Source of the DNA: a virus
Lineage: Duplodnaviria; Heunggongvirae; Uroviricota; Caudoviricetes
Strand: one strand, 5' to 3'
DNA: 64,000 bases
Virus record (IMG/VR): IMGVR_UViG_2913177423_000001
Coordinates: 19,415 to 83,414 of that record
Shown here: in pieces, positions 1-64,000 of the stretch
Layout of the letters: each line of letters starts with the position of its first letter
Position numbering within the stretch: the first letter of the stretch is position 1
Translations under genes and position numbers: made by a program
The notes under the pieces: model-generated
What the model was told of the DNA's origin: nothing
What the model saw: the letters and a program-made list of their open reading frames with translations, nothing else
The model's database searches: none

Positions 1-1
1 A

Positions 2-424
2 ATCGATACCGTTAAACCGACAGAATCTTACCTTGAAGAAATTTTGCCGCAGGCGCTCAATGGCAGGAGTGAAGACGAGTTCCTGACAGTATATCTTGCT
101 GGGATGGTTGAAAGGCTAAAGAAAGATCCACAGCTTTATCACCTTTATGGTCCGTGGTGGCCTGCGCTTAAAACGATATTGCTGGAGCGCGGCGACACAT
201 CATTTGGACAGGTTGTAGATAGCGATGTGGCAGAGATCTACAGAATGAGTCGCCCGGCGCTTACGGTTTTAGCCGGGCATCTGTATTCGAGCGAGCGCCT
301 GGAAAATGACGCGGTATACAATCCAGTTCATGCTCTGGAAGTTGCACCTTATGCTGATGATACAGAGCCATACGTATACACTAGTTACGACGAGTCTATA
401 GAGAAATATCGAATTATGGGGTAG
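2..424 (+). CDS. hypothetical protein, 5' end probably outside window
   Basis: Frame is open from nt 2 with no stop before the TTG at 44 used by the ORF track; no motif recognised. Confidence 0.5.
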   Translation: MDTVKPTESYLEEILPQALNGRSEDEFLTVYLAGMVERLKKDPQLYHLYGPWWPALKTILLERGDTSFGQVVDSDVAEIYRMSRPALTVLAGHLYSSERLENDAVYNPVHALEVAPYADDTEPYVYTSYDESIEKYRIMG

Positions 425-426
425 TC

Positions 427-687
427 ATGCGAAAGAACCGTCGGTTTACGCTCGAAGACCTAAAGGAATATTCCATATCGAAGGGGTATGTCCTTGAGTT
501 CCACCGTTACAAGAAGGTTTTTACGCTGCGAAAAGCAGAAAAACCAGCGAGCTGGAGCTGGGTATACTTCCCTCATACAGAAGACAAACTGGTAGAGCTT
601 GTTGACGATTTGACCTATGAAGGTTGGCTAATCGCAATCGACAAGACAATCACAGAAATATCCGAACCGGATAAAATAAATCTTTAA
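427..687 (+). CDS. hypothetical protein (86 aa)
   Basis: ATG ORF starting 3 nt after the upstream stop; no motif recognised. Confidence 0.5.
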   Translation: MRKNRRFTLEDLKEYSISKGYVLEFHRYKKVFTLRKAEKPASWSWVYFPHTEDKLVELVDDLTYEGWLIAIDKTITEISEPDKINL

Positions 688-826
688 AAATAACAGGTTG
701 GGTAAATGCCATGCGATTTACCCGCCTTGTTGATTAAGGTCACTCTTTACTCTAAAAGCAAATCCGACCTGTTGCATATAGCCCAGCCTTGAGTAGTATC
801 TCTCTTGTTTTACAAATCTAACGTAG

Positions 827-1318
827 TTGTTATTATTTCGCTTATTTACTATCAATGGGTGTGTTAGAAAAATAGCGCGAAAAAGAAGGCGTCGCAGTGA
901 ATATTCTGAAACATCCCCACATGCCGCAGCTCTCAGAGAACTGGAGAAAAACCCAGATCTAATCAAAAGGAACCATGAGCATTACGAGCAGGTTCGCGTC
1001 CTGGACTGGTTGTATCGCAATATGCGCTATGTGTATGAGCATACTCACGCCACTCCAAACGGCGGTCTGCGAGGCATAAGGACGGCAATAAAGATGGTGG
1101 CAGAAGGCCAAAAGAAGGGATATCCCGATCTTTCTATAGACCTTGCTTGCGGGGGATACCACGGAATGCGCATTGAGATGAAACATGGGAGAAATCGCCT
1201 GACTCCCGAACAACTCGTCTGGATGACTCGCCTCACTGAAGCAGGTTACTACTGCTTTGAGGCGCGCAGTGCCGCTGAAGCCATAAAAGCTATCACGGAA
1301 TATGTTTGTCTTGATTAA
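827..1318 (+). CDS. VRR-NUC (PD-(D/E)XK) nuclease domain protein; start uncertain
   Basis: Residues HEHYEQVRVLDWL...PNGG...GYPDLSI...RIEMK...LTPEQLVW fit the VRR-NUC pattern. The only in-frame start upstream of the domain is a TTG at 827 without an SD; an operator-like 17-mer lies inside at 861. Confidence 0.6.
   Translation: MLLFRLFTINGCVRKIARKRRRRSEYSETSPHAAALRELEKNPDLIKRNHEHYEQVRVLDWLYRNMRYVYEHTHATPNGGLRGIRTAIKMVAEGQKKGYPDLSIDLACGGYHGMRIEMKHGRNRLTPEQLVWMTRLTEAGYYCFEARSAAEAIKAITEYVCLD
861..877 (+). promoter_or_regulatory. operator-like 17-mer GTGTTAGAAAAATAGCG
   Basis: Member of the GTGTTAGAAAATTAATT word family repeated about 16 times in the window. Confidence 0.45.
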
Positions 1319-1332
1319 ACGGAGAAATCGTT

Positions 1333-1533
1333 TTGCGTTTACTTAACGTGGCTGAACTTATCCCTGCTGGTGCTAACGTTGTTGCTCGCCGTCGGTCCTG
1401 GCAGCAACCATTGTGTGTTGAGTTGTCGAAACACAGCAATGGAACAATAGAGGCTCGCAATATTGTTACTGGTGATAAGGTTCACATTACCCCGGAAAGT
1501 ACAGGCGCTGATGATTGGGAGTTTGTACATTGA
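1333..1533 (+). CDS. minimal DUF2829 (Tad2-like) domain protein, 66 aa
   Basis: TTG start 8 nt after GGAG. The pattern ...VARRRSW...TGDK...ADDWEFV matches the DUF2829 signature (G..vaRr.W ... D.lA.DWe.v). Confidence 0.55.
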   Translation: MRLLNVAELIPAGANVVARRRSWQQPLCVELSKHSNGTIEARNIVTGDKVHITPESTGADDWEFVH

Positions 1534-1829
1534 GCAAAAAACATTATGTGAACCTGACGTTTGCTGATGACGCCGGGAGAACGCGGAGCATAACGCTCAA
1601 CACTGCCCGCAAGGTGGTAACCGCGCCGTTAATCCGTGAAGCCCTCAGGGAGCTGGATATGGGTGAGAACTCGGCCCTGTTGTCGGTTAGCTGGCTAGGG
1701 AAAATGTCAGAGAAAGAATACGTAGACGGACTTACTCCAATAACAGCTATGAGACTGCTTTCATTGTTGCAATGGGCTATCGTGCCTTTATGCATCGTGT
1801 ATTTTATCTACCAGGCAATGACACAATAA
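1530..1829 (+). CDS. hypothetical protein with C-terminal transmembrane anchor
   Basis: TTG at 1530 is preceded by GGGAG (8-nt spacing) and overlaps the upstream stop (TTGA). Hydrophobic C-terminus LLSLLQWAIVPLCIVYFIY. The track start at 1515 lacks an SD. Confidence 0.5.
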   Translation: MSKKHYVNLTFADDAGRTRSITLNTARKVVTAPLIREALRELDMGENSALLSVSWLGKMSEKEYVDGLTPITAMRLLSLLQWAIVPLCIVYFIYQAMTQ

Positions 1830-1835
1830 CCGCTC

Positions 1836-1865
1836 AAAAACCCGCCGACTAGCGGGTTTTTTGTT
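1836..1865 (+). terminator. intrinsic terminator
   Basis: AAACCCGC-cgacta-GCGGGTTTTTTG stem-loop plus T-run just after the stop at 1829. Confidence 0.8.
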
Positions 1866-1903
1866 TATCACATCTTTCGCTCTTGTTCTCATGCTAATAA
1901 AAT

Positions 1904-1920
1904 GTGTTAGAAAACTAATT
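1904..1920 (+). promoter_or_regulatory. operator-like 17-mer GTGTTAGAAAACTAATT
   Basis: Word-family member, 12 nt upstream of the 406-aa ORF. Confidence 0.55.
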
Positions 1921-1931
1921 TTGCAAAAGTA

Positions 1932-3152
1932 ATGGGAACTGCAATGAGTCAACAAACTGATACTTCTAATCTGGAAATCATCTCAGCCGCGATTGAAACG
2001 CTGCGGACACAGATCGCCCTTATTCAAAAGCGGAATCCGGGGGATGACCTGTCTAGGCGACTACATGAGAGCGTCATTGCCACTACTGATAACCTGGTCG
2101 CGGAGATCAACCAGCTACTTGAGGAAGGGACGGTTGATTACAACAAGCTGGTGGATCAGTTTGAGGAATATCAGCAAGCTGTTAATGATGGCCTGATTCG
2201 TTTTTCACAAGTCACAGGCGTATCAGCGACAGTTGAAAGCCTGGGCGATGCAGTTAATCAATTTGCCGCTAATATGCGTAGTGAGATCGGCAATCTGGAA
2301 GCGCGTCTTGAACAGGCAAATACACTGCGCAAATCTGCTGAAGCCGATTTGAGCCGTTACAAAAAAGACTATCCGCCCAGCCTGTCAAAACGTCTGGATG
2401 TTGCGGAGAAGGATAACCGCGCACTGAAAAGAGAGCGCCGGGAGCTGAAAGAGCGTTTAACAGAGCTGAATCAGCAATGTATTAAGTATCAAGGTGAAGG
2501 CGTCACTCTGCGTAAGAAGTTAGCAGCTGCGCAGAACATTATTGAAACTCTGAAACGAGAGTGCTCACAGCTTGGGCATGATCTGAATCGCGCTTGTGGC
2601 ATGGGGCAAAGACCAGAGACATTTCCGCTTATGTATGATGGGAGGGAAGCTATTGCCTATATCCATGAGTTTCCGCATGGCCTGGTCGCGGAGACTGGGC
2701 AGCGAGGAGAAGCATTACTGACGGCTAATTACCATCAGCAAATCAGAACTAGCCGCCTGCTGACTATGGATGTGATCCCATCTGTATGGGGAACGCCGCT
2801 TTACTATCGCCTCCCCGGCTTCGAAAAGGACTGGAACAACGACATAGACGAATGTCTGGCAGATAAAATAATGGCGTACCTGGAGACTGATTTCCCACGC
2901 CTGCATCGCCGGATTATGGACTCTAAGGACGCGCCGATCGATGAATTGAAAATGCGCCCAGAGACGCTGGAGGCAATCAAGCAGACGGAGTTTGACACTG
3001 TATTCAGTGTGGCCTGCATTCCAAGCTGTTTCCATGAAAGTATCCCGTTCATGCAAGGCGATCGTCGTCAGGAAATCATTGATGCTTGTCGCGTATGGGC
3101 GAACGAATGGGACAAGAAGAATGGGGGAGTAGAAGATCTTTACGGGAAATAA
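1932..3152 (+). CDS. coiled-coil protein, 406 aa, unknown function
   Basis: Long ORF; the N-terminal half is heptad-like and charged (LEARLEQANTLRKSAEADL...KRERRELKERLTELNQQ). Bracketed by operator-like sites at 1904 and 3154. Confidence 0.75.
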   Translation: MGTAMSQQTDTSNLEIISAAIETLRTQIALIQKRNPGDDLSRRLHESVIATTDNLVAEINQLLEEGTVDYNKLVDQFEEYQQAVNDGLIRFSQVTGVSATVESLGDAVNQFAANMRSEIGNLEARLEQANTLRKSAEADLSRYKKDYPPSLSKRLDVAEKDNRALKRERRELKERLTELNQQCIKYQGEGVTLRKKLAAAQNIIETLKRECSQLGHDLNRACGMGQRPETFPLMYDGREAIAYIHEFPHGLVAETGQRGEALLTANYHQQIRTSRLLTMDVIPSVWGTPLYYRLPGFEKDWNNDIDECLADKIMAYLETDFPRLHRRIMDSKDAPIDELKMRPETLEAIKQTEFDTVFSVACIPSCFHESIPFMQGDRRQEIIDACRVWANEWDKKNGGVEDLYGK

Positions 3153-3153
3153 T

Positions 3154-3170
3154 GTGTTAGAAATTTAATT
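3154..3170 (+). promoter_or_regulatory. operator-like 17-mer GTGTTAGAAATTTAATT
   Basis: Starts 2 nt after the stop at 3152; nearly identical to the site at 13374 (minus). Confidence 0.55.
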
Positions 3171-3309
3171 TCAACATACGAACATGTTGATTGTAGGTGT
3201 AACATAACATAGAATTTTCCTTGCTGGTGGAGCGTTGCCACATTTCGCTTGCTGGGCTTGATAGTCACTTATTGGTTGTTGTTCGCCCACCAGCAAATAA
3301 CAAATTAAA

Positions 3310-3326
3310 GTGTTAGAAAATTACAG
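3310..3326 (+). promoter_or_regulatory. operator-like 17-mer GTGTTAGAAAATTACAG
   Basis: Word-family member at the entry to the non-coding RNA island. A 10-bp stem, TTGCTGGTGG/CCACCAGCAA (3221-3297), lies between this site and the one at 3154. Confidence 0.5.
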
Positions 3327-3526
3327 GTATACAGGGACTCGCTTTGGCACCGAGCAAGCCAAAGTTCGGCAGGTTTAGTGCGTAAAGTGGTTTCAGAGAG
3401 AGCACTTTACGGAGTAAACGACAAGACATGTTGAGCCACGGAAGGTCTTTTTAAGATGTTCATTGATGATGGTCCGGAAGAGAGTAACGGGACTCACCGC
3501 ATCGAATCATCATCAATGCACATCCT

Positions 3527-3692
3527 CAACATTAAGGAGGCGCAGGGTTGGTTTTGTGCTCGCTTTTTTACTGACTCTGAGTCTCCTTAATGTTGCGGTA
3601 ATGCACCTATGCGGATGCGGCCTTGCATTGTGTCTTGAAAGAATGGGGTAAGGCCGGGGATATCCCCAGGGGGAGGCACCCCCGCCGCAACG
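3527..3692 (+). repeat. structured repeat unit, copy 1 (full)
   Basis: CAACATTAAGGAG...CTCCTTAATGTTG stem, CGGTAATGC tail, GGGGG-AGGCA-CCCCC hairpin, then GCCGCAACG. Confidence 0.5.
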
Positions 3693-3912
3693 AACAGCCA
3701 TAGACGGCAGTCGAGTGATGAAAACGTGAAAAGACTTTAAACCTCGTTACGGCTGGCGTGGCAAACGCGACAACCGGGATAGGACGGTGACGGGCGGAGA
3801 GAGTGCCGCATCAAGAAAGAAGCCGACTTGTGATTACTTTCTGCGGGCCTTTGAAAGTGAATCCAGCTCAGGCAGTCGGCTTCTTTCTTGTGTGAGATGT
3901 AGTAGCGTGTTT

Positions 3913-3936
3913 GCCCATCTTCGGGTGGGCTTTTTT
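3913..3936 (+). terminator. intrinsic terminator
   Basis: GCCCATC-ttcg-GGTGGGC followed by TTTTTT. Confidence 0.7.
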
Positions 3937-4119
3937 AGGGTTTTCGTCATTGTTAGCGACTTTGCGGCTGTTTATAAACTGACCATTAAAGTAAATGCAA
4001 ACGATGATCTGATGATGGTAGCGGCCTAATAAGCCTGACGCCACGGGGTATGAGTCGTCCCCCGTCAAAAAATCGACCACAGAGTGTCCCCGTCTGTGTA
4101 TTAGGGAACGGGGAGGCAT

Positions 4120-4196
4120 AACAGGCAAGGGCGCTGGTGTGATTAACCAGATGAATGAGAAGGGTCAGGTCTTTCTGGTCAGCGCCCTTACCTGTT
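4120..4196 (+). repeat. structured repeat unit, partial (stem module only)
   Basis: AACAGGCAAGGGCGCTG...CAGCGCCCTTACCTGTT, a 17-bp stem resembling the CAACAGGTAAG... stems of the other copies. Confidence 0.4.
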
Positions 4197-4397
4197 ACGT
4201 CCCTCCCGCGTAACAGCCATTGCTTGATGGTATAGGGGAAAGTTTGTTGGTTACGGGTATATCCCGTCATGCTGAAGGCGCTAATCACGCTGGAAGCCAG
4301 GGTTATGCATCCCCTGTTACCGAATTGCAGCCAGGGCGCGTTGCGCCGAAAAGCATACGGAGGTGGAAGCCCTCGCCGGAGACGTACCCGGCACAAT

Positions 4398-4474
4398 GGT
4401 GGTGTAGCTCAGTAGGATAGAGCAGCAGCCTTCTAAGCTGTCGGTCGGTGGTTCGAATCCACTCACCATCGCCA
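4398..4474 (+). tRNA. tRNA-Arg (anticodon UCU, reads AGA)
   Basis: Cloverleaf folded by hand: acceptor GGTGGTG/CACCATC, D arm GCTC/GAGC, anticodon loop CTTCTAA, T arm GGTGG-TTCGAAT-CCACT, encoded CCA. Confidence 0.9.
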
Positions 4475-4478
4475 AATT

Positions 4479-4554
4479 GCCGATTTAGCTCAGTTGGTAG
4501 AGCAGTCGCTTTGTAAGCGAATGGTCAGCGGTTCGATCCCGTTAATCGGCACCA
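4479..4554 (+). tRNA. tRNA-Thr (anticodon UGU, reads ACA)
   Basis: Acceptor GCCGATT/AATCGGC, anticodon loop TTTGTAA, T arm AGCGG-TTCGATC-CCGTT, encoded CCA; 4 nt after tRNA-Arg. Confidence 0.9.
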
Positions 4555-4557
4555 ACA

Positions 4558-4632
4558 CAACAGGTAAGGGCATTCTCCCTTATGGGGCTTGGCTTAAATG
4601 CATCGAGTGCTCTTACCGTTGTGATGAAGTGC
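4558..4632 (+). repeat. structured repeat unit, partial (stem plus tail)
   Basis: CAACAGGTAAGGGCA...TGCTCTTACCGTTG stem followed by TGATGAAGTGC; begins 4 nt after tRNA-Thr. Confidence 0.45.
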
Positions 4633-4813
4633 AGCTCTTTGAAGCAACCAGAAGATAAGCATCTGGCTTCACAACATAAACCGCAGGAACGACCAATAAA
4701 CGGTAGTCCGTATGGCGAACACCCCGTTGAGGAAGAGGCCTGGCCGGAACCGTAACCGGCACTACAACGTTGAGAGCATTGGCGTAACGGGGTCATATCC
4801 CAATCTATGAATA

Positions 4814-4900
4814 AATGTTGCGTTGCAGCGTGACAACCAGTGTTTTCAACATTGTGGTGAATGCACAGGCTGATGTGCCGCAACTACAGTAGTGCGCGCT
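4814..4900 (+). repeat. structured repeat unit, partial (stem, tail, CCGCAAC)
   Basis: AATGTTG...CAACATT stem, GTGGTGAATGC tail, GCACA-ggctga-TGTGC hairpin, then CCGCAACTAC. Confidence 0.4.
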
Positions 4901-4972
4901 TTGCGGGGCTTGCTACAACCCTGTGTCGGAGTTCAGCGCCGACCATCACAATTTATTTAGAAACTGTCATCC

Positions 4973-5386
4973 ATGAGCGCGAGAACAGTAATTATGCAGA
5001 AAGAGCAGTTTGTTATTTCTCTAGTGGTTAGCACCAGTTATCAGGTCGATAAAGTTTCGAAAGAAAGCGTACCTGAAATTGATGTTGTCGATGTGTTCGG
5101 CAATGAACTCAAAATACCACTTCGTGAATTTAATGAAATAGCAGCTCCGTTGGGCAAAATTGAAGGCCTGGAAGAATACCACAAGCGGATGATTATCGAG
5201 CGCGCCCAACTATGCCAGCGCATAAATAAGCTGGTTAGATTTATCGGAACAGATAACTTTCTCGCCATCGGCTTGGACAGTCAGTTGGAATTACAAAATC
5301 AGCTCGAAAGCATGATTGAGTATCGAAAAGCTCTTGATTCGCGGTTGATTAAATTAACCGAATATGACCCATCAGTAAGCGGTTAA
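4973..5386 (+). CDS. hypothetical protein, 137 aa, helical C-terminus
   Basis: ATG ORF with ordinary composition, embedded between RNA repeat units; no motif recognised. Confidence 0.55.
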   Translation: MSARTVIMQKEQFVISLVVSTSYQVDKVSKESVPEIDVVDVFGNELKIPLREFNEIAAPLGKIEGLEEYHKRMIIERAQLCQRINKLVRFIGTDNFLAIGLDSQLELQNQLESMIEYRKALDSRLIKLTEYDPSVSG

Positions 5387-5441
5387 TTATAAATTTGGGG
5401 CGGATGGTTAGTCCGCCGTTAACTCCATGAAACGGAGTACG

Positions 5442-5638
5442 CAACAGGTAAGAGCATTCTCCTGTAACGGGTTCATATCCCAATCTACAGGTCCACCAAG
5501 AATGCTCTTTCCGTTGCGGTGAATGCGGCTAAGCGCACGCGGAACAGTTAAAACAATCTTCCTTAATGTTTAAGTCAAACATCCCGGCGTTAATTGTTAA
5601 CTGGTTAACGTCACCTGGAGGCACCAGGCACCGCAATC
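5442..5638 (+). repeat. structured repeat unit, copy 3 (full)
   Basis: CAACAGGTAAGAGCATTCT...AGAATGCTCTTTCCGTTG stem, CGGTGAATGCGGCTAAGCGCAC tail, CCTGG-AGGCA-CCAGG hairpin, then CACCGCAATC. Confidence 0.5.
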
Positions 5639-5889
5639 TAATAAAGTTTCAAGCAATGGAGTTTTTGTTGTCAGACTACAGATATAGATGGTTGTGGAAG
5701 AATATCCTGTCCATATTCAAGTTTTTTCTTCCGCTATTTGTCTGCTTTGTCATGCTTCCTGAGCTGAAATACGCAATTTCAGACACCTTAAGCACTATCG
5801 TTACTTTTGTGTTTTATCTTTACTTTGATTACTTATTGAGCACTAAAATCTATGAATTATCCGATGAAATGCAAGGTGGCTGTAAGTGA
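5566..5889 (+). CDS. possible small membrane protein (AT-rich); weak call
   Basis: Hydrophobic segments (FKFFLPLFVCFVMLP, IVTFVFYLYF). The 5' third overlaps the conserved RNA hairpin, so a later start (ATG at about 5656) is more likely if the gene is real. Confidence 0.3.
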   Translation: MFKSNIPALIVNWLTSPGGTRHRNLIKFQAMEFLLSDYRYRWLWKNILSIFKFFLPLFVCFVMLPELKYAISDTLSTIVTFVFYLYFDYLLSTKIYELSDEMQGGCK

Positions 5890-6026
5890 TGAATTTTTGG
5901 GCGTTTGCCGATAAGAACCCTGGTTGGACATTTTTATTTCTGCTGGTGGTTGCATATGGGGTCGAGCAAGCGGCAAAAGCCTTACGCGGTTCTGGCAAAA
6001 AGCGTAAGCGGAATTGACAGTAATCT

Positions 6027-6102
6027 GGCCCCTTAGCTCAGTGGTTAGAGCTGGCGACTCATAATCGCACGGCCATCGGTTCAAATCCGGTAGGGGCCAC
6101 CA
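6027..6102 (+). tRNA. tRNA with CAU anticodon, Ile2 (ileX-like, AUA reader) rather than Met
   Basis: Acceptor GGCCCCT/AGGGGCC, D arm and anticodon stem-loop GGCGA-CTCATAA-TCGC match my memory of E. coli ileX/ileY; encoded CCA. Confidence 0.85.
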
Positions 6103-6290
6103 TATTTGGTTGTAACACGGCGTCTGGCACATGCGTCGTTAGCGGTCTGGTGACGTTAAAGGGATTCCCTCCCTCGCTTAGGCAAACAAATCAGGTAGCC
6201 GGAATGTGCAAGCCACCGTTTAGTTCTTTCTCGGATAAAGGGGCTCACCACCCTGGCGACGCGGTGTGACAGCCGGAAGAGCACGGCGCA

Positions 6291-6447
6291 CAACAGGAAA
6301 AGGCGTTTAATTAGCGTGAGCGCCGTTTCCGTTGTGGTAATTGCGGCTATGCGCTCGTGACGAAGCCATTTTCATTCATTGCGGTTCTGATAAGTGTCGT
6401 CGCCGGGCGTGGCTGACCTGGCAGGTGGAGGCACCACCGCCACAACT
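6291..6447 (+). repeat. structured repeat unit, copy 4 (full)
   Basis: CAACAGGAAAAGGCG...CGCCGTTTCCGTTG stem, TGGTAATTGCGGCTATGCGC tail, GGTGG-AGGCA-CCACC hairpin, then GCCACAACT. Confidence 0.5.
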
Positions 6448-6558
6448 CCTTTCAATTCATCATATAGCCGCTCAGGCTGTAACCCTTAATTAATACGAAG
6501 TTTCGACATCTCTATCGGTTTAACCGAGGGATGGTCGCGCGTGTAAAAAGGAGACGTT

Positions 6559-7134
6559 ATGTTAACGGCGAACGATAACGCGTATGCAGAAGCAGATCTC
6601 ATATTGAGTGACTTCATCGGTCAGCGGGAACGCTGGACACAAAAGCGAGAGGAACTTTATGCCTCGTTAGTTCGCAAAGGTGTCAACATTGAAACCGCTC
6701 AAAGCGGCGATATGACGGTAGTCAGTGTTGGATTACATGGTGTGAGCGTGTCCGCAGCCAATCATGAGCCATACGTAGCGTTATCCGAGTCGATGGCAAG
6801 GCTAATTAAGTTTCTGAAGCAAACAGAAGCCAATAATGTTTTCATCGCCAAAAAGAACATCAATTTTTCTGCCGCCGTGTTCTGGATGATGAAGGGGCTT
6901 GACGCCCGCCGGGCATCATGGCCTAAAGGGAGCTATATGTCGATGTTCCGTGGCAGTATTGGCAGTAAAGAAAAGCTCGTCGAATTCCTGCCGGAAGAAG
7001 CATTCGATATTGTGGAAGGGTGCGATGTGATGGTTATGCCTCGCCTGGTAATGATGAATGGAGATTTACAGGCACAGACAGACTGGTTCGCCACTGGCGT
7101 GGATATTATCGCGACTGACTGGGAGGCATTCTGA
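6559..7134 (+). CDS. two-domain protein with C-terminal DUF2829 (Tad2-like) module
   Basis: AGGAG RBS. C-terminal FSAAVFWMMKGLDARRASWPKG...TDWFATGVDIIATDWEAF fits DUF2829; the N-terminal ~100 aa is unrecognised. Confidence 0.75.
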   Translation: MLTANDNAYAEADLILSDFIGQRERWTQKREELYASLVRKGVNIETAQSGDMTVVSVGLHGVSVSAANHEPYVALSESMARLIKFLKQTEANNVFIAKKNINFSAAVFWMMKGLDARRASWPKGSYMSMFRGSIGSKEKLVEFLPEEAFDIVEGCDVMVMPRLVMMNGDLQAQTDWFATGVDIIATDWEAF

Positions 7135-7526
7135 TGTACGAGACTACAAAATTAAGCATTCATGAAGCCACCAATATGGAGTGGAATATCGTCACCTGTA
7201 AGATTGTATCGTGTAATGCTGCGCGTACTGATGCAGGCCATAAGAGCACGATAACAGGCTACATGGTAATGGCTTATAGGGGATTGAGAGTTCGCTTTAT
7301 CTGGAAAGCTCGGCAATTGACACCATTCAGAGAGCCGTCAATGCCATTAGAGGTAGAACAGGATTATTTAAGCCTGCCGGAAATAGACGGTGCAACGCTG
7401 GTGGATTCTGATGGTCGTAAGGCTGATTTTGAAGTCAGCTTAAAGGTGGCGCAGGCCGTAATTAATAACTCACGTGGTAAGTGGATCGCTAAGGTAAAAC
7501 ACGTCGTTCGCTTATCTCGCTGGTAA
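7134..7526 (+). CDS. hypothetical protein, 130 aa
   Basis: ATGA stop-start overlap with the upstream gene; no motif recognised. Confidence 0.65.
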   Translation: MYETTKLSIHEATNMEWNIVTCKIVSCNAARTDAGHKSTITGYMVMAYRGLRVRFIWKARQLTPFREPSMPLEVEQDYLSLPEIDGATLVDSDGRKADFEVSLKVAQAVINNSRGKWIAKVKHVVRLSRW

Positions 7527-7557
7527 TGTTAGATAAATGGAATTAATTTTCTAATAT
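7526..7557. promoter_or_regulatory. overlapping inverted pair of operator-like 17-mers
   Basis: ATGTTAGATAAATGGAA (plus) overlaps the reverse complement ATATTAGAAAATTAATT. Sits between the stop at 7526 and the gene at 7635. Confidence 0.55.
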
Positions 7558-7634
7558 AGCTAACTTTTTGCCAGTCTATACAGAAATAACATTCTCATTA
7601 TCATCCCCTCGGTCATTTCCTGCCTGGGGGATTA

Positions 7635-8027
7635 ATGGAGCATATCAGCAGCGCAGAAATTGCGGATATCATGATTAGGGCTGACTGCTATCTGACAGTC
7701 ACCGAAATCACCACTCTCGCTAAAGAAAAATATCCTCACCTTCATGTTTCACGCGTAAGTGTAACCAACATCATTCGGCATTTTGTGCGGTCAAGCCGAG
7801 CTATTTGTGAGCTTGATGATCGTGTTTACCCACGGAAATACTGGTTGCATGGCCTGAACGGATATCAGTTCAAGGTGCGCGGGCGTACCCCTGAATACGG
7901 CAGTTTGCTGGTTAAAAACTGTAGCAGGAAGTCTGCCGAACTGGCGCGACAAGAGCAGCGCGAGCTGGTGGACATGGCTAATAAGCTGTGGAATGCCGCA
8001 GTTAAAAAGCGTGGTGTTGCTTTATGA
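7635..8027 (+). CDS. putative late-gene activator (positional analogue of P1 Lpa)
   Basis: Small gene directly upstream of pacA and behind an operator pair, as lpa/Op86 is in P1. Assigned by synteny only; no sequence motif recognised. Confidence 0.4.
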   Translation: MEHISSAEIADIMIRADCYLTVTEITTLAKEKYPHLHVSRVSVTNIIRHFVRSSRAICELDDRVYPRKYWLHGLNGYQFKVRGRTPEYGSLLVKNCSRKSAELARQEQRELVDMANKLWNAAVKKRGVAL

Positions 8028-9388
8028 GCCTGGTTAATTGGGAAGAGCACCGCGCCAAATTTATAGCGTTGCGTGAAGAAAAAGGGATCACCGTAAAGGA
8101 ATACTGCGAGCAACACGACCTTAGCTTCAATACCGCCAGAAAGCATCTCAATATGAAAAAAAATGAGGTGCGGTCGCAGGTGAAGACTACAAAAAAAAGC
8201 ACCAAATCACCTGAAAAAAAACGGGCAGGAAGAGCAAAAAAAAGGCCAGAAGAGGGTACAGAAACAACAAAATTTACAGAAACTGACAATTCACAGAGCG
8301 GAAGTTCTTTCCGGAGCATGCCGAGAAAGAAAACTTCGGATCATAAAAATAACGACAATAATAACAATGAGATAAAAGAATCTGTCAGGAGATCATTGCG
8401 CGAAAAAATGGCGAAAATGATCCCCGCCGAAGATAAATGCGCCTCAAAAACCGAGGGATCTTCAGCAATGATCCCTGGCGGTGCTGTGCAGCGTGCCACG
8501 TTGCCCACTACGAGTGTGGCTCGCGACATGATGAAGAACGGCGCAGAAGAGCACCTGCGGTTAGCAATTCAAATGGCGCAAGAACGCGCACTTCAGTACC
8601 AAAGCATTGTTGATCAGGAGGCCGAACGCCTACAGGCGGAGATAGACGCCCTGGGTGATGAACAGCCAGAAGGAATGCACCCTGGGCAGCGACTTCTCGG
8701 TCTAATCAGTGACGCGGCCTACTACATGAACGATTTTATCAGTAGGTTGGCAGCGATATATCAGTCCGAACAAAAGCTGCGACAGGGTGATGAAAAACTT
8801 CGTCAGGGTGCTCGCCAGCAAGCATTCAGAGAGGCCGAGGCCAGAGAAAAACTCGAATTAGCACGCCTACAGGCCGAACAGCGCGGCAAAGAGATTGAAT
8901 ATCGAATTGGCGCTGACGCACGCGCAGCCAGAGTTATCGCCGCCGCTATACGTATGCGTGAGCGCGAGGAACTGGACGATATCGGTGTTGCTGAATACAT
9001 CGAGCGTCAGGGTGTCAGTGTCCCGGCTATCCTCGCGGCGCGCGCGGCAAAAGCTATCGATCTTCTCGAACCGCCAGTTTCTGACATCAATGATGTTGAT
9101 GATGAACAGCTGGACAAAGAGGCAAGGGAGTATGCATTGCTTCAGGCAAACCATTCTCAATGGCTGGCAGAGCGCCGGGCAGATGTGGCTACCATTGTTG
9201 AAGACCTGGGGTGCGGAGATTACGACAGCAATGGCGAGCGTAAGGCTGGGGAATTCGAGGCCAACGACGAAGAGTTAGATATTGACCCTTCGGCAACGGC
9301 TGAAATTTACGGTGATTATGATGCATCAGACGTAGGGTATGACGCCGGAGATGATGATATCGCGATAGAACCTCCGGAGGACGATTAA
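8024..9388 (+). CDS. pacA: PacA-like small terminase / pac-recognition subunit
   Basis: N-terminal HTH-like segment (ITVKEYCEQHDLSFNTARKHL), Lys-rich linker and acidic tail. ATGA-type coupling on both sides; sits directly upstream of the large terminase, as in P1. Confidence 0.7.
   Translation: MSLVNWEEHRAKFIALREEKGITVKEYCEQHDLSFNTARKHLNMKKNEVRSQVKTTKKSTKSPEKKRAGRAKKRPEEGTETTKFTETDNSQSGSSFRSMPRKKTSDHKNNDNNNNEIKESVRRSLREKMAKMIPAEDKCASKTEGSSAMIPGGAVQRATLPTTSVARDMMKNGAEEHLRLAIQMAQERALQYQSIVDQEAERLQAEIDALGDEQPEGMHPGQRLLGLISDAAYYMNDFISRLAAIYQSEQKLRQGDEKLRQGARQQAFREAEAREKLELARLQAEQRGKEIEYRIGADARAARVIAAAIRMREREELDDIGVAEYIERQGVSVPAILAARAAKAIDLLEPPVSDINDVDDEQLDKEAREYALLQANHSQWLAERRADVATIVEDLGCGDYDSNGERKAGEFEANDEELDIDPSATAEIYGDYDASDVGYDAGDDDIAIEPPEDD
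8339..8473. promoter_or_regulatory. candidate pac site: cluster of five GATC (Dam) sites inside pacA
   Basis: GATC at 8339, 8391, 8419, 8457 and 8470 within 135 bp (contexts GGATCAT, AGATCAT, TGATCCC, GGATCTT, TGATCCC). P1 pac is a cluster of TGATCA/G hexamers inside pacA. Confidence 0.35.
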
Positions 9389-10896
9389 TGGCTGGCGGGC
9401 GCAAGATTAAATGCGTCACCAGCGATCCACGCTGGCGCGATTGGGTAATCAAATACCGCTACAACTTTACCAAGGCTGTTATTGATATTTTTGGATTGTT
9501 TCCCTCACCTCAGCAGCAGGAGATTATCCAGTCCGTACAGCAAAAAGGGAGCAGAACCACTGTTACCTCTGGTCACGGTACAGGGAAATCGTCGTTAACG
9601 GCTATGTTGTTGCTGATTTATTTGATTCTGTTCCCCGATGCCCGTGTCATCATTGTTGCTAACAAGATAGGCCAGGTTAAAACAGGCGTATTCAAATACG
9701 TTAAACAGTATTGGGCGAATGCAGTTAAGCGTCACGGGTGGTTACAGACCTATTTTGTCCTGTCTGACACCATGTTTTATGAACGTTCCCGCAAAGGGAT
9801 CTGGGAAGTTCTCTGCAAAGGTTATCGACTCGGTAACGAAGAAGCACTGGCGGGGGAGCACGCGGCACATTTGCTTCTAATTCTGGATGAAGCATCAGGT
9901 ATATCTGATAAAGCGATCGGCGTAATGACTGGCGCTCTGACTGAAGAAGATAACCGAATGTTGATGCTATCCCAGCCAACAAGGCCAAGTGGTTATTTCT
10001 ACGATTCGCACCATTCTCAAGCTAAAACCCCAGACAACCCGAAAGGGATCTGGACAGCAATTGTTCTTAACTCAGAAGAATCACCGTTCGTCACACCACA
10101 ATTCATCAGGCAGAAACTCCTGGAATATGGCGGTCGCGATTCTATTGAGTACATGGTTAAGGTGCTTGGTCAGTTCCCTCGGGAGATTAACGGCTATTTG
10201 CTTGGTCGTGATGAATGCGATCGCGCAGCGCGGCGCAAGGTGTTGTTGGAGAAAAACTGGGGATGGGTGGCAACAGCTGACGTTGGTAACGGGCGAGACA
10301 AGTCAGTTCTTAATATCTGTAAAGTGTCTGGTCACCGGGAAAAGCGGCGTGTTGTTAACTTTAAGATAATGGAAATGCCAGGGACTATGGACCCGCTGGC
10401 TTTTGCTGACTTTATATACAACGAATGCACGCCGGATAAATACCCGAATATTACAATCGCGGTTGACGCTGATGGTTTTGGTTCAGATACCTGTGCGCAG
10501 TTGGTGCGCCGTGGTGCTAATCCGGTACGTATTCGGTGGGGGAAACCCATGTTTTCGAACAAAGACAAGGAGCGTTTTGTTAACCAGCGTGCCTACGCAA
10601 ATATTATGGCTCGTGATGCCATAAAGTCAGGCCGTATGCGTATAGACAGTGACCCTAAAACGGCAGAGCAAGCGTCAAAAATCCCTTTTTTACTGAATGA
10701 AGAAGGGAAGATGGCGATGATGCGCAAAGAGCACATGCGGCAAAAGCTAAACATCAAATCGCCTGACCGATGGGATACCTACTGCTTCACTATGCTGGTG
10801 GACTATGTGCCTGCAAATGAAGATATCGGTGCGGAAATGGCTACCTTCCGCGACCAGGTTCTTGCAGACATAGAAATGCCGGATCTGGATATATAA
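9388..10896 (+). CDS. pacB: PacB-like large terminase subunit (ATPase plus nuclease)
   Basis: Walker A SGHGTGKSS, Walker B LLLILDEASG, 502 aa; TAATG overlap with pacA. Confidence 0.85.
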   Translation: MAGGRKIKCVTSDPRWRDWVIKYRYNFTKAVIDIFGLFPSPQQQEIIQSVQQKGSRTTVTSGHGTGKSSLTAMLLLIYLILFPDARVIIVANKIGQVKTGVFKYVKQYWANAVKRHGWLQTYFVLSDTMFYERSRKGIWEVLCKGYRLGNEEALAGEHAAHLLLILDEASGISDKAIGVMTGALTEEDNRMLMLSQPTRPSGYFYDSHHSQAKTPDNPKGIWTAIVLNSEESPFVTPQFIRQKLLEYGGRDSIEYMVKVLGQFPREINGYLLGRDECDRAARRKVLLEKNWGWVATADVGNGRDKSVLNICKVSGHREKRRVVNFKIMEMPGTMDPLAFADFIYNECTPDKYPNITIAVDADGFGSDTCAQLVRRGANPVRIRWGKPMFSNKDKERFVNQRAYANIMARDAIKSGRMRIDSDPKTAEQASKIPFLLNEEGKMAMMRKEHMRQKLNIKSPDRWDTYCFTMLVDYVPANEDIGAEMATFRDQVLADIEMPDLDI

Positions 10897-10917
10897 AGCC
10901 CCGGCGATGCGGGGCTT
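10897..10917. terminator. hairpin between convergent pacB and the repressor-position gene
   Basis: AAGCCCCG-gcgat-GCGGGGCTT. Confidence 0.6.
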
Positions 10918-10921
10918 GTGA

Positions 10922-11959
10922 TTACCAGAGTTTGGCGGCGCGCTGTGTTTGGGAGAAAGTGAACCCGTAACGTTCTTCTATGGTTTTACCGTATCTTTTA
11001 CGGGCATCTGTCAGTTTTATGCCCGTAAGGTCATCTCCGGACATCATCATTACGTCTATTAACTCCAGATCCATTTTATTCAGTCTCGCCATTGCTTCGC
11101 GCGCAGTTTGTATTTTACGCTCAATGATATGGCGAATAGCCGGATCGGCTTCTTCAAGCATTTTGGTCGATTTGTTCTTTAAGCTCTCACTGCGGATATC
11201 GATGTTCCGCAAGATGTATGACTTCGCAACATAGCTTGGTTGGTGCTTCTCCAGATCGCGAACGCGATAAAGACTAAAATCACCAATCAGGCCACAAGGT
11301 ATCGACTCGACCCCAGAATAAATAGTAATGCTGCGACGTTCGCCGACATTATTAACAACGGGTACTGTGGTATCCGGAAGTTTTGCGAAAACTAAGGCGC
11401 CATGTGCGCCGACCCTGAATCGTGACAGAGTATTGCTGTCTTCGATGTTTGTTGTCAGCACGACATCTGTATATCCCTCTTTGCGCGCCCGGTAAATTTC
11501 ACCTTCAGGTTCCGCCGCAAAAAAGCGGCGCTCTTCTTCAAGCGCCCCAACAATTTGTGAAAAAATCTTGTTTTTCAGGCTCTTCTTAATAATTGCGTCA
11601 TACTTTTTGAGCAAATTTTCGCGTGTAAATGAGCGAGTAGTAGTCGCGCTTTGCACAACAATATGCGTGCTTTGATTCGTGTCCTCTATGATGATTGGGA
11701 TCGGAGAATATACAGACTCAACAATGTTAGACGCTTTGCCGTCGGCATTACGGCACAAGTCAACAAAGGCTTTCCATTCTGCGAGGCACTTTTCAGCTTC
11801 TTCTAGTACATTCTGGTCATGCGTTAGTGCAACGTGGCGGAATTCCTCGCCAGCATAACTGGTATCATGGAAAACAGAGTTTGCGACCACCAGCTCTTTC
11901 CACCGTTCAGCGGTTTGCAGGAACCGTTTGTACTCTTTCTCGATCGACTTCTTACTCAT
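10922..11959 (-). CDS. putative immunity repressor (positional analogue of P1 C1)
   Basis: Convergent with pacB and divergent from the recombinase gene, as c1 is in P1. Three operator-like words lie in its upstream region (11972-12166). Only faint sequence resemblance to C1 as I remember it. Confidence 0.45.
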   Translation of the reverse strand: MSKKSIEKEYKRFLQTAERWKELVVANSVFHDTSYAGEEFRHVALTHDQNVLEEAEKCLAEWKAFVDLCRNADGKASNIVESVYSPIPIIIEDTNQSTHIVVQSATTTRSFTRENLLKKYDAIIKKSLKNKIFSQIVGALEEERRFFAAEPEGEIYRARKEGYTDVVLTTNIEDSNTLSRFRVGAHGALVFAKLPDTTVPVVNNVGERRSITIYSGVESIPCGLIGDFSLYRVRDLEKHQPSYVAKSYILRNIDIRSESLKNKSTKMLEEADPAIRHIIERKIQTAREAMARLNKMDLELIDVMMMSGDDLTGIKLTDARKRYGKTIEERYGFTFSQTQRAAKLW

Positions 11960-11971
11960 TATTCCTACTCG

Positions 11972-11988
11972 ATTTAGTTTTCTAACAT
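11972..11988 (-). promoter_or_regulatory. operator-like 17-mer ATGTTAGAAAACTAAAT
   Basis: 13 nt upstream of the ATG of the 345-aa minus-strand gene. Confidence 0.55.
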
Positions 11989-12060
11989 AAAATTACTATG
12001 ACAAATCTATGTCGAATAACAGGGTGAGTAAAGGATCAAGATGCGTTTTTTTATCATCAA

Positions 12061-12077
12061 ATTTAGAAAATTCTGCT
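12061..12077 (+). promoter_or_regulatory. weak operator-like word ATTTAGAAAATTCTGCT
   Basis: Shares the TTAGAAAATT core only. Confidence 0.3.
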
Positions 12078-12149
12078 TAAAAACTGCCAGGCATAACTTA
12101 AAGCCCACGCCAGCAATGCATTGCCCATCTACGCGGGAAGGAAAAAAAT

Positions 12150-12166
12150 TCCTAATTTTCTAACTT
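12150..12166 (-). promoter_or_regulatory. operator-like 17-mer AAGTTAGAAAATTAGGA overlapping the rox-like site
   Basis: Word-family member; overlaps the left arm of the recombination site by 6 nt. Confidence 0.45.
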
Positions 12167-12192
12167 TAGATAATTGGCATTATTTAAAGTTA
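12161..12192. other. rox-like recombination target (14-bp arm, 4-bp spacer, 14-bp arm)
   Basis: TAACTTTAGATAAT-TGGC-ATTATTTAAAGTTA. The arms are inverted repeats with one mismatch (G at arm position 9). Equals the reverse complement of the D6 rox site as I remember it, except for that base. Lies 150 bp upstream of the recombinase gene. Confidence 0.8.
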
Positions 12193-12201
12193 GTATATAA
12201 T
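12174..12201 (+). promoter_or_regulatory. sigma70-like promoter overlapping the rox-like site, pointing at the recombinase gene
   Basis: TTGGCA (12174-12179), 16-nt spacer, TATAAT (12196-12201). Two GATC sites follow at 12204 and 12213. Confidence 0.4.
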
Positions 12202-12344
12202 AATGATCAAACGATCAGTATTGACAGACTCAAAAAGTCATGGTTCGAATCAAGGGCTTAAATTTTAAATTCTCACGGATAACTAGCCTGTCATTTTTTG
12301 TTTTTTCGCGTAGCGACACCAATTTATAGAGGTGAAATGATTAC

Positions 12345-13373
12345 ATGAGTAAACTTATTATCTCCGGTAATCCTGGCATGTTTCTTCGTGATATTGGTGC
12401 TGAGTACCAGGAAGCCGCCAAAAATTTCATGCAGTTCCTTAATGACCAGGGCGCTTACTCACCTAATACACTGCGCGATCTGCGCCTGGTCTTTCACTCC
12501 TGGGCGCGTTGGTGCCACGCTCGTGGTCTTGCGTGGTTTCCGATCTCCCCGGAAGCTGCCCGCGAATACCTGCTTCAACTGCATGATGCGGATCTGGCTT
12601 CAACCACCATTGAAAAGCATTACGCCATGCTCAATATGCTGTTGTCACAATGCGGACTGCCGCAACTCTCTGATGACAAAAGCGTATCCCTGGCGATGCG
12701 GCGCATCCGGCGCGAAGCTGCAACCGAAAAAGGCGAACGCACAGGCCAGGCTATACCGTTGCGGTGGAATGATCTGAAATGGCTCGACGTGTTGCTGTCC
12801 CGTTCCGAGCGGCTGGTGGACCTGCGCAACCGGGCGTTTCTCTTCGTGGCATACAATACCCTGTTGCGTATGGCTGAAATGTCCCGCGTGCGTGTTCGCG
12901 ATCTGGAACAGACTGGTGACACTGTAACGCTTCACGTATCCCACACCAAAACCATCACGACCGCCGCCGGACTTGATAAGGTGCTCTCCCTCCGGACAAC
13001 TGCGGTTCTCAATGACTGGCTGGACGAGTCCGGACTACGTGATCACCCGGATGCGATACTTTTCCCGCCAGTACACCGGAGCAACAAAGCGCGGATCACC
13101 ACCACGCCACTAACCGCGCCCGCGATGGAGAAGATTTTCAGTGACGCCTGGGCGCTGCTGGGTAAGAGTGATGCCACCCCAAATAAAGGCCGTTACCGGA
13201 CGTGGACAGGCCACAGTGCGCGTGTTGGTGCCGCCATAGATATGGCTGAAAAACAGGTGTCTTTGGTTGAAATTATGCAGGAAGGTACATGGAAGAAGCC
13301 CGAAACACTGATGCGTTATCTTCGTCGTGGCGGTGTGACAGCAGGTGCCAATAGCCGCCTCATGGATTCATGA
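12345..13373 (+). CDS. dre: Cre-family tyrosine recombinase, Dre-like
   Basis: Colinear with Cre over its full length (AFLFVAYNTLLRMAE, GHSARVGAA, W...LMRYLRR with the catalytic Tyr). The sequence matches my memory of D6 Dre closely. Confidence 0.9.
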   Translation: MSKLIISGNPGMFLRDIGAEYQEAAKNFMQFLNDQGAYSPNTLRDLRLVFHSWARWCHARGLAWFPISPEAAREYLLQLHDADLASTTIEKHYAMLNMLLSQCGLPQLSDDKSVSLAMRRIRREAATEKGERTGQAIPLRWNDLKWLDVLLSRSERLVDLRNRAFLFVAYNTLLRMAEMSRVRVRDLEQTGDTVTLHVSHTKTITTAAGLDKVLSLRTTAVLNDWLDESGLRDHPDAILFPPVHRSNKARITTTPLTAPAMEKIFSDAWALLGKSDATPNKGRYRTWTGHSARVGAAIDMAEKQVSLVEIMQEGTWKKPETLMRYLRRGGVTAGANSRLMDS

Positions 13374-13390
13374 GATTAAATTTCTAACAC
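13374..13390 (-). promoter_or_regulatory. operator-like 17-mer GTGTTAGAAATTTAATC
   Basis: Starts 1 nt after the recombinase stop codon and upstream of the 13448 operon. Confidence 0.5.
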
Positions 13391-13447
13391 ACCTTTTTAG
13401 ATTGTTATCTTTGCTGTAAAGTACCCTCTCCTATTTCGGAGGGTGCT

Positions 13448-13792
13448 TTGCAGAGTCAAATCACGGAATCAAGACGCTTTAAGGTTGATGGTTACACCGT
13501 AACCTTCGCCGCTGGTGTTAAGAACAGTCATGCTGTCGTTGTATTTGGCATCATGACCGGACTTGAGGCCGTCCCTGTGTTTACCCTCGAAAAAAACTGG
13601 CGAAATCTGGAGGAAGCGGAAAGCTACGTCCGGAGAGTAACCATCGCTGCCGCCGAAAAACTCCTGTCCCACTATCAGGAAAATTATCGCACTATGGTCG
13701 AGAAGATTAATCTCGCTTTCACTCGCCCCACTACAGGCTTTATCGCCCCGGAGACTAATGCAGGTCGCTATCCTGCAAGGGGGCGTCGGTGA
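13448..13792 (+). CDS. hypothetical protein, 114 aa
   Basis: TTG start preceded by GGAGGG; first gene of a tightly packed plus-strand operon. Confidence 0.55.
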   Translation: MQSQITESRRFKVDGYTVTFAAGVKNSHAVVVFGIMTGLEAVPVFTLEKNWRNLEEAESYVRRVTIAAAEKLLSHYQENYRTMVEKINLAFTRPTTGFIAPETNAGRYPARGRR

Positions 13793-14265
13793 AAAATTAT
13801 TACCCATCTCTGAATTGTTACCCGTCTTCGTATCCGGAATTGTCCGGGAAGCTGTTAGCTCTATTGGCTAAATCACCAACTGAATGGTTTAGGCCAGTCG
13901 TTATCAATCCGCACTTCCTGGATTACGGATCTGTTCGCACTCGTAACGAACTCAAAAACCTGCTGGCGCATGGATTCATTCGACATCGCGCCGGGAAAGG
14001 CTATCAGTTAGCGATTGCGCCAGAAGAGGCCGTGCGGCTATTCGCATATCGTGACAGCCAGACAAAAGCGCGGGTAATAGCTCAAATACTTCATAACGGC
14101 AGCACCTATGCCCGCCAGTTTGGCGGCGACACGTCGCAGTTCTTGCGGGCTGTGCGATCGCTGGAAGAACAAGGAGTTATTGAAAGTTCCTGTCTTCCTG
14201 TTCCTACCGTTCCACATATCAAACGTCGGGTTTACACCTTCACGCAGAGAGCAAAAAAACAATGA
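13789..14265 (+). CDS. hypothetical protein, possibly winged-helix DNA binding
   Basis: GTGA overlap with the upstream gene; two segments look wHTH-like (weak). Confidence 0.55.
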   Translation: MKNYYPSLNCYPSSYPELSGKLLALLAKSPTEWFRPVVINPHFLDYGSVRTRNELKNLLAHGFIRHRAGKGYQLAIAPEEAVRLFAYRDSQTKARVIAQILHNGSTYARQFGGDTSQFLRAVRSLEEQGVIESSCLPVPTVPHIKRRVYTFTQRAKKQ

Positions 14266-14756
14266 TTTACGTAAAAGTGAAACGCCTACATCCGGCAGCG
14301 AAACTTCCAGCTTATGCCACTGCCGGATCGGCGGCGATGGATTTTGAGGCTGTTGAAATAACACCGTGCGTCGATAGCAATGGTGCAATTTCCTCAAGCT
14401 GGTGGGTGCATACCGGGCTGGCTATGGAGATCCCGCCCGGCTGGTGTCTGAAACTCTATCCGCGTTCCGGATTGGGCTGCAAAAAACATACTCGCCTGGC
14501 TAACTGTGTAGGAATTATCGACTCCGATTATCGCGGTGAAATCATGGCAAAACTGATTACTGATCCCGGCGGTGAAGGCGTTTGCCTCAAGCCAGGAATG
14601 GCGGTCATGCAAGGCATTTTTGAGCGTGTTGAACAAGTCTCTCTTGTCGAAGTTGAGGAACTCAACGAAACGGAACGTGGTGCTGGTGGCTTTGGTAGCA
14701 CATCAGAAGGCCGCTTTGAAATTAAGCGTTCACCGCTTCAGTACGAAAAGTTATAA
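14262..14756 (+). CDS. dut: dUTPase (trimeric Dut family)
   Basis: Motifs AGSAAMD, GIIDSDYRGE and RGAGGFGST. Confidence 0.85.
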   Translation: MIYVKVKRLHPAAKLPAYATAGSAAMDFEAVEITPCVDSNGAISSSWWVHTGLAMEIPPGWCLKLYPRSGLGCKKHTRLANCVGIIDSDYRGEIMAKLITDPGGEGVCLKPGMAVMQGIFERVEQVSLVEVEELNETERGAGGFGSTSEGRFEIKRSPLQYEKL

Positions 14757-14770
14757 GCAGAGGGACAACT

Positions 14771-15457
14771 ATGAAGGAAAAGCTTTTGAAGACGCTCCCT
14801 GAGTACAAATACCACGGAACCATTCGCGCATCGAAAATCAAAAAGATCAAGCCTATTGGCGGATTAATTCCTCTCTGGGGTGATATTGAGGTCACCGAAC
14901 CAAAAGGGGTAACGATTCGTGTTGATTTAATGTTTTTACAAAAATACCGACCACAAATTGGCGGGTATTTGGTCGTTCATGAGGACGGATATTTGTCCTA
15001 TTTATCAGAAAAAACATTTAAAGAGGGCTTTAGTCGAATTGATGACATCTCAGAAAATGAAACAACAGTCATCATTGCCGATGACAAAGGCATGATGATT
15101 AATCTTGCCGGGATCGTATCTATTTATGCTGATGACATCACTAACCAACAAGAAGAAATCGACCTTGAGGCAGCCGACTTTTCTGACGCGCTGATGTGGC
15201 TGAAGGATGGCAAGAAAGTTGCTCGACGCGGGTGGAACGGCGAAAACCAATTCTGCTGGCTGGTTCCTGACAAACAGGGCGCTTCAAGACTAACCCCTAT
15301 AAAACATGCCGCAAGCGGAGAGCTTGAAATCAATTTCGGCTCGCCCCTTGCTCCTTATGGAGAGCATTTCACTTTGAAAAATGCACAAGGTGTCTTTCTT
15401 CCGTGGCTACCTTCTGTCGGCGACCTGCTGGCATGTGACTGGTTTGTAGTGGAGTGA
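14771..15457 (+). CDS. two-domain protein with C-terminal DUF2829 (Tad2-like) module
   Basis: C-terminal FSDALMWLKDGKKVARRGWNGENQF...PWLPSVGDLLACDWFVVE is a textbook DUF2829 pattern; the N-terminal ~135 aa is unrecognised. Confidence 0.8.
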   Translation: MKEKLLKTLPEYKYHGTIRASKIKKIKPIGGLIPLWGDIEVTEPKGVTIRVDLMFLQKYRPQIGGYLVVHEDGYLSYLSEKTFKEGFSRIDDISENETTVIIADDKGMMINLAGIVSIYADDITNQQEEIDLEAADFSDALMWLKDGKKVARRGWNGENQFCWLVPDKQGASRLTPIKHAASGELEINFGSPLAPYGEHFTLKNAQGVFLPWLPSVGDLLACDWFVVE

Positions 15458-15463
15458 TTTGAC

Positions 15464-16237
15464 ATGGAAAGCACCAAAACAACTCAATACCGCTTGCGTA
15501 ATGGCCTGCTGGTGGCTGTTAACGCCGACATGTCACTGCCGTTTGACACGATAGAACGCACTATCATGACGTATCTCGGCTTTAATGAAGAGCTGAATGA
15601 AGAGCATGGCGTAGCTATATGGAGTGATGCAGACAGCGGCGTTCGTCGTTACATCACTGCCAGAGGCAAAGACTACTCTCTGGAAGAACTGTTTACCCTT
15701 GCGCAGTCTTTCGAATGTGTAGCATTGGACCTGTTTAATGATCCTGCTATAGCGCAACGACTTATCCGCGAGCTTGGGCTGTCGGTTACCCCAATTATCT
15801 TTAAAAATGGCAGCCTGACTGGCACATGGCGCGTAGAGCGCATCTCAAACTACCTTCCATATAACCGCCAGTTAAACGGGGTAATTTCCGGCGTCAATCA
15901 GCCTGTAGCGTGTGAAAACGCAAACCTGGTTGTCGCTGTTTTGGCAACTGCATGTCGCGTTATTGGTTTGACTAAACAGGCATTTATCCATTTTCCCAAT
16001 GGTGCAGAAGGTGGCGTAGAAATTATCGCGTGTGATTTCGAATTTACCTGGATGCTTCGTGAATATCTGGACCGAACAGTGTTCCGCGCCGAAGAACTGG
16101 ATCTGTATATCACGTCAACGATTCCTGATGATGTGCGAGCTGAAGCAATCGCTACAGCCAGAGCGAAATGCCGTGCGTCGATTGCAGAACAAGCCAAAGA
16201 AGAAGTTACAGTTAAGGAAGTGGCAGATGGTAACTAA
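15464..16237 (+). CDS. hypothetical protein, 257 aa
   Basis: ATG ORF in the operon; its 3' end overlaps the next gene's ATG at 16227. Confidence 0.65.
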   Translation: MESTKTTQYRLRNGLLVAVNADMSLPFDTIERTIMTYLGFNEELNEEHGVAIWSDADSGVRRYITARGKDYSLEELFTLAQSFECVALDLFNDPAIAQRLIRELGLSVTPIIFKNGSLTGTWRVERISNYLPYNRQLNGVISGVNQPVACENANLVVAVLATACRVIGLTKQAFIHFPNGAEGGVEIIACDFEFTWMLREYLDRTVFRAEELDLYITSTIPDDVRAEAIATARAKCRASIAEQAKEEVTVKEVADGN

Positions 16238-17321
16238 GAGCAATATTTATAAAGATCCGCGCTGGCTGTCGCTGGTGGAGAAATATAAAGACAATTGGGT
16301 ACTGGCAGCAAAAGAATTGTTTGATATTGATTTAAGCCACCAGCAACAACAAATTGTTGAAGCTATACAGCCCAATAATGCAAAAGCTACTGTCACCACT
16401 CCGCATGGGATCGGACGACCGCAAGTGCTTGCTGTTATTAGTACCCTTTATACGATTATGTATCCTGATTCCCGGACAGTAATTGTTTATCCAAAATCAA
16501 ATGCTTGCAAAAGAGGAATTGTTGCATATGTGTGGCAATGTTGGGAGGCATTGCTGAAAAAACAACCTTTTATCATTGAGTATTTTAAGGTCGGTGATAG
16601 CGGTCTGATGTTCAATGAATTTTGGGGAATGTGCTTTTGTAACTACCGCCTTAACTATGAAGATAGCATTGCAGGTCACTACGCCGACCATCTTTTATTC
16701 ATTATTGTGGATTCCGCACATATCAGCGATCGGGCATACAGTATTGTGTGGGCAAGCATGACTAGTGGTGATTCACGCATATTGCTCACTTCAATTCCGT
16801 CACCAGAGGAAATAGGCTTTTTTTATGATTCACATCATGGACGTGCTTTAGCTGAAGATAATCCGAGTGGTGTCTATAAAGCCATTAAGCTGAGTGCTGA
16901 GGATTCACCATTTATTACCCAAGAATATCTTGATCATTTTGCCGAAAGGTATGGCGGGCGAAATAGTGATGACTATCGTCGTATGATTCTTGGTGAGTTC
17001 CCTGGTATTAGGGAGGCTGTTCTTGAATCAGATATGCCGAAGACAATGCGCTTTTCGATGCCTGATGGTAGTGAATGGACAATGCCATTACGAGTGATAG
17101 CCCGGCATCATGCGCAGCACCACGCCAAAAAACATAGCGTCACGACATTAGAATGGTTGAAATCGCACACTATTCCACTCTTCACTGCAGATCACAATGC
17201 TATCGTTGAGTGGGCCAAAACAATTCCGTGGGAGCATGTCGCTGAATACGCTCACATGCTAAAACCGCCGAAAGACAGACACGAAATTAGCTGGCTGACA
17301 GCCGAAAAAATCATTGAATGA
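16227..17321 (+). CDS. paralogue of the PacB ATPase domain with degenerate Walker motifs and an unrelated C-terminus
   Basis: Colinear with PacB residues ~10-290 (DPRW, QQQxI, FYDSHH, DNPxG, SPFxT, YGGRxS, LGxFP). Walker A is TPHGIGRPQ (PacB: SGHGTGKSS) and Walker B is LLFIIVDSAH (PacB: LLLILDEASG). The last ~90 aa are His-rich and unrelated to the nuclease half. Confidence 0.75.
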   Translation: MVTKSNIYKDPRWLSLVEKYKDNWVLAAKELFDIDLSHQQQQIVEAIQPNNAKATVTTPHGIGRPQVLAVISTLYTIMYPDSRTVIVYPKSNACKRGIVAYVWQCWEALLKKQPFIIEYFKVGDSGLMFNEFWGMCFCNYRLNYEDSIAGHYADHLLFIIVDSAHISDRAYSIVWASMTSGDSRILLTSIPSPEEIGFFYDSHHGRALAEDNPSGVYKAIKLSAEDSPFITQEYLDHFAERYGGRNSDDYRRMILGEFPGIREAVLESDMPKTMRFSMPDGSEWTMPLRVIARHHAQHHAKKHSVTTLEWLKSHTIPLFTADHNAIVEWAKTIPWEHVAEYAHMLKPPKDRHEISWLTAEKIIE

Positions 17322-17330
17322 TATCAACAA

Positions 17331-17360
17331 AAAGCCCGCCTGGTCTGGCGGGCTTCTTTT
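17331..17360 (+). terminator. intrinsic terminator
   Basis: AAAGCCCGCC-tggtct-GGCGGGCTTCTTTT. Confidence 0.8.
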
Positions 17361-17749
17361 CATAACACAGGGCAATCGTCAAATTCCCCACTCCGGGCAT
17401 CATTGATGATGTGGGTGATCACGCCAAACACAGCATTGCTGCCTGTATATCCATCGTCATCCTTCGGCAACGCTTCCTTCTTGCCGGATCTTAAATCCTC
17501 CAGGTGCTGATGCGGATGCTTCCGGTATCTCTTTACGCGATATTCCCCCTCTATAGCACATACAAGCAGCGAACCATCAACTGGAGTGAGTGAGGAATCG
17601 ACCACAAGCAACGCTCCTTGCAATATGCCTTCGCGGTAATGGCTGTCAGCCGCCCGCATGAAGTAGGTGGCTGATGGATGCCTGATTAGGTGCTGATCAA
17701 GAGATATGCGGCGTTCAGCGTAATCCGCCGCAGGAGAAGGGAAGCCCAT
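17360..17749 (-). CDS. humD: UmuD'-like SOS mutagenesis protein (P1 HumD-like)
   Basis: Starts MGFPSPAADYAE, which corresponds to the processed UmuD' N-terminus; S24 peptidase core. Confidence 0.85.
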   Translation of the reverse strand: MGFPSPAADYAERRISLDQHLIRHPSATYFMRAADSHYREGILQGALLVVDSSLTPVDGSLLVCAIEGEYRVKRYRKHPHQHLEDLRSGKKEALPKDDDGYTGSNAVFGVITHIINDARSGEFDDCPVL

Positions 17750-17767
17750 AGCGTTTTCACCTCTAAA

Positions 17768-17787
17768 TACTGTTTATATATACAGTA
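17768..17787. promoter_or_regulatory. LexA SOS box
   Basis: TACTGTTTATATATACAGTA, a perfect CTG-N10-CAG palindrome 19 nt upstream of humD. Confidence 0.85.
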
Positions 17788-17847
17788 TACATTAAAGAGG
17801 CTTGAAGTGTGCAATAGAGCGATGCTTTGCGCTCGCCTGGTGGCGCG

Positions 17848-18099
17848 TTATTTTTTGGCTATATCATCTTTCTGATATACCGGATCGTTCCCTTTTGGCA
17901 GCTGGAGGCTTAACTGCCGGTAGTGCCGTAGCCGTTCCATGAAATAGGTGCGCAGGTTCTCCGGCTGCTCACGGGCTACCTGTTCCGCTATGACGGGTAT
18001 GTTCAATCGCTCTTTGTAGGCTACGCCGCTGGCAGCAAGATCTACGTTTACCTTGTCTCGCTCTTCCTGATTTTTAGCCGCAATATTCCAGTCTGACAT
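17848..18099 (-). CDS. hypothetical protein, 83 aa (last gene of the leftward accessory operon)
   Basis: ATG ORF with ordinary composition. Confidence 0.55.
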
Positions 18100-18120
18100 A
18101 AAATAGCCCTAATTTATTGA

Positions 18121-18534
18121 TTAGTGTTCATCCCAGGGAGACATATCCGGAAGGGTATCAACAATACGGAATTTACCGGGATAACGGTATCTACAGCCCG
18201 CCTGAGTCCATACAGTAACGACAAATCCCCCGCCCTGTTCATCTTCAGGTAGCAGGCGATCTGCTTGCTCGGAAACCATGTGGACCACAAAAGGAGCATC
18301 ACTACCGTCTTCGAATAGCACCTCAAGGGCGTCCCGGCCTTCCAGGCTACCTCTGCTGATGATGACATATTCTGCACCGCGCATTTCTTTCAACAAATGC
18401 TTTGCGGAGTCAGGCACAAGCAACCTGGCTGCGCCAGCGTTCCACGAGAGATACACATATCCAGCTCGTGCATTTTCTGACTTCCAGTAGTCAGTTTCCT
18501 TTAACGCCTGACCTTCGTTCTTAATGAAAAACAT
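18121..18534 (-). CDS. hypothetical protein, 137 aa
   Basis: ATG at 18534 is preceded by GGGAG with 5-nt spacing; the track start at 18567 lacks an SD. Confidence 0.6.
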   Translation of the reverse strand: MFFIKNEGQALKETDYWKSENARAGYVYLSWNAGAARLLVPDSAKHLLKEMRGAEYVIISRGSLEGRDALEVLFEDGSDAPFVVHMVSEQADRLLPEDEQGGGFVVTVWTQAGCRYRYPGKFRIVDTLPDMSPWDEH

Positions 18535-18616
18535 AAAAACTCCCTTTTCAAATTTTCGAGTAAACAACTTAGCGCGGAATCAGTATTCGCCCCAAGATGT
18601 AAAAAGTCCACCAGCG

Positions 18617-18889
18617 TTATGGTTCGCATTTCCATATGGTGTTCTGAACGCCAGTACCGGGCGCGAGATGGGGGTTAGCGTTCGCGCTATGCTGATATAC
18701 GGCTTTAGACTTTCCATATTGCTGACAGGCTTTATCTGCGGTTTTTTGCAGGCTATCCAGCCCATACCAGCCATCTGACTGAATGCTTACCTTTTCACCG
18801 TCGTTGTATTGCACCATCGCACACCCGGACATAGCCAACATCGCACCGACAATAACGCTTTTCCATAAAACTCTATGCAACATATACAA
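18617..18889 (-). CDS. putative lipoprotein
   Basis: Signal peptide ending in the lipobox LAMSGC. Confidence 0.6.
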   Translation of the reverse strand: MYMLHRVLWKSVIVGAMLAMSGCAMVQYNDGEKVSIQSDGWYGLDSLQKTADKACQQYGKSKAVYQHSANANPHLAPGTGVQNTIWKCEP

Positions 18890-18952
18890 AAATCCCCTCT
18901 GTGAATTAAGGGGATTTTAACATGGTGATCGGATATCAGCTTTATCCGGAAT

Positions 18953-19687
18953 TTAATCAGCCTCCAGTGGCAATAACGCCTTAGCCATTTCATGAATCAG
19001 CATGGCATCAATGACGCCTAGCGTATGGCCCGGCTTAATCTTTAATGCGGCCTCAAGATAGCCTCTTTCCAGAGTGGTTTTTACGCTTTTCCTGGGCGCT
19101 TGTTGGGGACTATCCGGAAGATCCGGATGGTTGCCAGCCTCATAAGCTACCCGCAACCAGTGCATGAATGTTTCCGCAGACACACAACCACAGTCCACAT
19201 CGATTTTCCCGCGTTGCTGTTCCAGCCATTGCTCAAAATCTAACTTGCAAGCCTTACTTTCAAGTTCATCACCATTGAACTCGACTTTCTGCGACGCTAT
19301 GAGAGCGGCTTCGTACTGTTCGCGAGAGACAACTGACTGGTATTCATCGCTATCAAGGTCACGAATTGGAAGCTCAATCTCACGACAAAAATTCCGCCCA
19401 TAGAACTGGTCTTTTTTGTGGTCTGAGCCAAAAGCAAAAGTCGCGCATGGCGCCATTAAATTGACACTGAGTATGTGACAATAACTCATGCCATCAGGCC
19501 ATCCGCCGCACTTAGGCAACTCCTTCACTAATAAGTCGATCAGCTTCATTGTTTTACCATCTTTGCAAGTCGCCAAAGCCATTTGAGCAAGCGCCAATAC
19601 TTCATCTGCCGTATATCCAGCACCGTGACCATACATTTCTATTCGGGAAATAATCTCTGATATACGCTCTTTATTGATTCTGATCAT
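18953..19687 (-). CDS. hypothetical protein, 244 aa
   Basis: ATGA overlap with the upstream gene at 19684-19687. Confidence 0.65.
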   Translation of the reverse strand: MIRINKERISEIISRIEMYGHGAGYTADEVLALAQMALATCKDGKTMKLIDLLVKELPKCGGWPDGMSYCHILSVNLMAPCATFAFGSDHKKDQFYGRNFCREIELPIRDLDSDEYQSVVSREQYEAALIASQKVEFNGDELESKACKLDFEQWLEQQRGKIDVDCGCVSAETFMHWLRVAYEAGNHPDLPDSPQQAPRKSVKTTLERGYLEAALKIKPGHTLGVIDAMLIHEMAKALLPLEAD

Positions 19688-19908
19688 AGTTCTATTTCCT
19701 TGCATGGTTCGCCTTTACGGCACACAGTAGCGCGATCATTTCTCACATTAACCACTGTCACCGTCCCATCATCACATTGAGTAACAATGAAAGGGTATTC
19801 GCTCTCTTTTATGCAATGTTGCTGTTCTCCAGCCGTTACAACAAAGGGGATTAATAAAGTCAAAAGCACTGCTAATTTACTAAATGTAGCCATAGCGATC
19901 GTTACCAT
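19684..19908 (-). CDS. small secreted Cys-containing protein
   Basis: N-terminal signal-like segment FSKLAVLLTLLIPFVVTAG. Confidence 0.5.
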   Translation of the reverse strand: MVTIAMATFSKLAVLLTLLIPFVVTAGEQQHCIKESEYPFIVTQCDDGTVTVVNVRNDRATVCRKGEPCKEIEL

Positions 19909-20108
19909 AACTTTCCTCCTGACTCAAAGTCAGCTATAAGCCAGGCTGCAAAAAGCGGAAACCCGCTCCAAAAACCACACGCCTCCGTACCCCATGTCAC
20001 ACCACCAGCCAACAAAACAAATAAACCGCAAAAGCATACAAACAAAAAAGTAATCCAAATTTCTTTCTGTTTTTCATTATGGTTGACTCCAGTTATCTTC
20101 AATAACAA
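19902..20108 (-). CDS. small membrane protein (two TM segments)
   Basis: Hydrophobic stretches ITFLFVCFCGLFVLLAGGV and GFPLFAAWLIA. Confidence 0.5.
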   Translation of the reverse strand: MLLKITGVNHNEKQKEIWITFLFVCFCGLFVLLAGGVTWGTEACGFWSGFPLFAAWLIADFESGGKLW

Positions 20109-20370
20109 TACTTAACCTCTGAAGCCATTCAGCTAATTTCAACATGGCTTCTCTTTCGCTTAAACCACGCGGAAAATCATCAAGCGAAATTGCTGGCTTG
20201 ATGATCCCCGAATTATCCATTTCAACGGTCAGATTTTGCTCCAGCACGGTATTCCTTACGCGGCTATTGTGCCGAAGCAAATATACTGAACGTGATTTAT
20301 TGGTTTTGTGGTCGAACGTATATTCGGTAAGTATCATCTGGCTTCCGCCATGATTATTACCGCGCCACAT
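20077..20370 (-). CDS. hypothetical protein (start uncertain; ATG at 20337 is possible)
   Basis: ORF in the operon; no motif recognised. Confidence 0.5.
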   Translation of the reverse strand: MWRGNNHGGSQMILTEYTFDHKTNKSRSVYLLRHNSRVRNTVLEQNLTVEMDNSGIIKPAISLDDFPRGLSEREAMLKLAEWLQRLSIVIEDNWSQP

Positions 20371-20382
20371 AATTACTCCGTG

Positions 20383-20799
20383 TTAATAAGAGAAATAGAC
20401 CGTTGCAACACTGTTATATTGGTCGAACGAAATAGCATTTACTTCATAGCTGGTGGGCAGCTTCTTACCAAGAATGTAGCCTGGCCATGAGTTCCACGGA
20501 ATTTCTGCACGGTCGTCGTCTTGCCACATTACGCAACCAAGAGAGCCAACCATTTCACCATATCGCTTGCCACAAGTAACAAAGCCGATATTCGGCTTTT
20601 CTTGTGTTACTGATACCGTGGTGGTATTGGCAGATGCATTGATTGCAGTACGCCGCGCTTGCTCGCTAGCGATAGAAGCATTTACTGCCGCCGTGGTCGC
20701 TGCTGTTGCCGCCGCTCCAGCGGCAATAACTGACGCGTGGGATAAATGACTGGCTGATAACATAGCCAGAAAAATAATAGCTCTTTGAAATTTAGCCAT
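20383..20799 (-). CDS. secreted protein with Ala/Thr-rich linker
   Basis: Signal peptide MAKFQRAIIFLAMLSASHLSHA. Confidence 0.55.
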   Translation of the reverse strand: MAKFQRAIIFLAMLSASHLSHASVIAAGAAATAATTAAVNASIASEQARRTAINASANTTTVSVTQEKPNIGFVTCGKRYGEMVGSLGCVMWQDDDRAEIPWNSWPGYILGKKLPTSYEVNAISFDQYNSVATVYFSY

Positions 20800-21073
20800 T
20801 GATATTCACCTTTATTGCGTACACCTTTACCGGATTCTCTCCAAAGTGCGGATGTGTAATTGTCTTTATTTCATACCCTTCATACGGGACGTCTATTCTG
20901 CGACTGGAGTCGTCGCGCTTCGGATATCCCCTTGTGATAATCAGGCGGTCATACTCCCGGAACATAATTCGCTTATTCCAGTAGTCATTACACAGGCGAT
21001 ACTCTTCCGTTTTCTCTCCGCGAATGATGGCATCGAAGTATTCACCTTTAACGGCAAGTTGCAGGTTAGCCAC
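20792..21073 (-). CDS. ASCH-domain-like protein
   Basis: GTG at 21073 is preceded by GGAG and overlaps the upstream stop. The pattern KGEYFDAIIRGEKTEEYR...ITRGYP resembles ASCH. Confidence 0.5.
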   Translation of the reverse strand: MANLQLAVKGEYFDAIIRGEKTEEYRLCNDYWNKRIMFREYDRLIITRGYPKRDDSSRRIDVPYEGYEIKTITHPHFGENPVKVYAIKVNING

Positions 21074-21575
21074 GGTTAACTCCTTGCTGTGTGGCGTCGA
21101 GTAATAAATCCCACAACCGCTGAGAGCAATTTCCGCATGTACAGCGTTGACCCACAACGTTTATCGCGTTGCTGATTTCCGGCGTTACCTGTTTAGGAAC
21201 CATAACCCAACCATCCGGAGTTACCGGAGAGTTGCGCATTGCGACCTTTAATGCCTCATAGAAGCAACTTTTCAGATTGTTGAACTGACGCCCATTTAGA
21301 GGGCCGTGTTCAGTCAGCATGTTGTGTAATTTCCATGCCGCGTCGTTTACTTCGTTGGATGACAGGGGAGGCAGCTTGTAAGCCTGGCTTACAGGCTCGT
21401 CACCATTAAGCATGGCAGCGCGGAGTTTCTGTATCTCCCGTGCCATTATTGCGTCCTGACGAGGAGTGAACATATCACCTGCAATAATTCTGTTTAGTTC
21501 CTCGTCAGTGAACTCATAATCATCAGGAACATTGTTAACCTCAGCATAAAGAGGCTTTTTGGTAGAAATGGTCAT
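21066..21575 (-). CDS. hypothetical protein, 169 aa
   Basis: ATGA overlap with the upstream gene. Confidence 0.65.
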   Translation of the reverse strand: MTISTKKPLYAEVNNVPDDYEFTDEELNRIIAGDMFTPRQDAIMAREIQKLRAAMLNGDEPVSQAYKLPPLSSNEVNDAAWKLHNMLTEHGPLNGRQFNNLKSCFYEALKVAMRNSPVTPDGWVMVPKQVTPEISNAINVVGQRCTCGNCSQRLWDLLLDATQQGVNRG

Positions 21576-22198
21576 CGTAAAACACCCTCCACACTTACCA
21601 GTCCGTTCCGCAAAAGATAATCCATCGCCCTATCTGGTAATTTGCAATCAGGTTTTGCTTTTTTCAGTTGGCTGACCAATTGTTTAACCAGCATTGTTAA
21701 TTCGATAACCTGGTAGCGCGGCAATGGTGAATTATCGGATTTGTCCTGACTGTCTGCGCTGCATGAATGCCCTTCCAGCCAAGCCAATGCTTGTCGCATG
21801 AAATACGCAATATGTTTGCCGTGGTAATCGTCTTCATCGATGTGAAAAGCGATACTGCGGATGTATTCAATTGCGTTTTCAATGGCCTCCGGCGTTATCG
21901 GCGCTGACATATTTTGATTTTGGAATGCCAAGACGCGGCTGGCATCCTCAACACCTTTAACTGCATCTGCGCAGTAGTTATAGCGATTGCATTCCACTAA
22001 CTTCTGCTTGAGATTTTCAATTGCTTGCGCGATTTTATCCGGCACTGGCGGTTCTGCCCGGCCTTTCCAGCCTTCCCACATGGCAGCCATCATCACGAAC
22101 CAGGTGTTTCCACAGCCATCTTTTTTGTTATCAAAGAACCAGTCAGCGAACTCTAGGCTCATGCCATTTTGTTCTGCTATTTCATATCGATTATCCAT
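21572..22198 (-). CDS. hypothetical protein, 208 aa; C-terminal module shared with the DUF4406 protein
   Basis: C-terminal KLPDRAMDYLLRNGLVSVEG parallels PLPNDAMNYLKSCGVVSEDA in the gene at 25272..25895. Confidence 0.65.
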   Translation of the reverse strand: MDNRYEIAEQNGMSLEFADWFFDNKKDGCGNTWFVMMAAMWEGWKGRAEPPVPDKIAQAIENLKQKLVECNRYNYCADAVKGVEDASRVLAFQNQNMSAPITPEAIENAIEYIRSIAFHIDEDDYHGKHIAYFMRQALAWLEGHSCSADSQDKSDNSPLPRYQVIELTMLVKQLVSQLKKAKPDCKLPDRAMDYLLRNGLVSVEGVLR

Positions 22199-22213
22199 TG
22201 TTCATCTCCTTGT

Positions 22214-22495
22214 TTAGCATGGCGGCGCGGCGTATAGCTTACGGGTCTGAACGCCTTCCCCAAGGCGTTTCTCTCCCTCGGCAAACCATTCGAAAGCACA
22301 TTCCCCGCAATCTTCCCATTCCCCCCATTCATCATTTTCTGCATCCCACTGGCGATACTGATATGCCACAGGCTCTGCTCCCAGCGATGCCAGCGCAATT
22401 TCATAAGCACGGCGCTCAATATTGTCTCTAACGTCCAGGCTACCGATTCGCTCTTTGATTTCTTTAATCAGTTCTTTGTCTGTAAAAGTGTTCAT
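22214..22495 (-). CDS. hypothetical protein, 93 aa
   Basis: ATG ORF in the operon. Confidence 0.6.
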   Translation of the reverse strand: MNTFTDKELIKEIKERIGSLDVRDNIERRAYEIALASLGAEPVAYQYRQWDAENDEWGEWEDCGECAFEWFAEGEKRLGEGVQTRKLYAAPPC

Positions 22496-22498
22496 AGG

Positions 22499-22687
22499 TT
22501 ATCCTCTAAGTGCCACAACGCGCACTTCCGGGTCAAAGGATGATGAATTTTCATCTGTAATATCAGCGACATGGACTACGAAATCGTTATAGTCACCCTC
22601 TGATTGGTCATAGCCCTGCCAGACCACGACAGCCTCAGGAGGCATTTTTCTGAGCTTGCTGATTAACTGCCTCACTGTCAGTGACAT
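22499..22687 (-). CDS. hypothetical protein, 62 aa
   Basis: ATG at 22687 is preceded by AAGGAG and overlaps the upstream stop; the longer track ORF overlaps its neighbour. Confidence 0.55.
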   Translation of the reverse strand: MSLTVRQLISKLRKMPPEAVVVWQGYDQSEGDYNDFVVHVADITDENSSSFDPEVRVVALRG

Positions 22688-22688
22688 A

Positions 22689-23243
22689 TCACTCTCCTTT
22701 GATGCGAATGCCAGCGGCGCGGATAGATTTCCATTGTTCCCACATTCGGTTGAAGTCTGTGCCTGATAAGGTTGCGTTACGGTATCCAGTTTCGGTACGC
22801 AATCCTTCAAGCGTCGATTTGGAGATACAAATTGAATGCATTACCCATGATTCAAACAAATCACGCTCCCGAGCTTCGCAACTTTGCTTACTCATATATT
22901 CGATACGATCAGCCATCGCAGCGCACTCTTCAAAGTTGCTAAATGCCTTTCGCTCCCATTCAGCGCATTGTTTTCTAAGCTCTGCAATCAGCTTGTCTTT
23001 GCCTTCCAGCTCAACGCGCAGCTTCCCTACCGTTAGCGCAATATCCTCATTCTCCTGATCGCGGTGTTTGATGTATTGCTGGTTTCTTTCCCGTTCATCC
23101 AGAAGCGCTAGCACAATGTGTGGCGTTATCAAGGACTCAAATTCGGTAACAGCTTGCTCACCTCGCTTGTAATTCTTAATCCCACCTAAATTTTTCGCGT
23201 TCTGTGCCGCCTCACGCAGTGCCTGGTAATTAATTTCGCTCAC
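22689..23243 (-). CDS. Ead/Ea22-like coiled-coil protein (paralogue A)
   Basis: The segment ALTVGKLRVELEGKDKLIAELRK is shared with the gene at 24267..24968. Confidence 0.65.
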   Translation of the reverse strand: MSEINYQALREAAQNAKNLGGIKNYKRGEQAVTEFESLITPHIVLALLDERERNQQYIKHRDQENEDIALTVGKLRVELEGKDKLIAELRKQCAEWERKAFSNFEECAAMADRIEYMSKQSCEARERDLFESWVMHSICISKSTLEGLRTETGYRNATLSGTDFNRMWEQWKSIRAAGIRIKGE

Positions 23244-23947
23244 TGGCTGCCTCCTTTGCGAAGCTCTGCGGCAAAGTCAGTGGCATGTTCACCGAGTAGT
23301 TTCCAGTTATCGCGTATATCAGATGCAAGCGACTGTTCGGATTTTGAGTTACATTTCTGTGCAAACATCTCCACCCCCTGCGCCCGCACTTCAGCCAGGA
23401 AAGCGCCAGTAGCAGGAGTGTCAATGCAAACACTGTCACGAAGGATGAAGAACGCATTAAGCATTCCTCTTTCTGGTACATCGTCCTGGCATTCCTCATA
23501 TGCAGCCAATGCATCCATCATTTTCTGACCGAATTGCGGAGGTTGTGCAGATTTCAGTGCTATATTCTCCGCCGCCAGCGTCGCGCGATTGCTCTCCAGT
23601 TCTGCAATGCGCTGTTTTGCGGCATCAAGTTCAATCGACAATTTTTCCAACTGCTCTTTATGCTTTTTGTATGCCTGATATGCGTGCCAGGACTGTCCTT
23701 TGCGCACACTTTCAGTAATATCAGAAATCTGTTCTGGTGTTAGCGTGGTCAGTGGCTGCGCCGGGAAAATCAGCACTTTCCCGGCATCCCAATCAAAACC
23801 CGCCTGAATTGACTGAACCTCAACTGATGGTGTTGAACCAATGCTACCTGGTGAATGGATAACAATCGCCATGTCCATATCACGATGCTGGCAGTGTTTG
23901 TTGGACAAGATACGATTCACCAACTCAGAAAATTTGGAAAATTTCAT
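23240..23947 (-). CDS. Ead/Ea22-like coiled-coil protein (paralogue B)
   Basis: ATGA overlap at 23944-23947. [23 protein letters not shown] parallels [23 protein letters not shown] in paralogue C. Confidence 0.65.
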
Positions 23948-24270
23948 GCTGATTCCCTTTGCTCTTCTTGGATAATGTTGTTGCAATCTTTCACGCACTC
24001 GTCACAGATGAAAACGTTGTCCCCGGCAATTAACTTTTTGACGGTGTGCTGGGATTTATTGCAGAAGCTGCAATAAAGCGTTGGACTGGCTGATACGGAT
24101 GGTGCTCCGGATGTCAGCCGCGCGATGTCGTCCTTGCGGCGCAACATCACACGGCAGCACTCAGCAAGTTTCTCCGGGGAGATTCCTTCCTCCGTGGCGA
24201 GTGCCTCCAGTCGTTCAAGCACGTGGAAGGCTTTTTCCTGGGTAAATGCAGAATGTGATATGGCCATCAT
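23944..24270 (-). CDS. small protein carrying a ClpX-type C4 zinc-binding domain
   Basis: C-terminal [39 protein letters not shown] is nearly superimposable on the E. coli ClpX N-domain ([39 protein letters not shown], from memory). Confidence 0.8.
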
Positions 24271-24968
24271 CTCTCCCCTTCAAAGTTCGGGCGCAGGCAG
24301 GATTGTCCTTTACGAAGCAGGGCTGCGAACCTGTCAGCCGCATCCGCGCAAGCAGAAGCAACGGAATCAAAAAATGGATCATCTCCGGTATCGCGCATCG
24401 TCAAAGCGAATGCCTCCAATCCCTGAGCCTGTATTTCTACAAGATAAGCCTCAGATATAGTGCTTTTCGCTTCACCTAACTCGTTATGAGCTATGTTCGC
24501 TACACATGCGATGTCTATATCTGGATGATTAATTGGGAGATGGCTAAGAATTGCCTCAAGTGCTGCTTTTTTGTTTTGGCATTCCGCCACCAGCGCCCCG
24601 CTATTGCTTTCCAGCTCTGCAATACACTTTTTAGCGGCCTCCAGCTCAACACGCAGCTTCTCAAGCGTTAGGGCCATCTCCACTTTCTCGTCCAGCAGTT
24701 CAATCACATCAGGATCGCTACCATCAACTACTGATATGCGCGAATTTTTGTAATGCTCGTCAGCATAAGTTCGTCCAGTTTTGAAGCGTCCGTCAGCCTC
24801 CATGCCGGAACAGGCATAAACAACATGTGATCCAGATATGCGTTCCATTGACATTTCCTCGCCACAAACAGAGCATTTAGGCGCTGGTTTCGGTGAATAA
24901 CGTTCACGTAACGGATAGTAAAGCTCGATCTCCGCCAGTTGCTCTGGCGTTAAACCTTCAGACTTCAT
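24267..24968 (-). CDS. Ead/Ea22-like protein with N-terminal zinc ribbon (paralogue C)
   Basis: CSVCGEE...YACSG Cys cluster plus the shared coiled-coil segment. Confidence 0.65.
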
Positions 24969-25275
24969 GCACTCTCCTTTCGAAATAAACGTACTGATTA
25001 ATCATGCCCAGGGGCATTTCGAGTTTTTCCGCGATCTCACGGCGGGGAACGCCACACTGATGAAGCTGCCGCGCCAGCTCTATATCGCTCTGCCGATATT
25101 TGGCTGACTGGTGAAAGTCACCTTTCAGAATCATTCTGATCCCCAGTTCCCGCGCTTTAGTCCTGACAGCATCTCCGGTACGCCCGATCAGCCTCCCGAT
25201 ACTCTCGACTGTCATAGTTCCGGCGCACTGGCGGAGTATCATGATTTCTGCCCTTCTCCATCCCCGCCATCTCAC
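24958..25275 (-). CDS. small DNA-binding-like protein (two HTH-like segments)
   Basis: GTGA overlap with the upstream gene; contains MTVESIGRLIGRTGDAVRTKARELGI and RREIAEKLEMPLGMINQY. Confidence 0.55.
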   Translation of the reverse strand: MRWRGWRRAEIMILRQCAGTMTVESIGRLIGRTGDAVRTKARELGIRMILKGDFHQSAKYRQSDIELARQLHQCGVPRREIAEKLEMPLGMINQYVYFERRVHEV

Positions 25276-25895
25276 GCTGACATCCTCTGAGACATAAACT
25301 CCACAAAACGAACTGCATCTTCAGAAACAACGCCGCATGACTTCAGATAATTCATTGCGTCATTAGGTAGCGGATTAGTTGGTTCGGCATTTGCCAGGGG
25401 TTGAGATAAACGCGTGATTAATTTGACCATTCTCCGCTGCCGGAGGTTGTATCCTTCAGCTAAAGACAGGTAACTGGAAAGGGTATTGCTTAAGCGGGCG
25501 CGAAGCTGATCCGTGCCGTGACATTCAATAGCAACATCACGTAACGCATCGACCAGTTCACGGTAAATATGCGCAGCCATTCTGCAATCTGAGTCAGACG
25601 GCGCTTCATAAATTACCGTCAGCTCCAGTTTTTCAGCCAGGGCGTGTTCTGCTCGTGCTCCTGCGGACGCTTCCCAGCCATTAAGCAGATAGATAGCATC
25701 AGCAGAACGCACCATTGCCAGGCAAATATCCATGTATTCGCTCTGACAAAGGCCACCAGGTAATACCGCCGGATTAAGAACGATATGCCCTTCAGCCATC
25801 AGCTCGCTCGCTTTCGCATTAAACGCCGCGCGGTTGTAATCTGGATAACCAGTCATCGGACCCGCGATGTAAATTTTCAAAACACGTTTCACCAT
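25272..25895 (-). CDS. DUF4406 (nucleoside 2-deoxyribosyltransferase-like) protein with C-terminal extension
   Basis: KIYIAGPMTGYPDYNRAAF...NPA...AIYLLNGWEASAGARAEHALA fits DUF4406. The ATG at 25895 overlaps the upstream stop (TGATG). Confidence 0.7.
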   Translation of the reverse strand: MVKRVLKIYIAGPMTGYPDYNRAAFNAKASELMAEGHIVLNPAVLPGGLCQSEYMDICLAMVRSADAIYLLNGWEASAGARAEHALAEKLELTVIYEAPSDSDCRMAAHIYRELVDALRDVAIECHGTDQLRARLSNTLSSYLSLAEGYNLRQRRMVKLITRLSQPLANAEPTNPLPNDAMNYLKSCGVVSEDAVRFVEFMSQRMSA

Positions 25896-26050
25896 CAAAA
25901 TTTCCCCAGCATCGTGACGCAAAACATAAGCACTGCAAAAAGCTCAATACCAAGCTCAAGTAGCGCCAACGCGCCGAAAAACAGCACATAAAACAGGCCG
26001 ATCTCATTCACAGGTGGCTGGTGGATCGCACTTAAGGCTATAAGCATCAT
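25895..26050 (-). CDS. 51-aa membrane peptide, first gene of the leftward operon (not in the ORF track)
   Basis: GGAGGAC then ATG. Translation is MMLIALSAIHQPPVNEIGLFYVLFFGALALLELGIELFAVLMFCVTMLGKF. Its stop overlaps the next ATG. Confidence 0.5.
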   Translation of the reverse strand: MMLIALSAIHQPPVNEIGLFYVLFFGALALLELGIELFAVLMFCVTMLGKF

Positions 26051-26089
26051 GTCCTCCAAACAGTAAACAGCGACTGATATTAATGTTTT

Positions 26090-26121
26090 GTGTTAGAAAA
26101 TCAATTTTGAATATCTAACAA
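26090..26121. promoter_or_regulatory. overlapping inverted pair of operator-like 17-mers in the divergent control region
   Basis: GTGTTAGAAAATCAATT (plus) and TTGTTAGATATTCAAAA (minus). Located between the leftward operon (start 26050) and ref (start 26169). Confidence 0.6.
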
Positions 26122-26168
26122 ATATGATCAATCATAAAAAAATCGCTGATAAGTAAGAGGCAGCCAAC

Positions 26169-26747
26169 ATGCAGAGACAGAGTTATTGGGAGAAACAGAG
26201 ACAAAAAGCCATGCAAAAACTGGCTGATCCGGAATGGCGGGAAGAGCAAAGGGCAAAACGTCTTCAGCAGGCTCAACGCCAGCAGCAACGCGCAAGGGAA
26301 AAAGCCGCATCGCCTGAATATCGTCAAAAGAAACTTGAAAAAGTGAGGCAAAGTGAACAGCGCAGAAGAGAGAGGGCGGCGTCAGCCCTCCCCAAAAAAA
26401 CGCGCCCGTCACGCGGATTAAAAGGGAGATCACTCACAGCAGAAGAGCGCCGGATACAGGAGGCTATAGGCAAACTCCCCTGTATTGCCTGCCATCTTCA
26501 CGGGAAGCATAGCCCTGTCGTATCTCTCCACCACATATTTGGCAGAACGGCTAAAGATGCCCATAAATACGTTCTCCCTTTGTGTAAATGGCACCACCAG
26601 CACGCAGCGCCAGCAGAGATCCGCGAACAATATCCCTGGTTGGTTCCTGTTCATGCTGATGGAAAAATAGGCGGGAAAGCAGATTTTATACGGCACAATG
26701 CCGAAGAGATGACGCTCTATCAGACGGTGCAAGAAATGGTGAATTAA
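26169..26747 (+). CDS. ref: Ref-like RecA-dependent HNH endonuclease
   Basis: Charged N-terminus, then SRGLKGRSLTAEERRI, LPCIACH, VSLHHI, LPLCKWHHQHAAPAEIREQYPWLVPVHADG; matches P1 Ref as I remember it. Confidence 0.85.
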   Translation: MQRQSYWEKQRQKAMQKLADPEWREEQRAKRLQQAQRQQQRAREKAASPEYRQKKLEKVRQSEQRRRERAASALPKKTRPSRGLKGRSLTAEERRIQEAIGKLPCIACHLHGKHSPVVSLHHIFGRTAKDAHKYVLPLCKWHHQHAAPAEIREQYPWLVPVHADGKIGGKADFIRHNAEEMTLYQTVQEMVN

Positions 26748-26758
26748 TTTTCTAACAT
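26742..26758 (-). promoter_or_regulatory. operator-like 17-mer ATGTTAGAAAATTAATT
   Basis: Overlaps the ref stop codon and sits just upstream of a possible promoter (TTGAGT...TGTACATT) for the immI-like region. Confidence 0.55.
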
Positions 26759-26875
26759 TTTATGTTGAGTTTGAAATTTACTGATTGTACATTTTGATTA
26801 GATTGGTTCACCGCTCGACGCAACGAGACAAATCCTCAAGGATTTCGTATGATTGCCAATGTCATAGTTATGGCA

Positions 26876-26942
26876 GCGCAATACAGGTGGCTAAAAGCCC
26901 CCGTTGACTCACGGTGTTCCAACCTGTATTGCGCCGCCACCA
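26876..26942 (+). ncRNA. candidate C4-like (tRNA-like) antisense regulatory RNA
   Basis: Perfect 13-bp closing stem GCGCAATACAGGT/ACCTGTATTGCGC enclosing two small hairpins (GGC-taaaa-GCC and CCGT-tgactc-ACGG), followed by CGCCACCA. Position (operator, RNA, small ORFs, antirepressor-like gene) mirrors P1 immI. Confidence 0.35.
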
Positions 26943-26986
26943 GACCGTGGAACAGTCTGTGACGGCTTCGAAAGCAAGGAGTCACT

Positions 26987-27082
26987 ATGAACAATTACAA
27001 ACTTTTCCCATCACTCACCGTCTACTCACGCAATAACCTGCGTTCTTTGCTCCCATCAAAACTGGAGGGAGTATCAAAATGA
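26987..27082 (+). CDS. 31-aa leader ORF (weak call)
   Basis: AAGGAG RBS; its stop overlaps the next ATG (ATGA). Confidence 0.3.
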   Translation: MNNYKLFPSLTVYSRNNLRSLLPSKLEGVSK

Positions 27083-27246
27083 CCGTTCGCTACCTGAATT
27101 ATCAAATCCAGAACATCACTGGCGGTTGCTATGACTGGTTTGTCACTCTTGGTAAAGAAGTGATCACCGGGAAGCTGGATGAAGTGAAAGCTAAAGCAAT
27201 GGCCTACGCCTGCAAGCAAGCCCAAAAGAAGAAAAGAAAAGCATAA
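27079..27246 (+). CDS. 55-aa basic-tailed protein (not in the ORF track)
   Basis: GGAGGGAG RBS 7 nt upstream. Translation is MTVRYLNYQIQNITGGCYDWFVTLGKEVITGKLDEVKAKAMAYACKQAQKKKRKA. Confidence 0.5.
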   Translation: MTVRYLNYQIQNITGGCYDWFVTLGKEVITGKLDEVKAKAMAYACKQAQKKKRKA

Positions 27247-27352
27247 GAAAACACACTGTTGCGCCCTGGCATTATCGTGGGGTATATTTCTACGGCACCT
27301 TAGAAAAACGGGTGCCGGGATTGGTCTCCCGGTAATGTCAAAGGCGACACAT

Positions 27353-27374
27353 AGACGCCGCAAGCGTCTTTTTT
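27353..27374 (+). terminator. intrinsic terminator inside the immI-like leader
   Basis: AGACGC-cgcaa-GCGTCT followed by TTTTT. Confidence 0.7.
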
Positions 27375-27538
27375 GTTGTCGGCGCACTCGCACACCTATC
27401 AATGGTGGGCTGTGTGGTGGCTTCCTCGGAAGCGCCGGTTCCCTTTGACGCCGGTAAGACCAACTCCACACAGTCCACCGCCAGTAAGATTGGTCTCTTC
27501 GGCGGTGGTATCGTTCACTGTCAAAGGAGGCTGCCAAT

Positions 27539-27754
27539 ATGGCTACTACCCCTACCCCAACTCATTCTGAATTTATCTGGCGTTTCTATTCCTGCCAAAA
27601 ACACCTGTATATCTGCGTAATGGCTGCTACCGAAGCAGAAGCTCGCTCATACCTTCCTGATACTCCCTGCATTTTTGCTGCCCGCTTCACTCTTGATGCG
27701 ATGGAGATCCTCAATTACTGGAATCTGCCGATGAACTGCGTGGAGGTGCACTGA
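27539..27754 (+). CDS. 71-aa protein in the position of P1 icd
   Basis: AAGGAGG RBS; its stop overlaps the ATG of the antirepressor-like gene (TGATG). Assigned by position only. Confidence 0.5.
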   Translation: MATTPTPTHSEFIWRFYSCQKHLYICVMAATEAEARSYLPDTPCIFAARFTLDAMEILNYWNLPMNCVEVH

Positions 27755-28680
27755 TGAATCTGTCCATCTCTCAAAAAGCGACAATGACCAGCATTGAGAT
27801 CGCGGAGCTGGTAGGTAAGCGTCCTGATAACGTTAAACGCACCATTGAACACCTAGCGGAACGGGGCGTAATATCTTTTCCTCAAATTGAGGAAAAGCCC
27901 ACCGCAGGGCGCCCGGCGAGCTATTACGTCTTCGAAGGCGAGCAAGGCAAGCGCGACAGCATTATTGTCGTCGCACAGCTTTCTCCTGAATTTACCGCCC
28001 GGCTGGTGGACCGCTGGCGCGAACTGGAGAATGCCAGGGGACCGTTAAAAACAAAGGCCGAAATTCTGGCTGAAATGGCGCAAATGCATCTTGAGCATGA
28101 ACGCAGGATCAACGCCGTAAATGCCCAGGTAGCCGAAGTTTCGGCACAAGTGTCCAGGGTCGCTGAAACCGTCGAGCAAATAAAGAAAGGCAATATGCCG
28201 GAAGGTTACATTGGCTACCGCCAGCTGGCGGCGAAATGTGGCTTGACTGAAGCCAAATGTCGCAACCTGGTCAACGCTTACCGTATCCCCACCGATACGC
28301 ATGAGTTTTTAACGCCCGATGGTTTGCTTGCCCGACGCTCCATTGTGGCCCTGGCCCCCTTCCGGAAAGCCTTTAAGCAGGTTATGTCGGAGGCCGAACC
28401 ACGTAATAAACGCTGGTATCATCCAAAAATGGGCCTCTTTCAGGCAATCCACCATCCTTTACCGAAAATCCCAAAAGATAATCTGTCACTGCATACAGCC
28501 AGAGAGAAGATCAGAAGTGGATATGCAACGGTATGCCGTCGTGCCTCATGGTCTGAAGGTGTATGGGTATGGCCCGAAGGCGGATCAAGGAAGCACTGGC
28601 GCACTATCCGAGATGGTAAAATTCATGCTATTGATTTAGCGCCAGAGGATATGGTTGCTATGGACTGGATTGTTAGTTAA
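27754..28680 (+). CDS. Rha-family antirepressor-like protein fused to a C-terminal DUF2829-like module
   Basis: N-terminal MTSIEIAELVGKRPDNVKRTIEHL fits Phage_pRha. C-terminal ...CRRASWSEGVWVWPEG...APEDMVAMDWIVS fits DUF2829. Confidence 0.7.
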   Translation: MNLSISQKATMTSIEIAELVGKRPDNVKRTIEHLAERGVISFPQIEEKPTAGRPASYYVFEGEQGKRDSIIVVAQLSPEFTARLVDRWRELENARGPLKTKAEILAEMAQMHLEHERRINAVNAQVAEVSAQVSRVAETVEQIKKGNMPEGYIGYRQLAAKCGLTEAKCRNLVNAYRIPTDTHEFLTPDGLLARRSIVALAPFRKAFKQVMSEAEPRNKRWYHPKMGLFQAIHHPLPKIPKDNLSLHTAREKIRSGYATVCRRASWSEGVWVWPEGGSRKHWRTIRDGKIHAIDLAPEDMVAMDWIVS

Positions 28681-28688
28681 TTACTGTT

Positions 28689-28710
28689 GCCCCGGCCTGT
28701 CCGGGGCTTT
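28689..28710 (+). terminator. intrinsic terminator
   Basis: GCCCCGG-cctgt-CCGGGGC followed by TTT. Confidence 0.7.
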
Positions 28711-28739
28711 AACTGCTAAATAATCGGATTCTCCGCACG

Positions 28740-29051
28740 ATGAAGAAAATAGATTTCACTTACTCTGCCGCCACAGTCCAGCGACGTTTCAGTCTCATAA
28801 GGGAAGTGGAACTATCAAAAACCGGGTATCAGGTTCTGTTGGATGAAGAGTTATCACTGATGGTAATAGCAGAAAAATTGGCTATGCCGAATGATCGGCA
28901 CAAAGTCATTGCAAGCCTTGACCTGGTAACAAACAGATACTGGGAAGCAGAGGGACCACATGGAGATGGTGTAATACGCGAAATGATTGAACAAGCGACG
29001 CCCCTACGCTATCGGATACGAAATGAAGTCACCATAATTGAAAGGTCTTAA
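28740..29051 (+). CDS. hypothetical protein, 103 aa
   Basis: ATG ORF; no motif recognised. Confidence 0.5.
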   Translation: MKKIDFTYSAATVQRRFSLIREVELSKTGYQVLLDEELSLMVIAEKLAMPNDRHKVIASLDLVTNRYWEAEGPHGDGVIREMIEQATPLRYRIRNEVTIIERS

Positions 29052-29182
29052 CGATAGTCTGCCACGAATAGTAACTTCCACTGCCTTAAGTTATTTAATT
29101 GCATTACAAAGTGTAAATTAGTAATATTAGAGTCTCACACAGCACTATAACTATATGTTTTTTATGTAAAAGGACGATAATT

Positions 29183-29533
29183 TTGGCTACTAAAGTTAAA
29201 CTAGAAAATCCGCAAACTGGCGAGTCAATAACAGGTTTTTATGGCTTTTCCTGGACTACATTCTTGTTTGGCGCTTTTCCAGCTTTGTTCAGGAAAGACT
29301 TTATAACTTTTGTTGGGGTATTCGTTGTGATGCTGATACTGGCATGCCTCACATTCGGAATTGGCCCTTGGATAGCCTCGTTTATCTGGGCGTTCATGTA
29401 CAATAAATATTTCACCGTAAATAAGATAAAACAAGGATTCGTATTTGCTAGTTCTCACACAGAAAATGAGTTAGCCGCCAGCAAACTTGGATTAGCCTTA
29501 AATCAAAACAACTGCAAAACTATTACCGCGTGA
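29183..29533 (+). CDS. small inner-membrane protein (DUF2628-like), AT-rich moron
   Basis: TTG start; two TM segments after the FYGFSWTTFLFGAFPALFRKDF motif. Confidence 0.5.
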   Translation: MATKVKLENPQTGESITGFYGFSWTTFLFGAFPALFRKDFITFVGVFVVMLILACLTFGIGPWIASFIWAFMYNKYFTVNKIKQGFVFASSHTENELAASKLGLALNQNNCKTITA

Positions 29534-29537
29534 AACC

Positions 29538-29570
29538 AAAAAAGCAGGCTTATTTTAAGCCTGCTTTTTC
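29538..29570. terminator. bidirectional intrinsic terminator
   Basis: AAAAAAGCAGGCTTA-tttt-AAGCCTGCTTTTT between convergent genes. Confidence 0.8.
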
Positions 29571-29575
29571 GATTA

Positions 29576-30451
29576 CTAGTCCTGCTGACAATTAAGGAAC
29601 ATAAACGCACGTTTGTCCGTTAAATCAGTAACATAATATTCACGAATACCATTCGGTTTTATGCGGCGAGCATACACAAACTTATGAACTGGCTGGTCGC
29701 TGCCATAACTAACCTCAGTGCGAAATTCATCGACCGTGCTACCATCCTTTTCTGTCTCTTTGCGTATCAGTTTATTGTTCAGATCTGGCTGAGTCTCATC
29801 CATTCCGCTAAATGCATCTTGCCCGGTACTATTACCCCGGTTGCCACGTGGTAAATCCCACGAAAAATAAGTCCCATAGTCTGTAATTACCTGATCCCAC
29901 GCCCCGGTTTCATCCATATAATGACTACGCTTCCCTTGGTATGTTACGTCAACCTTACAGGAAAACGTTGGCGCGCTATTACTTGCAGCTGAGGCCGTTG
30001 AAGATTGTGTAACACTGCCATTGTTGGCATTTCCATAGTTCCAGCCATCATGCAACGCTTTAACCCACAGATTAGTCAGGGATAGCGTAACATCATTCCC
30101 CAACGCCTGGCTGATTCGAAGCCTCTGTATCCGGCGTAACCCATACTCATAGGCTTCATCGTCATTAATCACTCGCCCACGTTGAGCGGCTACCACCCCA
30201 GATTGCCACGCACGATTAATTTCACGAATAAGATACACTTGTGGATCAACGCCGTATCTGTTGTATTCATAGTAAAGGCTCATTGCGCCGTGTTGGCTCT
30301 GGTATTCATTAGCCCATGATATAACCGCGTTTCTTCCATAATCCGCGAGCGCAGAATGACTTGACAGAAGAAGAGCAACGCCAACAGTCTTCAGTAATTT
30401 GAATCGGCACAACTTTTTAATAATACGATTGGGAAATGTTTTTTTGCTCAC
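29576..30451 (-). CDS. secreted protein of unknown function, 291 aa (moron)
   Basis: Signal peptide LLKTVGVALLLSSHSALA; own terminator; surrounded by AT-rich DNA. Confidence 0.65.
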   Translation of the reverse strand: MSKKTFPNRIIKKLCRFKLLKTVGVALLLSSHSALADYGRNAVISWANEYQSQHGAMSLYYEYNRYGVDPQVYLIREINRAWQSGVVAAQRGRVINDDEAYEYGLRRIQRLRISQALGNDVTLSLTNLWVKALHDGWNYGNANNGSVTQSSTASAASNSAPTFSCKVDVTYQGKRSHYMDETGAWDQVITDYGTYFSWDLPRGNRGNSTGQDAFSGMDETQPDLNNKLIRKETEKDGSTVDEFRTEVSYGSDQPVHKFVYARRIKPNGIREYYVTDLTDKRAFMFLNCQQD

Positions 30452-30573
30452 TTTTCAACCTTTTGCCACAAATCCAGACCAACTACCTAATAATAATAAC
30501 TAACCACTCTGTTTTTTTGATAAGCACCAAATCGTTTACAAAAAAAATAGCAAATGACTATTGACACTATTCT

Positions 30574-30596
30574 GGAAATCACAAACTGCACATAAT
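30574..30596 (+). promoter_or_regulatory. late-promoter-like box GGAAATCACAAACTGCACATAAT
   Basis: 20 of 23 positions identical to the box at 62260; family consensus is GAAATCACAAA, N6-7, then a -10-like hexamer. Confidence 0.55.
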
Positions 30597-30680
30597 CCAT
30601 CGCGCTAACGGCTCCCGTTGAAGGTTCTTTTGACGATTAACTTTCAGCCGAAGCGCGGTAGGGAGTCATAACGCCAAAGC

Positions 30681-30706
30681 AGGCCGCCATGTGCGGCCTT
30701 TTTTTG
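30681..30706 (+). terminator. intrinsic terminator between a late-promoter-like box and its first gene
   Basis: AGGCCGC-catgt-GCGGCCT followed by TTTTTTT; lies 27 nt before the ATG at 30733. Confidence 0.7.
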
Positions 30707-30732
30707 TATCCGTCATCCGTGGAGGAAGGACA

Positions 30733-31386
30733 ATGGAAAAGATCGCAATATTCAGCCTGACCACCAGCAAACCGCAAATGCTCACTGCAATACTGAAAGA
30801 CGGCGCTCTCGTGATTAACGAAGTAAAACCCCTTCCCGCGTCAGCATTGGAACAAAAGCAAAAAATTCCTCCAGCTATAGCAGCCCTGCGGAAAAGCAAA
30901 TTTAAGGTGCTGGTTGACGAAATTACGCCAACGATCTCCGCTGGCACCGGAGCAAGCCAGGTAACACTCAAGACACGTCATGCCGACGGCAGAGCTGCGA
31001 TCATCGTAGGGATGGAAAGATACAGAGAGCTAAAACTCCAGAAGCTATTATCCCTGCCGCAAAATAACAAAGGAGCTTTCGAAATCCCCGACTCCATCGT
31101 TGACACCGAATACAACGGTAACGGAGAAGAAGTCTACCGAGTGAACTGGCAGGATATCAGGCCGGAACATATTCTGATGATCCTGTGTTGCTACGCGACC
31201 GTATACCACAACGTTGCCAGCGCGGATTACGTGGAACAGATGACAGGCACAGTCGAGAAAGAGCACAAAACAGGCATCCTCGCTTCGTTCCTGTCCATTA
31301 TTGGGCATGAAAAGGTTAAAGCAGGCACCTCCCAGCCAAAGTCACTGGCTGGGAAAGAAGTTGATGAAGATACCGTGATACTTTGA
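30733..31386 (+). CDS. hypothetical late protein, 217 aa
   Basis: ATG preceded by GGAGGAAGGA; the track start at 30691 lies inside the terminator. Confidence 0.65.
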   Translation: MEKIAIFSLTTSKPQMLTAILKDGALVINEVKPLPASALEQKQKIPPAIAALRKSKFKVLVDEITPTISAGTGASQVTLKTRHADGRAAIIVGMERYRELKLQKLLSLPQNNKGAFEIPDSIVDTEYNGNGEEVYRVNWQDIRPEHILMILCCYATVYHNVASADYVEQMTGTVEKEHKTGILASFLSIIGHEKVKAGTSQPKSLAGKEVDEDTVIL

Positions 31387-31715
31387 TCACATCAGTAGCT
31401 TTGTTAACTCCCTCAATACCAGGTAGAAGAGTAACAAAAATACTGACGCCAGTATTTGCGTGGTCAATGAAGCGTTCATAAACAGATCAATTAGCATTAT
31501 TAATTCGAAAATAACATCCATGTCATTCGCTCAGTTTAATTTTTAATCTACTGCCAGTAAGTAATGAAGCTGGCCCCGCATAAAGATTAATGAAAGTCAC
31601 TTGTCACCAGTGAGGGGATTTATGAATCACATCTCCCTGAGCTGGTGGCCTGTCTGTTTCTCGCATTTCACACCCTGCATACAGTTTCCCCAGGTTATGA
31701 CTGAGGATTTTTGTT

Positions 31716-32045
31716 ATGGGCTATAGCAGACTCGACGATCGATACATTGAAGACGATATTCTGCGCGCACTGTTCCACCAGGAGATGATTAAACGGGTAT
31801 CGGAATATCACCCGGATAACTTCCAGTACACGATAAAAATTGATGAAGTCTATCGTTCAGACCTGGCTGCCTACCGGGCGTATGGGAACGCAGATTTACG
31901 CTGGGTATTCAGAGTGCTGGTGGGGCATGAATCAGAAATGGAAGAAATGCCCGCCGGGACCACGTTAACTCTCCCTGATGTGGCATGGCTGAGAAACAAG
32001 ATCCGTGATTATGCTGGCGCTGAACCGGAGATAAAAAATGCCTGA
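31716..32045 (+). CDS. hypothetical late protein, 109 aa
   Basis: ATG ORF; overlaps the next gene by 8 nt. Confidence 0.6.
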   Translation: MGYSRLDDRYIEDDILRALFHQEMIKRVSEYHPDNFQYTIKIDEVYRSDLAAYRAYGNADLRWVFRVLVGHESEMEEMPAGTTLTLPDVAWLRNKIRDYAGAEPEIKNA

Positions 32046-33234
32046 TTTCCTGAAAAACCAGGACGGGCGCTATATCACTGACGGCCTGTCCTCTAAGGAC
32101 TTCACGCGTATATTCGACCTTATCAGGAAAGAACAAACCCGTAAGCGCCGACAAGCTCACCGAACGCTTACACCTGGCAGACTGAGGAACAAATCCGCCG
32201 AAGATATTCTCAAGTTAGGGAAGAAGAAAGGCGGCACGTTCTTTACGCGAGACGATCTGAAAGGTTTCGAAAAGCTACGGAGTAAAACGCGCGAAAAATA
32301 TGACAGCAAGACGGCTGGCATTACATACGCCCAGCTGGTGGCGTCCAGCCAGGCTATCGATATTAAGCGTGCAAATAACGCCGTAGACGACGGTTCCGGT
32401 ATCAAAAGAGCTACGCCCGTATCTCTTCGCCACAACGTGATTAATATCCGCGTAGAAGCATCAGATATATCCGTCCACCAGCATCATATCGTCCGGATAC
32501 GCTTTGAAGAATGGGATCAGATGGTCGATGACATCGCAGAAGACGATAAATCAGCCCTGAAAGTCACTAAATCACTGTGTGCTGGGCGGGTATCTTTCGA
32601 TTGTGACTGTGGTCGTCATCAATACTGGTATCGTTACATCGCCACTGCGGGTAACTTTGCCCTGGCACCGCCAAAAGAATACGCCTATCCAAAAGTTCGC
32701 AACCCGAAGCTGCAAGGCGTCGCCTGTAAACACGTGATCCACTCAATGACGCGGTTACAGTCCGCCAGTTGGCAAATGAGTATTGCTCGTGCGCTACAAA
32801 AGGCTGCAACGCAAATTGCATTTGGTGACGATCGCCGCCGTACAACCAAACACTTCTCAAAAGAAGACGAGAAGGAGTTTAATCGCAATCGTAGCAGTAA
32901 AACGAACGTTGAAGCCGCCAAACGCGAATGGAGGCTCTATCAGAAACGCCAGGCCGCTTTAAGCACAAAACTGGCAAAGGACAACGGCAAGATTGACATG
33001 CTACGTGACCAGCTGACCAGGGCCAGAAAGTTGTCAGACGCACAGAAAAAACGAGCGGCAGCAAAAGAAGCGGCCTTGCAACGCGAGAAACAGAAAAACA
33101 AGGAGCTTCAGCAACGCCTTGCCGATCAGTTCGCACTGAAGAAGCAGGCGTTCATTGATGCGCTTGTCATGGCAGGAACGTCACCTGAGCAAGCTGAAAA
33201 AATGTTTATGGAGTATGTGAAGAAAGGTTCTTAA
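32038..33234 (+). CDS. SWIM-zinc-finger-like protein with basic coiled-coil tail
   Basis: CDCGRHQYWY...GVACKHVIH matches the CxC...CxH SWIM pattern; the C-terminus is Lys/Arg/Gln-rich coiled coil. Confidence 0.6.
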   Translation: MPDFLKNQDGRYITDGLSSKDFTRIFDLIRKEQTRKRRQAHRTLTPGRLRNKSAEDILKLGKKKGGTFFTRDDLKGFEKLRSKTREKYDSKTAGITYAQLVASSQAIDIKRANNAVDDGSGIKRATPVSLRHNVINIRVEASDISVHQHHIVRIRFEEWDQMVDDIAEDDKSALKVTKSLCAGRVSFDCDCGRHQYWYRYIATAGNFALAPPKEYAYPKVRNPKLQGVACKHVIHSMTRLQSASWQMSIARALQKAATQIAFGDDRRRTTKHFSKEDEKEFNRNRSSKTNVEAAKREWRLYQKRQAALSTKLAKDNGKIDMLRDQLTRARKLSDAQKKRAAAKEAALQREKQKNKELQQRLADQFALKKQAFIDALVMAGTSPEQAEKMFMEYVKKGS

Positions 33235-33267
33235 TTTACAACAAAGGCGGTTATCCCGCCTTTTATA

Positions 33268-34005
33268 TTACTTGTCCTTTGATGTCGATTGAGACTCATA
33301 TATTGCCTCTACGTCATCTATTAGTTTATTAATACCCCACAATCCAGTGTCTTTATAAAAATCGCTTTCTTCAATTGCTTTTAATAAATCGGCAAAATCT
33401 TCTTGGGTGGAAATTCTTTTCTTTTTTGCTTTATATACATCGACAATTACTTTTATGCCGTGATACAGAGCCACTCTGGCACTCTCAATCTCTCTCTTCT
33501 TCTCTTCAATTGCAGACAATAATTTATATTGATCTTCTGTTTGCTTTTCTAGACTTAAAAGCTTGTTCTCTTTTTGCTTCAGGTTGATCTGCAATTCTTT
33601 TATTCTTGCTCTCTCTTCTAAATCAAACTCATAGTCAATGTATCTGATTCTTGCATAGTTCCTCCCTGTTGCTTTTGATATACACATTGTTATATAAGGC
33701 ATTACCACTGACGCAGTGGTTCCATATATAAATGGCATAACAAAATGAGCCACAAACGGAGATACAACGATGGGACCAATATAAGGAAAGTGATATTTCT
33801 CGCCAACCCATACTATAGACAATGTTGTATATATATCGTACTTTGATTTAAATAAAATAATAATATCCTGCCAGTTAACGACAAAAAAAGAAACCACAAC
33901 ATATGCAAACAACTTATTAAATAACTTGTCTCTTATGGCTTCTTCGATTGTGTTCTTGACTGTGACATTTTCATCTTTATTTTCTAGTGATGAATCTTTG
34001 CTCAT
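33268..34005 (-). CDS. membrane-anchored coiled-coil protein on an AT-rich island; candidate exclusion/abortive-infection factor
   Basis: Three hydrophobic segments followed by heptad-rich LEERARIKELQINLKQKENKLLSLEKQTE. Visibly lower GC than its neighbours. Start could be the ATG at 34005 or the TTG at 34017. Confidence 0.6.
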   Translation of the reverse strand: MSKDSSLENKDENVTVKNTIEEAIRDKLFNKLFAYVVVSFFVVNWQDIIILFKSKYDIYTTLSIVWVGEKYHFPYIGPIVVSPFVAHFVMPFIYGTTASVVMPYITMCISKATGRNYARIRYIDYEFDLEERARIKELQINLKQKENKLLSLEKQTEDQYKLLSAIEEKKREIESARVALYHGIKVIVDVYKAKKKRISTQEDFADLLKAIEESDFYKDTGLWGINKLIDDVEAIYESQSTSKDK

Positions 34006-34066
34006 ATAAACAATCAAACCTTCTTATCTTTATTTTTGGTAAAGGCGGTCATCCAGACCGCCAAAC

Positions 34067-34426
34067 TCAAACACCAACCAGGCTTTCAAGAGGAATACCA
34101 AACTGGGAATGTAAACGACGAATCATAGGTAACGTCAAATTTCGTGTCCCATTAAGCACTTCGTAAACACGGTTTGACTTACCAATTGCCGGTTCCAGAT
34201 CCTTCACTGTCAGCCCTTGCTGTTCCATACGAAACTTAATGGCTTCAATAGGTGATGGTGGCTCTATTGGGTAATGCTTTTTCTCGTACTCTTCAATGAG
34301 CAGGCACATTACTTCAAAGAAATCGCCTTCCGGTGTGTTCATTTCCGGTTCGTTATCGAACATCGGTTCGACCGCACGCAGTGCGGCCTCATAATCTTGT
34401 TCTGTACGGATAGGTTTAATGTTCAT
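34067..34426 (-). CDS. higA: HigA antitoxin (XRE HTH)
   Basis: C-terminal GLTVKDLEPAIGKSNRVYEVLNGTRNLTLPMIRRLHSQFGIP resembles E. coli HigA; lies downstream of higB in the reversed TA order. Confidence 0.8.
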   Translation of the reverse strand: MNIKPIRTEQDYEAALRAVEPMFDNEPEMNTPEGDFFEVMCLLIEEYEKKHYPIEPPSPIEAIKFRMEQQGLTVKDLEPAIGKSNRVYEVLNGTRNLTLPMIRRLHSQFGIPLESLVGV

Positions 34427-34429
34427 GAT

Positions 34430-34732
34430 TTACTCCAGTTCTATTGTATCCGCTTCAATGGCATCGTATTCCTTATGTGTTCCAATAAACTTAACGAACA
34501 TCCATCCTCGCTGATAAGCAATTGCGACAATTAACCTGTAATCATTTCCCTTAATATTGAACACCACGCGCCTGTTTTTAAGGATGCTGGCTGTCCGGTA
34601 CTGTTCTTTGATCTCAGCCGGATTTTTCCAGTCAGCCTTTGTTGCTTCATCAACCCATGCCTTTAATGGCTGTTCTGCATCGGGATTCTTCGCCCAGAAA
34701 TCCCTTAGTGTTTTTACCGAAATTATTTTCAT
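34430..34732 (-). CDS. higB: HigB mRNA-interferase toxin
   Basis: MKIISVKTLRDFW...FNIKGNDYRLIVAI...GTHKEYD; GAAGGAA RBS before the ATG at 34732. Confidence 0.8.
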   Translation of the reverse strand: MKIISVKTLRDFWAKNPDAEQPLKAWVDEATKADWKNPAEIKEQYRTASILKNRRVVFNIKGNDYRLIVAIAYQRGWMFVKFIGTHKEYDAIEADTIELE

Positions 34733-34762
34733 CACAGATTCCTTCTCTCTGAAAGCAGAGTA

Positions 34763-34807
34763 GTCCCAATATGGGACAATGTAAAGCACTTTAGTCCCAT
34801 GCTGGGA
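34763..34807. promoter_or_regulatory. two palindromes upstream of higB (likely HigA operators)
   Basis: GTCCCAATATGGGAC (34763-34777) and TCCCATGCTGGGA (34795-34807). Confidence 0.55.
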
Positions 34808-34814
34808 TATGAAT

Positions 34815-34837
34815 TGAAATCACAATCTCCAGACAAT
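34815..34837 (+). promoter_or_regulatory. late-promoter-like box TGAAATCACAATCTCCAGACAAT
   Basis: Family member; its -10 overlaps the track ATG at 34836, which argues for a downstream start. Confidence 0.5.
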
Positions 34838-34877
34838 GCACCTTCGATACCTGATACATCGACCTTTGAGGATGCTT

Positions 34878-35669
34878 ATGGGCCGTTTTGACGAATGGTT
34901 TGCTGACGATGCAAACCTGGTAAGTAAGGAGTCAGAACATGACAGCACGCAGAGAGAAACGCCAGCGCCGATTGAAGAGGATGCAGGAGGCGCGCCGGAA
35001 CATGGCAATACCGGATCGGATTCATTCAGCATTCTGGAAGAGCAATCCACCGCCGAAGCTGATCGCCATGATAATTTCCCTGGTAGCGGCGGTAGTTTTA
35101 CTCCGGACACTGGAGAACCTGATATAGCCATTCTGCCATCTTCCCTGGCAGGCAGAGAACCAACTCCACAGCTAAAAACACGCTATAACGGGCATAAAGC
35201 CTTTAACGACCAGATCCGTGCTGACTGGATGTTAATTATTGAATCCAGCCCAGACGCGTTCCAGGCGCTCTTATACCGACCTGATGTCGGCACATATGGC
35301 GTGGTCAGCGACGAAACTGGAGAAGAGTCATTCACTGAACTGGATAACAACCAGCGCGAACTGACTTACCAGGAACCTGAAATCGTTTATGTGCTGGATA
35401 ACCCTGATGGGCGTGACTCTTTCCATGCTCTTGACTCAGACGGTGAGCAGGACGGTCTGACTGATGACGTCCTTATTCTGCGAATCGCCGCAAATAACGT
35501 ACCCGTCGGCTCAATTCTTGAGTGGAATGAAGAGATGGCAAATGGTGTAGCTCGCCGCTGGTGGTATGTACACCGTATTTTCAGTTACGGCACACAGCAT
35601 GTCGGCTCGCTTTACTACTGCATACCCGCAAGAAACTTTGATACGACTCAGAATGGGGTGATCGAGTAA
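34878..35669 (+). CDS. acidic late (virion/baseplate module) protein
   Basis: ATG at 34878 lies 6 nt after GAGG and downstream of the promoter box; TAATG overlap with the next gene. Confidence 0.6.
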   Translation: MGRFDEWFADDANLVSKESEHDSTQRETPAPIEEDAGGAPEHGNTGSDSFSILEEQSTAEADRHDNFPGSGGSFTPDTGEPDIAILPSSLAGREPTPQLKTRYNGHKAFNDQIRADWMLIIESSPDAFQALLYRPDVGTYGVVSDETGEESFTELDNNQRELTYQEPEIVYVLDNPDGRDSFHALDSDGEQDGLTDDVLILRIAANNVPVGSILEWNEEMANGVARRWWYVHRIFSYGTQHVGSLYYCIPARNFDTTQNGVIE

Positions 35670-36433
35670 TGTCAAACAATACCCTCCTGGCGCGGATCGG
35701 CGAATGGCAGACAACACGCACAGGGAAATTCCAGACTACTGGCCTTGAGAGCGTGGATAACGCGTTCGCTTCGCTCATTAGCAACATTTTTTCAGATATC
35801 TTGCTGGTGGAACCTACGCGAGAAGAAAAGCGTTTTGCATCGTTTCTGAATCGCCCACCAGCCGAACGTGTTTACGTGGCTCGTTTCGATAATGCTATTG
35901 AGTTTCTTAAAGCCGTGCGCCGCGCAAATGCCGGGCAAGGAAGAAAACCGGAAAACCAGAACATTAATCGCGATGCCTTGCCGTTGATCAACATCTCCCG
36001 GTCTATGGATATCAGCTATATCAATGATGATCAGCAGATAGACCGCAGGCAAACTGCCAGTTTTTGCAACCCGGATACTGGAATGCCTTTAGCGACTCTG
36101 GAATACACCCAGGCTATCCTGACTTATGACGTTACGTTAATGGCTACTGATAAAGCAACCATGAGTCTGATGTGTAATTCGCTGGGCGCGCGGCTCCGCC
36201 TGATGACCGGAACACAATTTGAGGCAAACACTAACCTGGTGCGTGTTCCTGTTCCTCTGATTTGCTCCATTCAGGATGCTAAAGACGTTGGATTTACGGA
36301 TGTTTCGGCACCCGTGGGAGAAGAGAGGATTTATGCTACTCAGGCACCTGTAAGCGTCATTGCGGATGTAATCACAGCCTGGGAATTGGACGCGAAACGC
36401 GTTGTTACTGAAACCTCGCTGGCTATGGGGTAA
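35669..36433 (+). CDS. late structural-module protein, 254 aa
   Basis: Translationally coupled within the baseplate gene block; no motif recognised. Confidence 0.6.
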   Translation: MSNNTLLARIGEWQTTRTGKFQTTGLESVDNAFASLISNIFSDILLVEPTREEKRFASFLNRPPAERVYVARFDNAIEFLKAVRRANAGQGRKPENQNINRDALPLINISRSMDISYINDDQQIDRRQTASFCNPDTGMPLATLEYTQAILTYDVTLMATDKATMSLMCNSLGARLRLMTGTQFEANTNLVRVPVPLICSIQDAKDVGFTDVSAPVGEERIYATQAPVSVIADVITAWELDAKRVVTETSLAMG

Positions 36434-36436
36434 TCA

Positions 36437-37417
36437 ATGTCCCAGGAGTTACAACAATACTTCCTCCAGTCAGTCACAATTAACGATAACAAAGTGCCAC
36501 GAGACTGGATTTTTACCGCAGTGTACGTGGAAAAGAGCAGCCTTAAAGCGCCGTTATTGAAGCTGGAAATTCATGACATGACAGGCACCATAATTGATGA
36601 CTGGAAAGCTAAATACGGTGCATCGCTGGTGGCTGAAATGGGCGATCCAAACGGTAATGCTGGCACTTTTAAAACAACTTTTTTTGTTACGTCAGCAATG
36701 CTGGCTGGGGATGTAGTTACCGTTATTGCGGTCAGTGAAGACGTGCATCGGTTTAAGATCCCCTCCCCTCGCACCAATCTACACACGAACAAAACGCCGG
36801 ACACCATATTCAAGGCGTATAGCGGCAATCTTAAAATTTCCAGCAGTGTCCTAAAGCGTGCGGTTACATATCACCTGAACGCAGGCGACAAGCCGTCAAA
36901 AATGCTCTCAGAGATAGCACGCGACAAAGGTGCATTGTGTTGGGTCTGCCGGGGAGAATTTAACTTTTACACCCTGGCTGATCTGATGAAGCAAACTCCA
37001 TCCTTCACCTACGAAGGTAATAATCCACAAGCGAAATACACCTTGTCAAAAATGCGCATGATTCAACAGGAACATGCGACAACAGCAAAGAATCAGTACC
37101 GTTTTGTGGGCTATTCCATGACTGATGGTTATATCGAATATGGCGATAGTTCCCTGCCTGTACGTTACATATCCGATTCCGATATGGAAACTCTTCGCAA
37201 TATGCAGCTGTCTCTCGTCCCCAAAATGGATATAGAAGTTGCAGGCAATCCGGATATAAAGCCAGGAATGCTGATAGAGATTCTTGTATACCGTTATGAT
37301 CAAGAAAACCGTATCGATGAATCAATGCCACGTAAGCTCATAGTGAAAAACGTCGCTCACTTTGAAGATCGTATAGGCTACACAACCAGAATGATATTAG
37401 GAGTGCCAAATAAGTGA
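36437..37417 (+). CDS. baseplate hub / gpD-like tail protein
   Basis: The size, position before the spike gene, and C-terminal ...VKNVAHFEDRIGYTTRMILG resemble P2 gpD-family ends. Confidence 0.5.
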   Translation: MSQELQQYFLQSVTINDNKVPRDWIFTAVYVEKSSLKAPLLKLEIHDMTGTIIDDWKAKYGASLVAEMGDPNGNAGTFKTTFFVTSAMLAGDVVTVIAVSEDVHRFKIPSPRTNLHTNKTPDTIFKAYSGNLKISSSVLKRAVTYHLNAGDKPSKMLSEIARDKGALCWVCRGEFNFYTLADLMKQTPSFTYEGNNPQAKYTLSKMRMIQQEHATTAKNQYRFVGYSMTDGYIEYGDSSLPVRYISDSDMETLRNMQLSLVPKMDIEVAGNPDIKPGMLIEILVYRYDQENRIDESMPRKLIVKNVAHFEDRIGYTTRMILGVPNK

Positions 37418-38067
37418 AGCGTAGAGCGCAGATAGTAGGAACCGAACACCCGGCAGGACTCATGCGCGCTCAGGTTCGAATTTTACCTGACTGGAATGGA
37501 GTTCCCGACGATGATCTCCCCTGGGCAGAATACCAGTTACCCATAGGTAACGCGTTTGTACCTACAGTAAAAGGCGACCTGGTATGGGTAGAGTTTCCTT
37601 ATCTGGATGTTAATGGTCGAATTGATACCAGACGCCCAATGATAGTTGGCGCGGCTCAGGATGCGCCTGGTGGAGTACCAAACGTCGCGCCGGAGGCGTC
37701 AGGCAATGGTAGCGGCTGGACGCCACCTGAAGTAGACGGAGCGCCTCCCCGCCCGCAATTTTCGGCGACAAAAGATTTCGTTATTCACCGCAACAATGTG
37801 CTCGAAGTGCGAACGGTTGGCGGTGGATATGAAATAGCGAATACGGCAGCAGGCTCAAGGATAGGAATGAATGAATCAGGGCAGATATACATCATTGGCC
37901 CGGCTGATGTAGTAGTGAATGCGGGAGGGAGTGTTAACGTCAAATCAGCCGATAACATCAGCGTTAATGGCAAAAACATTTCTGTGACAGCCGACGAAAA
38001 TATTGATTTCAAGGCAGGAGGCACCTTCCAGGCTATCGCAAGCAACTTTGATTTCAAGAAGGGATAG
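37414..38067 (+). CDS. baseplate spike (gpV / Mu gp45-like)
   Basis: N-terminal OB-like GDLVWVEFPYLD...PMIVGA, then a repetitive beta-helix-like tail (VVNAGGSVNVKSADNISVNGKNISVTADENIDFKAGG). Confidence 0.65.
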   Translation: MKRRAQIVGTEHPAGLMRAQVRILPDWNGVPDDDLPWAEYQLPIGNAFVPTVKGDLVWVEFPYLDVNGRIDTRRPMIVGAAQDAPGGVPNVAPEASGNGSGWTPPEVDGAPPRPQFSATKDFVIHRNNVLEVRTVGGGYEIANTAAGSRIGMNESGQIYIIGPADVVVNAGGSVNVKSADNISVNGKNISVTADENIDFKAGGTFQAIASNFDFKKG

Positions 38068-38077
38068 AAAACACATC

Positions 38078-38120
38078 CAATTGTGTTAGATAATTGAATA
38101 GAATTTTCTAACACAATTGG
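38078..38120. promoter_or_regulatory. 43-bp palindrome containing an inverted pair of operator-like 17-mers
   Basis: CCAATTGTGTTAGATAATTGAATAGAATTTTCTAACACAATTGG, located 7 nt upstream of rdgC. Confidence 0.65.
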
Positions 38121-38126
38121 TGAAAC

Positions 38127-39032
38127 ATGAGATCTGTCGCTTTCAAAAACATCTTCATCTATCGTCTTTCACGTGAAGTTAACTGGAGTGCCGCAGAAGT
38201 ATCCGATGCTCTTAGCAAATTCGTGTTTACTCCTTGCGGTTCTCAGGACACAGCTAAAGTCGGTTGGACACCTGTTCTTGGTGACAACCTCACCCATGAA
38301 TACCAGGGTTTTCTGCTAATACAGCATAAGCGAGAAGAAAAAATTCTCCCTTCGCAGGTGCTCAAGGAAGAGTTGCAGAAAAAAGTCCTGAAACTCGAAG
38401 AAGAGCAAGCACGCAAGCTGAAGAAAACGGAAAGAGACAGTCTTAAAGATGAAGTCCTGCATTCCCTTTTGCCTCGCGCGTTCACGAGAAAATCACTCGC
38501 CAAAATCCTGATCGACCGCAGCAACCATCTGGTATTCGTTGAGGCAAGCAGCGCCAAAAAGGCAGAGGATCAGCTGGCTTTATTGCGAAAATCGCTCGGC
38601 AGCCTGCCCGTCATTCCATTCACACCACGCGAACCGCTGGAAATCACAATGACCGAGTGGTTTAAAAACGGCTTCCCTGCCGGATTCACAGCAGGTGAAG
38701 ATGCCACATTAAAGGCTCTGTTTGATGATGGTGGTGCCGTTCGCTGCAACAAAGTTGATCTACAGTCCGACGAGATTATGTCTCACATTGAGGCGGGGAA
38801 AGTAGCTACGACCGTTGCAATTAACTGGATGGACCGCGCGTCGTTCAGAGTAAACGATGATATGAGTATCAAAGCCCTGACATTCTGTGATGATCTCTAT
38901 GACCAGAATGACGATATCGACCGGGAGGATGTAGCACAACGATTTGATGCTGATTTCGTGCTCTTTACGGGCGAATTATCTGCACTGTTTAACGCGCTGG
39001 TGGAGGCCATTGGCGGTGAAGCAGAACGATAA
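38127..39032 (+). CDS. rdgC: RdgC recombination-associated protein
   Basis: Colinear with E. coli RdgC as remembered ([67 protein letters not shown]). Confidence 0.9.
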
Positions 39033-39048
39033 TAACCGACCGCTTGTT

Positions 39049-39696
39049 GTGAGTGTGTGTGATTTTACGGGGGGAATGGTTGCCCCCTGGCTGGAATACG
39101 GTGTCGATGCCGCTATCGTCGATCCACAGCACTTATCGACCAGTGACGAGCTGATGCAATCAGGTGCCGTTCTGACGCGTATTAGTGCGATCATCGATAG
39201 CGATGAAGTATACGCTTTTCTCCGTAAGAATTTGCAGCGCATCGTGTTTCTGGCCGGGTTCCCACCGTGTACTGACCTGGCTGTTTCCGGCGCGCGCTGG
39301 TTTTCGGACAAGGCTAATAAAGATCCGGTCTTCCAGTTCAAAGCAATGCAGGTTGTCTGGCAGTGTTATGACATTGCAAAGATGATCGGTTGTCCGTACA
39401 TGATTGAAAATCCGGTCAGCAAAATATCGACATTCTGGCGTAAGCCAGATCACATCTTTCACCCTTACTTCTTCACTGCATATTGTCAGGAAGATAACTA
39501 CACCAAAAAAACATGCCTCTGGAGCGGCCAGGGCTTTGTCATGCCTGATGCCCTAATGGACGAATCATTAGGCAAGCCAGATAACAGAATCCATGCCGCG
39601 CCACCAGGGCCTGACAGGGCTAATTTTAGAAGTGCTACTCCACATGGATTCGCAAAGGCAGTTTTCGAAGCGAATAAGGGGGTGCTCTATGAGTAA
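39049..39696 (+). CDS. C5-cytosine-methyltransferase-like protein (short)
   Basis: CDFTGGM (motif I-like), GFPPCTDLAVSG (motif IV, PC dipeptide) and MIENPV (motif VI, ENV). GTG start chosen just after the rdgC stop; start uncertain. Confidence 0.6.
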   Translation: MSVCDFTGGMVAPWLEYGVDAAIVDPQHLSTSDELMQSGAVLTRISAIIDSDEVYAFLRKNLQRIVFLAGFPPCTDLAVSGARWFSDKANKDPVFQFKAMQVVWQCYDIAKMIGCPYMIENPVSKISTFWRKPDHIFHPYFFTAYCQEDNYTKKTCLWSGQGFVMPDALMDESLGKPDNRIHAAPPGPDRANFRSATPHGFAKAVFEANKGVLYE

Positions 39697-40594
39697 ATCT
39701 ATAGCAAGCATAGCCATAGAAAAACGGGATACGATGGCTGAAATTAGCTATATGCGCACCATTCGGACTCCGGATGAATATGAGCGTCCGATCTTCAAAT
39801 GGGTAGGTGGTAAATTCTCAGAATTGCCTACAGTGCTTGAGCATCTACCACACGGCAAGCGGTTAATAGAACCGTTCGTTGGTGGCGGTTCCGTATTTAC
39901 GAATGCAGGATTTCGCCACAACCTGCTTAATGATATTAACGGTGACCTGATTAACTTCTATCAGACATTGCAGCGGGAAGGACATTCGCTCGTCACGCTG
40001 TCATATAGTTTTTTCAAAAATTACAACAACGCTGACGCTTACCTCGAAGTGCGTGAGGCATTTAACAGAGGAAAGTATGACCAGCTACATCATGCTGCCG
40101 CCTTTTTGTACCTTAATCGGCACTGTTTTAATGGCGTAACACGGTACAACCAAAATGGCGATTTCAACGTGGGGTATGGCAAATACAAAGCGCCCTACTT
40201 CCCACATGCAGAGATGGAGGCGTTTTTGGCTGATGACGTACTCAAAAACACATCCTTTGTATCAGGTGACTTTGCTGGCGTCATCGAGGCGGCTGGTGAA
40301 GACGATGTGATTTTTTGCGATCCGCCGTATGAACCGCTGCCGGATACAGAGGGATTTACCAGCTATTCAGGAAATAGCTTCCGTTTCGATGAACAAAAAA
40401 GGCTTGTATCACTGTTGGTGGCTGCCCACCAGCGCGGCGCGAAGGTAGTGATAACAAACAGTGGCGCGCCCAAAATTCGCGAATTGTACGAAAGAAACGG
40501 TTTTAAGCTGTACCACATGCCAGCCAGACGGTCCGTGTCATGCAAAGCATCCACGCGAATAGTCGCTAACGATATCATTGCAACGCTCAAATAG
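39689..40594 (+). CDS. dam: Dam-type N6-adenine DNA methyltransferase
   Basis: FKWVGGK, EPFVGGGSV and DPPY motifs; its ATG overlaps the upstream stop. Confidence 0.9.
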   Translation: MSKSIASIAIEKRDTMAEISYMRTIRTPDEYERPIFKWVGGKFSELPTVLEHLPHGKRLIEPFVGGGSVFTNAGFRHNLLNDINGDLINFYQTLQREGHSLVTLSYSFFKNYNNADAYLEVREAFNRGKYDQLHHAAAFLYLNRHCFNGVTRYNQNGDFNVGYGKYKAPYFPHAEMEAFLADDVLKNTSFVSGDFAGVIEAAGEDDVIFCDPPYEPLPDTEGFTSYSGNSFRFDEQKRLVSLLVAAHQRGAKVVITNSGAPKIRELYERNGFKLYHMPARRSVSCKASTRIVANDIIATLK

Positions 40595-40595
40595 A

Positions 40596-40617
40596 AAAAG
40601 CCCCAGGCGGGGCTTTT
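40596..40617 (+). terminator. intrinsic terminator
   Basis: AGCCCC-aggc-GGGGCT followed by TTT. Confidence 0.7.
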
Positions 40618-40661
40618 GATGCCGATACAGTGTCAATTTGATATCAATATGGTTGTATATT

Positions 40662-40720
40662 AACACCATTACGGCACCACTTTGACACCATTATTGCACC
40701 GGTACATGATAGACACCAAT
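40662..40720. repeat. RCACCA repeat cluster downstream of the ParA/RHH operon
   Basis: aaCACCAtt, ggCACCAct, gaCACCAtt, tgCACCggt and gaCACCAat at roughly helical spacing. Confidence 0.5.
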
Positions 40721-40737
40721 GAGGCATCAAATCGGTA

Positions 40738-41022
40738 TCATTTTGCATCCTCTGACTCAGCAAGCATGAGGATGGCATGTCGAATCAGGTTCAATTTGCT
40801 GCGGTTAAGCTTTTTGCTTAACGCATCGAGCACCCCGTACTCATATTCATTAAAGCTCACGCGTATGGATTTAAAGTCACGCGGCGCATCTTTATCTGGA
40901 GTTTGAGTTGCAGCCTCAACGCCCGGCACCAAATCGGCTTTAATGGCGAACTCTTCAATGCGGCGCTCTAGTTCAGGGTCTTTTACAGCTTGTGCATTCA
41001 CTGGCTCACGGCGCTTAATCAC
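40738..41022 (-). CDS. ribbon-helix-helix partition/centromere-binding protein (ParG-like)
   Basis: C-terminal RVSFNEYEYGVLDALSKKLNRSKLNLIRHAILML is RHH-like; overlaps the parA stop. Confidence 0.65.
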   Translation of the reverse strand: MIKRREPVNAQAVKDPELERRIEEFAIKADLVPGVEAATQTPDKDAPRDFKSIRVSFNEYEYGVLDALSKKLNRSKLNLIRHAILMLAESEDAK

Positions 41023-41651
41023 GATAACAACTCCTTAATCAACATCTGGATCTCGCCCTTTGCTTTCCCGTTGTCCATTTCAACAACACCCTTCCCTTCT
41101 GCCATGCAGTCACGATAAATCTTACGGTCACGGACGACAGTTTTCAGGAGTTCAAGTTGCGGGTATTCAGCAAGATATTCCCTTGCCTCATTGGCTTCGT
41201 TAACGACCGGGTTGGATGGTGCCATAGTCAGCATGGCATACGCCTTAAGTTTAGGGTTGAAATCCATCGCCTCAGCTATAACCTCAACAAGGTGCGGTAG
41301 AGTATCCAGATCCGGCTGGGAAGGACGGAACGGCACCAGAAGCACATCTGCCGCTGTCATGCCTGTACGCATCTCACGACTGTCGCGACCAGCAGTATCG
41401 ACGACAACGTACTCGTAACGTTTATCCAGATCGAGCAGCGTCTCACGAATATTATCGAACTTCTGCACGCAGTGAATGACAGGGGCAACCTCACCTGCAT
41501 TACGGTCTGACGCCCATCGAGCTGCCGTTCCCTGTTTATCAGCATCAATCAAGACGACATCTTTGTTTTTTCGGGCCAGCTCGGCACAAATATTGACGCT
41601 GGTGGTTGACTTGCCACAGCCTCCCTTTTGACTTGCTACCAGGATAATCAT
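41019..41651 (-). CDS. parA: small ParA-family partition ATPase (type Ib, ParF-like)
   Basis: Deviant Walker A SQKGGCGKST; 210 aa with no N-terminal HTH. Confidence 0.85.
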   Translation of the reverse strand: MIILVASQKGGCGKSTTSVNICAELARKNKDVVLIDADKQGTAARWASDRNAGEVAPVIHCVQKFDNIRETLLDLDKRYEYVVVDTAGRDSREMRTGMTAADVLLVPFRPSQPDLDTLPHLVEVIAEAMDFNPKLKAYAMLTMAPSNPVVNEANEAREYLAEYPQLELLKTVVRDRKIYRDCMAEGKGVVEMDNGKAKGEIQMLIKELLS

Positions 41652-41727
41652 GTCCGCACCTCGGCTTTATTACGGCTCTATTTTCACACTAAAACAGTAC
41701 CGATTTAACACATCAACGGTACAGCAA

Positions 41728-41890
41728 TAGCACCATTCTTAATGCCAGGAGTATAACATCAAATCCGATGGATACTGGTACACGTTTTGCGCCTGAATAG
41801 CACTAAATTAGCACCAAATATGCACCAGTACATTAACAACACCAATTCGGCGTTGTTTTGGTGCCACTTCAACACCATTTTGACACCAAA
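41728..41890. repeat. RCACCA repeat cluster upstream of parA (candidate centromere/operator)
   Basis: agCACCAtt, agCACCAaa, tgCACCAgt, aaCACCAat, inverted GGTGcc, aaCACCAtt, gaCACCAaa. Confidence 0.55.
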
Positions 41891-41897
41891 ACTGAAC

Positions 41898-41922
41898 AAA
41901 AAAGGCTGCAATTTGCAGCCTT
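41898..41922 (-). terminator. intrinsic terminator of the parMR operon
   Basis: On the minus strand: AAGGCTGCA-aat-TGCAGCCTT followed by TTTTT. Confidence 0.75.
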
Positions 41923-41940
41923 AAGATAGTGTATGAACCG

Positions 41941-42285
41941 TCAATCAGGTAGAGAGTCAGCCAGATTGCGCGCCGACGCGCTTTTGGCAACAACTTGCTC
42001 CTTCACTGGCTCAATGGAGGCAGGTCGCTCTTCAACCGCAGCAGGTAGTTCCAGGAAGGACGCCAGCATTTTTCGGATCAGATCCGGGTTATTGTCTTCG
42101 GTTAGCAGGGAAGCCAGTAATCCTGGAAGCCTGCTATCGACTTCTCCCAGCGCAAGCCCTGCCAACAATGCAGTTCTTGCCATATCGCTATGTTTTTTTA
42201 TCTTCTCGCTCGCCGCCTTTTCATTGGCATAAGCCTCTGGGCGAAGATAAATCATCACTTTCTTACGTTCCTGAGACATGGACAT
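41941..42285 (-). CDS. parR: ParR-like centromere-binding protein
   Basis: Small RHH-like N-terminus (KKVMIYLRPEAY) directly downstream of parM. Confidence 0.6.
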   Translation of the reverse strand: MSMSQERKKVMIYLRPEAYANEKAASEKIKKHSDMARTALLAGLALGEVDSRLPGLLASLLTEDNNPDLIRKMLASFLELPAAVEERPASIEPVKEQVVAKSASARNLADSLPD

Positions 42286-42291
42286 ACCTCG

Positions 42292-43248
42292 TTAACCGAT
42301 TGCTTTCAGGCCATGAACAAGAGCAAGTTGCGGGTCATCCGCCACGAAGAAACGGTCATCGCGAATATTAACTTGCTCGCGAATTGCATCAGCCACCAGT
42401 GGTGCGCCGCCACCGATCACCATGACATGCGTATATCCTTTAAAGTCGCCAATCACATCAAGAACGCGGGTACGCAGACGGTCAATACTTGCAGCAATGG
42501 CCTTTTTCACATCACCAATAGCTGATGGGTCATTGATATTGTCGTTCAGATAATCTTCATCGTGGCGGTTAATAATGAGCTGATCGACATTGTAATTTGA
42601 CGTTTCGGTATTGGCTCTGGCAAGTGCTTGCCTTACTTCCCTGGTAACCAGAGAGACGCCAAGATTCGAATCGCCAAAAACACGGGAAACTGCCGTCATT
42701 TGCCCGGCGACCATTGAAACATCAAGGGTAGTTCCACCCAAATCGACGATAAGAACAGAGTGGGCAGGGTTCAGATTGTCGCACAGGCCAATTCCTGCCG
42801 GAATAGACTCCGGGCGTACCGTAACTTTCTTAATCGTGAACACATTGCCTTTATTCAGCGTGACGGGGCGCATAAGGCTGGCTTTTTTGCGCTCGATGTT
42901 ATCGAGATTGTATTGCGCGTCGTCGTCGTAAAACTCCGCCAGAGGCAGCGTGACCACGATTTCTACTTCCTGCGGCTCAATGCCACTGGTCAGCAAAGCA
43001 TGGTGAACAGCCAGGACGTTAAGCGGGCTGTATTGCCATTCCACGTTATTCGTCGGCAGAACATCTGGCGAGATCAAATCATACGAATACTTTTCGTCGT
43101 CAATGACATAGTTAAACGGCTTGCCAGCACCAAATGTTGCGGACCAGCCGCGCTTAAAGCTGTTAGGACTGATGTGCGTGCGAGTTTCCCCGTCGTGTTC
43201 CCACAGCATTTTGATATTTGTTGAACCATCGTCGATAAAAATGCGCAT
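42292..43248 (-). CDS. parM: ParM actin-like segregation ATPase
   Basis: MRIFIDDGSTNIKMLW matches the ParM/StbA N-terminus. The ATG at 43248 follows GGAG with 8-nt spacing. Confidence 0.85.
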   Translation of the reverse strand: MRIFIDDGSTNIKMLWEHDGETRTHISPNSFKRGWSATFGAGKPFNYVIDDEKYSYDLISPDVLPTNNVEWQYSPLNVLAVHHALLTSGIEPQEVEIVVTLPLAEFYDDDAQYNLDNIERKKASLMRPVTLNKGNVFTIKKVTVRPESIPAGIGLCDNLNPAHSVLIVDLGGTTLDVSMVAGQMTAVSRVFGDSNLGVSLVTREVRQALARANTETSNYNVDQLIINRHDEDYLNDNINDPSAIGDVKKAIAASIDRLRTRVLDVIGDFKGYTHVMVIGGGAPLVADAIREQVNIRDDRFFVADDPQLALVHGLKAIG

Positions 43249-43272
43249 CTTCTTGCTCCACTTCTGAGACAC

Positions 43273-43430
43273 ATTTGAGAATCAAATCATGATTTTAAAA
43301 GAGAAGGAATCGAAAATCCACACAATTCGAGATGAAAGAGAGTCGTTATTGAGATTATTTTGAGAATATCTTTAACCACTTTCTGGGTTTGATGCAAAGG
43401 TGAGAACAATTCGAGAATAAAACGAGAATT
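43273..43430. repeat. parC-like iteron array (YGAGAAT words, partly at 11-bp phase)
   Basis: TGAGAAT 43276, CGAGATG 43328, TGAGATT 43350, TGAGAAT 43361, TGAGAAC 43401, CGAGAAT 43412, CGAGAAT 43423. Confidence 0.6.
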
Positions 43431-43449
43431 TTAAATATTTCGTGATTTC
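43428..43449 (-). promoter_or_regulatory. late-promoter-like box on the minus strand (GAAATCACGAAATATTTAAAAT)
   Basis: Matches the family spacing with a TAAAAT -10; points through parC towards parM. Confidence 0.3.
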
Positions 43450-43466
43450 ACTCTCTCTTTGAGTGA

Positions 43467-43489
43467 CGAAATAACAAAGTGATGACAAT
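43467..43489 (+). promoter_or_regulatory. late-promoter-like box CGAAATAACAAAGTGATGACAAT
   Basis: Family member 25 nt upstream of the PAAR gene. Confidence 0.5.
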
Positions 43490-43513
43490 AGGCGAATAAC
43501 CAGGAGATGAAGA

Positions 43514-43798
43514 ATGAGCGCAATAGCCACCAGCGACACACTTTGTTCCGGTCACGGAGGATTCCCGCCGCGGCTGGTTGCTGAAACCGTTCCCTGGTTC
43601 ACCGTCAACGGTAAGCCAGTTGTTGTGGATGGTGCCATGTTCCCCAGCCATACAGACGGTAACAGCACACATCCGGGATCGGCTGTATCGACGCGGGCAT
43701 GGTATTCAATAGGTGGAAAGGGAGTCGTCTGCGTAGGCGATCCGCTTTCTTGTGGTTCTGTTATCGCCAACGGCGAGGATATTTTTCAGGTCGCATAA
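43514..43798 (+). CDS. PAAR-domain spike-tip protein
   Basis: CSGHGG...VNGKPVVVDGAMFPSH...H...IGGKGVVCVGDPLSCG fits the PAAR repeat pattern. Confidence 0.75.
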   Translation: MSAIATSDTLCSGHGGFPPRLVAETVPWFTVNGKPVVVDGAMFPSHTDGNSTHPGSAVSTRAWYSIGGKGVVCVGDPLSCGSVIANGEDIFQVA

Positions 43799-44601
43799 TG
43801 CTTGATTCAATAGGTGAAGTTAAAGCCTTCCAAATTCTGTCCGGCGCTGGTGCCTCCACACCGGAATCAATATCCATAAGCCGGGCGGCTTCTTCAAAAG
43901 CTTCGTCACTCGCAAGCGACATACAGGAAATGGTTCATCCTGATAAAACCTATCCTGATTCAGTGTCTGCCTGGACGACTCAATTGCTTGGATTTTCCGA
44001 ACAACTCAATGAGGCAAGCAAGGCATCATCAGCCCTGGCTGACTCTCTTTCCCCATACACGACGCCATCAGAGCTGTTACAGATGAAGATTGGCTGGGAG
44101 TGCCACGCAAAAGGTAATGAACTGATCCCCACGCCAGCGTTCGCCCTGGTTGAGGGGATGGGGAATGTTTCCATACCGCAATCACTAACGGACGCATTGG
44201 CGGCGCTGAAACTTGACGATCTGAATACCGCCATGAACGCCATAAACGCAAAAATTGAAGCTGCCGGGAGTGCTGGGGGTGATAGTGATGGTGGACAGGC
44301 TGGTGGTGGGGCAGCTCAGGCTCCGGACATTACTCAGGATGAAATTGATGATTTACGGGAAGCTGTAACAGTAGCTGAAGTTTCACTCTCCGGGATTAAT
44401 TCAGCAAGTGAGAGTGTCGTAGCCCTTGCTGACCGCATTAAAACGTCAACAACTCAGGCCGCCAAGGGGCTAGAGAACGCTGTAGCCATCACCTTAACAG
44501 GTTCTCTACTGGGCGATGCAGTAATGAGTCCGGCAATCAGTTTAATCATGCCACAAGGCGTTATCGATGCGCTCCAAAAGAGCACCAAAAAGGAACCATA
44601 G
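43798..44601 (+). CDS. hypothetical late protein, 267 aa
   Basis: ATG overlaps the PAAR stop (TAATG); the track start at 43699 would overlap the PAAR gene. Confidence 0.6.
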   Translation: MLDSIGEVKAFQILSGAGASTPESISISRAASSKASSLASDIQEMVHPDKTYPDSVSAWTTQLLGFSEQLNEASKASSALADSLSPYTTPSELLQMKIGWECHAKGNELIPTPAFALVEGMGNVSIPQSLTDALAALKLDDLNTAMNAINAKIEAAGSAGGDSDGGQAGGGAAQAPDITQDEIDDLREAVTVAEVSLSGINSASESVVALADRIKTSTTQAAKGLENAVAITLTGSLLGDAVMSPAISLIMPQGVIDALQKSTKKEP

Positions 44602-44656
44602 CAGCACCACTTAGGCACATAAACGGATGTAAATTGGTACATGTTTAACACCAAAA

Positions 44657-45130
44657 GTGAACCTGAAGAGGATGGTTTTGAAAAAGATAATTTTGATTGT
44701 AATTGCGCTTTTAGCCATTTCTGGAATTTACCGAACAACGACGGCAGTTATCGAACACATCAGGTATGTCCGGTCGCTTGAAGACTCAAAATCACTACTG
44801 GAAAGCACAAACAACACGCTTTCTACCGCATTACAGTTAAGTGAGAACGCTCGCTCTGCCATGCAGGCCGAAAACGAAAGAGTCAAAGCTCTGGAAAAGG
44901 AGTACCAGCGAAAAACAGCAGAACTGAATACCAAACTGATCAAACAACGGGAGGAAAGCCAGAATGAAATCACTCGTCTTGAAACTGCGTTACGCCGTGC
45001 TGGGATTAACGATGTGCGTGTGCCTGATGACGTTATCAGGATGCAGCGGGAACGGGCAAAAGCCATCAACCAGCGTGCCAGTGAAAATTACCGTAGAAGC
45101 CACCAGCAAGCCGCAGGCAAATCTGATTGA
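44657..45130 (+). CDS. i-spanin (Rz-like)
   Basis: N-terminal TM anchor KKIILIVIALLAISGIY followed by coiled coil; the o-spanin gene is overlapped in another frame. True start is probably the TTG at 44678 (GAAGAGG with 6-nt spacing) or the ATG at 44672. Confidence 0.7.
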   Translation: MNLKRMVLKKIILIVIALLAISGIYRTTTAVIEHIRYVRSLEDSKSLLESTNNTLSTALQLSENARSAMQAENERVKALEKEYQRKTAELNTKLIKQREESQNEITRLETALRRAGINDVRVPDDVIRMQRERAKAINQRASENYRRSHQQAAGKSD

Positions 45131-45296
45131 TTACTCCCCTTGTTTAGTGCCAGAGGACACGCCAGTGCTGTTAAACAAGTATCCAACATACACAGAACAG
45201 TTATTCAGCACGATCGATGAATGCAACCAACGAAACGCACTGAATAACCAAAGGAATAGGGAGATTTGGGAAGGGAAGGGGGATCACGGCTCCTGA
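44964..45296 (+). CDS. o-spanin (Rz1-like lipoprotein), overlapped architecture
   Basis: Lipobox LMTLSGC and a Pro-rich mature part; starts inside the i-spanin gene in a different frame. Confidence 0.7.
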   Translation: MKSLVLKLRYAVLGLTMCVCLMTLSGCSGNGQKPSTSVPVKITVEATSKPQANLIDYSPCLVPEDTPVLLNKYPTYTEQLFSTIDECNQRNALNNQRNREIWEGKGDHGS

Positions 45297-45742
45297 AGCC
45301 AGATATCCTGGCTGTCAGCTTCTTCGAAACCGTGGCAGACGTTAAAGTCACTCAAACGATACTGACGCTGACGGCCTCTATTTCGCTCATGCCAATGCAT
45401 ATATCCACCAGCAAATGCCAGCGGGCAATCGCTATAGTCTATATAGCCAATACCATTCCCCAGGCGGGCCTCGCGTGCGCCAGCTTTCCAGGACAACAAA
45501 AACGAGTCACGATCTGCCAGCATGACAACAAAATCATCCGGCTCACCTATGCAGTGAAGAATCCCTGCTTTACATAACTGTTTTAGCGCCTTCGATTGGC
45601 CCAGGATGTCTTCGCCATAATACTGAAAACAATCATCAACAACAGCGGGATAACCAGCAGGGGGATTCAGGCTGGTTGGTATCGCTGACGCGATTGCCAG
45701 CATTAAGCGATATTGTGATTTTGATGGATTTGCGTGACTCAT
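45284..45742 (-). CDS. hypothetical protein (about 152 aa)
   Basis: ATG at 45742 follows AGGCAGGAAAAA; the alternative ATG at 45769 overlaps the upstream gene. Confidence 0.55.
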   Translation of the reverse strand: MSHANPSKSQYRLMLAIASAIPTSLNPPAGYPAVVDDCFQYYGEDILGQSKALKQLCKAGILHCIGEPDDFVVMLADRDSFLLSWKAGAREARLGNGIGYIDYSDCPLAFAGGYMHWHERNRGRQRQYRLSDFNVCHGFEEADSQDIWLQEP

Positions 45743-45756
45743 TTTTTCCTGCCTGT

Positions 45757-46149
45757 TCACTGTCGCCATGCGTTTTTTAACTCTGGGATATCAGCCATTT
45801 CAATTAACTTTCGCAGTCCAGCACTGACTTTCCCATTGCCAATCATAGCAAGCCAGTCTCTCACAGCTTTCGGCATATAGAGCGTAGCTGTTACCGGCTC
45901 TTCAACTCTCGCGGGACATCCGCATACAGGCCATTTAATTGATTCCATAACTTCGGAGGCCGGGGTGAGGGCGGGAACATTAAGAATATCTCTACCAGAA
46001 AACTGGATGACGATTCGTTCAGCGAGGGAGAGTATCTCACTTTCAGCAAGAATTGATGCCAGTTGCGCCTCAACAAGAAAGCGGCTCGTTGTGTTCAGGG
46101 AGTGGCTTTTCGCGCCATTTTTATACGAAACAAAGATCCGATACGCCAT
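45757..46149 (-). CDS. hypothetical protein, 130 aa, operator-controlled
   Basis: ATG ORF with an operator-like word 15 nt upstream. Confidence 0.6.
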   Translation of the reverse strand: MAYRIFVSYKNGAKSHSLNTTSRFLVEAQLASILAESEILSLAERIVIQFSGRDILNVPALTPASEVMESIKWPVCGCPARVEEPVTATLYMPKAVRDWLAMIGNGKVSAGLRKLIEMADIPELKNAWRQ

Positions 46150-46163
46150 AACCGTAATGATTT

Positions 46164-46180
46164 ATGTTAGAAAATTAAAA
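46164..46180 (+). promoter_or_regulatory. operator-like 17-mer ATGTTAGAAAATTAAAA
   Basis: Word-family member in the divergent region between the 45757 operon and the head-like gene. Confidence 0.5.
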
Positions 46181-46235
46181 TTAAACCACATAACAACGTG
46201 CGTGTTAATAGATTTTATTTTACTAATGCTATTGA

Positions 46236-46258
46236 CTAAATCACAAAGTTGGTATTGT
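46236..46258 (+). promoter_or_regulatory. late-promoter-like box CTAAATCACAAAGTTGGTATTGT
   Basis: Family member 50 nt upstream of the 565-aa ORF. Confidence 0.5.
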
Positions 46259-46307
46259 TAGCGCGTCAAAAGAACCTTCACGCCGCGCCCGAATTTAGGG
46301 CTTAACC

Positions 46308-48005
46308 GTGAATAAAAACATTCAGCCAGCTCGTGATCGCGAGCGCGATATTATGAATCGGGCGGCAAGCGTCATGGCTATGACCGTCGATCCGACCACC
46401 GATGCTGCGGGCAATATGATTGCTGATCAGGCAGTGATGATGGAGAACCTGGACAAAGCTATCCAGAAGGAGGCTATGTTTGAAGGCGTAAATCCAGAGG
46501 TTGCACGTCAGATCGCTGGTGGGTGGGCTATGTCTCTGCATGAGTACAAGCGCCAGCATGGTCACTACCCGGCAAGCGACATCCTGGCAAACGCACACAT
46601 GGCACTTGAGCGCCTGATGACTGAATGTGCCAGCGATAAGCATGAAGGTACTGGCAGGGCAATGTTTGAGTCTGTCGCTCAATCGATGCGCAGCTCTGAT
46701 GGTGTAATGAAAGTAGCTCAGTATGCAGCTCTGATTCTGCCTGCATCGCTGGGTGCTGCTACCAGTGATGCCTGTACTTTTGTTCCTTGTGAACGTGACG
46801 AGTCAAATATCTATGAACTGGTCAACGTAGCAGGCACAAAATTCGGCACCTTCAAGCAAGGTGACGAACTGAATATGCAGTCCGCAGGTGTTTATTCTCA
46901 AATGAAACGCCTGTATACCCTTTCCACTAAAGGTGATGGCAGCACCAAAACTTTCCAGTTCGACATCCAAAATTTTGAGGGCCAATCCTGCCCGCTGCGC
47001 GCTGGTTATAACAAACTGCTGATCAACCGCAAACCGTCCAAGGTTGACGACGGCGATGGCAACCTTTATTTCAATGATAAAGACAGCAAAGGCAATGCTT
47101 TCTCCGCCACCGCAAAAGTCGCTTATGACACTGGCGTCATCGACATTACCTTCACTCAAGCGCCAGCAGAAGGGACTGAAATTGCTGTTCAGGTCGAAAT
47201 TAACATCGAGCGCAATCCAAGCCTGATTCCGGTAATCAACCAGGCTATGCGCAAGTATGAAGTTCGCCCATCTCAGTACGTAATTGCTTCCGAACACACA
47301 GTAATGTCCGCTTCCGATTTAAGCCGCGAACACGGCCTTGAATTGGCAGCTCTTCAGTTCTCTGCAATGCGCAACTGGATCTCCCATGAAACCGACATCA
47401 TGCGTCTTCGCACCCTGGTATTCCATACCGTTTATGGTCGTGAATTTGATGTGGCTCTGCCTGAAGCTCAAAACTATGAGTCCTGGGTCGGCCTCCTGCG
47501 CCACGCAGTAAACGCCCTGTCTCAGGAAATGGCAAACCGCACCCTGACCACGGGTATTCGCGGCGGCTTCGCAGGTGGTGACGCAGCTAACTTCCTGCGT
47601 TCTCTGCCTCCACAGCACTTCCAAATCGCGCCGGGCTACGTTCAGTCACCGTATGTGCAGTACATCGGCACCCTGTTTGGCACGATTCGTATTTACGAAG
47701 TGCCGCAGCCTGTATGTGAGCAATTCCAGGCACAGGGATATGACTTAGGTCTGGATGACATTTATTTCTATGGTCGCGGTGAAGGCATCGGTAAAGCCGG
47801 GCTGATCGCTGGTGATGCGGTCCCAGCAATCCCGTATGTGCACGAAACCAATCCATCTCTCGTTAACCGCACCACTCTCTGGGGTAGTGCTATCAACGAA
47901 GTCCACCCGCGCAACGGTGAGAATTATTTCGCCCGCCTGCGTCTGACTCGTGCCAAAGAAGGTGCAATCGACATGCTGACCGGGAAGGTCAACGAAAAAA
48001 AGTAA
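46308..48005 (+). CDS. putative major head protein precursor (P1 gp23-sized)
   Basis: 565-aa late ORF behind a late-promoter-like box, followed by an Ig-like decoration ORF, and ending in a -1 slippery site (a head/tail-structural habit). No direct motif; the start could be the GTG at 46308 or the ATG at 46353. Confidence 0.5.
   Translation: MNKNIQPARDRERDIMNRAASVMAMTVDPTTDAAGNMIADQAVMMENLDKAIQKEAMFEGVNPEVARQIAGGWAMSLHEYKRQHGHYPASDILANAHMALERLMTECASDKHEGTGRAMFESVAQSMRSSDGVMKVAQYAALILPASLGAATSDACTFVPCERDESNIYELVNVAGTKFGTFKQGDELNMQSAGVYSQMKRLYTLSTKGDGSTKTFQFDIQNFEGQSCPLRAGYNKLLINRKPSKVDDGDGNLYFNDKDSKGNAFSATAKVAYDTGVIDITFTQAPAEGTEIAVQVEINIERNPSLIPVINQAMRKYEVRPSQYVIASEHTVMSASDLSREHGLELAALQFSAMRNWISHETDIMRLRTLVFHTVYGREFDVALPEAQNYESWVGLLRHAVNALSQEMANRTLTTGIRGGFAGGDAANFLRSLPPQHFQIAPGYVQSPYVQYIGTLFGTIRIYEVPQPVCEQFQAQGYDLGLDDIYFYGRGEGIGKAGLIAGDAVPAIPYVHETNPSLVNRTTLWGSAINEVHPRNGENYFARLRLTRAKEGAIDMLTGKVNEKK
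47996..48002 (+). promoter_or_regulatory. canonical -1 frameshift heptamer A_AAA_AAG in the zero frame
   Basis: The last sense codons are gaA AAA AAG, then TAA. An SD-like GGAAGG lies 7 nt upstream. The -1 frame is open for 35 codons, to 48109. Confidence 0.5.
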
Positions 48006-48152
48006 TGGTGGCGAACGTGTCGGTATCACCTACGTCAGTTGACGTAAATGAAGGTGAAACTATCGCCGCGAGCACTTCAAAGGCACAGAAAAAAACAAAG
48101 CAGAAGTAAGGCAAAAACACGCCCCTGAATAAGGGGCGTTCAGGAGAAAAGA

Positions 48153-48431
48153 ATGGCAAACATTCAAGTAACTATCACGCCATCTGACGCAACAGACAAA
48201 TCTTTCACTGTTGAGTCCGATCACCCTGAAATTGTCCAGGTTGATGGCACTACATGTACCGCTCTTAAGGCAGGGCAGGCAGTGCTGACAATCAAAACTA
48301 ATGACGGCAATAAAACCGCACAGTGCACGGTCACTGTTAGGGAGGCACCTAAAAGCGTAAGCGCCGTCAGTGTTGAACCGACTACGAAAGAAGTAACCGT
48401 AGGCGACAACTTCACGGTAAGCGAATCCTGA
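48153..48431 (+). CDS. Big_2 (bacterial Ig-like) domain protein, likely decoration
   Basis: ITPSDATDKSFTVESDHPEIVQVDGTTCTALKAGQAVLTIKTNDGNKTAQCTVTV fits Big_2. It ends with the opening strands of a second Ig-like repeat (VSVEPTTKEVTVGDNFTV). Confidence 0.75.
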   Translation: MANIQVTITPSDATDKSFTVESDHPEIVQVDGTTCTALKAGQAVLTIKTNDGNKTAQCTVTVREAPKSVSAVSVEPTTKEVTVGDNFTVSES

Positions 48432-48499
48432 TCAGAGGCTACCCATTAACCGTGGGTAGCCTTGCCTCGTTCTCTCGCTTTAGAGGATAAGAACACAGC

Positions 48500-50155
48500 A
48501 TGAATAAGATTAGTTTTTCGGTAGGGCAGGCAGCTGGCGTTGCTGTAATGGCGGTAAATGCTGACGCTACCCTCACCAATACCAGCGGTGGCGCATCCGT
48601 CTTTGCTGGACTTGTAATATCGCGTCGTGGCGCACCGGGTAAAGTGCTGAAAGTTGACGATACGACTTTTCAAAGCGTATTAGGTTCACCTATTCACCCT
48701 CGCCAGGGATCGGCATTTGAACCATACCGCCACGTGGAACGTGCCGTAAAAGGCGGCTCTGGTTATGTCGTTCGTGTTTGCGCTAAAGACATGAAGGTGC
48801 CGGGTATTTCTGTTTCCGTTGCGGGCAGAGCAAAAGCGGCTAAGGCGAACAAAACACTTACCGTGGAACCTACTGAAACCACAGTAAATCCAGGTGACAC
48901 ATTGAGCGTTGCCGTTGCTTCAACTGCAACAACGAAATCAGTAACCTTCACTCCAAAAGAGACACCCCAGATTGATGATGGGATGGCCGTATTCTTCATC
49001 AAAGATGGTGATGCATCTCAAAACCGCATGTTATCACTAACTCGCGATGATGAAGAAAGCGAACTCTTTACGCTGACGCTGAAAGAAAAACAAACCGATG
49101 GGTCCGTTGAGGTGCTGGAAAGCCACCAGGTGTCCTTCAATCCAGAAGGCACTAACGACATGGGCCAACCAGCATGGATTCCGACACTGCTTGAAAGCCA
49201 GTCCACTCGCATTGGTGCCGTCCTGGCAGATAATGCGGAAGCATCTGCTGCTCAACTCATGTTTGAGGATGTGGCTTTTGAAGGCGGCACTGATGGCGAT
49301 CTGTCCACCATTGACACTGAAGACTATCTGGAAGCATTAAAAGTCCTCGAAGCTTCAGAGGTTAATTACACCGCATTGCTGTCACTGGGCTGCTATGACG
49401 CTTCCGTCTTAGCCGCGCTCAAAAATCTGGCTGAAGACGTTCGCGTAGACATGTTCTACGACCTGAATGGCAATCAGATGCCAGAAAATGCCATTTCAGA
49501 AGCCAAAAGCCATAGTTTTGGTGGCTCACATCAACCAAGTCGTTATTACTTCCCATTCTCCTGTCGAGACACCTTCACTGGTATGAATGTTGTTTACGGC
49601 ATCAGTTGCGACGCATTTGTCGCAAAAGCGAAAGGTGTTGCGCTGGTTTCTGATGTTGGTGGCTGGCACTACGCTCCGGCAGGTGTATCTCGCGCGACGA
49701 TTGATCGACAGAATATTGCCCGAATACCAAATATCGGTGCCGTTGATCGCGAAGCGTTCGTCCTTGCACGCATTAATCCAGTTTCTGTTGCTGCTGATGG
49801 TTCTGTCTACATCGACGACTCTTTAACAACTTTCAGTAAAAACAACTACCTGCGATTCCAGCACGTTTCGTCTCTGATGAATGCTATTGCCCGCAATTTC
49901 TATGAAGTTGCTCAGACAATTAAGCATGAACCTGACGGCATTACCCAAGCGACGCTGATGAAAGCAATGACTGAATTGCTTGATCGATTCTATGCCTCAG
50001 GTGCGCTAGTGACGCCTCGTGACAAGTCTCAAGGCGAAGATCCATATGTTGTCCAGGTTGTCCAAAAAGACATCGACCTGTGGGAAGTATCCTGGTCTGT
50101 CTGCCCAACTGGAACTGCTCGCCGAATTGTCGGCAAACCAATTCTGATGCGCTGA
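48500..50155 (+). CDS. contractile tail sheath protein
   Basis: 551 aa. The N-terminal region (...VISRRGAPGKVLKVDDTTFQSVLG) and overall size are sheath-like; contains an inserted Ig-like stretch (LTVEPTETTVNPGDTLSVAV). Confidence 0.65.
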   Translation: MNKISFSVGQAAGVAVMAVNADATLTNTSGGASVFAGLVISRRGAPGKVLKVDDTTFQSVLGSPIHPRQGSAFEPYRHVERAVKGGSGYVVRVCAKDMKVPGISVSVAGRAKAAKANKTLTVEPTETTVNPGDTLSVAVASTATTKSVTFTPKETPQIDDGMAVFFIKDGDASQNRMLSLTRDDEESELFTLTLKEKQTDGSVEVLESHQVSFNPEGTNDMGQPAWIPTLLESQSTRIGAVLADNAEASAAQLMFEDVAFEGGTDGDLSTIDTEDYLEALKVLEASEVNYTALLSLGCYDASVLAALKNLAEDVRVDMFYDLNGNQMPENAISEAKSHSFGGSHQPSRYYFPFSCRDTFTGMNVVYGISCDAFVAKAKGVALVSDVGGWHYAPAGVSRATIDRQNIARIPNIGAVDREAFVLARINPVSVAADGSVYIDDSLTTFSKNNYLRFQHVSSLMNAIARNFYEVAQTIKHEPDGITQATLMKAMTELLDRFYASGALVTPRDKSQGEDPYVVQVVQKDIDLWEVSWSVCPTGTARRIVGKPILMR

Positions 50156-50196
50156 TTTATTACCCCCGCAGGAATGCGGGGGAGAGAGGTTTGAAA

Positions 50197-50931
50197 ATGA
50201 AAAATTATACTGCTGATCCTTTTATGCGTGCGATTTTTGGTTCTGGCTGCTTTGAAAGCGGTGATAAATCCACGCTGGGAAATGATGATAAAGCCATGCT
50301 GGAAAGCGCCGAACAGAAAGGAACTAACACTCAAGCAAAGCCAAAAGAAGATATTGAAACCGCGATGATGGAAGCGGTTGAGTCTCGCGCACAAGGAGAT
50401 ATGCGCAGCCTGGCGGCTTCCATGCTTGCTGGCTGGATTGAGGATGGCGATCCGGAAGCTGACTCATTTGATGCGTTAGCAATCACTATGGCTGGCCTGG
50501 CTGATATCGATGAAGACACCGATTTTACCGATGAACAAGTCGATGCTTATAACGATGCTCTTGCAGCCCTTGCAGATGCTGCTGTTGCGCTTGGCGCAGA
50601 CCAGGACGACGTAACCGAGATGATCGACGATGAAGATGACTCTGCTGCCGAACGTGTATATGACGCGCTTTCCGAAAGCGACGCCGACATGATGGAAGCG
50701 GCTATTGCCATTTACACCGTTGCTGGTGGTGACAGCGCAATGCTGGAAGCGGTACGTAAAAAAGTGGTCCGTGATGGCAAGGTTACCATTATCCGTAAGC
50801 GCCCGCGCCCTCGCCGCATGACATCATTGCAAAAACAGGCGCTGAAAAAAGCACGCCGCAAAGCGCACACATCCGTAGCAAATATCAACCGCAAAAAATC
50901 AATGCGCATTCGCAAAAAACGCGGTTTGTAA
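50197..50931 (+). CDS. very acidic protein with a strongly basic C-terminal tail (scaffold/internal-protein-like)
   Basis: ATG at 50197 follows GGGGAGAGAGG. The Asp/Glu/Ala-rich body ends in IRKRPRPRRMTSLQKQALKKARRKAH...RIRKKRGL. Confidence 0.6.
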   Translation: MKNYTADPFMRAIFGSGCFESGDKSTLGNDDKAMLESAEQKGTNTQAKPKEDIETAMMEAVESRAQGDMRSLAASMLAGWIEDGDPEADSFDALAITMAGLADIDEDTDFTDEQVDAYNDALAALADAAVALGADQDDVTEMIDDEDDSAAERVYDALSESDADMMEAAIAIYTVAGGDSAMLEAVRKKVVRDGKVTIIRKRPRPRRMTSLQKQALKKARRKAHTSVANINRKKSMRIRKKRGL

Positions 50932-50979
50932 GTGACACAGGCCGCCTGCAAAGGTGGCCTCTTTCTGGGAGGAATAGCT

Positions 50980-51576
50980 GTGTATTGCGGGGCAAGTTTA
51001 GCTGATGGCATAAGCCCTTTTTTAAAGGTTTATATTATAAACGAGTCCAATACAGATATGGTGGTTGGCTATATCGGAGAAGGTTCGTCTGCGGAATTAG
51101 CATCACTATGGCAATCTCCATTTGAAGATAAAGCTATGGGAAGTTTGTTAGGAACAATTAGTGATGCAGCTTCATCATTGACTGGCATAGTACAAACTTT
51201 AAGTGGCCGTACAAGCAAAAGCCGATTCAATTCCACGTTAATCTGGGAAGGGCAACAACCACCAGAGTTCAATCTAGTGCTGGATTTCTTAGCAACATCC
51301 AATGCGAAAATTGAAGTTAATGACGCAATTACAACCTTATTAAAAATGGCCTCTCCAGAGTTAAATGACGTTGCGCCAATGGGAAGGATTCCTGAAACAG
51401 TCACAATTAATATTGGCAGAAACGTCCTGCTGACTGGCGTTGTTATCAAAAGCGTAAGTTACCAGCTGGACGCCCCGCGCACACCGGAAGGCTATTTCAC
51501 TCATAACACGGTAACCCTGCAATGCAGCGGAAATACCTCGATTAACCGTAGCAACATATCATCTGTTTTTGTGTAG
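50980..51576 (+). CDS. tail-module structural protein, 198 aa
   Basis: GTG at 50980 is preceded by GGGAGGAA with 7-nt spacing; the track start at 50932 lies inside a hairpin. Confidence 0.55.
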   Translation: MYCGASLADGISPFLKVYIINESNTDMVVGYIGEGSSAELASLWQSPFEDKAMGSLLGTISDAASSLTGIVQTLSGRTSKSRFNSTLIWEGQQPPEFNLVLDFLATSNAKIEVNDAITTLLKMASPELNDVAPMGRIPETVTINIGRNVLLTGVVIKSVSYQLDAPRTPEGYFTHNTVTLQCSGNTSINRSNISSVFV

Positions 51577-51584
51577 GAGTATTT

Positions 51585-52076
51585 ATGTCCGGTTTTGCAA
51601 ATACAAAAGCCGATATCGCCTTTCTGAAATCTCGGTTTAATAAAAACCTGGCTGCGGGCGAAAAACTTATTGGCTCTGAATATTGGATGACCATTAAAGG
51701 TTATGAGCATTTGTCTGTGCTGGTTCGTACTGCTCAGTTACCAGAAATGACACGCGAAGATGTGGAAGATTACGCTCCTGGTGGCATGAAATTCAACCAG
51801 CACGGACCACTACGCAACTCTGGTGAATTTCAGGTCACATGTGCGGAAACCATCGAGGGCGCAGTTCTCGCTGCTGTAAAACAAATGGTATACGGCAAAG
51901 AATATCTGGAAATTACATTACAGGCAGCTGCTGAATCCAATAGCGGTAACCATAAAGGTCTGATCCGCACATATTCTCACTGCAAAGTGTATTCCGACGC
52001 CGTGGACTTCTCCTCCGAAGACGTAACGGCTGTTGTTAAACCTTCTCTGCGTATTGTTTACAACTGGGCAGAATAA
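51585..52076 (+). CDS. possible tail tube protein, 163 aa
   Basis: Size and position downstream of the sheath gene; no strong motif. Confidence 0.4.
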   Translation: MSGFANTKADIAFLKSRFNKNLAAGEKLIGSEYWMTIKGYEHLSVLVRTAQLPEMTREDVEDYAPGGMKFNQHGPLRNSGEFQVTCAETIEGAVLAAVKQMVYGKEYLEITLQAAAESNSGNHKGLIRTYSHCKVYSDAVDFSSEDVTAVVKPSLRIVYNWAE

Positions 52077-52130
52077 TCCCCGCTCCCGCCCTTGTGGCGG
52101 GAACATCTTTGTTTTGGAGTTGTAGGCACG

Positions 52131-52682
52131 ATGACACCAACCGAATTATTAGAAAGCGTTAAGGCACGATTTAATCCACTGCTTGTGCGTGAAGAAGAAA
52201 CGCTGAAAGCCTTCCTGATCAAAGCTCTGACCACGTATCAGGACAGGGCAGGGGTAGTGAAAACGTTAAAACTTGAAAAAGCTGGTGGTACTGCAATTCC
52301 ATTGCCAGAAGATTATCTCTCTCTGGTTCATGTTACCGACAACAATGGCCTGTTGGTCTATTCGGATGAATTATCCGGCTTTATTGAATTAGAGCTAACA
52401 GGTTCAGAACGCTGGCCTTTTCGGATGCTCTATCTGGTTAATCTACGCGACAGAAAGCTGGATGAATGGCAAGTGCCTCCTGCAATCATTGGAATGCTGG
52501 AGGAATATCTGGAGGCGCTTATCAATGTCAGAAATGTCGCCCGGCAGCGTAGAGCGTCCATCGACGGGAAATTTGACTACTCCGATCTGCCCGATGAAGC
52601 CACGCTATATGCCCGCGTGCAGGAGATTGAGGAAAAAATGTCCTCAAACCGGGCCATTATTCCGGGGGCTACCATTTTTTAA
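52131..52682 (+). CDS. late structural-module protein, 183 aa
   Basis: ATG downstream of the hairpin CCCGCC-cttgt-GGCGGG. Confidence 0.55.
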   Translation: MTPTELLESVKARFNPLLVREEETLKAFLIKALTTYQDRAGVVKTLKLEKAGGTAIPLPEDYLSLVHVTDNNGLLVYSDELSGFIELELTGSERWPFRMLYLVNLRDRKLDEWQVPPAIIGMLEEYLEALINVRNVARQRRASIDGKFDYSDLPDEATLYARVQEIEEKMSSNRAIIPGATIF

Positions 52683-52697
52683 CGCTGGAGGCGCAGA

Positions 52698-53405
52698 GTG
52701 AGTATTTTCAGCAGCGTTGGTAGAACGTTGACCACCGCATTGTCATTTAACACGAAATCATTCACCAGCAACCTCATTAGCGACATTCTTGATAAAGCCA
52801 TATCAGGCGGCGGGGTAAGCGGGAATTACAGTAGCGATATTGCCTACGGGAAAAATATTGTTGCTACCGCTATGCGTATCCGTTACGCCCAGGGGTGGCA
52901 GTGGACCGTTGAAGTGGATGGTCTGAACGGCTTCGATATGTTCGTGAAGGATATCACCTACAGCAGTGGGAACATTGAGACAGAAAGCAAGGTGATAGGC
53001 AGCGTGGAGTTCAGTAAGCCAACCTACGTTAGCGCCGGGCCTGTCACTATGACCGTAAGGGATACCGAAGACGGCAAGATCATGAACTGGTTCAAAGAGC
53101 GTCGCTCTCGCGTAACAAATCCGGACGGAACAATAAACCTTCCTCCTGAATATCTGATGAAAATCCGTCTCTACCGGGTAACTCAGGACGGAGGAAAAGA
53201 ACTGGAAGAAGAAATGCGCGTATTTCCTACGCAACTTGGGGAAATCACACGTTCACGTGATCAGGTGTCAGAGTTCTTGTCATACCCAATCACTTTCCAG
53301 AAATACACATCCGCAGGCTCAGGTGTTTCTGCTTTGGTCAACGGTGCAGCAGGTATGGCCACAAGTGCGTTAAAGGGGGCTATCAGTGGAGTGATCAAAT
53401 TCTGA
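52698..53405 (+). CDS. late structural-module protein, 235 aa
   Basis: GTG start after GGAGG; no motif recognised. Confidence 0.55.
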   Translation: MSIFSSVGRTLTTALSFNTKSFTSNLISDILDKAISGGGVSGNYSSDIAYGKNIVATAMRIRYAQGWQWTVEVDGLNGFDMFVKDITYSSGNIETESKVIGSVEFSKPTYVSAGPVTMTVRDTEDGKIMNWFKERRSRVTNPDGTINLPPEYLMKIRLYRVTQDGGKELEEEMRVFPTQLGEITRSRDQVSEFLSYPITFQKYTSAGSGVSALVNGAAGMATSALKGAISGVIKF

Positions 53406-53495
53406 AACGCTTTAATTATGTGTGCTGGCGGGATGATCATTTCCCGTCAGCAACCACGCCCCCAACGATAGCGGGTAGGGAAGGATGCGCAATTT

Positions 53496-53789
53496 TGAGG
53501 GCATTTTTTACATCATCAATCCATCTGTAATGATGGCATTCTTTACACATTCCAATGTAATCAATAAGTTAACCTAACAAACGATTAAGGAAAATAGCAA
53601 TAAGAATGCCAGACACACACGATATAGACTGAGGGTGATTTTTACATAATCATTGTATATCAATAGGTTACATGAAAACCTAAACTATAAACGACAAGAT
53701 ACATGCGATTTAGATGTAAAAATTGCCCTCAATTGCCGATCGTTGAGGGCAAATTCTACACCTACAGAGTGGTGTAAAAATTGCCCTTA
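53496..53789. repeat. incA-like iteron field downstream of repA (five 19-bp iterons, mixed orientation)
   Basis: TGAGGGCATTTTTTACATC 53496(+), TGAGGGTGATTTTTACATA 53630(+), 53713-53731(-), TGAGGGCAAATTCTACACC 53744(+), 53771-53789(-). Confidence 0.7.
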
Positions 53790-54542
53790 AGACTGTTGAT
53801 AGGTAAATTTTATCCTGGAAACTTTGCCGCCTTCCGTCACTTCTGAGAAGACTATTTTCATTTTTGTATTTTTTTCAATCTCTGCTACAGCCTTCGTTAA
53901 AAAACTTCTCTTAAATTCAGCATACCGCTGGTAGCTTTTTGGCAGCCCGTAACGCTCCCGCATCCATTCGACGCCCAGTATGGCAAAACCGCTTCCATCA
54001 TCCTTTCTGTACTGGCATAAGGACTCATAAAGCCGCATAGAATAAGGATTTGTTAGGCGAGATACTTCGGTAAAATTCAGCCTTGTGAATCTCTTATCAA
54101 GCAGAGTAAAAAATGGCATGAGATATGGATTCAGATGAATAATGTAAGTCCCGCGCCGTGGTGAATAGGCATCCTTAATCATCCAAGGATAAGACTCATA
54201 ACTGTCTTCTGATTCAGTCGATTCATCAGGGTTATATATCGTGACTTTCTTCTCGCTAAGTCCTGAGATGGCCTTACGAATATCCTTGCTGGCTTCGGCA
54301 GAGGGCAAATTATACATCTCTGCATATTCGTTGACCGTTAACTCACAGGCACCTGAACCAAGAACGCCATCCTTAGAAGCATAACGAAGTCTTCCCACCA
54401 CAATAAACAACAATCGCTTTTGGTCGCGCGTCAGGTGATAAGCCGCCTCTGTGATCTCGTTGGCCTGGGCCAGACTACGACTAATTGGTGTCGCTGATTC
54501 AATAAGACTGACGGCTTTTGCCGTTAATTCCGCTCTGTTCAT
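53787..54542 (-). CDS. repA: iteron-binding replication initiator RepA (Rep_3-like)
   Basis: Flanked on both sides by 19-bp iterons. ATG at 54542 chosen; the track TTG at 54575 lies inside an iteron. Confidence 0.75.
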   Translation of the reverse strand: MNRAELTAKAVSLIESATPISRSLAQANEITEAAYHLTRDQKRLLFIVVGRLRYASKDGVLGSGACELTVNEYAEMYNLPSAEASKDIRKAISGLSEKKVTIYNPDESTESEDSYESYPWMIKDAYSPRRGTYIIHLNPYLMPFFTLLDKRFTRLNFTEVSRLTNPYSMRLYESLCQYRKDDGSGFAILGVEWMRERYGLPKSYQRYAEFKRSFLTKAVAEIEKNTKMKIVFSEVTEGGKVSRIKFTYQQS

Positions 54543-54566
54543 AACCCTGTGTGATCCTTCAAATGG

Positions 54567-54684
54567 TGAGGGCAATTTTTACATCACTTTGAGGGTAATT
54601 ACTACACCTTTTGAGGGCAAATCTTACACCTTCTGAGGGCAAATCTTACACCGATCACGCTTAGTTGAGGGCAAATCTTACACC
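54567..54684 (+). repeat. incC-like array of five direct 19-bp iterons upstream of repA (origin core)
   Basis: TGAGGGCAAATCTTACACC-type repeats starting at 54567, 54590, 54612, 54634 and 54666. Confidence 0.8.
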
Positions 54685-54724
54685 TTCCTCCTCTACAGGC
54701 CGCGCCACCACTGGCTCCAGCGAT

Positions 54725-54788
54725 GCCTAAAAAGGATCTAAAAATGATTAAAAATGGAAAAAGGTTTATAAAAATACTCTGTGGATAT
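54725..54788. promoter_or_regulatory. AT-rich unwinding-type block with one GATC, followed by a DnaA-box-like 9-mer
   Basis: Tandem A5-rich words AAAAAGGATC, TAAAAATGATT, AAAAATGGAA, AAAAGGTTTA, TAAAAATACT. TGTGGATAT at 54780-54788 matches 8 of 9 positions of TGTGGATAA. Confidence 0.55.
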
Positions 54789-54806
54789 GTGAATAGCGTC
54801 ACTTAA

Positions 54807-54825
54807 GGTGTAAAAATCACCCTCA
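54807..54825 (-). repeat. inverted outlying iteron
   Basis: Reverse complement is TGAGGGTGATTTTTACACC. Confidence 0.6.
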
Positions 54826-54868
54826 ATAATCACTACACGATTGACAAAATCATCACTCAATCCCCCTC

Positions 54869-54891
54869 CGAAATCACACACTCCCTATCCT
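54869..54891 (+). promoter_or_regulatory. late-promoter-like box CGAAATCACACACTCCCTATCCT
   Basis: Family member 39 nt upstream of the 54930 gene. Confidence 0.45.
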
Positions 54892-54929
54892 CTGGAAAAT
54901 GAACAGATACCTGCTTATCGGAGGAATAC

Positions 54930-55751
54930 TTGAACATTCCAAAATTCCCATTGCCTTCCCGCCCTGAGACAGAAATTCAGTTCCACGCACCCACCGTGAA
55001 GGATGCGCTGAAATATTCTGACCTGAACCCGGCAGAAGATGAAGCAACTACTACAGAGTACCTGAACTCTATGCAGGATGGCGAAATTAACGACAGTGCT
55101 TACTGGACAGTCCAGGATCGCAGAACTGCCCTTTGGTGGATATTTGTTAATTCACGTCCCGATGCAGTAATGACCTACTCCTATGAGTGCAGTCACTGCG
55201 GTAATACGCATCACGCTGATATAAACCTGAGCGATCTGGCTCAAACAGTAGAGATACTCACTGTACCGCCTTACGTAAAAACCAACGTACCGGTAAACGG
55301 TGTACCAACTGACTGGATACTTAAACCATTAACCGGGAAAGGCGCGGAACTCCTTGAACGTATGCGTGCGTCACTTCCTGATATGAAAAGCCCTGAATAC
55401 AGTGCAGGCGTGGCCCGTATGCGCATTGCAGAACTCGCTTTATGCACGGCACTGGACGACGATCCGGAAGACTTCACTCAAGCAGCTAACCGCCGTTTCG
55501 ACATCATTGAAAGCATGGCGCTTGAAACGGAGTTTACTCCGCTTGTAGCTCGCATACAGCTTATGCAAAAAGACCTTCGCCACGGCCTGAAAATGTCTAT
55601 TGAGAGAGGCAAAAGCCGCCTAATCCTGCCTCCGCAACATTGCAAAAACGCTAAGGAGGGTGCAGACGTGACTACCACGCTGTACGTCCCCTTTCTCAAT
55701 AGAGAGTTTATCCCATCAATTAGATCTGAATGGATGGCTAACCATTATTAA
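54930..55751 (+). CDS. putative tail assembly chaperone (gene preceding the tape measure)
   Basis: TTG start, position immediately upstream of the tape-measure gene, and a CSHCGNTHH Cys/His cluster. A second frame continues to the tape-measure start. Confidence 0.5.
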   Translation: MNIPKFPLPSRPETEIQFHAPTVKDALKYSDLNPAEDEATTTEYLNSMQDGEINDSAYWTVQDRRTALWWIFVNSRPDAVMTYSYECSHCGNTHHADINLSDLAQTVEILTVPPYVKTNVPVNGVPTDWILKPLTGKGAELLERMRASLPDMKSPEYSAGVARMRIAELALCTALDDDPEDFTQAANRRFDIIESMALETEFTPLVARIQLMQKDLRHGLKMSIERGKSRLILPPQHCKNAKEGADVTTTLYVPFLNREFIPSIRSEWMANHY

Positions 55752-55871
55752 CAACCTGACTCTGTATGGATATCAGCCTGTTAGTGACGTTGAACAATTA
55801 CCGCAATGGCGAGCACTCCACATGTCAAAAGCCCTGGAAGAAAAATACAAAGCTCAAGCCGGGAATAAACG

Positions 55872-58800
55872 TTGATCGCCGCTGGCAAAAGAGAGGTTAT
55901 TTTGAAAGAGAATAAAGACCGCATCGCAATAATTGACGCTATTCAGGGGGCGAGCACAAACGAACTCAAGGCTCTTGCTGAGATCAAAGACGCCATTCTC
56001 TCTGGTAGAGGGTCTATAACTCAACTTAATGAAAGGCAGGGTAAAGTTAGTCAAAGACTATCCCGTAGACGCATAGCAAGCGAACCCGATGCCTCTGATG
56101 ATGCCAAGAATACCCAGGCCAACCCATATATAAAGCGCCTTCCGATGAAAAAAGGGAGGACACAGGTCAACAACGGAGAAAAACGACTCATTGTTGCAAC
56201 CAACACATCAGAGCGCGTTCATTTTGCGTCATCACGCCAGTCCGCCCAAAAGTTGAAAGGTTCTGTACCAGTAGCCGCCAATTCTGCCCCTCTTGAACCA
56301 CAATCCCCCCAAAGCCAAAAAGGACCGCTTCGGGATAGTAATGGACGCTTTGTATCCCAGAAAAACAACGAGGATATAGCCAGAAAAAAAGAATGGCAGA
56401 ACGCACGTAAGGCCGACGCCAAACTACAAGAAGGCTTCCTCCGGAAATTAGGCTCCATTATGGGGGTAGATGGCAATCGGTCTTCCAGTGAAGAGTCCTT
56501 AACAGATGCCGCAGGTGTCGGCGCTGGTGGCCCGTTGTGGATGGCTGCTCGCGGCATGTACGACATTACTAAAGAGATCACAGGTAAAGCAGAATCTCTT
56601 AAAGAATGGGTAGAAAAGGGGAAAGGTGAGGCTTCAGCTTCAAAAGTGACATCGCCAGCAATCACTTATCCGGCAGCGGTGAATGCTCAAAAAGCAACAT
56701 CCGCAAAAGCGTTTAATAATGCTGTTGAGACAAAATCCACACAGGCAGTAGAAGAGCAAACAAAAATCCTTCAGACCAATGACAACAAAATAATTGATGG
56801 TCTGGAAAATGTCTCTGACGAAGTAGTTAAACTCCGCAAATCGGTGTCTTCTGGGAATAAGTTCGGCTTAAGTGATCTCTGGAGAAATCGACAAGGCGGA
56901 AGAAATAAAATCAATTTTGGCGATCAGACAAGTAAAAACAAAAGGCGTAAATCGAAAAGGAAAGGTCGCAATCTGGGGAAAAAAGCCCTTTCCGTTGGTG
57001 AAAAAGCCGCTGCCGGAACCGCTGCCGCTGGAGCTGGTGCCGGAGCTGCAAAGACTGTTAAAACAAAGGTTAGTAAAGCCAAAGACATCAGCACCACTAG
57101 CGACGTATCTAAGGGTATTGGTAAAGAGGCAAAAAACACTGCAAAGGCAGTTAAGCCAGTAGGTGTAGTTGCCGAAGAGGCCACAATTAAAACAGGTGAA
57201 ACTGTTGCAAAGAAAAAAACCGAATCCGTAGCCCTCAAAAGTGCTGCAAAAATAGGCGTTAAATCAGCTGCATCTACAGCTGCAAGAGCTATCCCGATCA
57301 TCGGATCGCTGGCTATGGCGGGATATGACGCAATAGATGGTTACACTGATACAGATGCGCAAAAGGCAGCCTTTGGCTTAAGTGATGATGATGCAGTATC
57401 CACACAGCAAAAATCCGCTTACGCAACAGCTAATGTGCTTGATATGGGCGGCTTAGTGTCGGGCGCAACCAACCTGATAGGCAAAGGGATTTCTGCGTTA
57501 GGCTTCGAAAGGGCAGGTGAAAAACTTCAGAATTTTGATACCGGAGATATTGCTCGTGGTGTTAATGGCGCAGTAGATATCACTAAATCTGCTTTTGGAA
57601 GCCTTAAGGATAAATTTTTATCCACTGATGAAAACACGAAGCAAGTAAAAAAAGCGGTTGAGGATGGCACCAAGAAGACTGTCGATGCGATTCATTCTTT
57701 AGGTGAGCAGCTACAAGGCGGGCGTGATGGTGAAGATGGTGTTGGTGAGCACGGGTATACTTCCCCGGCTGAATTTAATGCCCCTACCAGCAACACCATT
57801 GCAGCGGATCTGAATATTGGTGGCAGCAACGCTAAAAACCGCAATTACCGGAATAATAATCTCGGCAACCTTGTTTTCGCTAATCAGGAAGGGGCGACGC
57901 TGGAAGCGCCAAATGCAAAAGGTGAGCAACGTTTTGCGCGATTTAACACGCCTGAAGAAGGGATCAGGGCGCTGGCAAACCAGGTGTCAAGCTATTACAA
58001 CGGCACCAGTGCCGCAGCGGGACACCAGAAGTTACAGACGGTATCAAGCATCATTTCCAAATGGGCGCCGCCAAATGAGAACAATACCAATCAATATATT
58101 GATAACGTCAGTAAATATCTTGGCGTCTCGCCTAATGAAAAAATAGATGTCAGCAACCCAGAGGTTATGACGCAATTAGTTCGTGCAATAGCAACGAAAG
58201 AAGGCGGAAACCCGGCGGTTAACAATGAGTTCATAAAGAATGCTCTTGGGACATTCAACGCAAATACTGGTCGTTGGGAAGGGCGTTTCTCCGATGAAAC
58301 ATTGGCGCGACTTAATAAAATTCAGAAAGAGAATGGCGGTCAGCTAATTGCTCGTGATTCGCAATATAGCGTTGGTCGCAAGGTGAAATATGCTGATGGA
58401 ACATCTCCGGCAAAATCTGTATTGAATGCAGTTCCAACAGCAACACCTAAGCCAATTGAAGTTGCACAACATGCCCAGGCAGCCAAAAAGCCACTAAAAC
58501 CAGGCAACCAACCACAACCGATTAATCCAGAGAACGCTGATGTTAATACCGGCACGCCATCAAGTTTGCCTGAGCGGTTAATCGCCATAAATGAAAGCGG
58601 AATTAGTGGCGTAACTAATTTGTTTGGCGGCGCGGCTACCAGCCTTGCTGGAACACACCTGGACTTGGTGAAGGATTTTGCGTCGGCTACTTCATTAGGT
58701 TCTGTATCTTCGCTTTCCGAAAAAGCGAAGGGAATGGACCAGGCTCTGACTGAAAAAATATCCGGATTAACAGGCAAACCTTTTGGATTCAAAAAAGCCT

Positions 58801-59561
58801 CCCAGGTAGCTGATATCAGAGAGGCTATACAAAAAAGGCCAACCCATGAACGCGATATATCTTCAGTCGATCTTCTCGCTGGCGCGTCACAGCCAACAGA
58901 GAATAAAAAAACACCTGTAAACCCAAAAGGGATTCCGGTCTATGACAATGGCTACAAGGTAATAGACGGCGAAGATAAGGGATTTCTTGGCTCTTTGTTT
59001 GATTCGTCATTAACAGGCATGAAGCGCATTGGTTCGGCTGTATTACCTGCAATTGGTGACAACGTTTCACAACTTGTAGGCGGCATCGATGGCACTGGCA
59101 TATTGAATGATTTTGTCTATCAGGCTACAGGGCAGAATTCAACAATCGCCAGGGCGATTAGCCCACTTACAAGAAGTGCTGGTGGTTGGCTAAATAATGG
59201 CATTCAACAAACCGCTGATAGCATCAGGGGAATATCAACTGAGGCAAATAATGCCATATTTGGCTCTGCGTCAGCCGTGCAGGAACCTTTTCTTGCTATG
59301 CCGCCACAGCTTCCCACTGTAACCGATCTTGCTCGAAGCGGAATAAGGCAACCATTAACTACTGACACTGCAAATAACGATCCTGCTATGTTGAAGGCAT
59401 TGGATAACGTCTGTTCTATCCTGAACGACCTTCTGAATGTGAGCAAAAATAATACGAAAGGCGATCCGGATAAGGTTGTCAAAACATCGCAGCCACAGCC
59501 GCGACCACGTGCGAGCACAACCATTAATGACCCGTCGCTGGATGCTCTGCTTGAGGATTAA
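55872..59561 (+). CDS. tape-measure / injection protein (P1 Sit-like), 1229 aa
   Basis: Very long Ala/Lys/Gly-rich ORF with an internal globular module (NLGNLVFANQEGATLEAPNAKGEQRFARFNTPEEGIRALANQV...ISKWAPPNENNT). TTGA coupling to the upstream alternative frame. Confidence 0.75.
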   Translation: MIAAGKREVILKENKDRIAIIDAIQGASTNELKALAEIKDAILSGRGSITQLNERQGKVSQRLSRRRIASEPDASDDAKNTQANPYIKRLPMKKGRTQVNNGEKRLIVATNTSERVHFASSRQSAQKLKGSVPVAANSAPLEPQSPQSQKGPLRDSNGRFVSQKNNEDIARKKEWQNARKADAKLQEGFLRKLGSIMGVDGNRSSSEESLTDAAGVGAGGPLWMAARGMYDITKEITGKAESLKEWVEKGKGEASASKVTSPAITYPAAVNAQKATSAKAFNNAVETKSTQAVEEQTKILQTNDNKIIDGLENVSDEVVKLRKSVSSGNKFGLSDLWRNRQGGRNKINFGDQTSKNKRRKSKRKGRNLGKKALSVGEKAAAGTAAAGAGAGAAKTVKTKVSKAKDISTTSDVSKGIGKEAKNTAKAVKPVGVVAEEATIKTGETVAKKKTESVALKSAAKIGVKSAASTAARAIPIIGSLAMAGYDAIDGYTDTDAQKAAFGLSDDDAVSTQQKSAYATANVLDMGGLVSGATNLIGKGISALGFERAGEKLQNFDTGDIARGVNGAVDITKSAFGSLKDKFLSTDENTKQVKKAVEDGTKKTVDAIHSLGEQLQGGRDGEDGVGEHGYTSPAEFNAPTSNTIAADLNIGGSNAKNRNYRNNNLGNLVFANQEGATLEAPNAKGEQRFARFNTPEEGIRALANQVSSYYNGTSAAAGHQKLQTVSSIISKWAPPNENNTNQYIDNVSKYLGVSPNEKIDVSNPEVMTQLVRAIATKEGGNPAVNNEFIKNALGTFNANTGRWEGRFSDETLARLNKIQKENGGQLIARDSQYSVGRKVKYADGTSPAKSVLNAVPTATPKPIEVAQHAQAAKKPLKPGNQPQPINPENADVNTGTPSSLPERLIAINESGISGVTNLFGGAATSLAGTHLDLVKDFASATSLGSVSSLSEKAKGMDQALTEKISGLTGKPFGFKKASQVADIREAIQKRPTHERDISSVDLLAGASQPTENKKTPVNPKGIPVYDNGYKVIDGEDKGFLGSLFDSSLTGMKRIGSAVLPAIGDNVSQLVGGIDGTGILNDFVYQATGQNSTIARAISPLTRSAGGWLNNGIQQTADSIRGISTEANNAIFGSASAVQEPFLAMPPQLPTVTDLARSGIRQPLTTDTANNDPAMLKALDNVCSILNDLLNVSKNNTKGDPDKVVKTSQPQPRPRASTTINDPSLDALLED

Positions 59562-59941
59562 TGCTGATGCTTTACGAAATAGACGCAAGACTTCAAACGA
59601 ATGAGAGTGGCGTCATTATTGCAGAGGGTAGTAACGCTACCTGGATGGCCCGCCTTGACGAGTGGCTACGAACCCCCGAAGGGAGCGTTTATGGCTTACC
59701 GTCATGGGGAAACCCAATGGAAGAGTTTAAGCACGAACCATTCGGTTCTGAAACTTCGCACATAGTTGAAGTGGCTATCGAAGGGAGAATGATGACAAAA
59801 CTACGACAAGACCTGCCCGGTTTAGATGTGCAGGGGATTCGCTGTACATCCATTTCTGAAGATTCTTTATTAATCAGTTTTTATGCGAAAGGGGGGAGCA
59901 TGGATATTGTTATGCAGAAATCAAGCGAGGTGGGTGCGTGA
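59561..59941 (+). CDS. gp25/gpW-like baseplate wedge protein
   Basis: 126 aa with the pattern ...G..YGLPSWGNP......IVEVAIEGRMMTKLRQDLPGL.V; ATGA-type couplings on both sides. Confidence 0.55.
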   Translation: MLMLYEIDARLQTNESGVIIAEGSNATWMARLDEWLRTPEGSVYGLPSWGNPMEEFKHEPFGSETSHIVEVAIEGRMMTKLRQDLPGLDVQGIRCTSISEDSLLISFYAKGGSMDIVMQKSSEVGA

Positions 59942-61368
59942 CGATTACCGAATTACTCGACAAATTTAATACCAAGCTGAATGAAAACCCCTGGTGGTCA
60001 CGTTTTGTAAACAGTCAGTTTGTACAGATGCAGGCGGTGTTCGGTGCGCAGGTGATTTATATTGCGCGCACATTTGCAAGTCGCGCTCTGACCGAGGGAT
60101 TTATTTCAACGGCCACACGGAGAGCAAGCATTTTAGCGGGAGCTGAAGACCGCAGTTACGTCGGGCGATTTGTGAGTGCTTCATACGGCACAATTTCGAT
60201 AACGAATAAAACAGATCGGGATATAACGTTGCCTGCGGGAGCAGAGTTGCTTGCCAGCGACCAAACGCCACTTGCAATTATTAACAGTGTTATTGTTCCT
60301 GCCGGGGGAGCTGTTCACGGTGTTGAAACCAAACAGCATGAAGCCGTGAGCGTGACATTTGATGTTGAAAAAGAAACCGCCTTTCTTACGCTGTTGCTTT
60401 CCAGGGAACTGACAAAAGAAGTGTCCAGCCTCGATGTTACTGTGATTATTAATGGTGCAGAAGAGAAATGGACCTACAACCCATTATTTCGAATGTCCAG
60501 AGACAAGAGCAAACACTATGTATTGGCATATAAGCCAACGGAACAACTTGGCGTCAAATTTGGTGATGGTTCTATGGGGATGATGCCGCCAGCTGGGTGC
60601 CAGGTGCGAATTGATGTAATGGCAAGTCTCGGTGACTACACTTTGGCTGAAGGACAAAAGTTAGAACCTGCTGGAAATATTGCTCAATATGTAGAGTCAC
60701 TGGAAATTAAAACCGATTCGATTATTACCGGAGGCGGTGGAATGGAAACCACAGAAGAAACCCGAAACCGTGCACAGTATTATGTTGCATACGATGAACA
60801 AGTCGTATGGGGAGGTGATTATCGTCAATTCATCCAGAACGTGGTACACGGCACGTCATGGCTTAACGTTTGGGGGGAAGCGTTACAAGAAAAAATAACC
60901 GGATTTGATGTGCGCAACATCAATAAGATTTTCTTTTGTGGGCATAAGCCGGGCGTAAGCCAGGAACAACTAAAGTCAGAAATACTTAAAGCCCTGGAGA
61001 ATGTGCCAAACGAATTGAACAAGCGGTTCGAATATGTGGACACAAATGAGCAGCCATTTACTATAACTTTCACAGGCATTGCACGTAAAAACGTTCTGAT
61101 AGATGACGCTAAAAACGCCATTAGAAAGGCGTTAGAGGATAATTTTGGTCGTGATTCGTCTTCATTTAGTTTGTTGTTACAGAGCGATGATGATTCCCAG
61201 CAATGCTATGCGCAGGTAAAAGTTAAAGACATTTGGCGCGTTATAGAATCACTGGATATGTTTCTCTCTTACGATATTACAACACAGAATATGAAGGATG
61301 CTGTTTACTTCAATGACTTTATATACCTTGACGTAAATTCATCTACCTTCAGTATTTCCTATCCGTAA
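59938..61368 (+). CDS. baseplate J-like protein
   Basis: 476 aa immediately after the gp25-like gene, the conserved myovirus order. Confidence 0.55.
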   Translation: MTITELLDKFNTKLNENPWWSRFVNSQFVQMQAVFGAQVIYIARTFASRALTEGFISTATRRASILAGAEDRSYVGRFVSASYGTISITNKTDRDITLPAGAELLASDQTPLAIINSVIVPAGGAVHGVETKQHEAVSVTFDVEKETAFLTLLLSRELTKEVSSLDVTVIINGAEEKWTYNPLFRMSRDKSKHYVLAYKPTEQLGVKFGDGSMGMMPPAGCQVRIDVMASLGDYTLAEGQKLEPAGNIAQYVESLEIKTDSIITGGGGMETTEETRNRAQYYVAYDEQVVWGGDYRQFIQNVVHGTSWLNVWGEALQEKITGFDVRNINKIFFCGHKPGVSQEQLKSEILKALENVPNELNKRFEYVDTNEQPFTITFTGIARKNVLIDDAKNAIRKALEDNFGRDSSSFSLLLQSDDDSQQCYAQVKVKDIWRVIESLDMFLSYDITTQNMKDAVYFNDFIYLDVNSSTFSISYP

Positions 61369-61378
61369 TGAGGCTGAA

Positions 61379-62224
61379 ATGAAAGAGAATTGGTTTAAGG
61401 AGCGGTTAACTAAAGCAAAACAGGATTCTAAGCTCTGGAGCGCCTTCATAGGCGCTTTACAGGACGTCTGGGATGAAGCTGTAGAACCGATATTAACCAG
61501 AATAAGTAACAGAAAATCATTCTTCACGATGGCAAGTGAAGATATGGATACTCGTATCGCGGAATACGGGCGCTTTTTCGTTATTACCGAAAAAGATAAG
61601 ACCCGTAGACCAATGCTTCTGGCCCAACGTTTAGATGAAGTGCATTTTAAAGGAACTCTCCGCCCGATTGAGCAGACGTTCTGGCGTGAATTCGGCACAA
61701 TCCCTGTAACATGGGAGCCTCTTTACGCCCCCGTAGATTTAGAAAAGCATCCCTATGGTTCGTATTTTGCTACAGCAATTGAGATACCTACAGCGCAGGC
61801 CCAATTTGGAGAATTCTTTCTAACATCACGAGGGCTGGTTGTTGTTGATCAGAATAAGCTCTATCGCTCATATGGCGAGTATAATAAAGGTACGGCAGTA
61901 CAGAAATTATTAGCAGATTTTGAAACAGTAATCGCGCCTTTGTTACCGCTGCATATTGTTTTTGATGGAGTGTCCTTCCAGCTTAGTGCTGTATTCCCTG
62001 AAGTGGCAGAAATACTAAATTGCTTGTCTACGGACGTTTCGGTAATTGAAGGTGTTTATGTTACTGATAGTATGACTGATATGCTATCCCGTAGTGATAA
62101 CTCCTGCCAGGTAGACAATATTTCGCTTGATGCTATTCCGAACAGAACGGCAGAAAAGCAACTACATCTTGATATAATCCCACTAGATGCCTGGCCTTTA
62201 GATTACCACCTTCAGCCTGTTTGA
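61379..62224 (+). CDS. baseplate/tail protein (gpI-position)
   Basis: Position after the J-like gene and before the fibre genes. Confidence 0.5.
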   Translation: MKENWFKERLTKAKQDSKLWSAFIGALQDVWDEAVEPILTRISNRKSFFTMASEDMDTRIAEYGRFFVITEKDKTRRPMLLAQRLDEVHFKGTLRPIEQTFWREFGTIPVTWEPLYAPVDLEKHPYGSYFATAIEIPTAQAQFGEFFLTSRGLVVVDQNKLYRSYGEYNKGTAVQKLLADFETVIAPLLPLHIVFDGVSFQLSAVFPEVAEILNCLSTDVSVIEGVYVTDSMTDMLSRSDNSCQVDNISLDAIPNRTAEKQLHLDIIPLDAWPLDYHLQPV

Positions 62225-62259
62225 TAATTCTTCCCCCGGGCGTGCGGGGGAAGAACAAC

Positions 62260-62282
62260 GGAAATCACAAACTGAGCATACT
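62260..62282 (+). promoter_or_regulatory. late-promoter-like box GGAAATCACAAACTGAGCATACT
   Basis: Family member following the hairpin CTTCCCCC...GGGGGAAG (62230-62253); 39 nt upstream of the gene at 62321. Confidence 0.55.
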
Positions 62283-62320
62283 CTCCTTCGGTTCATTGCT
62301 TATGAAGGGGCTATGTTCGT

Positions 62321-62767
62321 ATGGCAGAAAATTTAAAGGCAAGAGATGGCAATAGCCTGTATAAGGCACAATTGCTTTCCTACTACTATTCACGCCGTGC
62401 CGAATCAGCGATCGGTAAAGGTGCGCGTTTCGTTATCTCTAAGGCGTATTGGTGCAAATCTGGACTGGTAACTGCAAATGGTGCTGGTGGCTGGAATATT
62501 GCTGACATTCCACTCGATTTTAAATTGAGTGACGCTCAACAGTTTGCTGCTTCCGATCTGATATTGTCCAGTGTGGATGGAATTATCACTATCAATGCTG
62601 CCTTCCCTCAAGAAAGAATGCCGGATAACACGCCCTATGACTTTAACACGCTTGTGCTTGTTGATGCTGAAGATCAGGCTTTTGGCGTGCTTTGTACCCA
62701 ACAGGATACTCTCTACAAAGGTAAGCGTTACAGCATTCTCATGACAATCGAGCAAGTTGAGGGATGA
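62321..62767 (+). CDS. tail-fibre-associated protein (P1 R-position)
   Basis: 148-aa gene directly upstream of, and coupled to, the tail fibre gene. Confidence 0.5.
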   Translation: MAENLKARDGNSLYKAQLLSYYYSRRAESAIGKGARFVISKAYWCKSGLVTANGAGGWNIADIPLDFKLSDAQQFAASDLILSSVDGIITINAAFPQERMPDNTPYDFNTLVLVDAEDQAFGVLCTQQDTLYKGKRYSILMTIEQVEG

Positions 62768-62769
62768 TT

Positions 62770-64000
62770 ATGGGAGCTGATAAAACGAAAAGCATAATGA
62801 CACTATCTTCACGTGTCACGCAGCCACTGCTTGCTGATGTTCAATATTTCGAACTGTATAGTAGTTCGGCTCTTAACAGGAAGTTAAAAAATATTGTTTT
62901 GCCAGGTTTTTACTGCGGATTTGAACCAGTTCCCGGCACAGGATTGAGTGTCCGTATTACTTCTGAAAATTCAGATGGTAAGGGTGCTGCTTCAGTAGAT
63001 GTAAATAATGTTCAGATATCCGTTCAACAAATAGAAGATGTGATTGTTCCGGTAAAGGCCGGGGCTACGAACATTATTGTGCTGGAAGCTAATTTTGAAC
63101 ATGGTGTAAAAACTACCCAGGTAGATATCACATCTTCTGTCAGTGCTGCCAGAATATACGCTCGCACGGACAACACTATCGGGCAGAATCAAATTGAATT
63201 ATGTCGAGTTGTCGTGCCTAGCGGTGCTACAGCCGTGACTAAAGAAATGATTGTGCTTAAATACCGCGTCAATCGTGCTGTTGGCGTTGAGTTCTCTAAT
63301 GAAATAAGCAGTACAGAAGAGAGAAAAGCGGCTACTCCCCTGGCTGTCAAAACCCTCCATGATTTGGTTGATACAAAAGCCCCGATCGACAGCCCGAATC
63401 TGACAGGGACGCCAACTTCGCCTACACCAGAACCTGGTACAAACAACACACAGATCGCAAATGCGGCCTTTGTCTATGCGGCTATAAATGCGCTGATCAA
63501 TGGCGCACCAGGGACTCTGGATACACTGAAAGAAATTGCGTCCGCCATCAACAACGATCCGAAGTTCAGTGAAACTATTAATAAAGCACTGGCTCTTAAA
63601 GCACCTTTGGCAAGTCCTGCATTAACGGGAATCCCTACTGCGCCTACCGCTGCACAGGGAACAAATAATACTCAGATCGCTACGACTGCTTACGTACGGG
63701 CTGCTATATCTGCATTGGTCGGCTCATCACCAGAAGCTCTTGATACCCTGAATGAGCTTGCAGCAGCACTTGGCAATGACCCGAACTTTGCGACAACAAT
63801 GACAAATGCGCTGGCAGGCAAACAGCCCCTTGACGCAACTTTAACCGCACTTGCGGGGCTTGCAACTGGCGCAAATAAATTGCCGTACTTTACAGGTAAA
63901 GATACTGTTGCCCAGACTGATTTAACTTCAGTCGGTCGCGATATCCTGGCTAAAACAAGTGTCCTTGCTGTTATCCAATACCTTGGTTTAAGAGAACTCG
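62770..64000 (+). CDS. tail fibre protein (P1 S / Mu S-like), 3' end outside window
   Basis: My own translation from the ATG at 62770 stays open to the window end. Contains SPNLTGTPTSPTPEPGTNNTQIANAAFV and SPALTGIPTAPTAAQGTNNTQIATTAYV repeats plus DTLNELAAALGNDPNFA, typical of these fibres. Confidence 0.8.
   Translation, partial: MGADKTKSIMTLSSRVTQPLLADVQYFELYSSSALNRKLKNIVLPGFYCGFEPVPGTGLSVRITSENSDGKGAASVDVNNVQISVQQIEDVIVPVKAGATNIIVLEANFEHGVKTTQVDITSSVSAARIYARTDNTIGQNQIELCRVVVPSGATAVTKEMIVLKYRVNRAVGVEFSNEISSTEERKAATPLAVKTLHDLVDTKAPIDSPNLTGTPTSPTPEPGTNNTQIANAAFVYAAINALINGAPGTLDTLKEIASAINNDPKFSETINKALALKAPLASPALTGIPTAPTAAQGTNNTQIATTAYVRAAISALVGSSPEALDTLNELAAALGNDPNFATTMTNALAGKQPLDATLTALAGLATGANKLPYFTGKDTVAQTDLTSVGRDILAKTSVLAVIQYLGLREL

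Follow-up and report, generated by a model that had tools for sequence, protein, structure and literature searches.

Does the end of the capsid gene in this phage-plasmid lead, by a programmed -1 frameshift, into half of an Ig-like domain whose other half is made from the next gene? The window, i.e. the whole stretch of 64,000 nt that was analysed, belongs to a D6-like, P1-related phage-plasmid. Its major capsid protein shares 97.5% amino acid identity with that of D6 and 43.8% with P1 gp23, and phrog_1014 matches it end to end. The 3' end of the capsid gene reads GAA AAA AAG TAA. A previous inspection of the letters and their open reading frames (hereafter the sequence-only reading) had proposed that a -1 slip at this point appends the first strands of a Big_2 domain to the capsid protein and that the domain continues in the following ORF. 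Three options were put forward: a decayed fusion, two-piece complementation on the capsid or a more exotic recoding event. The features of the locus are listed in Table 1. The arrangement at the capsid gene end is also carried, unannotated, by over 100 plasmids of E. coli, Salmonella and Shigella.

Table 1. Features of the capsid-sheath region, in positions of the window
Feature	Position	Strand	Description
Major capsid protein gene (homolog of P1 gp23, D6 orf51)	46308..48005	+	565 aa, 0 frame, C-terminus ...MLTGKVNEKK, then stop
Slippery heptamer A_AAA_AAG	47996..48002	+	0 phase; 0-frame stop 48003-48005 directly 3'
-1 extension, first 24 codons, VMVANVSVSPTSVDVNEGETIAAS; putative capsid donor piece	48002..48073	+	Big_2 strands A/A' and start of B
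Candidate frameshift-stimulating stem-loop	48008..48069	+	starts 5 nt 3' of heptamer; RNAalifold consensus
Basic tail of -1 extension (TSKAQKKTKQK) and stop TAA 48107-48109	48074..48109	+	contains A7 run 48089-48095
GC-rich hairpin H1 (ACGCCCCU-GAAUA-AGGGGCGU)	48119..48139	+	between capsid extension and 92-aa ORF
Shine-Dalgarno AGGAG of 92-aa ORF	48142..48146	+	6 nt ahead of ATG 48153
92-aa Ig ORF	48153-48431	+	next ORF after capsid gene, own RBS and ATG
92-aa protein residues 1-62, putative acceptor piece	48153..48338	+	Big_2 strands B-G, without A/A'
92-aa protein residues 63-92	48339..48431	+	linker REAPK, second A-B piece SVSAVSVEPTTKEVTVGDNFTVSES, stop
Hairpin H2 (GGCUACCCA...UGGGUAGCC)	48437..48461	+	ahead of sheath RBS
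Tail sheath gene	48500-50155	+	contains insertion 48851..48964
Tail sheath insertion KTLTVEPTETTVNPGDTLSVAVASTATTKSVTFTPKET	48851..48964	+	third Big_2 A-B(-C)-like piece

The heptamer lies where the sequence-only reading had placed it, at the end of the 565-aa ORF and in the correct phase. The X_XXY_YYZ pattern, as A_AAA_AAG in 0 phase, is found in the window, in all D6-type loci and in the Klebsiella and Enterobacter loci. It is identical and in phase in 28 of the 28 D6-type loci examined, where the 0-frame stop varies between TAA, TGA and TAG. In the Klebsiella (L052) and Enterobacter (L055, L056) lineages, the in-phase heptamer adjoins the start of a -1 half-Big_2; the capsid tails there are 13-15 codons longer and the 0-frame stop comes two codons later. 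According to Sharma et al. 2014 (PMC4066793), A_AAA_AAG ranks among the most efficient heptamers in E. coli. The bare motif is common, with 33 copies observed in the 64,000-nt window versus 20.7 expected, and the probability that its invariance among the D6-type clades arose by chance is approximately 0.13-0.34, which is not significant alone. The significance of the heptamer comes from its context and from the comparison across lineages. It accompanies the Ig ORF in all seven elements that have one (7/7) and is found at none of the six capsid ends of relatives without a detected Ig ORF (0/6), four of these six having the downstream gene in view.

The comparison covered three deep lineages, D6-type, Klebsiella and Enterobacter, the Ig proteins of the latter two being 44-46% identical to that of the window. 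Read from 48002, the -1 frame of the window gives 35 codons, VMVANVSVSPTSVDVNEGETIAASTSKAQKKTKQK, closed by the stop at 48107-48109. As had been claimed, the core of this extension resembles the first strands of Big_2: against Big_2 A-B segments it reaches z = 6.8-9.2, with 0 of 2000 shuffles scoring as well. In all three lineages only the -1 frame encodes such a segment (z 4.8-11, 0/2000 shuffles), the other frames containing stops and lacking comparable Big_2 similarity. The -1 frame stays open for 24-40 codons; upstream of the heptamer it closes within 3-27 codons, without a start codon. The length of the extension and the position of its stop are fixed in 27 of 28 D6-type loci, and indels start directly after this stop. 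The basic tail is present in the D6-type and Klebsiella lineages and absent in Enterobacter. The A7 run within it is interrupted in other clades and not conserved, and in L016 an A6 at the equivalent place results in an altered tail. No extension by itself (window, Klebsiella or Enterobacter) has a Pfam match, and BLAST finds no likeness to the in-frame capsid tail of P0016.

The extension has a dN of 0.11-0.175, equal to that of the Ig ORF, and a dS of 0.25-0.43 versus approximately 1.0-1.7 in the flanks (p ~0.01). Sharma et al. 2014 (PMC4066793) take suppressed synonymous variation to indicate a stimulator. An antisense 56-aa ORF (47989-48159) was considered as the source of this suppression and rejected: it shares its third codon positions with the extension frame, the codon-position pattern fits the sense frame better, and the ORF contains a stop in L023 and has no clear start in some clades.

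Next to the heptamer, a candidate stem-loop is predicted with an outer helix (48008-48014 with 48063-48069) and an inner helix (48022-48030 with 48053-48061). Its MFE is -26.4 kcal/mol (z -2.85) in the window, with z-scores of -2.3 in D6 and -3.1 in L006; it is predicted in three of the four D6-type clades, L002 giving no signal (z -0.2). In the consensus, 93% of the cells are paired versus at most 58% in slid registers, and the arms of the stem-loop fall on islands of invariant nucleotides and on sites of suppressed dS. Covariation is minimal, 12 of the 16 pairs being invariant and a single pair varying between GU, GC and AU. The hairpins downstream of the heptamer in Klebsiella and Enterobacter have spacers of 9-10 nt and weak z-scores (-1.8 to -1.9). 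No Rfam family matches. The SD-like GGAAGG that had been noted 7 nt upstream is indeed present in the window but is not conserved: its counterparts are GGCAAGG in D6 and GGGCAGA and GGGCAAA in other clades, and it is absent in Enterobacter. An upstream SD-like stimulator, optional in sites of the dnaX type, is thus not a conserved element across clades or lineages.

Between the two halves lie the A7 run, the stop codon, hairpin H1 and a new RBS, in agreement with the sequence-only reading. H1 is conserved with one compensatory pair (C-G to A-U). It has counterparts, CGCCCC...GGGGCG, between capsid and sheath in P1 and JK004; Pantoea carries a different GC hairpin at this place. Judged by these homologs, H1 is the ancestral capsid-sheath intergenic hairpin and not a frameshift signal, from which role its distance of 117 nt downstream also removes it. 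A role as + strand terminator was likewise rejected, since there is no + strand T-run and a terminator-like flag appears on the minus strand only. In the Shine-Dalgarno sequence of the 92-aa ORF, GGAG is kept in the D6-type and Enterobacter lineages, and Klebsiella has AAGGAAAT at that place. In the Sdys, L006 and Klebsiella lineages, several compensatory changes preserve the stem of H2.

The 92-aa protein matches Pfam Big_2 (PF02368) with 32.9 bits (gathering cut-off 22.8), over profile positions 22-79 only, and its residues 1-66 alone score 34.7 bits. When the first 24 residues of the extension are spliced before the 92-aa protein, the match covers positions 2-79 of 79 with 42.4 bits (up from 34.7), which bears out the claim that the domain continues in the next ORF. 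The spliced domain aligns unbroken to the solved Big_2 domain 7quz. Equivalent splices in Klebsiella and Enterobacter bring small gains, the two being from 28.8 to 31.3 and from 27.1 to 27.9 bits. This full Big_2 coverage is reached only in artificial splices, and no single polypeptide carries the complete domain. The C-terminal 25 residues of the 92-aa protein form another A-B segment, as had also been recognised from the letters alone. The domain break lies within or beside strand B, not in a loop, with the donor and acceptor pieces overlapping by a few residues, and in every lineage the capsid extension and the C-terminus of the Ig protein stop at the same point of the domain. The stop of the Ig protein is fixed in all lineages, and dN/dS is 0.03-0.09 for residues 1-62 and 0.05-0.19 for the C-terminal piece.

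Relatives were also searched for an intact, fused Ig domain. All Ig protein homologs found are 88-95 aa long and none is fused; an intact or fused version was found neither among close homologs or with trans-frame queries, nor in plasmids, phages, IMG/VR, GTDB genomes or metagenomes. An exhaustive phmmer search with the 92-aa protein was dominated by giant proteins with tandem Big_2 repeats. To tandem Big_2 arrays the 92-aa protein aligns without interruption over residues 2-90, and it therefore corresponds to one offset array unit. An AlphaFold model of this protein alone has a pLDDT of 64.5, with only the core interpretable; this core superposes on the Ig domain of lambda gpV (61 columns, rmsd 2.6-3.1). 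A single-sequence model of the extension joined to the 92-aa protein has a pLDDT of 41 and is unusable.

A third A-B-like piece lies in the tail sheath; it did not figure in the sequence-only reading, and neither did the candidate stem-loop at 48008-48069. This insertion is present in the D6-type and Klebsiella sheaths, shorter in Enterobacter and absent in P1, JK004 and Pantoea, so that an A-B-like insertion occurs only in lineages having the Ig ORF. Its A-B likeness amounts to z = 6.1-7.6 in D6-type and 4.5-13.5 in Klebsiella sheaths, and P1 and Pantoea score approximately 1. A splice of the insertion with the 92-aa protein covers Big_2 positions 4-79 at 42.0 bits.

All three lineages share the whole set of heptamer, -1 half-domain, hairpin, RBS and offset Ig ORF; in the sole Klebsiella copy the capsid gene has lost N-terminal sequence, and this element may be defective. 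Sequence and comparison show the frameshift signal, a conserved coding -1 frame and complementary domain pieces at this locus. The joint recurrence, together with the 7/7 versus 0/6 co-occurrence, supports the core of the proposed -1 frameshift, and it is highly probable that programmed -1 frameshifting at the end of the capsid gene really occurs. A Glu-C peptide across the trans-frame junction ...NEKK|VMVANVS... would be KKVMVANVSVSPTSVDVNE. A literature search found no published D6-type virion proteome, trans-frame peptide or frameshift reporter assay.

The explanation that we favour overall, and regard as rather probable, is strand complementation between a frameshifted capsid donor piece and a separately made 92-aa acceptor. 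Among the three options originally put forward, two-piece complementation would likewise be the best reading. Some ribosomes on the capsid mRNA would slip back one base at A_AAA_AAG, aided by the adjoining 0-frame stop and the stem-loop 5 nt downstream, and would read 35 more codons, yielding a minor capsid protein MCP-KK-VMVANVSVSPTSVDVNEGETIAAS-TSKAQKKTKQK. The appended piece, comprising Big_2 strands A/A' and the start of B and thereby roughly one quarter of the domain, would be unable to fold alone. The 92-aa protein would be made separately from its own RBS, with strands B-G as acceptor followed by its own A-B piece as donor. By beta-strand complementation, the capsid donor would then supply what the acceptor of one 92-aa molecule lacks and so hold this molecule non-covalently, and the free donor end of this anchored molecule might recruit a further copy. 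Since the sheath has an equivalent donor-like insertion, the same 92-aa protein may also decorate the tail. That the donor and acceptor pieces assemble in trans is a serious possibility, which we place slightly below an even chance. More speculative, and on balance doubtful, is the idea of the split Ig domain as a docking system, in which capsid and sheath donors capture the 92-aa protein and chains form head to tail. It is equally tentative that the number of donors on the capsid would be set by -1 frameshifting and that on the sheath by the built-in insertion.

Several known systems resemble parts of this arrangement. In E. coli dnaX, the stem-loop starts 6 nt downstream of the heptamer. The capsid site has the same in-phase A_AAA_AAG in an enterobacterial host, here with a candidate stem-loop 5 nt downstream; it differs in having no conserved upstream SD, and whereas the dnaX shift truncates its product, the capsid shift, in the last two codons beside the stop, would add 35 residues. 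In T7/T3, a -1 frameshift shortly before the major capsid gene ends underlies the capsid proteins 10A/10B. Here too, a -1 shift at the 3' end would yield a minor variant of the major capsid protein with a longer C-terminus; the slippery site is a different one, and in T7 the added residues are not Ig-like and a partner gene is lacking. In chaperone-usher pili, donor-strand complementation and exchange complete Ig-like folds. The likeness, a functional analogy only, consists of an incomplete Ig-like fold that another chain would complete, with a head-to-tail principle of one acceptor and one donor per subunit. At the sequence level, the acceptor here lacks A/A' and three donor-like pieces are present, with poor models (pLDDT 64.5 and 41). 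The missing elements are the N-terminal strands A/A', whereas in pilins strand G is missing, and there is no chaperone or usher and no sequence relationship. Pfam and PHROG scans of the neighbouring genes returned no chaperone, usher or pilin families, only phage structural families and families of unknown function.

As described by Fraser et al. 2006, in the form cited in PMC6316719 and PMC8718954, phage structural proteins gain Ig-like domains by programmed frameshift, an example being SPP1 gp17.1*, to which an FN3 domain is added. As in that class, insofar as these citing papers portray it, the putative shift in the window lies at the 3' end of a major structural gene and leads into Ig-fold sequence, and the variant carrying this sequence would be sub-stoichiometric. 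The cases in these accounts add a whole domain (87 aa in SPP1), whereas here only strands A-B would be added (24 aa, with or without the basic tail), the remainder coming in trans from the next gene. The Ig-like capsid decoration proteins T4 Hoc, T5 pb10 and N4 gp17 are thought to mediate adhesion rather than stability (PMC7602432). The 92-aa protein would be, like these, a small Ig-fold protein displayed on the capsid; they differ in having complete Ig domains and a dedicated capsid-binding domain, and a split-domain anchor has been reported for none of them. D6-like elements are frequent among gut and clinical isolates, a setting in which a link between Ig-like decoration and adhesion has been made.

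The frameshift could also be real and the extension act alone, physically unconnected to the 92-aa protein, as a short surface tail or beta-hairpin, perhaps through its basic end. The 92-aa protein would then be an independent Ig-like decoration or adhesion protein, and the complementary boundaries would only reflect descent from a piece of tandem Big_2 array taken out of register. This fits the 92-aa protein being one offset array unit, the overlap of donor and acceptor in strand B, and the short disordered capsid C-tails also borne by relatives without Ig genes; nor do the models, at pLDDT 64.5 and 41, give structural support for assembly. However, it leaves unexplained why the extension stays Big_2 A-B-like in three lineages, why its end and the C-terminus of the Ig protein fall at one and the same point of the domain, why heptamer and extension are never found apart from the Ig ORF, and why a third A-B-like piece is restricted to the sheaths of Ig-ORF lineages, and the basic tail is missing in Enterobacter. 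We consider it unlikely.

Strand complementation with a ribosomal frameshift also has to be weighed against RNA polymerase slippage on the A7 of the capsid gene end, by which an extra A in the mRNA would be the main source of the extended protein. An A8 transcript would encode exactly ...NEKKVMVAN..., and A-runs are slippage-prone, as the length change of the other A7 run in L016 illustrates. Efficient transcriptional slippage in E. coli requires runs of approximately nine or more. At the Klebsiella site the run is A6 only, yet A_AAA_AAG is exactly in phase, which argues for ribosomal slippage; it is the phase that is conserved, and phase is irrelevant to a polymerase. A structure 5 nt downstream with suppressed synonymous change also fits a ribosomal stimulator, and polymerase slippage is very unlikely to be the main source.

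A decayed remnant, in which an intact Ig gene (frameshift-fused or separate) was broken by an intergenic DNA insertion and truncation, would make the heptamer a chance Lys-Lys codon pair and leave the -1 frame past the capsid stop neither expressed nor selected. It could draw on the frequency of the heptamer in this genome, on its D6-type invariance not being significant alone, and on the hairpin and RBS between the halves, which resemble the ancestral capsid-sheath intergenic region. Against it, the same split layout persists across three lineages with saturated synonymous sites, and 27 of the 28 D6-type loci are free of frame-breaking indels or stops. The extension is 84-88% conserved, about like the capsid end, versus 65-70% in the relaxed spacer. 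With purifying selection on all pieces, including the C-terminal half-Ig, and no intact version among the homologs found, the locus is not decaying; the decayed fusion of the sequence-only reading is rejected, and such a remnant is very improbable.

A separate small gene of 34 codons (D6 orf50, ATG 48005), reached by termination-reinitiation at TAATG/TGATG with no frameshift involved, is suggested by its listing as a gene in the D6 RefSeq annotation, by an ATG overlapping the capsid stop in the window and D6 clades and by a GTG kept 3 nt past the stop in other D6-type clades, but is extremely improbable: GCA replaces the ATG in two of the four D6-type clades, the Enterobacter extension has no ATG, GTG or TTG anywhere and the Klebsiella one only a GTG in the middle of the half-domain, no SD precedes the start, the two codons from the heptamer to the ATG/GTG remain open, and the alignment of all lineages begins at the heptamer, not at a start codon. 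The sequence-only reading had named an independent conserved gene at ATG 48005 as what would refute it; with the ATG missing from two D6-type clades and no start codon in the Enterobacter extension, the relatives side with the frameshift. The more exotic recoding event, i.e. a second shift at the A7 run, stop readthrough or bypassing to join the halves, finds no support either: each of the three frames is closed by a stop ahead of the Ig ATG, no take-off and landing codons match, the A7 is interrupted in other clades, and the Ig ORF retains its own conserved RBS and ATG.

Minor capsid or tail proteins made by frameshifting and carrying whole Ig-like domains are textbook material. A conserved frameshift predicted to deliver no more than the first strands of a domain, the remainder coming from the next gene, is not. 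For the annotation of this family, D6 'orf50' is probably the frameshift extension of the capsid protein rather than a gene. Assembly of the pieces in trans, if it takes place, would mean a new attachment mode for decoration proteins, in which recoding sets the number of docking sites on the capsid, and would offer phage display a natural split-domain tag to engineer. The docking system, if true, would be a phage counterpart of pilus donor-strand assembly, with non-covalent Ig chains on both head and tail.

The region shares 91.6% identity with Escherichia phage D6, a plasmid prophage related to P1, and more than 100 plasmids of E. coli, Salmonella and Shigella carry the same stretch with 90–98% identity. 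In P1, Cronobacter phage JK004 and the Pantoea plasmid pEuc3, the sheath gene directly follows the capsid gene, with nothing but an RBS and a GC-rich hairpin in the gap. The Ig block is therefore confined to a single branch of the group. The 35 codons of the -1 frame 3' of the capsid gene (the extension) are covered in RefSeq by orf50 (3198-3302 of locus L001, D6 NC_050154), a separate hypothetical protein of 34 aa, and no gene is annotated over them in the D6-like plasmid feature tables shown. Neither the D6 record nor these tables annotate a frameshift there.

Features of the capsid–sheath junction (window coordinates)
Feature	Position	Strand	Remarks
Major capsid protein gene	46308-48005		homolog of P1 gp23
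Slippery heptamer A_AAA_AAG	47996-48002		in phase
Predicted trans-frame peptides			KKVMVANVSVSPTSVDVNE; VMVANVSVSPTSVDVNEGETIAASTSK preceded by K
34-codon ORF after capsid gene			orf50 in D6 RefSeq
Outer helix	48008-14 with 48063-69	+	GUGGCGA with UCGCCGC; RNAalifold
Inner helix	48022-30 with 48053-61	+	RNAalifold
92-aa 'structural protein with Ig domain'	48153-48431		D6 orf49
Tail sheath gene	48500-50155		homolog of P1 gp22
Sheath insertion core	48851-48964		KTLTVEPTETTVNPGDTLSVAVASTATTKSVTFTPKET; Big_2 A-B(-C)-like; within sheath gene
Genes 3' of sheath gene			in order gp21, PmgG, tail tube

The capsid ORF ends in GAA AAA AAG TAA, with the heptamer in phase as the sequence-only reading had stated, and the -1 frame from 48002 translates as VMVANVSVSPTSVDVNEGETIAASTSKAQKKTKQK up to its stop. 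Weiss et al. reportedly found in 1987 that a stop codon directly 3' of a slippery run favours shifting. The window contains 33 copies of AAAAAAG, compared with 20.7 expected (1 of 100 shuffles reaches 33); further copies lie, for example, at 50758, 50845 and within 56148-58837. The bare heptamer, common here, proves nothing when taken alone. According to Sharma et al. (2014, PMC4066793), A_AAA_AAG is among the most efficient heptamers in E. coli.

The 92-aa protein matches Pfam Big_2 only over profile positions 22-79, with 34.7 bits for residues 1-66. Splicing the first 24 residues of the extension in front of it gives a match to positions 2-79 of 79 with 42.4 bits, and this completed profile bears out the earlier claim that an Ig domain is split between the -1 extension and the next ORF. 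The alignment of the spliced sequence to the solved Big_2 domain 7quz is unbroken, the joint having two residues too many, and the uninterrupted form ...VTGVSVSPASLSMEIGESKALSVTVSPSDATDKTYTVTSD... occurs in intact tandem Big_2 proteins of unrelated phages. Based on both, the break lies in or beside strand B. The extension comprises strands A/A' and the start of B (a 'donor' piece), and the 92-aa protein consists of strands B-G (the 'acceptor'), a short linker and another A-B piece, SVSAVSVEPTTKEVTVGDNFTVSES, ending at the stop. The predicted model of the 92-aa protein has a pLDDT of 64.5 and its core superposes on the Ig domain of lambda gpV; a single-sequence model of extension and 92-aa protein joined has a pLDDT of 41.

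Variation was analysed in 28 D6-type loci from four clades. All 28 keep AACGAAAAAAAG, followed by TAA, TGA or TAG as the 0-frame stop, and two clades have GCA in place of the ATG at 48005. The -1 frame has 35 codons and the same stop in 27 loci. The exception, L016 (IMG/VR UViG_2531839449_000024), has A6 instead of A7 at the equivalent of 48089-48095, which changes the tail of the extension to ...KAQKKQSRSKAKTRP (41 aa); either an error in sequencing or natural variation in homopolymer length could be behind this. Indels begin directly 3' of the extension's stop. Across clades, identity amounts to 84-88% in the extension, as it does in the capsid end, which is under strong constraint, and falls to 65-70% in the pre-sheath spacer. 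By the Nei-Gojobori method, dN of the extension (0.11-0.175) is akin to that of the Ig ORF (0.08-0.2), whereas dS is low, at 0.25-0.43 versus ~1.0 for the capsid end and 1.1-1.7 for the Ig ORF (binomial test, p ~0.01). Its variable columns number 9, 4 and 14 at codon positions 1, 2 and 3, respectively. Given the conserved Glu-Lys-Lys, the heptamer would remain unchanged among these clades by chance with a probability of ~0.13-0.34, so its invariance there is weak evidence alone. In the clade of L006 (2989-3000), an in-frame ATG lies four codons upstream of the Ig ORF start (MEEKMADIQ...), inside the RBS region, and could lengthen the Ig protein.

A predicted stem-loop starts 5 nt 3' of the heptamer. 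In three clades, its folding energy is lower than that of shuffled sequences (z = -2.85, -2.3 and -3.1), which is not the case in the D6-type locus L002. On nine distinct sequences, 93% of cells are paired versus at most 58% in slid registers. Covariation is sparse: 12 of 16 pairs never vary and one alone shows GU/GC/AU. Variable columns make up 5 of 32 paired versus 18 of 46 unpaired positions (p = 0.04), and the arms of the stem-loop, as islands of invariant nucleotides, would account for the suppressed dS of the extension. Sharma et al. (2014, PMC4066793) take reduced synonymous variation beside a site to indicate a stimulator, and the stem-loop is a likely candidate for one; Rfam contains no family matching the site. 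The heptamer is that of dnaX, and the candidate 3' stem-loop would make the signal work in the dnaX manner, but no SD is conserved here, the SD-like GGAAGG of the sequence-only reading included.

Other hairpins flank the Ig ORF. The one between the extension and the Ig ORF (48119-48139) and GTTTTTGCC after it, together 48108-48139 on the minus strand, are scored as an intrinsic terminator of transcription on that strand, and the T-run (GGCAAAAAC on the plus strand) is deleted in the other clades. A GC-rich hairpin without T-run, followed by an RBS, recurs between the capsid and sheath genes throughout the P1/D6 group (P1, L005 4727-4745; JK004, L004 4720-4738; Pantoea, L003 3795-3822). The P1 record lists no terminator, regulatory or RNA feature at it; it may have a role in mRNA processing, stability or attenuation. 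A second hairpin (48437-48461) lies after the Ig ORF and before the RBS of the sheath gene; its stem is kept through several compensatory changes in divergent lineages. On the minus strand, a hydrophobic 56-aa ORF (47989-48159) has precisely the extent of the extension plus hairpin. Most lineages have it open, but it is interrupted in locus L023 and lacks a clear start in some clades; probably it merely results from the coding of the sense frame.

The trans-frame protein (capsid plus extension), used as a query, retrieved a Klebsiella michiganensis contig (L052), which in turn led to L055, L056 and L076, namely two Enterobacter plasmids, both complete, and one contig from a metagenome. Their Ig proteins are 44-46% identical to that of the window. 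The capsid tails are 13-15 codons longer (...INEPEQTTPGDEGEAKKSE and ...INSSASNPGETTDEEEKKSE), and each has A_AAA_AAG in phase (GCA AAA AAG TCC GAG TAA and GAA AAA AAG TCG GAG TAA), the 0-frame stop being two codons further on than in the window. The -1 frame, closed 3-4 codons 5' of the heptamer, reads VRVTGVIAEPAENVEVSVGEKLATTTKPKATRAKRKETPQ in Klebsiella and VGVTGVSVSSDGQELSEGDSFAIE in Enterobacter up to the stop, and behind it come a CCCC/GGGG hairpin, an RBS and an ORF of 92-93 aa that is likewise made up of B-G plus A-B. The Enterobacter extension contains no ATG, GTG or TTG anywhere, and the sole start-type codon in that of Klebsiella is a GTG in its middle. Permutation tests give significant similarity to Big_2 A-B segments for every extension (z 4.8-11, 0 of 2000 shuffles), whereas the two remaining frames are broken by stops and lack comparable similarity. 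Pfam Big_2 splices are full-length in both lineages, with small score gains. In L052 (3975-4552, ABHTOV040000060.1), the capsid gene consists of its last 183 codons alone, an upstream divergent gene ending 26 nt before it; this element may be defective, its junction features being intact nonetheless.

An in-phase heptamer is present in all seven capsid relatives with the Ig ORF and in none of the six capsid ends from relatives with no Ig ORF found; four of these six extend into the downstream gene, which is the sheath gene each time. This three-lineage comparison supports the core of the sequence-only reading, a -1 shift at the capsid end into the start of a Big_2 domain whose remainder lies in the next ORF. 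The sequences themselves show the signal, a coding frame that is conserved, and boundaries that complement each other, and from these we infer that frameshifting probably occurs. RNA-polymerase slippage could also produce the extended capsid protein, but the Klebsiella run is A6 only, which disfavours this as the main route. Decay of a former fusion, another option raised earlier, was rejected: no intact or fused form of the domain was found among 5.8 billion proteins, where every close homolog of the Ig protein has 88-95 aa and spans the 92-aa part alone, and the half-Ig at the C-terminus of the 92-aa protein shows a dN/dS of 0.05-0.19 and a fixed stop. Judged from these sequences, the split is therefore old, and selection maintains it. 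Scans of plasmids, phages, IMG/VR, GTDB genomes and metagenomes revealed just three lineages, all split, next to a D6-type capsid gene.

The hypervariable stretch of the sheath, its most variable part, is inserted when compared with the sheaths of P1, JK004 and Pantoea, and occurs solely in lineages with the Ig ORF. Its core is significantly similar to Big_2 A-B(-C), with z 6.1-7.6 in D6-type loci and 4.5-13.5 in Klebsiella; the similarity is weaker in Enterobacter, and z is ~1 in Pantoea and P1. When this core is spliced to the 92-aa protein, the Big_2 profile is completed (42.0 bits) as well as it is with the capsid extension. Counting this third partial domain, elements with the Ig ORF possess three 'donor-like' A-B pieces for one B-G 'acceptor'.

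The closest known class is that of frameshift-appended Ig-like domains of phage structural proteins (Fraser et al. 2006), e.g. SPP1 gp17.1*, as cited in PMC6316719 and PMC8718954. That class adds a whole domain, whereas here only part of one would be added. The predicted extended form of the capsid protein resembles the outcome in T7 10A/10B. The proposed assembly would be analogous to donor-strand complementation in pili, without being a member of that family. No case of donor-strand anchoring of phage capsid decoration proteins was found in a literature search, nor in the decoration-protein review PMC7602432. In capsid relatives that lack the Ig ORF (L003 3720-3794; proteins P0016 and P0017), the protein ends in an in-frame tail of low complexity, 15-45 residues long, e.g. 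KKIEGETAPEAAATGTGTGS, which suggests that the capsid C-terminus tolerates extensions and from which we infer that it is probably exposed at the surface. A -1 shift on A_AAA_AAG would append the donor piece to a presumed minority of capsid subunits, and the 92-aa protein would dock on it by strand complementation. Such assembly in trans is a tentative proposal, to which we give slightly less than an even chance. The donor end of a docked 92-aa protein could then allow further copies to be added, and the sheath insertion may offer a second docking site.

Follow-up and report, generated by a model that had tools for sequence, protein, structure and literature searches.

Introduction

The paradigm of frameshifting in tail assembly chaperone genes is reportedly that of lambda gpG/gpGT and P2 gpE/gpE+E', set out by Xu, Hendrix and Duda in 2004. 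Tail chaperone genes are known to shift by −1, −2 or +1 (PMC5009743), and UUU_Ynn has been documented as notably +1-shift-prone in bacteria (PMC5009743). Here we describe a candidate +1 frameshift in the pmgB-like gene of a window of 64,000 nucleotides, taken from virus record IMGVR_UViG_2913177423_000001.

For 70 years E. coli genetics has relied heavily on phage P1, and among Enterobacterales phage-plasmids of the P1/D6 type commonly carry resistance genes. The P1 gene pmgB is required for tail formation, its product was not detected in virions, and it has been proposed to act as a tape-measure chaperone (PMC9024508). Complementation of pmgB in trans was weak (4.7-fold), as was that of several other genes in the same study (PMC9024508).

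The pmgB locus shares several features with lambda gpG/gpGT and P2 gpE/gpE+E'. The pmgB-like gene lies directly ahead of the tape-measure gene, and its 3' end is overlapped by a second open reading frame (ORF) that has no start codon and terminates shortly ahead of the tape measure. The arrangement is kept regardless of sequence similarity, with the two frames separate and never fused, and the P1 homologue is likewise needed for tails but absent from virions. In contrast, the predicted PmgB shift is +1 at UUU_C, whereas lambda and P2 shift −1 at an X_XXY_YYZ heptamer. The PmgB body is also large, with 255 shared residues and a CxxC..H motif versus ~90–140 aa, and its family (phrog_1854) has a predicted fold matching T4-like baseplate hub assembly proteins. 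Compared with lambda and P2, the predicted PmgB extension is short (59 aa).

The shift site itself resembles the UUU-pyrimidine sites of E. coli, Yersinia YopN-TyeA (UUU_UGG) and influenza A PA-X (UCC_UUU_CGU), in which tRNA-Phe can re-pair perfectly on UUC or UUU one base forward (PMC5009743). As in those systems, the next codon may be slowly decoded (CGG in 24/33 lineages), and a 3' structure is not required (PMC5009743). The CCC_UUU_CGG of P1 closely mirrors the PA-X site, while a P1-clade variant (L073) carries the UUU_UGG of YopN-TyeA. Unlike those systems, the pmgB site would serve the ratio of phage morphogenetic proteins, the next codon in the window's clade is CUC rather than a rare Arg codon, and a conserved Shine-Dalgarno (SD)-like element, which the other systems lack, lies 27–37 nt upstream.

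Two further systems are comparable in part. Phage Mu also has a myovirus tail-chaperone gene with an extension in the +1 (= −2) frame of the upstream ORF, but Mu shifts by −2, adding a residue, whereas the pmgB site offers no conserved −2 re-pairing and fits +1. T4 gp51 is, like PmgB, a non-virion assembly factor encoded upstream of the tape-measure gene; however, T4 gene 51 abuts gene 27, so that an extension would not fit between them, and it is not known to frameshift. We found no prior report of a pmgB frameshift, which is unannotated in P1 and its relatives.

Results

Gene context of the window

The window derives from a D6-clade P1-like phage-plasmid. Its tail genes (Table 1) form a tube–chaperone–tape-measure–baseplate module, which begins with tub and continues with pmgB and sit, followed by homologues of pmgA, bplA and gp16. 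The pmgB-like gene thus occupies the position directly upstream of the tape-measure gene that is typical of tail chaperones. The D6 clade carries a rep gene, on the opposite strand, inserted between tub and pmgB, whereas in P1 these two genes are adjacent. The tRNAs encoded by the phage (Arg-UCU, Thr-UGU and CAU) include none that decodes CGG or CUC.

The product of the pmgB-like gene was 98% identical (aa) to the 'PmgB-like' protein of D6 and 40% identical to P1 PmgB, and it matched phrog_1854 (E 8e-135). Current P1, D6 and RefSeq annotations list pmgB as plain hypothetical or as 'head morphogenesis'. The frame-0 stop (TAA 55749–55751) is followed by a gap of 120 nt up to TTG 55872. The position of this stop varies among relatives, which yields products of 262–297 aa.

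Table 1. Features of the pmgB–sit region (window positions; features of the frameshift are predicted)
Feature	Position	Strand	Details
Tail tube gene (P1 Tub homologue)	52698..53405	+	Match to phrog_1842 'tail tube protein' (E 6e-98); annotated in D6 as 'similar to P1 gene tub'
Shine-Dalgarno GGAGGA of pmgB-like gene	54920..54925	+	From the sequence; 4 nt spacing to TTG 54930
pmgB-like gene, frame 0	54930..55751	+	Unshifted product of 273 aa, 31.0 kDa; TTG start; from ORF list and translation
Internal SD-like AAGGAGG (codons K242-E243-G)	55653..55659	+	33 nt upstream of shift codon; conserved at synonymous positions
Putative frameshift cassette CCC_TTT_CTC	55689..55697	+	TTT 55692–55694, P-site slip codon; C55695 skipped; CTC 55695–55697, frame-0 A-site codon
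+1-frame extension	55696..55875	+	59 codons (SIESLSHQ...AGNKR) and TGA 55873–55875; from translation
Dual-coding overlap	55696..55751	+	Last 18 frame-0 PmgB codons and first codons of the +1 extension
Non-coding spacer with sit Shine-Dalgarno GAGAGG (55891–55896)	55876..55901	+	1-nt indels, divergent among D6-clade variants
sit, tape measure / injection transglycosylase	55902..59561	+	Conserved TTG start; longest ORF from TTG 55872

A conserved second reading frame

An earlier note on this DNA, made from the sequence alone, had pointed to a second open frame in the 120-nt gap, overlapping some 26 codons at the 3' end of the upstream gene in the +1 direction and lacking a canonical start ahead of a late ATG. 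The sequence agrees on each point: the +1 frame (position mod 3 = 1) has no stop between 55672 and the TGA at 55873–55875, and it contains no ATG, GTG or TTG before ATG 55822. It reads ...SIESLSHQLDLNGWLTIINNLTLYGYQPVSDVEQLPQWRALHMSKALEEKYKAQAGNKR*. Mononucleotide shuffles were free of stops over such a length in 1.7% of cases. Hence, by its length alone the open run is weak evidence, and it is the comparative sequence data that are decisive against chance.

We compared 93 related loci, consisting of 88 loci (58 of them unique in this region) and five distant ones. They reach down to 33% PmgB identity and include P1, Aeromonas and Vibrionaceae. Motifs at individual sites were counted in 33 representatives, and the extension was aligned across 28 clusters and the five distant relatives. 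Conservation of the second frame in relatives, a check that the earlier note had proposed, was found throughout this range: in 93/93 loci the +1 frame was open past the frame-0 stop, ending at a near-constant distance just ahead of sit. Enterobacterales, Aeromonas, Photobacterium and Thaumasiovibrio share the extension consensus ..GW.T(I/L)(I/V).NL.LYG.QP..D(V/I)..LP.WRA..MN.AL.EKYK... In the 28 clusters the alignment of the fusion was free of gaps from the Phe of the shift site to NLxLYG, and the peptide was also kept in the five distant relatives.

A single-base difference would join the two frames. An indel from sequencing or assembly, a possibility raised in the earlier note, or the decay of a pseudogene could make one ORF look like two. 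The same arrangement, however, occurred in all 93 independent loci, among them the independent P1 records AF234172, AF234173 and AF035607 and complete RefSeq plasmids. Furthermore, no in-frame, hard-wired fusion was present among 89 homologues from 5.8 billion proteins, where all matches ended at the shift site, ~81% of the way along the fusion, and none was present among 1.84 billion representative proteins. The frame-0 tail downstream of the shift site is itself conserved (RNxxF(I/L)Pxx). These comparative data effectively refute the indel or pseudogene reading, to which we assign next to no probability.

Substitutions switch coding frame at the shift site

In the D6 clade, variable sites upstream of the shift site were distributed over frame-0 codon positions 1/2/3 as 60/29/197. 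In the overlap the distribution was 4/0/0, and in the extension it was 35/12/5, where the peak corresponds to the third position of frame +1. Variability was much lower in the overlap (4 sites in 57 nt) than upstream (286 in 765 nt) or downstream (52 in 121 nt). The other four clades all showed the frame-0 third-position peak upstream of the site (4/4), and in three of them the +1-frame peak in the extension was clear as well (21/6/3, 8/3/1 and 21/5/1). The P1 clade had just three variable sites in the extension.

The single-base codon changes gave the same picture. Over the 56 codons past the site, 71–94% of these changes were synonymous in frame +1, compared with 4–32% in frame 0 and 0–15% in the third frame. 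In the D6 clade alone, 88% of the single-base codon differences were synonymous in +1 versus 4% in each of the other frames. By this substitution pattern, the +1 frame downstream of the site is protein-coding.

In the third frame, an ATG 15 nt past the pmgB stop is taken as the start of the transglycosylase in the D6 and RefSeq records. On this annotation, positions 55766–55901 would be an N-terminal extension of Sit and the +1 frame would be open by chance; the third frame is indeed continuous with sit in many D6-clade variants. Yet it is broken by 1-nt indels or a stop in the window and in at least five more of the 18 D6-clade variants, P1, JK004 and the other clades lack such an extension, and its share of synonymous differences is the 0–15% given above, against 71–94% in frame +1. 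The Sit family profile, moreover, begins at the residue encoded by TTG 55902: positions 1–1228 of phrog_7182 align to Sit residues 1–1219 counted from this codon. We therefore consider a Sit extension extremely improbable.

The N-termini of P1 and JK004 Sit align to the same start, and its TTTTG and SD are conserved while the frames upstream vary. These alignments indicate that sit probably starts at TTG 55902 and not at TTG 55872. Because the conserved start is TTG 55902, the TGA of the extension would lie 26 nt upstream of sit without overlapping it. The earlier note had described this TGA as overlapping the tape-measure start; the TTGA overlap does exist at TTG 55872, but it appears to be incidental. 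In many records the annotated Sit start would thus be wrong, with the gene reaching back through the coding region of the extension.

Entry into the +1 frame at UUU_C

The +1 frame could also be read as an independent small gene with its own, possibly non-canonical start. Gene callers occasionally predict ORFs of 31–89 aa in the +1 frame of some relatives, JK004 has an annotated 29-aa gene (gene_9) at this position, and a conserved SD-like AAGGAG lies upstream. The opportunistic ORF calls, however, begin at differing, non-homologous positions, and no ATG, GTG or TTG in the +1 frame is conserved among the representatives; in the window, L005 and L092 such codons are absent both ahead of the site and over the 20 codons after it. 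The SD-like element lies 27–37 nt from the site, and most representatives lack a start codon downstream of it in all frames. In seven representatives a +1-frame stop lies two codons before TTT, yet conservation of the +1 frame starts at the very next codon. An independent gene is therefore highly improbable.

The same seven stops, together with a frame-0 stop 9–10 codons after TTT in eight representatives, bound the interval in which ribosomes could change frame, so that the shift would be confined to a few codons. Within this interval only TTT_C is invariant. TTT was found in 33/33 representatives and is the sole single-codon column among 83 conserved-residue columns, even though TTT makes up 54% of Phe codon usage in these genes. 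The next base was C in 32/33 representatives. Position +8 was T, also in 32/33, which fits the middle base of an I/L/V codon read in the +1 frame, whereas the frame-0 residue at this position is variable. Following TTT, the window's clade has CTC where most lineages have CGG; CGG accounts for 19% of the Arg codons in these genes and CUC for 10% of the Leu codons in the window.

With UUU_C invariant across the family, tRNA-Phe can re-pair from UUU to UUC one base forward. Re-pairing would also be possible at the CCC_U that precedes it in the window, but the codon ahead of TTT is not conserved (CCC, CCA, CAG, CGA, GGC and others). Of the site CCC_UUU_C (55689–55695) proposed in the earlier note, the UUU_C part was thus retained and the CCC part was not. 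The comparison supports UUU_C, followed by a presumably slow codon that is CGG in most lineages but CUC in the window's clade, as the essential shift element. The 'hungry codon' component is weaker in the window's clade, because its A-site codon is CUC and not the rare CGG.

A −2 step by the ribosome, the route documented for the tail chaperone of Mu (PMC5009743), would lead to a fusion of the same frames, as would transcriptional slippage by RNA polymerase, for which the window offers a short C4T3 run at 55688–55694. With a −2 shift, tRNA-Phe would have to re-pair on CCU, GAU, GCU or AGU depending on the lineage, none of which is conserved. Transcriptional slippage requires long homopolymers, whereas only T3 is conserved and its flanks vary. 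The gap-free alignment of the fusion fits a +1 shift, though on its own it is also compatible with one extra residue. We consider both routes improbable. Taken across the family, the sequences indicate that the +1 frame is entered at UUU_C. The frame lacks its own start codon, and in no case is it hard-wired into a fusion.

Candidate stimulatory elements

In prfB the stimulatory SD works at a spacing of 3 nt. A prfB-like SD ~3 nt upstream of the shift codon was absent from pmgB, where the only conserved SD-like element ends 27–37 nt upstream; a close upstream SD is not obligatory at UUU_Y sites (PMC5009743). This element was located 20–60 nt upstream of TTT in 31/33 representatives, versus about one occurrence per 770 nt elsewhere in the gene. 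Its codons were AAG in 22/24 and GAG in 26/27 clusters, whereas AAA and GAA are preferred elsewhere. We detected no conserved RNA structure upstream or downstream of the site and no Rfam match.

The distance of 27–37 nt corresponds to about one ribosome length. One doubtful idea is that AAGGAG acts on a queued trailing ribosome and sets the dwell time of the leader; its second part is that the rare CGG would tie the ratio of PmgB to its extended form, and thereby tail assembly, to the host supply of CGG-decoding tRNA-Arg and to growth state. Such queueing and CGG supply tuning may be without precedent in tail-chaperone recoding. If both parts were true, pmgB would be a bacterial case in which +1 frameshifting is stimulated from a distance, through ribosome collision or queueing.

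Proposed mechanism and implications

The gene position, the 93-locus conservation, the frame switch in the substitutions and the UUU_C site together favour the frameshift-extended tail-chaperone layout, in the +1 direction, that the earlier note had suggested. We give a probability of about 85% to programmed +1 frameshifting at 55692–55695, which would produce PmgB (273 aa) and a 314-aa fusion in the manner of lambda gpG/gpGT.

The slippage mechanism, its efficiency and the chaperone roles of both products are inferred, the roles by analogy. The majority of ribosomes would continue in frame 0 to TAA 55749–55751 and release PmgB. A minority would stall with peptidyl-tRNA-Phe on UUU while the A site awaits a codon that would be poorly supplied, for which the window's clade has CUC and most relatives have the rare CGG. 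The tRNA would then re-pair one base forward on UUC, C55695 would be skipped, and 59 codons would be read in frame +1 to the TGA, yielding PmgB 1–255 joined to SIESLSHQLDLNGWLTIINNLTLYGYQPVSDVEQLPQWRALHMSKALEEKYKAQAGNKR. As in lambda gpG/gpGT and P2 E/E+E', the shared N-terminal body may bind and chaperone the tape measure Sit, while the rare C-terminal extension may recruit a further tail component, or nucleate it, with the tube or hub as the likeliest candidate. From these proposed roles it would follow that tail assembly depends on a long:short product ratio that is both fixed and low.

If the frameshift is real, every such P1/D6-like genome annotation misses one essential gene product. A clone without the full extension frame could then explain the weak complementation of pmgB (PMC9024508). 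The pmgB site would also add a case of +1 frameshifting at UUU_CGG under natural selection in bacteria, a kind of site that is scarce outside prfB, and it would connect the PmgB family, with its predicted T4-like hub-assembly fold, to the universal logic of tape-measure chaperones. Practical uses include the engineering of P1-based delivery vectors and frameshift-aware phage annotation.

Predicted properties of the two products

PmgB residues 12–104 matched PF12322 (T4_baseplate) with 23.7 bits, under the gathering cut-off of 24.5, and this family was matched at E ≤0.01 by 15/37 members of the PmgB family. A profile comparison with T4 gp51 alone was weak (probability 11%). The structural model of PmgB, which was confident, matched many BFVD models named 'baseplate hub assembly protein, T4-like' or 'baseplate hub subunit', with E down to 2e-10. 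Because these structural matches are significant, PmgB is likely to be distantly related to the hub assembly proteins of the T4 gp51 type, at a level that does not reach formal PF12322 membership.

The extension was modelled with low confidence (block-mean pLDDT 46–72). The predicted fusion has a mass of 35.5 kDa and is 41 residues longer than PmgB. Its predicted junction peptides are the GluC peptide GADVTTTLYVPFSIE in the window and the tryptic peptide LWVPFGLPISFHR in P1.

Tail module of a D6-like phage-plasmid

We propose that pmgB ends in a programmed +1 frameshift, which would yield two forms of a tail assembly chaperone of the lambda gpG/gpGT type. At the DNA level, this region shared 92% identity with Escherichia phage D6 and ~93-96% with roughly 100 plasmids of ~90 kb from E. 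coli, Salmonella and Shigella. On the basis of these identities, the window is classed as a P1-like phage-plasmid of the D6 clade. Its tail module starts with the tail tube gene, followed by pmgB, sit and then homologues of pmgA, bplA and gp16 (see table). The 273-aa product of the pmgB-like ORF was 98% identical to the 'PmgB-like' protein of D6 and 40% identical to PmgB of P1, and the long ORF 3' of pmgB encodes Sit, the P1 tape measure and injection transglycosylase. P1 requires pmgB to form tails, with a 4.7-fold rescue upon complementation, and PmgB was not detected in virions (PMC9024508). From the position of its gene, PmgB was suggested to be a tape-measure chaperone; a frameshift was not reported in that study (PMC9024508). 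A RepB/RepA-like plasmid replication initiator gene (phrog_4402) lies between the tube gene and pmgB. D6 has the same arrangement; P1 lacks the initiator gene, and its tub and pmgB are adjacent.

Features of the pmgB region, of the P1 equivalent and of the phage tRNA genes
Feature	Position	Strand	Detail
Phage tRNA-Arg	4398-4474		anticodon TCT, reads AGA
Phage tRNA-Thr	4479-4554		anticodon TGT
Phage tRNA, CAT anticodon	6027-6102		Met, or Ile if lysidine-modified
Tail tube gene	52698-53405	+	first gene of tail module
Replication initiator gene	53787-54575	-	between tube gene and pmgB
pmgB-like ORF	54930-55751	+	TTG start behind GGAGGA; 273 aa
SD-like AAGGAGG	55653-55659	+	inside pmgB, codons K242-E243-G244
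Shift site	TTT 55692-55694	+	C55695 skipped
sit SD GAGAGG	55891-55896	+	ahead of TTG 55902
P1 (NC_005856) shift TTT	44591-44593	complement	followed by CGG; fusion 316 aa
P1 (NC_005856) +1-frame stop	44422-44424	complement

Conservation of the second reading frame

The earlier note had drawn attention to a second frame, +1 relative to pmgB, and its coordinates all proved correct. This frame is open from 55672 to a TGA at 55873-55875, extends over the final ~26 codons of pmgB and the 120-nt 'gap' behind it, and contains no ATG, GTG or TTG ahead of 55822. Shuffled sequences were stop-free over the same run in 1.7% of cases, and openness alone is weak evidence. We therefore rely on comparison. From genome and viral contig collections 88 related loci were gathered (PmgB identity 39-99%), to which we added five distant loci from Photobacterium, Thaumasiovibrio, Aeromonas and metagenomes (33-38%). 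Dereplication at 90% identity gave 28 clusters, which together with the five distant loci make up 33 representatives.

The two-frame arrangement, whose conservation in relatives had been named as a check, was present in every locus compared (n = 93). In 93 of 93 loci the +1 frame ran past the frame-0 stop and ended at a near-constant position just upstream of sit, and the frame-0 stop drifted among loci, giving products of 262-297 aa. With 93 concordant loci, a sequencing error or pseudogene that splits one ORF is excluded, and the indel artefact raised in the earlier note is thereby settled by comparison. Nor were fused versions present in collections of 5.8 billion and 1.84 billion proteins: none of 89 homologues from the former was a natural in-frame fusion, and a search of the 1.84 billion representatives with the 59-aa extension (the +1-frame residues past the shift site) as query found none. 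The RefSeq and D6 annotations contained no joined CDS or annotated slippage product. We also rejected an independent small gene with its own start, because the 33 representatives had neither a conserved start codon nor a usable SD for this frame, and short ORF calls in databases begin at unrelated positions.

The +1 peptide has the consensus ..GW.T(I/L)(I/V).NL.LYG.QP..D(V/I)..LP.WRA..MN.AL.EKYK.. and matched no Pfam or PHROG family. When joined at the proposed site, the fusions aligned without gaps from the junction Phe through the NLxLYG motif. The frame-0 tail past the shift site (window 55698-55751) is also conserved (RNxxF(I/L)Pxx). It comprises 18 codons in D6, 38 in P1 and only 9-10 in the most divergent relatives (L011, L045, L048 and L092-L096); the longer tails of D6 and P1 appear to be secondary, produced by read-on once that early stop had been lost.

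Selection on the second frame

Variable sites were tallied by frame-0 codon position (1/2/3) within five clades. Upstream of the shift site, variability peaked at position 3 in all five, with 60/29/197 variable sites over 765 nt in the D6 clade. In the 57-nt overlap of this clade the counts were 4/0/0; the overlap was almost invariant, as expected from dual coding. In the 121 nt from the frame-0 stop to the +1 stop the counts were 35/12/5, which puts the peak on what is position 3 of frame +1. This peak in the extension was also clear in three more clades (21/6/3, 8/3/1 and 21/5/1), and the P1 clade had just three variable sites there. Over the 56 codons past the site, frame +1 had a synonymous share of 71-94% among single-base codon differences, against 4-32% for frame 0 and 0-15% for the remaining frame.

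The same region might instead encode an N-terminal extension of Sit, as D6 and RefSeq annotate it from an ATG equivalent to 55766, but the frame read from this ATG is interrupted in the window as well as in several D6-clade variants, is absent from other clades and carries no coding signature. The public starts (D6 NC_050154 40834-44616; RefSeq NZ_AP027678 77428-81210) are at an ATG 15 nt past the pmgB stop and add ~31 residues overlapping the +1-frame extension; the stretches concerned in the window are 55766-55915 and 55872-55901. The Sit family profile and the Sit N-termini of P1 and JK004 align to TTG 55902. Hence the TGA/TTG overlap at 55872-55875, previously taken to include the tape-measure start, is incidental, and the conserved sit start is TTG 55902. 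The spacer at 55876-55901 shows 1-nt indels among close relatives.

Location and sequence of the proposed shift site

Stop codons bound the interval in which a +1 shift could occur: seven representatives have a +1-frame stop two codons ahead of a conserved Phe codon, and in eight representatives frame 0 terminates just 9-10 codons past it. The base 8 nt past the start of this codon is T in 32 of the 33 representatives; in frame +1 this places it second in an I/L/V codon. Since this T is kept while the frame-0 residue at its position varies (N, P, A, G, S, R, C or Y), +1 reading begins at the very next codon.

The sole invariant in the stop-bounded interval is TTT_C (TTT in 33/33, C in 32/33). 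Phe is encoded by TTT in 54% of cases in these genes, and the codon of a second conserved Phe, five codons downstream, is free to vary; the shift Phe is the only single-codon column among 83 conserved columns of degenerate residues. The codon past TTT is CGG in 24/33 representatives, even though CGG makes up 19% of Arg codons across this gene set. The window's clade has CTC at this position, and a few others carry CGC, CAA, CAC or TGC. In L073, a P1-clade contig from IMG/VR, TTT_TGG replaces TTT_CGG, which changes Arg to Trp in frame 0 and leaves the +1 product unaltered. The codon before TTT varies (CCC, CCA, CAG, CGA, GGC and others). Of the CCC_UUU_C suggested earlier as the shift site, UUU_C is thus retained, and CCC is not essential.

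From the window, two products would be made: PmgB itself, of 273 aa and 31.0 kDa, and a fusion of residues 1-255 with the 59-residue extension (314 aa, 35.5 kDa). The corresponding pair in P1 would measure about 33 and 36 kDa. The predicted junction peptides are GADVTTTLYVPFSIE (GluC) for the window and LWVPFGLP(I/T)SFHR (tryptic) for P1.

Proposed mechanism and possible stimulators

In bacteria, UUU_Ynn has a documented, unusually strong tendency towards +1 slippage that does not require a stop codon, and the Yersinia YopN-TyeA fusion is made at such a site (PMC5009743). On the simplest reading, P-site tRNA-Phe would move from UUU onto UUC during the wait at a poorly supplied codon in the A site. 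The UUU_CGG site parallels that of influenza PA-X (UCC_UUU_CGU; PMC5009743), and the UUU_UGG of L073 is the motif reported for YopN-TyeA (PMC5009743). A -2 shift, or slippage during transcription, could also give the same fusion, but sequence conservation here offers no basis for either. None of the three phage tRNAs (Arg-UCU, Thr-UGU and CAU) reads CGG or CUC. ATA is among the early frame +1 codons past the site, and AGA among those of frame 0.

An upstream or downstream RNA stimulator was rejected: RNAalifold predicted no pairs in the 33 representatives (-6 to +84 and -48 to +12 around TTT), the window's own fold around the site was unremarkable (z = -1.5), and an Rfam search gave no match. 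The SD-like AAGGAGG inside pmgB is conserved at synonymous positions: 22/24 clusters have AAG and 26/27 have GAG, although AAA and GAA are the favoured codons elsewhere. In 31/33 representatives the distance from the end of the motif to the shift codon downstream is 20-60 nt (mostly 27-37 nt); the rest of pmgB contains a motif of this kind about once per 770 nt. No start codon lies downstream of it, and it is too distant for a prfB-type stimulator.

As a kind of system, a tape-measure chaperone extended through +1 slippage at UUU_Y is already well known, and tail chaperone genes with -1, -2 (Mu) or +1 shifts have been described (PMC5009743). We found no paper that connects a tail-chaperone frameshift with pmgB or P1, and no report or annotation of a pmgB frameshift for P1, D6 or their relatives; the tables of Xu et al. 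(2004) or of Schwartz & Curran (1997) may include P1, and the former may mention the pmgB frameshift. Unusual traits of the pmgB system are its +1 direction, the PA-X-like UUU_CGG site, the large chaperone body with a predicted fold resembling T4 hub assembly proteins, and the conserved SD-like element 27-37 nt upstream.

Predicted structure of PmgB

An AlphaFold model of PmgB (body at window 54930-55694) from 65 frame-0 homologues was confident for residues 1-260 (mean pLDDT 89.5, pTM 0.85). The extension, which had no alignment depth, was not confident in the homologue-based model and could not be given a fold; a single-sequence model of the fusion was useless (pLDDT 35). Many BFVD matches of the PmgB model were annotated 'baseplate hub assembly protein, T4-like' or 'baseplate hub subunit' (E down to 2e-10), in line with a sub-threshold match to PF12322 (gp51-like) common to 15 of 37 PmgB family members. 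Foldseek found nothing in the PDB, and a sequence search found no relatives with a solved structure. More weakly, the model resembles the solved tail assembly chaperones HK97 2ob9 and YqbN 3klu. These resemblances give a hint of kinship between tape-measure chaperones and hub-assembly factors of the T4 type. Structural support for a chaperone role is modest; the main grounds for assigning it are the position of the gene, the phenotype in P1 and the architecture of the proposed frameshift. T4 gp26 and gp51 were weak candidates as relatives (hhalign probability 22% and 11%), and T4 gene 51, unlike pmgB, has no room for an extension. The PmgB family also shares a conserved C87-x2-C90...H94...C238 set, whose residue pattern suggests a metal site.
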